DNA of 64,000 nt from Podarcis cretensis. Lineage: Eukaryota. The position numbers and the translations under genes are program-made. The notes under the pieces were generated by a model. The model was not told the origin of the DNA and made no database searches. It saw only the letters and a list, made by a program, of their open reading frames with translations. Below, piece by piece: positions 1 to 64,000 of the stretch. The DNA lies in the NCBI GenBank assembly GCA_951804945.1, contig OX638153.1:71486001-71550000 (forward strand), read 5' to 3'. How positions within the stretch are numbered: the first letter of the stretch is position 1; every line of letters begins with the position of its first letter.

Positions 1-12
1 TGCGAAGAAGTA

Positions 13-244
13 CCGTACTTTTTGCTCTATAAGACTCACTTTTTCCCTCCTAAAAAGTAAGGGGAAATGTGTGTGTGTCTTATGGAGCGAATGCAGGCTG
101 CACAGCTATCATAGAAGCCAGAACAGCAAGAGGGATTGCTGCTTTCACTGCACTGAGATTCAGATTTTTCTTCTTGTTGTTTTCCTCCTCCAAAAACTAG
201 GCACGTCTTGTGGTCTGGTGCGTCTTATAGAGCGAAAAATGCGG
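13..244. mobile_element. Non-autonomous Tc1/mariner (Tc2/pogo-like) MITE
   Basis: TIRs CCGTACTTTTTGCTCTATAAGAC / GTCTTATAGAGCGAAAAATGCGG, flanked by TA. Confidence 0.8.
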
Positions 245-327
245 TACTTCCTTTTATCTGTCTTAAATCTCCCAACATTCACAAGTTCCAGTGTTATGGG
301 AGGGGGGAGACATTTCTCTGTGAACTT

Positions 328-1072
328 CCTCTATGCCGTGCATCATTTTATCAACTCCTATTGTGTCACTACTCACCTTGTCTCTAAACTGAGAAGTCCC
401 AAATGCTGCAAGCTTTCCTCATAGGGAAGTTGCTTCATCAGCTTTCATCAGCTTCTTCCAATGTTAACTTGGACTTTATATATTGCCTCATTCTTCACAT
501 GACAGGAATGTTTTCAGCAGGTTTTTTAACGGAAGCTGAGGTTCTGAGCAAGTAACCTAAATGGAATGAATTGCCATGCAGTTTTCCAGTTACATTGTTG
601 ATCTTATTTGACTGCATTGACTTGGCTAGAAGATGCAAAGCAGTCTTTATTTGTACTAAATTAAGACTAGTGTAGAAATATGTAGGCTTTAGAGATTTGC
701 AGCAGCACACACCCCTCCAATGCCTTAACAGGCATGTATCTAAGTTTTAGCAGTTCTTTAGCAATTTGCAAATTGGGTGAAAATAAGAGCGCTTTGCTCC
801 AATCTCCTTGATTTGTTTTATTGGAGGCAAGAAATCTGGTTTTGAGGGATCTGTAGTTGGGGAGGAAACTGAATGACAAACTGATAAACTCTGAAAAGCA
901 GGTGGTGTAATATATATAAATAACACATTAGTATGTGTCCCAAAGTTAGTTTACTGGAACACTCATGGATCAAGGAAGTTGGTTTTCCCATTGCCAGGTT
1001 GCACAAGGAAATACAAAGAACAAAACTCCTATTCAAAACAGGCTTTTAAAGTATGTGGGAGAAGGATTTTCC
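328..1072 (+). repeat. Local duplication, copy 1 (copy 2 at 9006-9739)
   Basis: About 740 nt colinear direct match with scattered substitutions and small indels. Confidence 0.9.
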
Positions 1073-2814
1073 ACCTGCTTAATCTCAGTGGTCCTCAGGT
1101 ACACCTTGTAAGCAGATTGTTAAGCTATTTGACTATAATGGTTCTGCATATTGTTCAGAACCTGCGGGGACAGGAATTGCTCCATAGCAGGAATAAACCT
1201 CCAGTTCTCGATCTTTGGCTTTCGGAGTTCTGCCCAGGCTTCACCCTTCTCCACAACATGCCCAGTTCTGCACACACTGTGAGGGCTTTTACCTGACTGG
1301 ACTAAGAAGTTTGTGGGAGGTGGTCTAGAAACCACACTGACCTTTGTGTATGAAAAGTTCTTCAGGAGGGAGTGTGGCCCTGAGGCTGGCAAAAATTCCA
1401 CACGCCTCCCTGCTTTATAGATTTACAAATGCACACCGGCATGTGCTGCCAGCTCAGGGACCCAAGCAGCATATATATGTATTGCATATATATTGAAAGG
1501 CTGAGCAGTGTGGACTTTGGCAGGGGAGTGTCTCATGTAAACTGATAGATTGCAGAAAAACAAGATGCCTGGCAGTAACTGGTGGAGAAATATTAGTGGT
1601 TGGACGATTTATTCCACCCTACCCCACCCCAGAAGACCAAGAGTGTCTCTACAAAGTGTGTACTGAGGCTTTTTCCAGCATTTTCATGATTGATCTCAAT
1701 TTTGCTGTTCAGAGCATCTGTTCCGACCCCTCAAAGATTTCATCAGCAATGAATGTGCCTCATTGTATTCAATCATTAGATTTGAAAAGTGTGTGCCCTG
1801 CTTTTTGATGTAAAATACAACCATTGCAACTATGTCAAGAGTAATTTTGACACAAATTTTAAAATGAGGCTTGTCTCAAAAGTACTATTTTACCATTTTA
1901 CAACATGCAGAGAATAATATGCATAAACAAATCAGAGAGAGGAGCTGAGGGAAGTATTTGGAGGCTAGGAGAGGGAAGGGGGAAATGTAATTGGTTACAT
2001 TTGATTCATAATTTGATTTGTTAAATTTGTTTAATAAAAAATACTTTTAAAAAGTACTTAAAAGCCAGAGGCAGTAATGGAACTAAGCATTCTTTTTTAA
2101 AAGCAGGATACAGAATTAGAACAAATGTTTGTGAAATAAAAGACTCTAGCACGCAGGATTGTTGAAATGTGTGTGTGTCCCCATATTGAAAGCCTTGCTC
2201 ATAGGACTCCTTCAAAATAAGAATTAGAGCTCGAGGACCACGGAATCCAAGCTGATTGGGTGCTGGCCACTAAATTCATTTCTACAAAATCCCCATTGGG
2301 AGTTAAATTACAACTGAACATCATCTATCCGTACAAATACAAAAACCACTGCATTAGTGATCCTTCCCATTGATCTGTGCTGGCATCAAGCTCTTCAGGT
2401 GGGCATGCTCTGTGGTTTTTTAAATAACTCTCCTAATCATGAGGTCAGATGATAAGTTTCCAGAAGAAGTCTCTCAAAATTTCAAAAGAGCTTTCTAATA
2501 GAAAAGCATTTCACAAACTTGAGAGCAACAATACATTGTTTCCCCAAGGAAGAAAAGAACCAGCAGTTTGCTAATAACTGTGGGTTCTCAAATAATCCTG
2601 TGCATTAGGTCCCCTAATTACAACTGTGTCTTCCAATTTTGTATCGTACTTGGAATATTTAATTCCATTTGCCTCTGGTGTGTGTCACTTCTTGGGGGTT
2701 TTAGAGGAAACCTGACATCATGCGGTCAGTGTAATTGCACGCAGCCACAAGAGGAATTCCCACAGCCTCCAATTGCTAGTCAACAAATGCACCCTGCTTC
2801 AAAGCCCAGACAGT

Positions 2815-2900
2815 TAGAATCATAGAATAGAATCATAGAATCATAGAGTTGGAAGAGACCACAAGGGCCATCGAGTCCAACCCCCTGCCAAGCAGGAAAC
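2815..2900 (-). mobile_element. CR1 LINE (or CR1-tailed SINE) 3' end
   Basis: (ATTCTATG)n tail and CR1 3' stem-loop on the minus strand. Confidence 0.75.
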
Positions 2901-2973
2901 AGTTAATGCAGAGAAGGGGACAGCATTTCTGGAGAAAGGATCCCAGTGCCACGTGACTGCTGGAGAAGGGATG

Positions 2974-3071
2974 AAGGTCCAAAATATTATTGGATAGAGC
3001 CGGGGCAGCTAACACTTGGCCCAAGGTCCAAAATATTATTGGATAGAGCACGGGCAGCTAACACCTGGCCC
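2974..3071 (+). repeat. 49-bp tandem duplication (2 copies)
   Basis: AAGGTCCAAAATATTATTGGATAGAGC..GGGCAGCTAACAC.TGGCCC twice. Confidence 0.9.
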
Positions 3072-4968
3072 AGGAACCCAACTCAACCCTCAAGCAAAAT
3101 TTTCCAGCACCCCAAGATCCCACCAGTTTTGGTGGTGGTGATGAAAAACAAAACAAAAATAATAAAGACACAATGTTGTGGTGGGGCAAAAAGTTTGAAC
3201 TTTTCTGAGCTTGGATAAAGATGCAAATTGCACCTTTCTGGGCCACCAGGTAGGTCATTTGAGAAAATAAGAGTTGGTGACTGGCTCTCCTTGACTGATC
3301 TACTTATGCCCCATGTGTGTACACATGTGCAAGAGTGTGGTGTGGCCACAGCTACTTGTGGCATGCAGTTTCCCAGAGGGTTGACCAAGGGGAAATATGG
3401 TCCAAGGCAAAGAATTGGGAAAGGAAAAGTGTCACTAAAAGAGTAGAGTGTGGCACCACAAGAATTGCGCTATCCGTGGCGTGAACAAGGCAGTGAACAT
3501 GTGTTGATTGAAAAGTGCTGGAAAATCTATCGGGAGAAGACCATGAATAGGAAAGGCATCTTTCAAGTTGATGTGCCACTTTTCTGCCATCGTTGGTAGA
3601 ATCAAGGCAGCTTAATAGAAGGTCATAAACACAATGGAATAACAACTCCTGCAACATTAATATAATTAATGGCAATGCAATCAGGAGAACAAGCCATTCT
3701 TGCAGCAATAGGAAAAGCAGAAGATCTGCTCTACCTTTCCACCCACCCAAACATTTACACAAGAATGAAGCAACATCTGGAAAAAGGGGTGCATCTTGGA
3801 GTATTTTACATTTATTTTCGAGACTTCATTAAACGAATCCCGGTGATTCAGCAGCACTCTAATTAGCCATCTTGGGGAGCACATAAACATCTAAATGCAG
3901 CTGTCTTCTGTTACAGTAAATGTTTCTCTCTCTAAAATTAGGCCCACTTCCAAGTGGAAAAAGCCTTTGTGTTGAAGGTTGCATTTGAACGCCGACTAAT
4001 TGGTTAAGAGCCTATAATTCGGTTTTGGGTAGGCAAGGAAGGAGGTCGGGTGTGTGCTTCCACTGCTTGGATTTGAAATCTGAGACCAAGTAATTCCTTG
4101 TATGGATTAGAAATTTAAGTATATAGGAGTTGTGAGAGAACTTGAAACCAAAGGTGCAAGCAGCGTTTATATCTAAAGTAACACAAAAGTGAGGGGGAGG
4201 GAGCAAGAAATCCCTCTCACTCCAAACCCAAAATAATTAAAATAAGTGAACAGGGAAGTTCTGCCACATGTCTAACTTGACATGCTCTTTTACTTTGTTA
4301 CTGGTACTCTAAATTATGGACTATATACCAGATTTGTTTCTAATCTTGGGCTAGCAAAATGGTCCAATCACATTTAGGCTATCGTCATATATATTTCAGA
4401 AGTTCAGGAGCTTTCCTCTCTATTTCTGCTGAAAGAGGAGAGAAATGTGTTGCCTATTGTATTCCCATACTCCCCCCCCCCCTTTGTTTACTGTAGCGCC
4501 TCTTTCTCCTTCTGTTTCCTAGATCTGTACTTTGACCACACCACTTTGTACCTTCCCCCTCCTCTAAGCTTCCAGTCTCTTCCATACGTACAACACTTCC
4601 TGTTTTTAGATCTTGGTCTGTAGCTTTCCTTGGAAATGAAGGAGTTAAATCTGAGCTCTAAGAGGAAGCAAAGCATTGTGAGGTGTTTCTGTGCTTTACT
4701 TCAGTTTTCTAAATGCTGTGCAGAAAATTCGTCATGCTTTCCCCCCTCAGTTTTTGTGAGTCACAAAATTTTAATCCCCATGCATTGCTTTGAAATTGTC
4801 ACCCCTGCTATCTTGCACTATCCATTATGTTTCCATTTTGCTGCTGCGGTAATGGGACCAAGAGCTTTAAATTCACTCTCTTCCAGTGCAAAAAAAGAAG
4901 CATGAAAAGCATACTATTTGAATTCTAGTTGCTGTTTAAAAATTCCCCCTGTAGTTGGTCTGTATTGG

Positions 4969-5104
4969 NNNNNNNNNNNNNNNNNNNNNNNNNNNNNNNN
5001 NNNNNNNNNNNNNNNNNNNNNNNNNNNNNNNNNNNNNNNNNNNNNNNNNNNNNNNNNNNNNNNNNNNNNNNNNNNNNNNNNNNNNNNNNNNNNNNNNNNN
5101 NNNN
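4969..5104. other. Assembly gap (136 N)
   Basis: Run of N next to an L2 3' end. Confidence 1.
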
Positions 5105-5550
5105 GGGTTTCCCCAGCCACTCTGGGCGGCTCCCAACCAAATGTTAAAAACACAATACAACATTAAACATTAAAAACTTCCCTAAACATGGCTGCCTTCA
5201 GATGTCTTTTAAAAGTCAGATAGTTGTTTATTTCCTTGACTTCTGATGGGAGGGCATTCCACAGGAAAGGCGCCACCACCGAGAAGGCCCTGCCTGGTTC
5301 CCTGTAACCTCACTTTTCACAGTGAGGGAACCGCCAGAAGGCCCTCGGCGCTGGACCTCAGTGTCTGGGCTGAACGATGGGGGTGGAGACGCTCCTTCAG
5401 GTATAGTGGACTGAGGCTGTTTAGAGCCTTAAAGGTCAGCACCGACACTTTGAATTGTGCTCAGAAACATACTGGGAGCCAATGCAGGTCTCTCAGGACT
5501 AGTGTTATATGGTCTCAGTGGTCACTCCCAGGCACCAGTCTAGCTGCCGG
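5105..5550 (-). mobile_element. L2-type LINE 3' fragment
   Basis: Same family as 30430-30760(-), 47862-48103(+) and short tails at 25267-25347 and 52131-52220; family name by recognition. Confidence 0.75.
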
Positions 5551-6386
5551 ACATTCCTTTAAAAAACCCAAAAACCTTTGACAGAAAGTCTTTAAAAAGA
5601 AGAAAAGAGAGACCTGGAGCACTAGCTGTAAATAAAAATTGCTTTGAGAAAGAACATAAGACTCTTCATATTTGCAAAATCACTATCACCTCCATCATGG
5701 GATCATGGATAATTCTGTCCCAAGAAAACATTCTATAGTGAGAAGACAGGGGGTAGGAAACCTCAGACCTGGGGGCCAAAGGTGACTCTCCAGGCCTCTT
5801 TACCTGACCCGTAAGATTTTCCCCCAGGCCACACACTTTCCAAAGACACACTCCCCTCACTAGCCCTACTTTCCACTCCCCTTGTGAGTTTTTCGTTGGC
5901 TGGGATGCGTCCTCGAACTCGCAAAATGATTGCCTGAGGACACATTTTGTTTGTGTGTGTGAAGAAGCCAGCCTACAGTCCAAAGGCAAAATTCACATTT
6001 TGCTGCTCTGCCCTCTTTTGCCTTTGGCGCCATCCCCACCACGAGCACGTGGTCCGCAGAAACTTACCCCCCCCCCAAAGAAATCAGGTCCCACTAGCCA
6101 GAAAAGGATTCCCCGGCCCTGCTAATATGGTTTTCAGGTTTTGACTTGTAGAGTGACTTAATGAGCAACAGTTGGATTAAAAGGTTAAAAACAAACCTGT
6201 CTGGCACCAGCATCTAATTTTCCACGACCATCCCCAGGGATGGGCTTTCATGTGCAAACTGGCATACAATTCCTGCCCAGGATTCTTTCCTTGTATGGAA
6301 GTTTCACACTCTTTCAGGACACACAGTAAGTGCATCAATAGTAGGTTGTGGTTCCACATACCATTCATTGCTCATGCTTTCAATTA

Positions 6387-6628
6387 CAGTGGTACCTCGG
6401 GTTACATCTGCTTCAGGTTACATACGCTTCAGGTTACAGACTCCGCTAATGCAGAAATAGTACCTCAGGTTAAGAACTTTGCTTCAGGATGAGAACAGAA
6501 ATCGTGCTCTGGCGGCGTGGCGGCAGCAGGAGGCCCCATTAGCTAAAGTGGTGCTTCAGGTTAAGAACAGTTTCAGGTTAAGAACGGACCTCTGAAACAA
6601 ATTAAGTACTTAACCTGAGGTACCACTG
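6387..6628. mobile_element. Tigger/mariner-type MITE
   Basis: TIR CAGTGGTACCTC..GAGGTACCACTG, TA TSD; four copies in the window. Confidence 0.85.
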
Positions 6629-6733
6629 TATTACTATTAATTCAATTTATATCCCACACTTCCTCCTGTCGGAGCCCACAGCAGCAAACATAGAAATAAT
6701 TGTGATATTAAATGGATATTATCTTATCCTGAA

Positions 6734-7095
6734 GGGATGCAGGTGGCGCTGTGGGTTAAAGCCTCAGCGCCTAGGACTTGCCGATCGAAAGGTCGGCGGT
6801 TCGAATCCCTGCGGCGGGGTGCGCTCCCACTGCTCGGTCCCAGCGCCTGCCAACCTAGCAGTTCGAAAGCACCTCCGGGTGCAAGTAGATAAATAGGGAC
6901 CGCTTACCAGCGGGAAGGTAAACGGCGTTTCCGTGTGCGGCTCTGGCTCGCCAGAGCAGCGATGTCATGCTGGCCACGTGACCCGGAAGTGTCTCCGGAC
7001 AGCGCTGGCCCCTGGCCTCTTAAGTGAGATGGGCGCACAACCCCAGAGTCTGTCAAGACTGGCCCGTACGGGCAGGGGTACCTTTACCTTTACCT
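6734..7095 (+). mobile_element. Sauria SINE, full length
   Basis: tRNA-like head with B box GGTTCGAATCC, (ACCTTT)n tail, 15-bp TSD TTATCTTATCCTGAA. Confidence 0.9.
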
Positions 7096-7629
7096 TTATC
7101 TTATCCTGAATAAAGCCTTATTAGTAATTCTACTTCTCTCACACACCAAGGGGGAAAAACTGCCCTCAAGAGTGGCATTTCAGGTCTACTTTGGCATGAG
7201 CCAGAGTGACTTGGCCATAGTTTTCTTCCATCCCATTTCACTGCTTTTTGGGTGCATGAATATTTGTCCCCAAAATTGAGCTTACTAGCAACAGTAATGC
7301 ATTTAAAGAAAGAAAGAATGTATTATAGAAGCTACTCAAATGCATCCTTAAAACAGTCTTCACAGTTGCCAGGAATCATCAAATAATCATCAAACAGAAC
7401 AGCTTTTTAATTTCCCCCCCCCCCCCGCTTCCTGAAAATTTATAATCAGGAAGACAGACAGACAAGCCTTATCAGGGAGGGCATTCCACAAACAGGTAAC
7501 TGCCATTGAAATGGCCCTGTCATGCCATGGTCAACATCACCTGCGCAGCCCAGTTGTGTGATGTGAGTGCATCTTAAAGCTATCCTACAAATTAGTGGCC
7601 TTAAAAAAAGCAAAGACTAAAGCCAATGG

Positions 7630-8053
7630 TTTTCCCAGTAGTGATGTATGGAAGTGAGAGCTGGACCATAAAGAAGGCTGATTGCCGAAGAATTGATGCT
7701 TTCGAATTATGGTGCTGGAGGAGACTCTTGAGAGTCCCATGGACTGCAAGAAGATCAAACTGATCCATTCTTAAGGAAATCAGCCCTGAGTGCTCACTGG
7801 AAGGACAGATCCTGAAGTTGAGGCTCCAATACTTTGGTCACCTCATGAGAAGAGAAGACTCCCTGGAAAAGACCCTGGTGTTGGGAAAGATGGAGGGCAC
7901 AAGGAGAAGGGGATGACAGAGGACGAGATGGTTGGACAGTGATCTGGAAGCTACTAATATGAGTTTGACCAGGAGGCAATGGAAGACAGGAGTGCCTGGC
8001 GTGCTCTGGTCCATGGGGTCACGAAGAGTCAGACACGACTAAACGACCACAAC
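7630..8053 (+). mobile_element. RTE BovB LINE, 5'-truncated
   Basis: BovB RT C-terminal region (IDAFELWCWRRLLRVPWTARRS), CAA tail, TSD AAAGCCAATGG. Confidence 0.9.
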
Positions 8054-9005
8054 AAAGCCAATGGCAGCTAAACGATGTTGCCGCTAACTAAACTTGTGAC
8101 ATCAGCTTTTGAATTCTCAGCCAACCAAGAAAATACAAGAAGTGATTCACTTTGATATCATCGCTGGCTACATTGTATGTGACAGCAGTAGTGAGCCAGA
8201 GTACTGTTCACTTTTTAAGTGTTTTGAATCCCAGTGTCTTGTCTTCAACCATTCTGCAGTTGTGGTTCTGAACCAGAACAGTTGCTTCTTGTTTAGCAAA
8301 ACACATTTGTAAAAGTGAGGATGAAATGATGACAGAAGAGCATTCACACAAAAAGCTAAAATTCCCCCCAAATGTGCTGATGTGACCTGATGAGAAAAGA
8401 CCTAGTTAGCCTTTTGCTATGATCTTGACCTCATGACCCAGTTGAAAAAGTCACTACAGGCACTGTCCGTTACTAAATGTGTCCCATGGTCATCAAAGGA
8501 ATTGTAACACTTCAGAAATGAGTGATTCATGCAGGAATTGAAGGCAAAAGCTGCAGTTCATGGGCCTTCAGTCTTGATTTTGGGATGGGGATGGGGTGTT
8601 CTTCAATAGTTCTGTGACCTTCACTGCCGCATGTGTGAGAGCATTCTGGGAAAGTGCCTTGTATGTGACAGCCAAATATTGACTTGTTAGCACCATGTCT
8701 CTATTCTTTAAGACCTTCACAGACATATTTAATCAAGATTTAATCAACTTAAAAGGAGCTGCTTAAAGGCAGTATAATATATTTGGGGTTTTAGCTCATC
8801 AAGGAATATTGCGAATTAAGCACCAAAGGAGGCCAGGAGGAGTCTTGGAAGTAAAAGCAGGAAAATTATATGAAACTTATTCTGGAGGGGGATATCTGAG
8901 AATGTATAGGGAGTCCCAAAGAGAGAGAGATTTCATATGGTGCTTGGTAGGGAAGAAGCAGGGAGATAGAAAACACAAATCCCATGTATAGCAAACCACT
9001 TAGAA

Positions 9006-9739
9006 CCTCTATGCCAGACATAATTTTATCAACTTCTATTGTGTCACCACTCACCTTGTCTCTAAACTGAGAAGTCCCAAATGCTGCAAGCTTTCCTCAT
9101 AGAGAAGTTGCTTCATCAGCTTTTATCAGCTTCTTCCAATGTTAACTTGGACGTTATATATTGCCTCATTCTTCACATGACAGGAATGGTTTTAGCAGGT
9201 TCTGAGCAAGTAACCTAAATGGAATGAATTGCCATGCAGTTTTCCAGTTACATTATTGATCTTATTTGACTGCATTGACTTGGCTAGAAGATGCAAAGCA
9301 GTCTTTATGTGTACTAAATTAAGACTGGTGTAGAAATACGTAGGCTTTAGAGTTTTGCAGTAGCATACACCCCTCCAATGCCTTAGCAGCCATGTATCTA
9401 AGTTTTAGCAGCTCTTTAGCAATTTGCAAATTGTTGCCACATGGGTGAAAATTAGAGCATTTTGCTCCAATCTCCTTGATTTGTTTTATCGGAGATAAGA
9501 AGTATGGTTTTGAGGGATCTGTAGTTGGGGAGGAAACTGAATGACAAAGTGATCAACTCTGAAAAGCAAGTGGTGTAAAACATATATATATATTGCACTA
9601 GTATGTGTCCCAAAGTTTGCTGGAACTCTCATGGATCAAGGAAGTTGGTTTTCCCATTGCCAGGTTGCACGAGGAACTACAGAGAACACAACTCCTATTC
9701 AAAACAGGCTTTTTAAAGTATGTGGGAGAAGGATTTTCC
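9006..9739 (+). repeat. Local duplication, copy 2 of 328-1072
   Basis: Direct repeat of 328-1072. Confidence 0.9.
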
Positions 9740-10518
9740 TCTTGCAGTGAGATGTGCTAGCAACAATTGTTATTTTTTCAGATCTTTAATAATCCAGCTC
9801 TTCATGGCTTGCCATATCTTTACCCAAGGCATATCTTTGCACAAGAAACTAAGTTCGTAAAAAGTGGAGCACTTCCCCCCCCCCTTTTTAAGATGAAATT
9901 TGCTGTTTTGATTTTGATGGTCCCTGCTGTAATGTTTAGCATTTTTAACCTGCTTCTTTCTATGCACTCCAGTAATATTTCCTGTTTTTATTTCGTTCAC
10001 ATCAGTATAAGCTACAGAAAGCCAGAGGTAAATTATGCAACTATGCTGGTGTAACTTACCTCTTTTCCAAACTCTAAACAGGAGCAGGGGCTCAGCCAAC
10101 CCAAGCCTAGCAGAGGGGAAATAATCCCTTAAAACAGAGTTTGACGTACACAACTTTTTGGCCAGTATAACTTTCTCTGGGTTACTTAGTCACATGACTT
10201 TCCCCCTCCAATGTCTTGCCCCCACCATTCCCCTGGAACATCCCTTTGTGGGGACTTAATTCAGTGTCGGCTTTGCTAGCTGAGCCCCAGTTGAACTGGG
10301 ATCAAGGAGCTATGCCGGCATACATCTGGCTGAGCTGGAGATATGCCTATATGCTGGTCTCAAAAGTACCATGCCAAGATGACAGGAGTGAATTGCTGTA
10401 ACTGAATATGTGTCTGAGACTTGAGAGGTTGGGGGGGGGGGCTACTTGGGTGAAAGGTGGGGTATAAATGAAATGAAATGAAATAAGCACATCTCAGTTA
10501 TCTGTGTGCTGTCTCCAG

Positions 10519-10698
10519 GTGGTTATGTACATTGGCCAAGTCTCAAAGGACCTGCTCAAGTGGCCCCGCCCTTGTTCTCCACCTGTTGTCAAGCTAGAAA
10601 AAAGGACCACTGCAGAGTATGGAATGCCATCCACACATGCAATGGCAGCAACCGCCATTTCTTTTACATTTGTGGTTACAACTGTGAACAAGTACAAG
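10519..10698 (+). CDS. SGPP2: SGPP2 internal exon (180 nt; exon 3 by human numbering)
   Basis: ctccag|GTGGTTATG...TACAAG|gtaggc; encodes KxxxxWPRP and PSTH motifs. Confidence 0.95.
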
Positions 10699-13600
10699 GT
10701 AGGCATGCAGTGTGGTGTACTGGATAAGGCAGAGCTTTCCAAACTTTTCGTGTTGGTGACACACTCTTTAGGCATGCATCATTTCATGGCACAGTAATTC
10801 AGTTTTACTAGCAAACTGGGGGTTAAACTAACCCCTTTCCAGCCCCAGAAAGTGTAGCCTCTCCAAAAACTCTGGCTTAAATATAAGAAGTGTAGGTTTG
10901 GTGTGTCCCCTTTCTCTCCCTCCCATGACGTCTCAGGCAAACTTGCCCCACTGATCTTGCCACACAGGGGCAGCTCTAGCTAAATCCAGCATGATCTAAG
11001 AGCCTTTCCCCACTTACTCTGCAGCCAGACCACACATTCTACACGTTAATCTGTATAATGGCATCATGACCACTTGGTTTTCTAGCCATTACCTTATAGT
11101 TTCTGTTATGTGCCTTTTCCAGTGATCTGAATCTCTCCAAGGTGAGCTTTTCACTCAGATCATTCCTAAGGATTTATAGCCAATTTATTTGTTTGTGCTG
11201 ATGTGAAGTTAGAATATTCTGTTCCATTTGGCTCCTGTCTTCTATTCTGTTACATAACCATACAGTTTGGAGACCTTATTTAGGAGCCCTTCACAATTGA
11301 ATTTTGTATTCTCGACTGACTTTGCCATCTGCAAATGTGGCTACATCCACTGCTTGATTCCATATATTTATGAACAGGTCTAACGGCACAGGTCCAAATA
11401 CGGTGGTGAGGTCTTCCTCACTATCTGTTGTCTTCTTCATCCAGTGTTGGTCTAAATAGAGCACAGCTTTTGCATTTTCCATTCCTAGGGCTCAGTACCA
11501 CCTGTGGAGGTTGAAATCTTTATCCTTTTCCAACAATTGTAGGTGATGAATTTATTATAAGGACATTACAAATCATCACTGCTAGATATTTCAGTCCAGG
11601 TTGTTTGGAAACGTTACTTGAATTCATCAAACTTCTGATATTCCAGAATGCAGTTGGTTCTGAATTAGAATGGCCTGGCCATTGATAAAAGTCTGATGGT
11701 GCCTTATTTGATTCTTTGTGATATATGCAACTACTATTAATGTTTCTTTCACTCCCCTTTTATGTTTACAGTACCCACTTGAACTAGGACTGCTGGGAGC
11801 CTTCTTATTTTCAACTCTGGTATGCCTCAGCAGAATTTACACTGGAATGCACACAGTTTTGGTAAGGTCTCTCCTTAGTTTATTGCCCATATATTAGGGA
11901 TTTATATCCTGAAGCATGAACATAAACCAGTACACGTTAAAAGCAAATGACACAGAAAAACTGCCTAAATCCTAGTTAAGCCCTCTTAATAGCACATAAA
12001 CTTGCAGCTCAACCTATTCTGCATCCATTTTCTCTCTTTTCAACCTATCTTTTCCATGCAAAGCTCATGTATGTAACATATAATAAACAAGTAAGGCCGT
12101 TGTCATGTTGCAGTTCTCTTGGTGGCTGACAGGTGGCTGCTGAAAATAAGAGCATGGTGGTAGACTTCTGATAGCTGTTGGCCATTGGATGAGGAAGACA
12201 GAAGAAGGCGGGTATAAAGAGAGGGAGGGGTGGCTTTGGTGACCTCTAAAGGGAGTGGGTGGGGTTGGCAAGTGAAGCAGAGGCACAGCCCCTGGTTTAT
12301 AAATAATACCCTATGCTTGAACATCATCAGCCTCTCTCACTGTGCTCATAGATTGAGCACCATTCTTTAGGCATCTCTTGTATTTACTGTAGGTGCCCCG
12401 TGGGGCAAAGCCTTACTGGTAGAACTAAGTACAATAGCTTGCTGGCTTAGTGGTGAGCTGGACTTTCTGCTCCTCCTTCTCCCAGGGCTACAAGTATATC
12501 TGGTGACTGGGAAGGGCTGCAAAGCTGGGTGATTTGCTTGCTGGAATGCGTCATCTTGACTCATAGTATGTTATATGACTACTCCTACATGTAGCCTCTT
12601 TCACTGAAAATTAGGCCTGATGTAGCTTCTGTAGTGAGAAGAGGTGTGCATCATTTTTCACAGTGCCGCTAGCTGATTCTATACCATGAGCCTCCTGGAT
12701 CACACATGACATTTGCTTGTTTACCATCCTCATCAGGCACATTGGTAAAGGTCTTGACCTCAGTAGATCAAACCAATAATTTGAAAGGGAGGATGTCTCC
12801 AGTCTAGATTTAACTAATGACCTAAAGTCAGTCAGTAAAAATTCTCTGCATATTTCCCTTGATAAGTGATAAGAAGAGACTTTTCTAAATTCAGATGGGG
12901 TTGGTGGTAAAGAAGAGAGAAGCCTTTGTTGACATACTTGAAAGAACAAAGCTACTTTAATTTGGGTGGGGAGGGGAGTCCCCTCCTTTCAATAGATTTA
13001 AATTATAGTTCTGTGAGATTTTTTTGCTATCAGAAGAAAATGAAATACAGTGCAGTCCTGGGCATGCCTATTAGGAAGTAAGGTCCATTCCATGAGACTT
13101 AGTCCCAGGTAAGTGACTGTTGAATTGTAGCCTTAAAAGATTTTAATATGGTTGCATAATTGGTTTATATATTTTTTGTAAATCACTTAGAGGCCTACTT
13201 TGGCATTTAGCAGTATATGACATAATAAAGAATAATAATAATAATAATAATAATGTAGCAGCAAAAAAATGTTCTGCAATTTAAATCTATTTGAATAAAC
13301 TTAGTTATCTGTATCTAATGTAGAAGATTTCTTGAATCTTGTCCTGATTCTAGAATAACTTCCACTCTTCTTTCACATCACCCTGGAATGTTGTAGATTC
13401 CAGCATCATGGAGGATGTAAAATGGTGGTCTGACCATCAACACAGTTGCTGCTACTATCACCTACAGTGAAAAAAACAAAACTAAAAAATAATAGCAAAA
13501 TTGGAAGTCTGTGCTAATGGTGAATTCTATCCCTGAGAAACTTTTGGAAGAAGAGTTTGAAGAAGAAGAAGAGTTTGGATTTGATATCCCGCTTTATCAC

Positions 13601-15083
13601 TACCCTAAGGAGCCTCAAAGAGGCTAACAATCTCCTTTCCCTTCCTCCCCCACAACAAACACTCAGTGAGGTGAGTGGGGCTGAGAGACTTCAAAGAAGT
13701 GTGACTAGCCCAAGGTCACCCAGCAGCTGCATGTGGAGGAGCGGAGACGCGAACTTGGTTCCCCAGATTACGGATCTACTGCTCTTAACCATTACACCGA
13801 GATTCCTTGCTTTGCTCTTGCCCTAAGAAATTCAACAGTGTCCACAATATATTTGCATCTGCACCCAAATATGGAGAATTTCAAGAGGCCATTAGTGCAT
13901 AGCTCTAGGGTGAACCACTTGGAGGTTCTGTTTACCATCAAATGGTATATACATTTTGTTTAAATAAGAAGTGGCATATTATTACAAAAGTTGAGTGTCA
14001 CCCCCCACTCTCTACCGAGCCGTAGCAAAATTTCAGGGGGGTTCCAGGTGCTCACCCAGGGTCTGTGCTCCTTTGAAAAATTGAAGATGTGGTGGAGATG
14101 GTCTTAGCTTTAAGAAATATGATTTATTCACCTATTTACACCTTCAGTCTGCATGGAGGGAGTCGAGAGCTTACAGCATGGTCATCTCAAGCAGGGCTTG
14201 TTTCCCAAAGCAGTGCAGCTCTGGAGTCAAAGGCATCACAACCAGTCAGCCTTCAGCCAGCCGTCTCAAGATGGAACTCAGTCTTCTCTTTCCACCCCCC
14301 TCTTCTTCTTCTTCCCAGCACATCTTACTAAAAAGTACTCTTTTCCTGTCACCGCTCACACACACCCCATCACCTTGGCAACCTCTGTCTGCCCAGGCCC
14401 AAGAAGGGCCATTAACACCTTTTGTCATAGTCGGCTACCTACCTGTAACCTTTTGTCATGTTAATGCCTCTATCCCAGGTGAGCCCCTGGCTTGGAAAGG
14501 AACCTTAAAAGGTAAAGGTAAAGGTACCCCTGCCCGTACGGGCCAGTCTTGACAGACTCTGGGGTTGTGCGCCCATCTCACTCAAGAGGCCGGGGGCCAG
14601 CGCTGTCCGGAGACACTTCCGGGTCACGTGGCCAGCGTGACAAAGCTGCATCTGGCGAGCCAGCGCAGCACACGGAAACGCCGTTTACCTTCCCGACAGT
14701 AAGCGGTCCCTATTTATCTACTTGCACCCGAGGGTGCTTTCGAACTGCTAGGTTGGCAGGCGCTGGGACCGAGCAACGGGAGCGCACCCCGCCGCAGGGA
14801 TTCGAACCGCCGACCTTTCGATCGGCAAGCCCTAGGCGCTGAGGCTTTTACCCACAGCGCCACCTGCCTTAGCCTGTATTTATCCACTGGCCTGTAATCT
14901 TCCCTTCAATACTCCAAATAATCAAAATCAAAATTTATAGGATTTAGCTCCTCCTCACCCCGCATACCGATAACAATATTCTTCATTTTACATTCAGCAT
15001 GGACTGCAGATGTGTTGACATGATTTTAACATTTTAGTCTTCTCGCATGTAATTGACAGTAGCTGAAGTCCTCTAAATGGTTC

Positions 15084-15135
<52 letters not shown>

Positions 15136-16094
15136 TTTTGCTTCTCTTAATAAATTCCACTCTGACCTGACAAAGCTGGTTTCAGGCTGCTCAGCAGCAA
15201 TCCAGACTTCAGTGTTAACATATGTTTTTGCCTGAAGATGCCTGTGCTGATCTACGGAGAGGCATAACTTAAATCCTTTGAACTGCATTCATCTACTTTT
15301 GTGATGGTTTTCTCCTTAATCTTTTCATTAATAGAGCTTCCTCCTTGTGCAAAAGTGGATGAAGGAAACATAATCCTCCTTTGAAATTAAGAGATTTAAC
15401 AGATTATGGGCGGGGAAGGGCTTGGCATGAACAGAAACCTGTTGTTTAAACTTGCTTTAGATGCGTTCCTGAAACTATTTGCTTCAGTGAATTTGTCATC
15501 AGTTTTTATTTGGGGGTTATATTGATGGTTACATTGTCCTTTGGCAAGCAAAAAGAATGAAAATATCTATAGGGTTCTCCATGTGTACGGTGTGCACCAG
15601 AGGTGCCAGTATTTGGGCACACTTAGATATTTTTGAGAGAGCACTGTCAGCGTCACTCTGGTCACTTCTGCCCCCTATCCCTGCCCCACACACAGCAGGA
15701 AGAGTGTGTCAGCAAACACACACTTTGCTTTTACAAGGGCTCTGGGTTAAAGTCAGATCTGGTAGACTTGATGTGAGCCTTGAAAAGCACCCAAGAGACA
15801 GAAAACGCAAAAGACTCTGATTCTTTTGACTCTGAAGACCAGTGTGGTGTAGTGGTTAAGAGCGGCAGTCTCGTAATCTGGGGAACCGGGTTCGTGTCTC
15901 CGCTCCTCCACCTGCAGCTGCTGGGTGACCTTGGGCCAGTCACACTTCTTTGAAGTCTCTCAGCCCCACTCACCTCACAGAGTGTTTGTTGTGGGGGAGG
16001 AAGGGAAAGGAGAATGTTAGCCGCTTTGAGACTCCTTAAAGGGAGTGAAAGGCGGGATATCAAATCCAAACTCCTCCTCCTCTTCTTCTTCTTC

Positions 16095-16126
<32 letters not shown>

Positions 16127-17885
16127 CTTCTTCTTCTTCTTCTTCCTCCAGCTTCCTCCTTCCTTCAGCTGCATGCCCTTTTCCAAGGGAGAAAAAGCTA
16201 ACACCTTTGTGCTGGTACTGCAGTAGAAGTTTCAGATATGACCATAAACACAATAGCTTTAAAATAATAATGATAACAACAATGGGAGGACTATGGAGGA
16301 AACAGAGAAATTCATAGAGGCTTGGGAAGAATGTGATCTGGATTCTCTGGAACAAATTGAGAAAGTACTACATAAATACTCAGGATAAAAGACCTCCTTC
16401 TTATTGTTTTAGCCTTTGAGTTTTGCTGCATAGGAATATGGTTGCAGGTGTTACTGTTGATGCTGCAAATACATGAAATGGTAGGAAAATAACTTTAACA
16501 AAGAACTGGTGCAGAATGCACAGAATGTTACCAGGCAAGGAAATCACCTGCAAGGAAAAAAGTTTTCTGGGTTGATATCTCTCCCATTCCCCCCCCCCCC
16601 CGTGTTTGTCAACTTGAACTAAATAAGGTAATTTATTTTTTGTGCTGCCAGGTAGATGCACCTATATGCACACTTTTAAACGGGCATGCAATTGTTCAAG
16701 TCCTTATCCAAATGCATTCTAAAGGAAGTGATTCATCTGTTAATCATTAACCTGGTAATACATAAAGCAAGATGACACAAGTTCCAGGGCCATAGCCTCA
16801 GAGGCCAGGGGTTGCTATGAGGCTTTAGAGCCCTTCCTGAATTTTCAGCATTTTATTATTTCATTTGATTAAAGTTCATCTTTAGCCCCTGTACTTCATT
16901 CTTGAACAACCATGCATGTTTTCCTTTATATGCCCGTAAGTAAACTGTGGCCCCAACTTCCTCTGTCCCACCTAACTGGTTTGCAAAAGGAGACAAGCAT
17001 TTGAAACTTTTTTGGTTATGAAGTTATACGTTGAACTTAAATTAATTTGCTTAATTTGTCTGTATTTAGGCTTCCTGGGTAGCCTTAAGGTCCATTTAAT
17101 TTGTCAGCGGTCTTGCAAAGCTCCAAAATGCATTAACTTCAAAACAATTTGGCTCTGTTGTTCATAGGTTTTCTGCTCAGCATAGTTACATGCTCAATAT
17201 ACGTAATATGCTCAAGCACCACAACTCAGTGATCTTTAGCAATTCATCAGATACCTATTCTTACAGTTACTTTAGGGGAAGGATGGTCTGCTTGAAGGAA
17301 ATGAGAATGCGCTGTATGCCTAACACCTCTGTGTCTTTCTAGGACGTGATTGTTGGCAGCCTGATCTCAGCCATATTAACTGCTCTGGCTTATCCAACTT
17401 GGGACCTCCTTGATCACCTGATGCTGACCAGCCCCTGGTGCCCCATGTTCTGCATCGTTGTCCCCCTCATCTTATGCTACAACTACCCCAAACTGGATTA
17501 CTATAGCCCTACTAGGGCAGACACAACCACTATTCTGGGAGCTGGAGCTGGAGCAATTACAGGGTTCTGGATAAACAACCACTACGTTTCAAATGTTTCG
17601 GCTGAAGAAGCGACACACAGCATCCCTTCGGTCACTGGCGAAATGCTCTTGCTGGTTCTTGCACAGTTTTTGGTGGGAATTGCTGTACTGCTGATTATAC
17701 GGCAGATCATCAAAAGCCTGGCTCTTAAATCACTGTGTTCTTGGTACAAGGTTTCTATTAATGACATTGAAGCTATGCAGCAAATAGAAATTGAAGTGCC
17801 CTATAAATTTATAACCTATTCTACCATCGGCCTGAGTGCTACGGTGCTTGTGCCATTGCTGCATAAATTATTGAGCTTAAACTGA
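10519..17885 (+). CDS. SGPP2: Sphingosine-1-phosphate phosphatase 2, 3' part (exons 10519-10698, 11772-11861, 17343-17885); 5' exons not found, presumably upstream of the window
   Basis: Spliced translation VVMYIGQVSKDLLKWPRP..EYGMPSTHAMA..SRIYTGMHTVL|DV..YYSPTRADTTTILG..EIEVPYKF has the PAP2 motifs and matches vertebrate SGPP2. Junctions are AG/GT, phase 0. Gene lies next to FARSB as in other vertebrates. Confidence 0.95.
11772..11861 (+). CDS. SGPP2: SGPP2 internal exon (90 nt; exon 4)
   Basis: ttacag|TACCCA...GTTTTG|gtaagg; YPLELGLLGAFLFSTLVCLSRIYTGMHTVL (SRxxxxxH motif). Confidence 0.95.
13548..13798 (-). mobile_element. tRNA-derived SINE (Squam-type) with (TTC)n tail
   Basis: Reverse complement of the family at 15834-16147. 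Confidence 0.8.
14508..14867 (-). mobile_element. Sauria SINE
   Basis: Reverse complement of the 6734-7095 family. Confidence 0.9.
15085..15134. repeat. (TTTC)n microsatellite
   Basis: Seen directly. Confidence 0.9.
15834..16147 (+). mobile_element. tRNA-derived SINE (Squam-type) with expanded (TTC)n tail
   Basis: A box TGGTGTAGTGG, B-box-like GGTTCGTGTCT, TTC tail 16072-16147. Confidence 0.8.
17343..17885 (+). CDS. SGPP2: SGPP2 last coding exon
   Basis: ttctag|GACGTG...AACTGA; ORF 17346-17885 matches the SGPP2 C-terminal transmembrane region. Confidence 0.95.
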   Translation, partial: DVIVGSLISAILTALAYPTWDLLDHLMLTSPWCPMFCIVVPLILCYNYPKLDYYSPTRADTTTILGAGAGAITGFWINNHYVSNVSAEEATHSIPSVTGEMLLLVLAQFLVGIAVLLIIRQIIKSLALKSLCSWYKVSINDIEAMQQIEIEVPYKFITYSTIGLSATVLVPLLHKLLSLN

Positions 17886-18287
17886 ACGCTGCACACTTTT
17901 TTTTAAAGAAGCAGTCCAGATTATAGGGTGCAATAAAAATGCACGCAGAAGCAAAAACTTGAGCAGCAAAGTGTCGTGCCTTCCTGCATAGCTCTACAAC
18001 ATAGATAATAGTGGAGATCTAAACTGAGTTTCCAGTAATTTTTGTATGCTGCAATCTTTTAACACGCTGTGGCTGCTTCAGCGACTATGGCTGTCTGAGC
18101 TAAACATTTAGTGCAACTAGAAGCCTGCCATGACAGACAGACAGATCTGTTCCTCCTAGATCTAGTGGTTTGAAGAGTTTCTTCAGGGTTGTCAAACCTC
18201 AAAACAAGCCCTTCAAGGGATGCTGCCAGATCAGGGTGGTTGGAGAAGAGCCTCCTTTTTAAAGAAAATAAAGCAAAACTACAAGTA

Positions 18288-18502
18288 CAGTGGTACCTTG
18301 GGTTACAGACACTTCAGGTTACAGACGCCGCTAACCCAGAAATAGTACCTCGGGTTAAGAACTTTGCTTCAGAATGAGAACAGAAATCGTGCAGCGGCAG
18401 CTGGAGGCCCCATTAGCTAAAGTGGTACCTCAGGTTAAGAACAGTTTCAGGTTAAGAACGGACCTCCAGAATGAATTAAGTTCTTAACCCGAGGTACCAC
18501 TG
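18288..18502. mobile_element. Tigger/mariner-type MITE downstream of the SGPP2 stop codon
   Basis: Same TIRs as 6387-6628, TA TSD. Confidence 0.85.
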
Positions 18503-19853
18503 TAATTATCTTTACAGGCTTAACAGTCTGAGACTTGGGAAGAAGATAAGCACCCTCAGGGAGAAATAAGATGCTGTAAACAGGGAAGCTGGGTTGGCAC
18601 TGAATCTGGCTGCCCATCTAGCAGGATGACAAACACTGAAGTCATATATTGCAAAACAGACTCCCGGTCATACAAATTCACACGTATGGGTATAATTATG
18701 TTGTGTTCTTAACACATCCATGTTATTAAGCTGTGTCATGTCTGAAGCTGTGCTCTGGTATGCTATGGCATTGGCCCAGAATGTTGAAAACACTGTTGCT
18801 GTGACTTGTAGGCCACCAAGAAATGAATTGCAAGGACCAAGTAACTGATGGCAAGTGCAAATGTGATTGCAGATTTATTTTTTTAACTGCAGTAATAACA
18901 AAGTTAGATCTTCATGTCCTCTTTCTTTCCACTAATTGCTCTTGTGGTATTTCCTATTGGCAATGAAGGCTCCAGCAAGAACTGTGATACAACTCCTGCC
19001 CTTTTTGGAGCTTGAGGACAGGATGAAACTAGCATTGGTCTGACTTCGGCGCTGCCATTCCAAGTGTTGGTAAATTGCTATCTGCCTGCTGCTTTGCATA
19101 GATTCCTGCTGTAGGGAAGCCAATTTAGCACACTTATCAGAGCCTTTAAATGAAATGCTGCTTAGACATGCAGATTTGATAATTAACTGGAGTCTAAATG
19201 TTAACCTAATTTTAATATAAACAAAAAAAACCCAAACTAGGAATGGCTTAGGATGGGAGAGGGCTATTCTGCTGATGTCTTACCCATGGGTTTCCTATAA
19301 CGGCATCTGGTTAGCCGCTGTAAAAACAGAATCTTGGAACTAGAAGATCCTTCCATCTGATCCATTAAGACTGTTCATATATCCTTAAGCTTCAGTATTA
19401 CATTAAGGGTATAACTCCTACATATAGTCCTGGAATTTGAACATGTCCTATAAGAAATACAAGGCTCTCATCTTTTCCGCCATGCTCATTCCTTAAATAA
19501 CATGTTCTGTAAAATGTGGGGGTTGTATGAAGGCAAAGACCTGAACCCCACGGGGATTCTAATGACAATACAGAATTTCCCTGGAGCAGAATTTTACAAT
19601 GTAAGTGGGGTTCTCTTCATCATGCTAAAGTAGATGCACTTGCAAGGGAGTTCTGGCATATATGGTACACTTGCTAAACCCCTCAATCTGCATCTAAATT
19701 GGAGGTGAATCTGTTGAGCTGATAGGCAAGAATATGGGTTGTAAGAGAATATAAGGGTCCCTCCCATCTGCCAGCTACTGCATTCTCATCATCTCAGCAA
19801 AATATCAGTGTAACAGCAAGCTTGCACAAAAATGTGTGGTTGTGTCCCTGGAC

Positions 19854-19857
<4 letters not shown>

Positions 19858-19895
<38 letters not shown>
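19858..19895. repeat. (TA)n microsatellite
   Basis: Seen directly. Confidence 0.9.
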
Positions 19896-19898
<3 letters not shown>

Positions 19899-20127
19899 AA
19901 TAAATTTATGTGTCCCCACCTTTGCAATGGCTTCAGATTTAGCTGTAGCTCTAAAACTGCTCTTTTAAATGCATCTATTTTATTCTTTTATGATCACGTA
20001 TGTATGCTGCAATTTATAAACCACAACCTGCACAATTTCTATTTTTGTATTTTACTGTAAGTTGTAAAGTGTATTCTGAAAATTCTGACTTTATTCAAAC
20101 TGAAAATGTTTCCAGAAACTATTTTTT

Positions 20128-20133
20128 ATTAAA
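20128..20133 (+). terminator. Probable distal SGPP2 polyadenylation signal (ATTAAA); a proximal AATAAA lies at 17932-17937
   Basis: ATTAAA preceded by U-rich/TGTA-rich sequence typical of 3'UTR ends; inference only. Confidence 0.4.
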
Positions 20134-20244
20134 GCTTATTTTGTCACATACATTGCAAGTGTATTATATAAAGTAGGAGGCTACTATGAAGCAGGCAGAA
20201 GATTGAAGGGCAACCCACTATTTTCATGCAGCAGATTTTTTTGT

Positions 20245-21628
20245 TCATAGAACAATAGAATTGTAGAGTTGGAAGGGGGTCTTCTATTCCAACTGCCTGC
20301 AATTTAGGAATCCCAACTAAAGCATCCATGGCAGACGGTCATCCAGCCTCTGCTTAAAAACCTTCAAGGAAGTAGAGTCCACCACTTCCAGAGGGAGACC
20401 ATTCCAGTATTAAATTGCTCTTACTGTCAGAAAGATGCTTAGTTGGAAACTTGAATTCACTGGTTCAGGTTCTACCAGCCACAGCAGAAAACAAGCTTGC
20501 TCCATCCTCCATATGACAACCCTTCAGATATCTGAAGATGGTTATTGTATCTCCTCCCAGTCTCCTCTTATCATACCCAATTCCCTCAACCATTCCTCCT
20601 AAGGCTTGGTTTCCAGACCCTTGGTCATCTTTATTGCCCTCCTCTGCACAAGTTCCAGCTTGTCAATATCCTTCTTAAATTGTGGTGCCCATAACTAGAC
20701 ACAGTACTTCAAGTGTGGTCTAAGGCAGAATACAACAGTACTAGGACATCCCTTGATCTGGACACATAACTTATGTTGATGCATCCTAGAATAGCATTAG
20801 CTTTTTTTACAACTTCAATCACACTGTTGTTTCATGTTAAGCTTGTGGTCTACTAGGACCACTACTTGCCTTCTGGCAAGCCAAATGTCCCCCATCTTAT
20901 ATTTTTGGAGCTGGTTATTCCTGCCTAAGTCCTTATTTCATTTTGTTAGCTTTGGGCCAGTTCTGCAATCTGTTAAGGTCATCTTGAATCCTGATTCTGT
21001 CTTCTGCAGCATTAACTACCCCTCCCAGTTCAACGCCTTTATAAATGACTTGGATGAAGGAACTGAGTGTCATCTGCAAATTTGATGAGTATCACTCAGT
21101 TCCTTCATCCAAGTCATTTATAAAGGCGTTGAACAGCAACAGACCCAGGACAGAACAAGGAAACATTAGGGGGTACTCTTCGGGTTCCGTCAGCCAACCA
21201 GCTACAAATCCAAGTAACTGTCCAGCCCACAATTACCAGTTTCTTTGCAAAGGTATCATAGGGGACTTTGTCAAAGAATCACTGAAATCAAGATACACTA
21301 CATCCACAGCACCCCCTGATCCACCAAGTTTATAACTTTCAAAAAGAGAGATTTGTCTGGCATTACTTGTTTTTGAGAAACCCATGTGCAGCATCCTTTT
21401 TAAATTGCTCACATTACTTCTTCCCAAGGTTCCCAGTACTTCCATTTTGTCGCAGTTCCTCCCTGTTGGTGAGGACCAGGGCCAAGATAGATGAGCCCCT
21501 TGTTGCTGCTTCTACCTTCTGGGAAAGGAATTTGTCAGTGAGGCAACTGCAGAATTTGCTGGCCCTTACATTCTCGGCAGAGTTTGAATTCCAACAAACA
21601 CTTGGGTAGTTGAAATCTCCCATTACTG
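20245..21628 (-). mobile_element. Decayed CR1 LINE (3' end, RT and endonuclease remnants); continues at 24072-24290
   Basis: VMGDFNYPSVCW..KF..L.D.FL.Q.V...TRG..IL.LVLTNREEL and VDVVYLDFS remnants; CR1 3' tail near 20250. Confidence 0.85.
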
Positions 21629-24071
21629 GACTTCCGGGTTGGCGCCTCCGGTAATGGCGGAATTCCTCTGATCGGGAGGAATTTGCCCCGTGGGAATCTG
21701 GGTCTGGCCGCCATGGCGAAGGCGGAGACCCGTAAAAAATCGCAGGCAGGAGAAGCCTGTGAACATGGGATTTGGCAGGCACCTTTTGCGCCTCCCCTAC
21801 TCGCGGGGAAACCCAGTTTCGGGGGTCCAGAGCGACGTGGGGTGAGCGGCGCGGTGCTTTGAATTGCCTGCTTCTTCCACGGAGCGAAGCCGCATAGCTG
21901 TTGCTGGAGAGCGCTGACTTTTTCCTGTGGACAATTTGATTCTAAAGTAACTACCCGTGAGTAGAGCTGAAGCAGAAGAATTGGATTTCTAAACGTTTAA
22001 TTTGGTATCGTAACGGGGAGGTTCAATAAAGGAAGTCCGCCTTCCCCTTTTGTAAATAGACTGAAGCAATGAGGCTGCAAGCTGAAGTCTTGGAAAGCCT
22101 ATTGTAAAGGACTAAATTTCCATTGGTAAAGAATATTAACCCCCCCCCTTGGAGGCAGGAGAAGAGGGGGGGGGAGTTGTGAACTGAATAAGCCTGCGGG
22201 AGAGAGCGAAGAGAGTTAAAATACCGCCGCTCAGACCCTGGAAACGGGCTGCTAGCAGGAATGACGTTTTTTGGAACGTTCACTGACAGCGATTGTCCGT
22301 TGACAGCTAGCTAATAAGAGAAATACATTGTTTCCACTGTCTCCGTCTGCTTTTAAAAAGGAGTAAAAGTAATTGAAAATTGAAACTTCATTGCTTGAGC
22401 TGTGTTTAAAAAAAGGACATTATGGACTAACTTAAATAGAAACTGTTTCCCTCTAGAGGAAGCCTTTGAAACTGTTACAAGAGCTGGGCTGAGGGAATTT
22501 CCAGCTGCAAGATAAAAAACTGTGAGACTTTGGGACTGACCTTGAATCGGTTAAGTGTTATGGTTAATGGAAAGGAAAAAACTGACCAGTCAATTCTTGA
22601 AAAAACATTAAGGTTTGGGAGGACTTGGCAGCAATCTAGGAGAGCCTCAACATCAGGCCCCCCTGCTTCTTCTACTACTGCTTTTGTACCAGCATATTCA
22701 AAATCAAGAGGAATGTTGATAGAAGAGGCCTTAGCGGTTGCATTAAATAAGATAAATGATTCACTGGAACAGCTTAACAAGAAAGTAGACGTGACAAATG
22801 CGAAAGTGGAAGCTGCAACTATTAAAATCAATTTAAATACAGAAAGTATAAATAATTTGGGACAAAAGGTGAATATCAATACAGAAACCATCCAGAAATT
22901 GATACAGGAATCTACTTTGACATGGCAGACTGCAGAGGAAGCTAGGGAGAAAGCTGTTGCTGCTGAACGTAATGTAACACAATTGGAGAGAGAGAGAGTC
23001 CCAGCCTTACAGAGGCAACTGGATGACCATAAGTCGATGCTTGCTATGATTGAGCTCAAAGAAAAACAAACGAATTTGAGGATCAGAGCCCTGCCTGAAT
23101 TGGAGAAGGAAAGTATGATAGATTTCCTCACACAGGAATTTGCTGATTTTTGGGACTTGGACTTGGGTCAAGAAGAGATTAAAACTGTGAGGGCCTTCAG
23201 ACTTGGAAGAGGAGGGAAAAAAGAGAAGAACAGAATAAGAGACTGTTGGCACTACCTGAAGAACCTAGAAGTACAACAGCCAAGAGTGGAAATTTTTAAA
23301 GACGCCCCGAAATACCTTTTGGATCTTAGGTTCAACTACAGAGATTTGGCTGCCTTGCTGAGAAGGAATAAAATCATCTTCAGGTGGGAGTTTCCCCAAG
23401 GTCTACTCTTCAGCTTCAAAGGAAGGAAAATAAAAATAAGATCAGTAGACGACAAAGTAAAGTTTTTGTATAAATACAAAGAAGATCTGCAGAAGGGACT
23501 TGGAAAAGAGCTAAGAGCATCGGACAGAAGATCACCAGGTTGATGGACTATATGAAACTGGCGGAAATGACTGGCAGAATCCGAGACCAGGGAGAAGAGT
23601 CGGTGGAAGAAGACTGGAAAAAGTTTAAAGACTATTTATAGAAATATTGTAAAATTAATGAATGTTAGAGAAATGTTGGAATGAAGTTATATGGCTTTAG
23701 TAGAAATGTTACAAGGAATTAAGTATAAATAGATTATTAGAGTATTAGGGAAAAATAAGGTTAGAATATGTTAAGATAATTATAGGATAGAAAACAGAGG
23801 AAGATGGAAAGGAATTGCTGAAACAATCAACAGAAGTGGAATACAAAAAGGGAGGTGTGAGGAGGTCGTTGAAACAAGTAAATGAAAGATATGACAAAGA
23901 AATTGTATGATGTGTGTTAAAGTGTTTTTGTTTTGTTTAGTTTAGTTTATGGTGTTAGTGCTGTGTAATGTTTTTATATTGTATTGTGTTGTGTGTTTTT
24001 TCTTGTCTTTTTTCTTTTTTCTTTCTTTTTTTGTAGTGTTTAAAAGTAATAAACATTGGTGTTTTTTTTAA
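21629..24071 (+). mobile_element. Internally deleted L1-clade element (5'UTR, ORF1 22530-23543, ORF2 C-terminal remnant, 3'UTR)
   Basis: CpG-rich 5' end GACTTCCGG..ATGGCGG; L1 ORF1-like protein (coiled coil, NLRIRALPE, FRWEFP); AATAAA 24048; 17-bp TSD GAAATCTCCCATTACTG. Confidence 0.88.
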
Positions 24072-24290
24072 GAAATCTCCCATTACTGCCTTCTCTCTCT
24101 TTTTTGAATGTTTGGTAATCTGCCGTAGGAAGGCATCATCCAAGTCATCAGTCTGGCTTGGAGGTCTATAGTATACATATTGTTTACATATAATGCTACT
24201 TCTCCTCCCCTCCTGTTTGGTCTCCTCCTTTTCAACATGGCAACCCAAAGAGTTCCTTTAGATAGATGTGATAGCTTCCAAAAATGCACT
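24072..24290 (-). mobile_element. CR1 endonuclease remnant (continuation of the interrupted CR1)
   Basis: RRGGEVALYV..VYYRPPSQTDDLDDAFLRQI..VMGDF. Confidence 0.85.
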
Positions 24291-24474
24291 GGGGCTTTCT
24301 CATTTCATATTCCAGTGGCAGTTTCTCTGCCAGCACATGAGAAGTCAGGAGGGTGATAAGATGGTGTTCTACAGGTCTAGTTTGAGCAATCTCAGCCCTA
24401 TGACAGAAGCAGTGCTCACCACACCAGTCTTTCTCAAGGGAACTTAGGTGTATATAAATACAGAACCTTCAAGT

Positions 24475-24480
24475 TTTATT
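24475..24480 (-). terminator. Probable FARSB polyadenylation signal
   Basis: AATAAA on the minus strand about 600 nt after the FARSB stop codon. Confidence 0.5.
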
Positions 24481-25074
24481 TTGATCCCTTCTTTACAATA
24501 AAACAGGTTAACATACAACAGTATCTATTATAGAAATCTTGCTTTAAAACTGCTGTACTTTACAAGAAATGCACATTTCTCAACCCTGAAGAGTTCATAT
24601 CAACCCTATACAAAGAAAGCTTAATTCCTCAGTTCTGTTCACATTTGTTCAACATTTGCTATAATCAATTATGTTATTTCATGCAATAAAAGAATGTGAT
24701 TCCTGTTATGCAGCTATAATCTGTTACAGTTTGAGATTCAGCCTCTGGAACATTCTGGAGAACAGATCATGTTCTTTGCCCATATATATTCATGGTAATA
24801 TATTGAACTTTTTTATTTTTTACATCTGACTGATGGCTCAATCTGTTAAAAAAAGCCCTAAAAAAACCCTGAAGGCAGTATTATTGCACTGAAGGAACAT
24901 TTAGCAAAGAGCAAAATAAGACTTGTCTATTTCATTGCCTAATTTATTAAAATTAGGGACGGTCCCGATGGTAGAAACAGACCCTCTTGGAAACAGAACT
25001 ATGTGGACTTTTGGGGGGGACGGGGGGAGGAAACAGAACTATGTGGACTGAAGAAGCATGCTGTTGTCAGGATT

Positions 25075-52543
<27,469 letters not shown>

Positions 52544-53328
52544 GGTCGGCAGAAGAGACGACGGGGCAAGAGCACCTCACTGCGCGTGCGCCAAGCGCGC
52601 CCCTGCAAGCAAAGCCCTTTCGCCGGGTCGGGCCTTCTTTAACGAGCGCTGTCTAAATCAGTGCCTGATCCGCTCCGCGGCGCTCCGATTCCTCCCAGCT
52701 CGCCCGGCTCATCCAAGCGCATACATGGGCTGTCATGAAGATAGTCGAGGGGCTAGATCATTATCGCGACACCTCCATCAGCAGATGGGAATTCGCCTGC
52801 TGTTTGGGTGACCTTTGATCAGGCAAGATGCAGACAACTAAATAACGTTTGCATCAGCGACACGCTCTGCCCATAGACCTATGTAGGGTTGGAAGTGAAT
52901 TGGCAGCCCCCCCCCACTTCGGCTTCCGGACTCATTTAGTTCCTCCGCCTGCAAGTGAGGCAACGTGTCTGTCTCTGCGTGCAAATGTATAGAGCGAACC
53001 GGATCTGCATTTAGCTGCGTGCTGGCTGCGGAGCAGAGAGCTGCGAGGGAGTTGTTAATTTAACTTTGCTGTGTTTTGCTTTTGGCTGAACTTTATGCAT
53101 TAACTGCCTTTGTACCCCAGTGTGTTTTCATCGTGGTTGTGGGATGGGTACAGATGACTGACAGCGTGCGGTCCTAGGCATGTCTGTTAGGAAGGAAGCC
53201 CCATCGAGTTCAGCGGGGCTTAACTCCCAGGCAAGTGGCCACAGGTGTGCAGCCTGAGCATATGGATACAGTTAGCAAACTGAATTCAAGTGAAACGTCT
53301 CTATATCCTGTTATATTTGTTCTGATTT

Positions 53329-53525
53329 CAGGCAGGTAGCCTTGTTGGTCTGACGCAGTCAAAATAAATTAAAAAATGGTCCAGTAGCACTTTAGAGATC
53401 AACTAAGTTCGTTCTGGGTATAAGCTTTCGTATCTGAAGAAGTGTGCATGCACACAAAAGCTTCTATCCAGAACAAACTTAGTTGGTCTCTAAGGTGCTA
53501 CTAGACAACTTTTTATTTTTTTGTT
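53329..53525. mobile_element. Penelope-like element remnant (inverted termini); related decayed copy at about 56760-56930
   Basis: TAGCACTTTAGAGATCAACTAAGTT..AACTTAGTTGGTCTCTAAGGTGCTA inverted arrangement; family by recognition. Confidence 0.6.
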
Positions 53526-53665
53526 CTAGTGTCTATGTCCTGCTGGAATTTGCAGCAGAATCCTGCACCTGAAATGTTCTCTTTCAACCAGCAACAGTTT
53601 TAAAAACTTTTATATGACAGCTGCTGTCAGCCACCTTCAGTCTCAGCCCCAGGGCCAAATCAATA

Positions 53666-53883
53666 CAGTGGTACCTCGGGTTACATACACTTCAGGTTAC
53701 AGACTCCACTATCCCAGAAATATTACTTCAGGTTAAGAACTTTGCTTCAGGATTAGAGCAGAAATTGTGCAGCAGCGGCAGCAGGAGGCCCCATTAGCTA
53801 AAGTGTTGCTTCAGGTTAAGAACAGTTTCAGGTTAAGAACAGACCTCCAGAACGAATTAAGTTCTTAACCCGAGGTACCACTG
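53666..53883. mobile_element. Tigger/mariner-type MITE
   Basis: Same TIRs as 6387-6628. Confidence 0.85.
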
Positions 53884-53889
53884 TACCTC

Positions 53890-54252
53890 GTGACGCAGGT
53901 GGCGCTGTGGGTTAAAGCCTCAGCGCCTAGGACTTGCCGATCGAAAGGTCGGCGGTTCGAATCCCTGCGGCGGGGTGCGCTCCCGCTGCTCGGTCCCAGC
54001 GCCTGCCAACCTAGCAGTTCGAAAGCACCTCCGGGTGCAAGTAGATAAATAGGGACCGCTTACCAGCGGGAAGGTAAACGGCGTTTCCGTGTGTGGCTCT
54101 GGCTCGCCAGAGCAGCGATGTCACGCTGGCCACGTGACCTGGAAGTGTCTCTGGACAGCGCTGGCCCCTGGCCTCTTAAGTGAGATGGGCGCACAACCCC
54201 AGAGTCTGTCAAGACTGGCCCGTACGGGCAGGGGTACCTTTACCTTTACCTT
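53890..54252 (+). mobile_element. Sauria SINE
   Basis: Near-identical to 6734-7095; TSD TACCACTGTAC. Confidence 0.9.
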
Positions 54253-54598
54253 TACCACTGTACAATTTGATGTTCAAAGTGAAGAACGAGAAGGTGCACT
54301 TGCGCACAGACGTATTTCTACATATAGAAACTGATTGAACTGGCATTTGATGCTTATGTCGGCATTGGTGACAGGGCAGCAGGCTCCTGAGGACAGCAAG
54401 ATAGCTTAGAAAGCACAGGGCCAGCCACTTGCCACCACTCTCTCACCCACCCCCAAATCACCAGCTACTCCTCTTAAAGGTAGGGCTAGCCCTGGCTCTT
54501 TAATAGAAAGTGGTTTTAAATGTTCTTCCAACCTGCCACATGAGGATATTAACAGCAGGTGACATTGCATTTACCTTGCATTATACGGTCGTCATGAC

Positions 54599-54961
54599 GG
54601 GACGCAGGTGGCGCTGTGGGTTAAAGCCTCAGCGCCTAGGACTTGCCGATCGAAAGGTCGGCGGTTCGAATCCCTGCGGCGGGGTGCGCTCCCGCTGCTC
54701 GGTCCCAGCGCCTGCCAACCTAGCAGTTCGAAAGCACCTCCAGGTGCAAGTAGATAAATGGGGACCGCTTACCAGCGGGAAGGTAAACGGCGTTTCCGTG
54801 TGCGGCTCTGGCTCGCCAGAGCAGCGATGTCACGCTGGCCACGTGACCCGGAAGTGTCTCCGGACAGCGCTGGCCCCTGGCCTCTTAAGTGAGATGGGCG
54901 CACAACCCCAGAGTCTGTCAAGACTGGCCCTTACGGGCAGGGGTACCTTTACCTTTACCTT
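54599..54961 (+). mobile_element. Sauria SINE
   Basis: Near-identical to 6734-7095; 15-bp TSD TTATACGGTCGTCAT. Confidence 0.9.
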
Positions 54962-55502
54962 TTATACGGTCGTCATATGCCACTCAGCTTCAGTTCCAGC
55001 CCAGCCTGCAATGTCAAGATAACAACCCTCATAAGCCAGTCTGCTTCTCTTACCATGCTTGCTGCTCCCCGCCCCCCCCCCAAAAAAATACCAGCATATC
55101 TCTCAGCCTCTCTTTCACATTACACCCATTTCACACCATGTATGGAGACAACAGCACTGAAGAGTTTATTTCTCCTCTCCTGCAGCAGGAAGCATTTGTC
55201 AGACAACTGCTGGGCACAGAAAATTCAAATCTTTAAAATGCATTAGAACAAGTTTGATGGACGAGTGCAAACTTTGGTCTTTGCTTCTACTATTTTGTGA
55301 GATGGATATGTTTGTAATGGTACCAATCAGTGTAGCATTAAAGTCATAAGACTGAAACATGTCTCAGCATTTTCTGTTCCTTATTCCATCCTTGATTGAT
55401 CTCCTAACAATGAGAGCCACAGTGTCAAATAACCAAGAAATCTCATCCATAGCCCAAATAACAAGTCTTAATTGTTATGTCTGTGCTGGTTTACCATGCT
55501 GC

Positions 55503-55537
<35 letters not shown>

Positions 55538-55759
55538 CTTTCTTTCTTTCCTATGTAAAACTTTTCTGTAGAAAAATTGGACTAACTCCCTCACTGGGGA
55601 TCTTCAAGCAGAGAGTGAACAGCCCTCTGTTGGGGACACTCTCGTTCTGATTTTTCCACATTGAGCAGGATGGTCCCCAATTCTCTAATTTGGGGGAACA
55701 GAATCACTGTAAGAAACAGAATTCCCAAAGCTATAACATGATAGTATTTTGATTTGTTT

Positions 55760-56125
55760 GTAAGGAACATGGGAATCTGCCATATACCAAGTCAGAACAT
55801 TGATCCAACCAGCTCAGTACTGTCAACACTGACAATAGCTCCCCAGGGTTCCAAAGATAACAATCCCAGCTCTACCTGAAGACACCAGAGATTGAACCTG
55901 GAACCTTCTGCACACAAAGCAGATGCTCTGCAGCTGAGTCTACAGCCCTATTGATTTCATGGAGTAAGTAATACTATTGCTCCATCTGGTTCAGTATTGC
56001 CTATGCTGACAGCACATTTCTACAATTTCAATCAGGGAACTTCAGCCTTTCGGGAAGTTGCTGGGGACTGAGCCTATGACCACATGCATGCAACGCAGGT
56101 GCTCTACCACTGAACTGTAGCCTGT
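55760..56125 (-). mobile_element. Two old tandem tRNA-derived SINE remnants
   Basis: Repeated GATTGAACCTGGAACCTTCTGC..GCAGATGCTCT-like heads on the minus strand. Confidence 0.5.
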
Positions 56126-57900
56126 TACTCCCCCCTGCCCCGCAGTACTGCTGCAATTCTAAACACATTTACTAGGGAATCTACTTGAACTCAGCAACAG
56201 TTTTCTGAGTAAGCCTGTTGAGGAGTGCCCTGAAAACATAAAGTAGGATTGCCATTTTTTGGCTTTAGATTTCACTGTTATCTGCCCCAGTCCTAAAGGA
56301 GCGATGGTGAAATTGCGGTCAGTCCCCCCCAATTCTGTTGCACCATAAGCTCACAATTTATGTGGGGGTTACACTCCAGGGGTCACGCCTAAAGCCATAA
56401 TCACAAAAAAGTAAAAACACATTGGGTTCAATGGCATGTGGAATTGCCAAGGTGTTTTTTTCCAATGGATGCCTGCCCCGTTTCTGCACCCCCTTTTAAA
56501 AAAAAACAAAACATTTTTTGCCAAGTGTGTTAAGCTGAATGCACACAAGTTAAATGCATGTAAGTTGGGGGTTACTGTATTTCAGTTCCCAACATGTAAG
56601 AGAAATGTAGTCCAGTTATATCTGGAAGACCATAGGTTCCCCAGCGACCTAGAGAGATCTGCGTTGGACTGCACATGTCAGATTACTGTAGGAACTGGAC
56701 ACATAATGAATATATTGAGTCTGGATATCATTACCACATTGCAGAAACTTCTGTAGAGGCAGAGGTGTTCGTCTGGTGCAGCAAACACAACCAGGTGACA
56801 TTGTAACTCAATTTATTATGTCATAATAAGCTTCTGTGGACTCCAGTCCACTCCATCAGTTACATCTGATGGACTCCAGTCCATGAACACGTCTGCTATA
56901 ATCAATTTCTTAAGTCTTTAAGGTGCCACAATATTTTGTTATTGATTTGCATTCTATTGCTTTCAATTTGATGCACATATAAATTTGCATTCCCACATAC
57001 ATTCTGGCACTTGATGCAAAAAGACATTTTTAGAGCATAACAAGACAAGAATTGGGTTTTTTAAAAAATGCACAAACTAGATTCCCCCCAGATTCCACGT
57101 CTACTAACCCCACATAAGGGAAGGTGCAGAGGAGAAGTCAGGAGTCAAAATGGGGAAGAAGCAAATGTAATTCCCTACCCTGGCTGTGGACAGTTTGTGG
57201 ATCAGTAGCAGAGGGGAAGTGTGTGAGCATGAGTCCTTGCGTAAGTGACAATGAGTGGAAGCAGGAAGAACCCAACGTAGGTCATCATGCAAAGCATTTA
57301 AGCAAGTAAGCTGAATCGTGCAGATGAAGATTGTTTAAGGTATACTGAGTTGCTACTGATAAAATTAGTCAAGGATCAAGATAAAGAAGTTTTTTGTTTC
57401 AATTTTGGAAGTGTAAATACATAGTTTCAATGCTACGTATGTATATTTCTTTTTAGAATGTTCACAAAGGAAAATGCAACTAACTTGCAAAACCTCATGT
57501 CTTCCCTAATCTCCTATTAACCCAAAGGGAGGGAAGTCAAGATAACTAAATCAGGAGAATGGGAATTCCATCAGTAGGCAAACTGAGCCAACTTGTAATA
57601 TCACCTGGAATCCGTTGCTATGCAGACACTATGGCTAGCCTTCATGAACTTATATATGGATTTATTCTCCTCAACTGTTTGTGTACAGGGGAATACCCAC
57701 TTACGTGAGGGTTCCGTTACTGGCTACCACCCACGTCAGTGGGATGAGTGTATGTGCCATCTAGTCTGCCTCCAAACAGCCCCCTTTGGGTGCCACAAAT
57801 GGCACATGTCAGCAGTCGAGCGCATTCTGATCATGCATGAGTGCAGAGGAGCCTGTATATGGGTGCCAACTTGAATAAAATATTGGGTGGAGGCCAAATA

Positions 57901-58462
57901 ATTGAAAGTGAAATACTTTATTGTCACTTGTACAACTTGTATACAGTGAGATTACACAAGCACACACCCCCTCAGCTCTCTTAGTCTTAATTCCCTTGTT
58001 TACTGACGCACACCCACTAAACCCGAAAGTCAGTTGCCCTGTTGTTATCTTTTCATTCAGCAGCCTAACAGCCCATGGATAGAAGCTGTTCTTTACCCTG
58101 TTGGTGCGACTAATCATGCCTCTATAACTTATGTCTGAGGGCAGGAGATCAAGAAATTGCCAGCCAGGATGTGACTCATCCCTGAGAATTTTCCTCACTC
58201 TCCCGAGGCAACGTTCTTCTGCTATTTCATCCAGCAGATTCACGGGACAGCCCATAATATCTTGTGCTGTATACACCACCCTCTGTAGGCAGTTCCTATC
58301 AGTTGATGACAAACCAGCGTACCACACCATGATGCAGTATGATGCACTTTCTTTTGTTGACCAGTAGAAGGAGATAATCAAATGTTGATTGACATCATTC
58401 TTTCACAATACTCTGAGGAGTTGGAGTCTCTGTTGGGCTTTCTTAACCACCTGGGTTGTTAT
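57901..58462 (-). mobile_element. Rex1/Babar-type LINE 3' fragment
   Basis: FY..ES..SYCIMVWYAG....DR..LQRVV.TAQ.I.G..LLPS...YR...RT.R.KNSFYP.AVRLLN, typical of the Rex1 C-terminus. Confidence 0.8.
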
Positions 58463-58466
58463 TTAT

Positions 58467-58498
<32 letters not shown>

Positions 58499-59303
58499 AG
58501 TATTTATTAAATAAGCTCCGCTCTGCATAATCAATCACATGATGGGGCACACCTGCACTATTTGAATAGCAATGCCCATCAACTTTGGGGTGGCCCAGCC
58601 TCTTCAACTATTTTATTGGGGGGGGGGACCTTGGCCCCAGGAGTTGGCTCCTATGATATGGTTTTATACAAGGTCAATCAATATATATTCTAAATTGAGG
58701 GTGAAATTTGCACCTGAACCTTGTCAAATTTAAAATTGTCCCCAAGACCCACGTCACTGGTCAGCATTAACACCAGGCCTCCTAAGCCCAGCTCAAATGA
58801 CCAGTCAGTGCTCAGAGGTCCAGGAGAACCGATCTGGTCACCCCACCACCTTTCTATTCTGTGGTCATCCTCAGGAATGACAAAGGGCAAATCCTCACCA
58901 TACTTTCAAAGCACAGTCAACAGACATTTAAAGCACTTGACTCCCCCCTCTTAAGACGCTTGGAAACTGTAATTCCCCCCATCGCAGGATTACAATTCCC
59001 AGGATTCTTTGGGTGGGGGAGAAGCCATGTTTAAATGTATGTTGTGAATATGCCCTTTCAAGGAGGGTTCCTTGCAACAGCCGGGGGGCTTCACACAAAC
59101 AAAACACTTTTCTCTTTTCTGCAGCTGTAATCGATGCCCCTGAAGCAAATTGCATTTGCAGACAAATTATTGGATCTGTGAGCTAAGCGACGGCTTATTG
59201 CATGGGGGAGCCAGAAAAGAGCGCAGGAGAGGGAGAGCTGCGCCCATTGTTGGGATGAAATGAAAAACACTTTTCAGTTACAAATGATAGCAATGGATAA
59301 ACA

Positions 59304-59358
<55 letters not shown>
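59304..59358. repeat. (CTT)n microsatellite upstream of MOGAT1
   Basis: Seen directly. Confidence 0.9.
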
Positions 59359-59359
<1 letters not shown>

Positions 59360-59529
59360 TTCTTATTTTAAGGCCTAAAAGGGATTACTGGGACGCTAAT
59401 TGCCTCGAAAGCAGCAGGGCTTTCCTTGCTTACAATAAAGACTTCAGGGAAGATACGTTTCGAATGAATCATGTGGCAGTGTGAAACAGATCGGAGATCT
59501 AAGAAAGCCCTGCCAACTTCGTTTGTCCA

Positions 59530-60140
59530 TGTTGTGCCGCGTATGCCCTCTCCCCTTCCCCGGCCACAGGCTCCCCCTCCCCACGAGCAACACCGCCTCC
59601 GAGGGGCTCCGTTGGGGCCGCCGCCACGTTCCGCGACCGGCCCAAGGAAGCAGCGCTCTCCTTGATCCCGGCCGGCAGCCAGGGCGGATCCTTGCAGCTT
59701 AGGCGCCGGGGAAGGCGCGGACCGAGGCGCAAAGCTCTCGTCGAGGTCTCCAACTCCCTTGGCTCCAGGGATCGTGCCGGCGGCAGGGCCCCGCCTCGGG
59801 ATCTCCAAACTTGGAAGGGGCGATGGGCTCTCTCCACTGGCCCGGCGCAGCCCGGCCCGCGAGGAGGACCCACCCCGGGGGAGGCGAGAAGCCGCCCTCA
59901 CCGTTGCCCTTTGGGCGCCTTCTGGCGTAAAGCCTCTTCGGCGGCGCGCCATGAAGGTCGAGTTCGCCCCGCTCAACATCCCCCTGGCGAGGAGGCTGCA
60001 GACGGCCGCCGTGTTTCAATGGGTCTTCTCGTTCCTGCTGCTAGGTAAGCGCGTCTGCGCCCCGTCTAGGTGCCCGATTGTCGCCTAGATCGCTTGGACG
60101 TAAACAGAAATTGCAGTAAACGAATGTGTTCGCGCCGCAG
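59530..60140 (+). promoter_or_regulatory. CpG island over the MOGAT1 promoter and exon 1
   Basis: High GC and CpG density around the ATG. Confidence 0.7.
59951..60044 (+). CDS. MOGAT1: Monoacylglycerol O-acyltransferase 1, exon 1 (rest of gene downstream of window)
   Basis: gcgcgccATGAAG..CTA G|gtaagc; MKVEFAPLNIPLARRLQTAAVFQWVFSFLLL matches the MOGAT1 N-terminus; lies next to FARSB as in other vertebrates. Confidence 0.92.
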
Positions 60141-60189
60141 GCTAGTGAAAAGTTTGCTTTTCTGAGAGTTAAGCCTGATTGGAGCTGGG

Positions 60190-60302
60190 AATTGTCGAGT
60201 TGGTAGAGATCACGAGGGTCATCCCCCTATAATGAAGGAATCTCATTGCCCAAGTGGGCCTCGAACCCACGACCTCATACTGTACCGACTGAGCTATCCC
60301 AG
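60190..60302 (-). mobile_element. tRNA-Lys-headed, CR1-tailed SINE remnant (related tails at about 49760-49872, 51750-51835, 25530-25590)
   Basis: GGGATAGCTCAGTCGGTAC..GGGTTCGAGGCCCACTTGGGCA head plus CR1-like 3' end. Confidence 0.55.
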
Positions 60303-61405
60303 CTGTCGAAGGGTATGCATATACGATCGGGCTACAATGGAATTCTGTGCAGGCAGATCAGTAAGTTTTACTTTGGAGTAAACATGCATAGGATGGGGCA
60401 GGGTTCGAGCTCATGCACGGTGCAAGTTGACTCGCAAGTAAGTCTCACTAAGCTGAGGTTCAGTTCCAAGCAGCTATGCTGTAAGCCTGCTGCCTTACTA
60501 AGGAGTAAGTCGCACTGAAACAAAGTGGGATTTAGGAAACCAGAGCAGAGTCTGGCTGTTGGCTTGCGGTTCTAAACGCTTTTGCTAGGAAATAAGCCCC
60601 TCCTCGCTTGATGTGGCTTACTCCACTCCAGAGTAAGGCAGCAAGCCAGTGCATACGTCTTTGTGACGAAATCCCCATTTAAAGCAGTGGGGCTTGCTTC
60701 AGTGTAAAAGTGCTTTAAGCTCAGACTGCACCATCTAGAAACAGGCAAGATGCGTTCAGTGTCCCACGTGGGGATTTGGAAAACTGCCTACTGGAACTTT
60801 ATACATTTGCGATGAGCTTTGCGCGCTCTCGCAGAAAGGTTGTGATGATGTGATGGCTCTAGCATTCTAAGAGAGCAATTCTATGCAGCAGAAGCTGGAG
60901 GAAAGCAGTGTTAAGTGCTACCCCACAAGTCATGTGACAGAGCTGAATAGGTTCAGGCTCCAATTTAAGTCCCTCCTCTCTGGTCCCACACCCAGAATGC
61001 CCCTTTTTGGAAGTTACATTTGGTCTCACTTCAACTGGCTGAGCTGGGATGAGAAAATTATGCAGGGCCATCTTTAGCATATATGGTGCCATGGTGCAAA
61101 TTTTCCACCCAGCGCCCCCCAAAGTTGTTGAGCTTTTTTTAAGGAGTAGTAGGGAGTCTCGCACTGCTAAAAACATACCACCGATCGCGCCATGGAAAGC
61201 AGCACGCAGATTGTGCCAGTTAAAATAATGTATCAGAACGCCACCACCAGGGAAAACAGCATCACCGGACAGAAGGGGTGGCGATGCACACTTTTGCCCC
61301 CTCCCAAAGAGAAATCAGGAGTGCGCCATCCTCAGTGGCGTACTAAGGTCAGGTGGTGCCATTTAGGTGATTGATGGGTTAAGCAAATAAATTTTGATTA
61401 CAGTA

Positions 61406-61631
61406 CAGTGGTACCTCAGGTTAAGTACTTAATTCGTTATGGAGGTCTGTACTTAACCTGAAACTGTACTTAACCCGAAGCACCACTTTAGCTAATGGGG
61501 CCTCCTGCTGTTGCCATGCTGCCGGAGCACAATTTCTGTTCTCATCCTGAAGCAAAGTTCTTAATCCGAGGTACTATTTCTGGGTTAGTGGAGTCTGTAA
61601 CCTGAAGTGTCTGTAACACCAGGTACCACTG
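61406..61631. mobile_element. Tigger/mariner-type MITE (opposite orientation to the 6387 copy)
   Basis: Same TIRs, TA TSD. Confidence 0.85.
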
Positions 61632-61775
61632 TATTTGTATACTGTATTACCAAAAGATCATGATCTAGGATTCCATGATCAGCAGAGATGTCTTTTGGAG
61701 ATATTTAAAGGACTATCTATACCCAGAAGTAAAAACTGCTAGAGTTTTTACTAGTGACACATTTCCAAATTATTA

Positions 61776-62330
61776 CCGGTAATTTTGGATCCCGGGGACC
61801 AATGGGCGGGTCGGGGCCGGTTGGCCACAAGTGGGCAGGCAGAGTAGCTTCATTTAGTCAAGCGGGTCGGTTGCGAGAAGAAGCCTCGCGCCCCTTTGGC
61901 TCCGCAGGTTCGGGTTGACGTGTCCATCATGCCTTGTACCAGATCTCAGTCTGAAAGCCAGAGCACCATCAAATTCCCAAAGCGGAAATCGATTAGGAGA
62001 CGTCACAAACCTCTAGAGAATGAGGAGGCTTTGAAACTAGACACAAGCCCACTGACAGTTTCACCCCAGAAGCCAGTCTTGCCTCTCAGCCCGTGTAAAC
62101 GTCTTGGAGATGACAATCTCTGCAATGTCACCCAGTTGCTGCCTTGCTCCCCAAGTAAGCAGGGTAAAAAAAAGAATAGCTTTCCATCCACTTCTCCCAA
62201 GGGCCGGGCTTTACTTTTCAGCGAGCGTTCAACCCCCAAATCTCCAACTAAGGGCAGCAGTTTGGTTCCGCCTCCCTTTCATGGTGGTCAAGAAACCCCT
62301 AACACTTCACAGCAGCATCGCCACCCAAGG
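61776..62330 (+). pseudogene. CDC6: Partial CDC6 retrocopy (5' leader plus about 134 N-terminal codons; ATG 61929, frame open to 62549) in MOGAT1 intron 1
   Basis: MPCTRSQ..TIKFPKRK..LPLSPCKRLGDDNLCN..PCSPSKQGKKKN..KGRALLF..KSPTK resembles vertebrate CDC6 N-terminus; contiguous; flanked by ATTATTA direct repeats (61769-61775, 62331-62337). Confidence 0.88.
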
Positions 62331-62785
62331 ATTATTAATTTCGGAGGGTCACTTTCTCATAGCAATAAACTATTTCCCTCCACCCACCCAGCAAAAAATC
62401 ACAGTTCTTTTCAGATGGTAACTTACACTGCTGCTGCCACCCGCTGCTTTAGTAAACAAGATGAAACCCTGCTGAGCACAACAGGACAACTGCCATGGTG
62501 CTCAGCCTCCCTTAAGTACGATACTTTCTGGAAATGGCCCTGGAGGTAGGAGCAGAGCCACTGAAGCACAGGGTTCCCAACCCCCACCTCCCTGAGATGC
62601 TCCAAAAGGATACCATGATACTGAAAACTGCCAGTCAGTCAAGAGGAGCAAGCAGGGTCACATTCCACCTATCTTTCTCCCAACAACTGTCATCAACCAT
62701 GGCTACTAAGGCAGGTTCAGTGGTATGGCCAGCCATGAAGCCAGACTAGAATATATCCAAGTTGCCTCCAAGCAAGCCTGAACCT

Positions 62786-63092
62786 ATCAAACCTATCCAT
62801 TCTTAAGGAAATCAGCCCTGAGTGCTCACTGGAAGGACAGATCCTGAAGCTGAGGCTCCAATACTTTGGCCCCCTCATGAGAAGAGAAGACTCTCTGGAA
62901 AAGACCCTGATGTTGGGAAAGATGGAGGGCACAAGAAGAAGGGGACGACAGAGGACGAGATGGTTGGACAGTGTTCTCGAAGCTACCAGCATGAGTTTGA
63001 CCAGGAGGCAGTGGAAGACAGAAGTGCCTGGCGTGCTCTGGTCCATGGGGTCACGAAGAGTCGGACACGACTAAACGACTAAACAACAACAA
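62786..63092 (+). mobile_element. RTE BovB LINE 3' fragment
   Basis: BovB 3' end, (CAA)n tail, TSD CAAGC(C/A)TGAACCT. Confidence 0.9.
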
Positions 63093-64000
63093 CAAGCATG
63101 AACCTGGACTGTTGCCACCCTTTCTAGTGCTTTGCCCCCAAAGGGGCTATTTGCCAGTGTAATAGTTGTCTAACTACTAAGCCCAGGGAGATCTTCTTAA
63201 GGCAGGGACACACCACTGTATTCAGAGCTACAATACCTCTCAGATAAAAAGGAACCTGTGAAATTCAGAGCTACCCAAAATCCTGTCTCGCGGGCAGATG
63301 CAAGAGTGCTGATTATCATTGTGCTGATGGTTATTCTTTTTCAAATGGAACTACTGCACCCCACCCTGGGATCCCTTGTGAAGAAGGGTAGGCTGAAAAT
63401 ATTTCAAGCAAATAGCTAAATGAGGAAAGCCCTGTTAAGTTTTACAGCCTAAAACCGGTTAACAATACAAAAGATTACAACTGTTTTTCTTATAATCTGC
63501 TTCTGAAGTCAGAGCAGTGAGTCATTTTGATGGGTTCTGTTGAAAAGGGGCTTTCGTTGTACTCCTTTTGCTGCCTGCTAGAAACATTTTTGTTTACCCG
63601 GATATTGAGAATGCTGGTGTGTTCTTAGTTTATTGCTGCTTCCAATTCTTTGGATGTTTTAATTGTTTTCACTAAAAATTTCATTTTATTCTTCTTTCTG
63701 TAAACTGCCTTGGTTTTTTTTCGGGGAGGCGGCAGTTACAATCACTTGGTGTATAAATTTCACAAAATAAATAAAAATAAATAATATTTTTAAAAACAAA
63801 CAAACTCGGAGATAGCCACATTTCACTTGCAAACATATCTTCACCCACATCCTAAGCAGCTCATCCAGGTGACTCTTGCCATATGATTGCCCCTTAAGTA
63901 ATTTATAACTGCCTGACTTTAAGACTCTTCTGTGACATACTAGAAACAGTACTGGATGTACTGGAATTATTTAGCTAGTATATGTGTGTGTGTAGGATGG

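Follow-up and report, generated by a model that had tools for sequence, protein, structure and literature searches.

Tailless retropseudogenes are described as RNA-derived, 3'-truncated copies that lack an oligo(A) tail and are flanked by target duplications (PMC5322556, PMC2912911). Internal priming has been described for them, their flanking duplications measure 8-35 nt, and the green anole is the one non-mammal lineage in which Noll et al. (2015) name them as detected (PMC5322556). The CDC6 copy studied here is built in the same way: it is derived from RNA, is truncated at the 3' end without oligo(A), is flanked by a duplication that is probably 15 bp long and, like the published examples (PMC5322556), ends just before an A-rich internal stretch. 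It departs from them, as far as those accounts go, in that the TT/WAAAAWW consensus is unmatched, the priming homology is a single nucleotide, the left duplication is split by 6 bases, and the copied transcript is a multi-exon mRNA of a lacertid. With classical L1 processed pseudogenes it shares precise intron loss, a dispersed site, a duplication of ~15 bp and neutral decay; unlike them it keeps its 5' end, lacks the 3' end together with the poly(A) tail that marks a classical poly(A)-primed L1 retrocopy, and has no TT/AAAA site. When compared with the N-terminus of vertebrate CDC6 as described (PMC4738361, PMC6211026, PMC4584310), the copy retains the S54/S74/S105-type CDK sites, the Cy motif and residues 1-24, but it carries R56C and E82K, has neither an AAA+ nor a winged-helix domain, and has gained 72 repeat-derived residues.

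In structure, the locus belongs with the tailless processed pseudogenes, which are already on record from the green anole. We read it, with a probability of about 0.9, as a neutral CDC6 retropseudogene that was most likely made by a LINE reverse transcriptase through internal priming of an mRNA and is now likely decaying without selection. A neutral pseudogene was one of two possibilities raised in an initial annotation of this DNA, and it is the one that the data favor. The other, a stable cyclin-CDK decoy with its own promoter, fares poorly against frameshifts in relatives, a neutral ratio of nonsynonymous to synonymous changes (N:S), a Cy degron that is kept, and E2F sites that were not copied.

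The copy lies in the window, by which we mean the whole 64,000-nucleotide stretch of DNA that was analyzed, within intron 1 of a gene that we take to be MOGAT1, a name that comes from its N-terminus and from synteny. The features needed to follow the argument are these:

59951-60044, plus strand: first coding exon of the MOGAT1-like host gene, 94 nt, with a GT donor at 60045
61045-63832, no strand assigned: host repeat, 5 copies found, ends approximate
61406-61631, no strand assigned: nested 226-bp MITE with terminal inverted repeats and a TA duplication, absent from 4 paralogues, with more copies nearby
61769-61789, plus strand: left target-site copy, a 15-bp target split by 6 bases at 61776-61781 (TA-CCGG-TA)
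61790-61920, plus strand: copied CDC6 exon 1/promoter-proximal leader, 131 nt, containing a GC box and a single CCAAT; 14 differences separate it from the parent
61921-62106, plus strand: copied CDC6 exon 2, 186 nt, with the ATG at 61929 and the D-box change CGT>TGT at 62094
62107-62330, plus strand: copied CDC6 exon 3, with the KEN change GAG>AAG at 62172 that creates an A8 run, and the Cy motif at codons 93-97
62331-62345, plus strand: right target-site copy, its first A common to the parental mRNA (1-nt microhomology)
62331-62549, plus strand: read-through extension, 72 codons into the host repeat, ended by TAG
62457-62757, minus strand: decayed non-LTR retrotransposon reverse-transcriptase fragment (tblastn of RVT_1 proteins, E 2e-16)
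62786-63093, plus strand: nested Bov-B/Sauria-type 3' fragment that has a (CAA)n end and a 12-bp duplication with one mismatch, absent from paralogues

Intron 1 of the host gene is ~15 kb long and extends past the window end, and the next exon matches Pfam DAGAT at E 8.6e-15. The proposed placement of the copy in intron 1 holds for a gene with a DAGAT-matching exon, presumably MOGAT1.

The stop-free frame from the ATG at 61929 to 62549 encodes 206 aa, and its codons 1-134 are CDC6. Human CDC6 chains were matched at E 7.5e-22, and among the 69 proteins scored from 273 candidates in a protein search, Podarcis CDC6 was the best at 90% identity; together with the frame listing, these matches bear out the initial description of a 206-aa frame with ~134 uninterrupted CDC6 codons. 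A DNA search of the genome gave four matches, comprising the window copy on C5 and three pieces of the parent on C13 (the last 131 nt of exon 1, the 186 nt of exon 2, and 225 of the 261 nt of exon 3). The cDNA part is 541 bp (61790-62330) and consists of spliced CDC6 exons 1-3. Both parental introns, of 1980 bp and 997 bp with GT-AG ends, are absent, and both exon joins are exact (2/2), which establishes the locus as a retrocopy, as had been proposed. Intron removal and dispersal from C13 to C5, with a duplication and an empty site, are the properties of a processed pseudogene. The 3' end falls 36 nt before the exon 3 donor, and there the cDNA directly abuts target DNA; the copy is 3'-truncated and tailless, and the reported lack of a poly(A) tail and of the AAA+ part is correct. 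With 38 differences in 542 bases (7% divergence) from its parent, it can no longer be called young. A search of the genome with full-length CDC6 found only the parental exons and the window copy, with no further CDC6 piece. Pfam gave no match for the 206-aa product, Rfam gave none in 59000-64000, and a search for proteins of similar length yielded 12 candidates of which 0 passed, so that no annotated short CDC6 product was seen, which is weak evidence.

The copy had been drawn as a 555-bp insert at 61776-62330 between ATTATTA repeats. Those flanks are present (61769-61775 and 62331-62337), but the cDNA starts only at 61790, and the 14 nt ahead of it (61776-61789), rather than being part of the insert, are mostly target DNA. 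The empty site could be read in 4/4 paralogous repeats, where the 15 target bases occur once and uninterrupted (one paralogue with one mismatch). The right target copy matches it at 14/15 bases, and the two pieces of the left copy, interrupted by 6 bases, together rebuild exactly 15 contiguous target bases with zero target bases lost. On this alignment the target duplication is probably 15 bp and not 7 bp, with a perfect part of only 7 bp (15 bp when the 6-bp interruption and one mismatch are allowed). The TA-CCGG-TA pattern at 61776-61781 resembles what we take to be a DNA-transposon excision footprint. No indel falls in 61769-61789 among the records listed for junction-spanning contigs from three relatives, coded B, C and E. 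A 5' inversion of upstream promoter sequence was considered as the source of the 14 extra bases and was rejected; it fits worse by eye than the exact target match.

The parental mRNA turns A-rich where the cDNA ends, with only 1 nt common to the target. The insertion site reads AA/ATTATTA, which matches neither TT/AAAA nor TT/WAAAAWW; the L1 target consensus is a tendency only, and the mismatch does not exclude L1. The Bov-B Tn-TA signature is described as a duplication that starts with A after T, with TTT ~10 nt upstream (PMC13295347), and here the duplication starts with A, the preceding base is A, and TTT lies 5-7 nt upstream. Because the site agrees with neither consensus, that of L1/tailless copies or that of Bov-B, we assign the mobilizing enzyme to neither L1 nor Bov-B. 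The same misfit, the 1-nt priming homology and the extra 5' bases copied from the target neighborhood speak for RNA- or cDNA-templated break repair, in which end-joining with locally templated bases would have left a 7-bp duplication and 10 bases copied from the downstream flank. We consider this route unlikely, though far from negligible: the left pieces rebuild exactly 15 contiguous target bases, a length within the modal 14-16 bp of L1 duplications (PMC2912911), and no target base was lost. It would alter the mechanism only, and the verdict of nonfunction would stay.

The flank into which the frame continues had been taken for plain intron DNA and is in fact a multicopy repeat with an antisense reverse-transcriptase remnant. 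When 62325-62800 was used as a query, 40 of 126 candidates were scored as matches. Four reach 88-93% identity, and their similarity also covers sequence upstream of the insert and runs out to 63832. The CDC6 copy thus sits inside a five-copy low-copy repeat (88-93% identical), with copies on four contigs. A chimeric insertion of CDC6 with a transposable element was rejected, since in the paralogues the repeat extends to either side of the site. Pfam on six frames of the host repeat found nothing beyond one spurious match at 0.066. The window repeat and its paralogues (L016-L019) have a composite structure with ragged ends, in which no terminal repeats or family were identified. The nested MITE at 61406-61631 is presumably Tc1/mariner-like, and the (CAA)n tail at 62786-63093 is a Bov-B/Sauria-type feature (PMC13295347, table 4).

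In the four paralogues, the frame that forms the extension is open for 138, 100, 38 and 34 codons. Relative to all 4, the window has a 5-bp insertion near 62513-62517, which ends the frame at 72 codons; the window frame has also taken a 3-bp deletion. Of random sites in the window, 4.7% stay open for 72 codons. The AATAAA at 62364 precedes the stop codon, as the initial annotation had it, with the next AATAAA at 63766, and 3/4 paralogues also have it. Because the paralogues carry them, the open extension and the AATAAA are features inherited from the repeat. The 5-bp insertion (62513-62517) is missing in contigs of relatives E and H, which may be collapsed paralogues, and the C-terminus of the frame may differ between species.

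CDC6 has APC motifs at 56-59 and 81-83, a Cy motif at 93-100 that is required for cyclin F binding and CDC6 turnover (PMC4738361), and a PIP-box degradation route via CRL4-Cdt2 (PMC4584310). The parental lizard gene reads RKRL and KEN, and the copy reads CKRL and KKN (CGT>TGT at 62094; GAG>AAG at 62172), so that both degron changes are specific to the copy; SPCK, SPSK, SPTK and the RxL motif RALLF are all kept. On these points the earlier reading was right. The R56C change falls on a CpG. Among 75 intact CDC6 orthologues examined, 73 had the motif found, and CKRL stands at the D-box in 8 of these 73, while KEN is kept in 72, which makes E82K a rare change. The CKRL carriers are eight full-length reptile and bird CDC6 proteins (P0003, P0009, P0047, P0049, P0057, P0059, P0069 and P0070), and the D-box arginine has repeatedly been lost in apparently intact CDC6 genes; P0029 has GEN in place of KEN.

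It would be too much to say that all known N-terminal degrons are lost: the Cy motif (cyclin F degron) is retained and residues 1-24, within which we assume the PIP box to lie, are unchanged. Because the retained Cy motif is an SCF-cyclin F degron, the 206-aa peptide, if made, would not be stable despite the loss of the D-box and KEN. The copied region is probably disordered; a CDC6 peptide structure is known (2cci).

Relatives offered a view of the copy beyond a single genome. Fourteen non-RNA runs of 8 coded organisms hold 30-55% of the sequence words, and 7 of the 14 were compared, one each for organisms B-H, with organism A and duplicate runs left out. The copy is present in 7/7 relatives, whose contigs cross a copy-specific junction. 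Frame retention in these orthologues had been put forward as a check on function, and what they hold is frameshifts and one stop. Organism C has lost 10 nt at codon 22 and 1 nt at codon 82, and organism F has lost 8 nt at codon 51. Organism G has gained 2 nt at codon 79, lost 1 nt at codon 123 and acquired a stop at S101, and its P75S and R93W remove the S74-P75 CDK site and the Cy arginine R93. In organism H, a record of 177 nt covers a span of 175 nt (net +2, site not listed); no intact parent could have this frameshift, and we infer that it belongs to the copy. There are thus 7 disabling events in 4/7 organisms, none shared, with frameshifts seen directly in three of the four and assigned in this way in H; all contigs are above depth 5. 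Two, possibly three, of the events fall in the A8 run made by the KEN change. Among the records listed, organisms B and E show no indel, with stops not excluded, and the copy in organism D is uncovered at ~62136-62273. Contigs of D, F, G and H show CKRL directly, and those of F and G show KKN as well; we infer CKRL for B, C and E and KKN for B, E and H. At the degron sites, the parental contigs listed in one of two comparison sets all have the RKRL and KEN letters. At codon 111 (62260), the copy and the parent of the same genome both have Ser, and the other six lacertid CDC6 proteins have Asn; the parental gene of organism D has the same letter as the copy. The shared Ser111 would have either arisen twice in parallel or been passed from copy to parent by gene conversion.

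A raw comparison of copy and parent gives an omega of 0.28 (12 synonymous and 12 nonsynonymous changes; Fisher p 0.004). Since the constrained branch of the parent contributes to this value, we rejected it as a sign of selection. Changes were instead polarized by hand from the relatives' contigs and six lacertid proteins and corrected for transition bias, and the count includes N111S, a parallel change that the pairwise comparison does not show. The copy lineage leading to this genome then has 10 nonsynonymous and 6-7 synonymous changes (one synonymous change being ambiguous), and other branches (D, F, G and one H record, with B, C and E left out) have 11 and 4 among the changes listed, for a pooled 21 nonsynonymous to 10-11 synonymous. 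With a neutral synonymous share of 0.26-0.29 under 6 mutation models, omega is 0.59-0.69 for this lineage (p 0.13-0.32) and 0.68-0.79 pooled (p 0.20-0.32 versus neutrality, with low power). The proposed dN/dS check for constraint thus returns an N:S indistinguishable from neutral; the ratio appears to be what would be expected without selection, with point estimates of omega still below 1 and power low. The coding part has changed at 16/402 positions, at a pace not below that of the older host repeat with its 25/783 private changes (p 0.50). The pattern expected of a functional retrogene, a frame conserved in orthologues with omega below 1, is not seen here, and the loss of coding constraint that characterizes a processed pseudogene is, at low power.

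If indels occur at the host repeat's ratios of 0.12-0.2, the frame survives a terminal branch of ~6 substitutions with P 0.34-0.49, in keeping with breaks in about half of the lineages. The whole lineage to this genome would stay open with P 0.06-0.15, a low figure, but one obtained for a copy that was chosen for its open frame.

The leader does contain the promoter elements attributed to it, CCAAT at 61799, GGGCGG at 61804 and TTTGGC at 61895, but TTTGGC is not the TTTSSCGC E2F site, and all 3 such sites in the 1 kb of parental promoter scanned fall outside the copied part. Its CpG count is 12, compared with 14 in the parent. No RNA run was among those listed as containing the stretch. One presumed-RNA run (X15, 1 of 6 such rows) has a single contig of 2089 nt, which carries the parental letters and runs on into exon 3 of the parent; it weighs neither way, since contigs drop rare variants and the organism may lack the copy. 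The leader also includes, at 61889-61908, a pyrimidine-rich, acceptor-like AG that is present in parental exon 1 as well.

The open frame here and the lack of listed indels in B and E could be taken to mean that a degron-less CDC6 N-terminal peptide functions as a cyclin-CDK decoy, either in this genome or transiently on the stem with later loss in several lineages. The CKRL of D, F, G and H and the KKN of F and G place both degron changes early, residues 1-24 equal those of the parent, and most leader CpGs persist. In simulations, both degrons changed with P 0.03-0.07 over 16 substitutions and with P ~0.01 when the CDK sites, RxL and frame also stayed intact; if both changes were among ~5 early ones, P falls to 0.002-0.007, a post hoc figure on a stem length that is a guess. 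This early double change, at ~0.5% by chance and post hoc, is the one residual oddity and the sole result against the neutral reading. Against a decoy stand at least 7 independent disabling events in 4/7 relatives, the neutral N:S, the loss in organism G of a CDK site and the Cy arginine, the missing E2F site, and a first AATAAA that precedes the stop, with none following until 63766. Such a peptide would still be degraded, Cy being described as an SCF-cyclin F degron (PMC4738361) and CDC6 as having a PIP degron (PMC4584310). We therefore hold a functional decoy to be very improbable. The same low odds apply to its more specific form, a brief recruitment in ancestral wall lizards of a truncated, APC/C-resistant cyclin-CDK docking peptide, in which the degrons would have been removed early by selection for stability or against competing for APC/C-Cdh1, and the translated gene would persist where the frame is open and be lost elsewhere. 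If the decoy were real, it would be a natural APC/C-resistant cell-cycle decoy derived from a truncated mRNA.

The host gene and the copy are on the same strand, and the acceptor-like sequence could let the AG at 61906-61907 take the MOGAT1 exon 1 donor, giving a spliced product that stops after 34 codons. A cryptic or poison exon of this kind is nevertheless hardly to be expected, since that acceptor is out of frame with CDC6 and the 7 in-frame AGs are weak (pyrimidine fraction 0.35-0.71). An in-frame MOGAT1-CDC6 fusion was rejected, as the best acceptor leads to a stop. A genomic fragment or misassembly can be dismissed given the exact removal of two introns, the 7% divergence and the junction-spanning contigs in independent organisms.

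For the neutral tailless retropseudogene, we propose that a germline CDC6 transcript started inside the CpG-rich promoter and that a LINE reverse transcriptase used the A-rich stretch near the end of exon 3 as its priming site. A 15-bp staggered duplication would then have sealed the copy, with the 6 bases entering the left target copy at integration or as an early transposon footprint. The insertion may have taken place on the stem of a Podarcis-like clade, ~15-30 million years ago. That placement is suggested because the copy has S40, as do four Podarcis records (Lacerta and Zootoca have T), and Q128, as do Lacerta and Zootoca (the Podarcis records have P). A 4% divergence at 0.0013 per site per million years, a rate quoted in PMC13295347, gives ~30 million years, an upper figure given CpG decay. 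R56C, by CpG decay, and E82K would have drifted in early, and the A8 run created by E82K would have slipped later in some lineages. The frame may still be open here by chance, aided by an in-frame landing in a stop-poor stretch of the host repeat.

No lizard CDC6 retrocopy came up in the literature searched, and the supplements of PMC5322556 may list lizard mRNA cases. The locus adds a well-documented, mRNA-derived tailless retrocopy from a lizard with a known empty site, one that as a neutral copy carries little weight, and it supports the published suggestion of relaxed retroposition machinery in some lizards. The insertion, together with its lineage-specific breaks, could be scored as a presence/absence marker in this lizard clade. 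It also illustrates how an open frame that has lost two motifs may give an impression of selection in a single genome that does not hold up across relatives.

The neighborhood of the host gene has some features of its own. FARSB-type exons lie upstream on the minus strand (50319-51206), and a long plus-strand exon at 17343-17885 resembles, we assume, SGPP2, with no Pfam confirmation. The FARSB-type exons stand head-to-head with the host gene at a CpG island (~59500-60100), the SGPP2-like exon lying in the same window. A 357-codon stop-free frame with a coiled-coil stretch at 22470-23543 (plus strand), which has no significant Pfam match, resembles a LINE ORF1. Remnants of LINE ORF 3' sequence occur at 57809-58402 (minus strand) and 42236-42793 (plus strand), the latter resembling the Bov-B fragment at 62786-63093.
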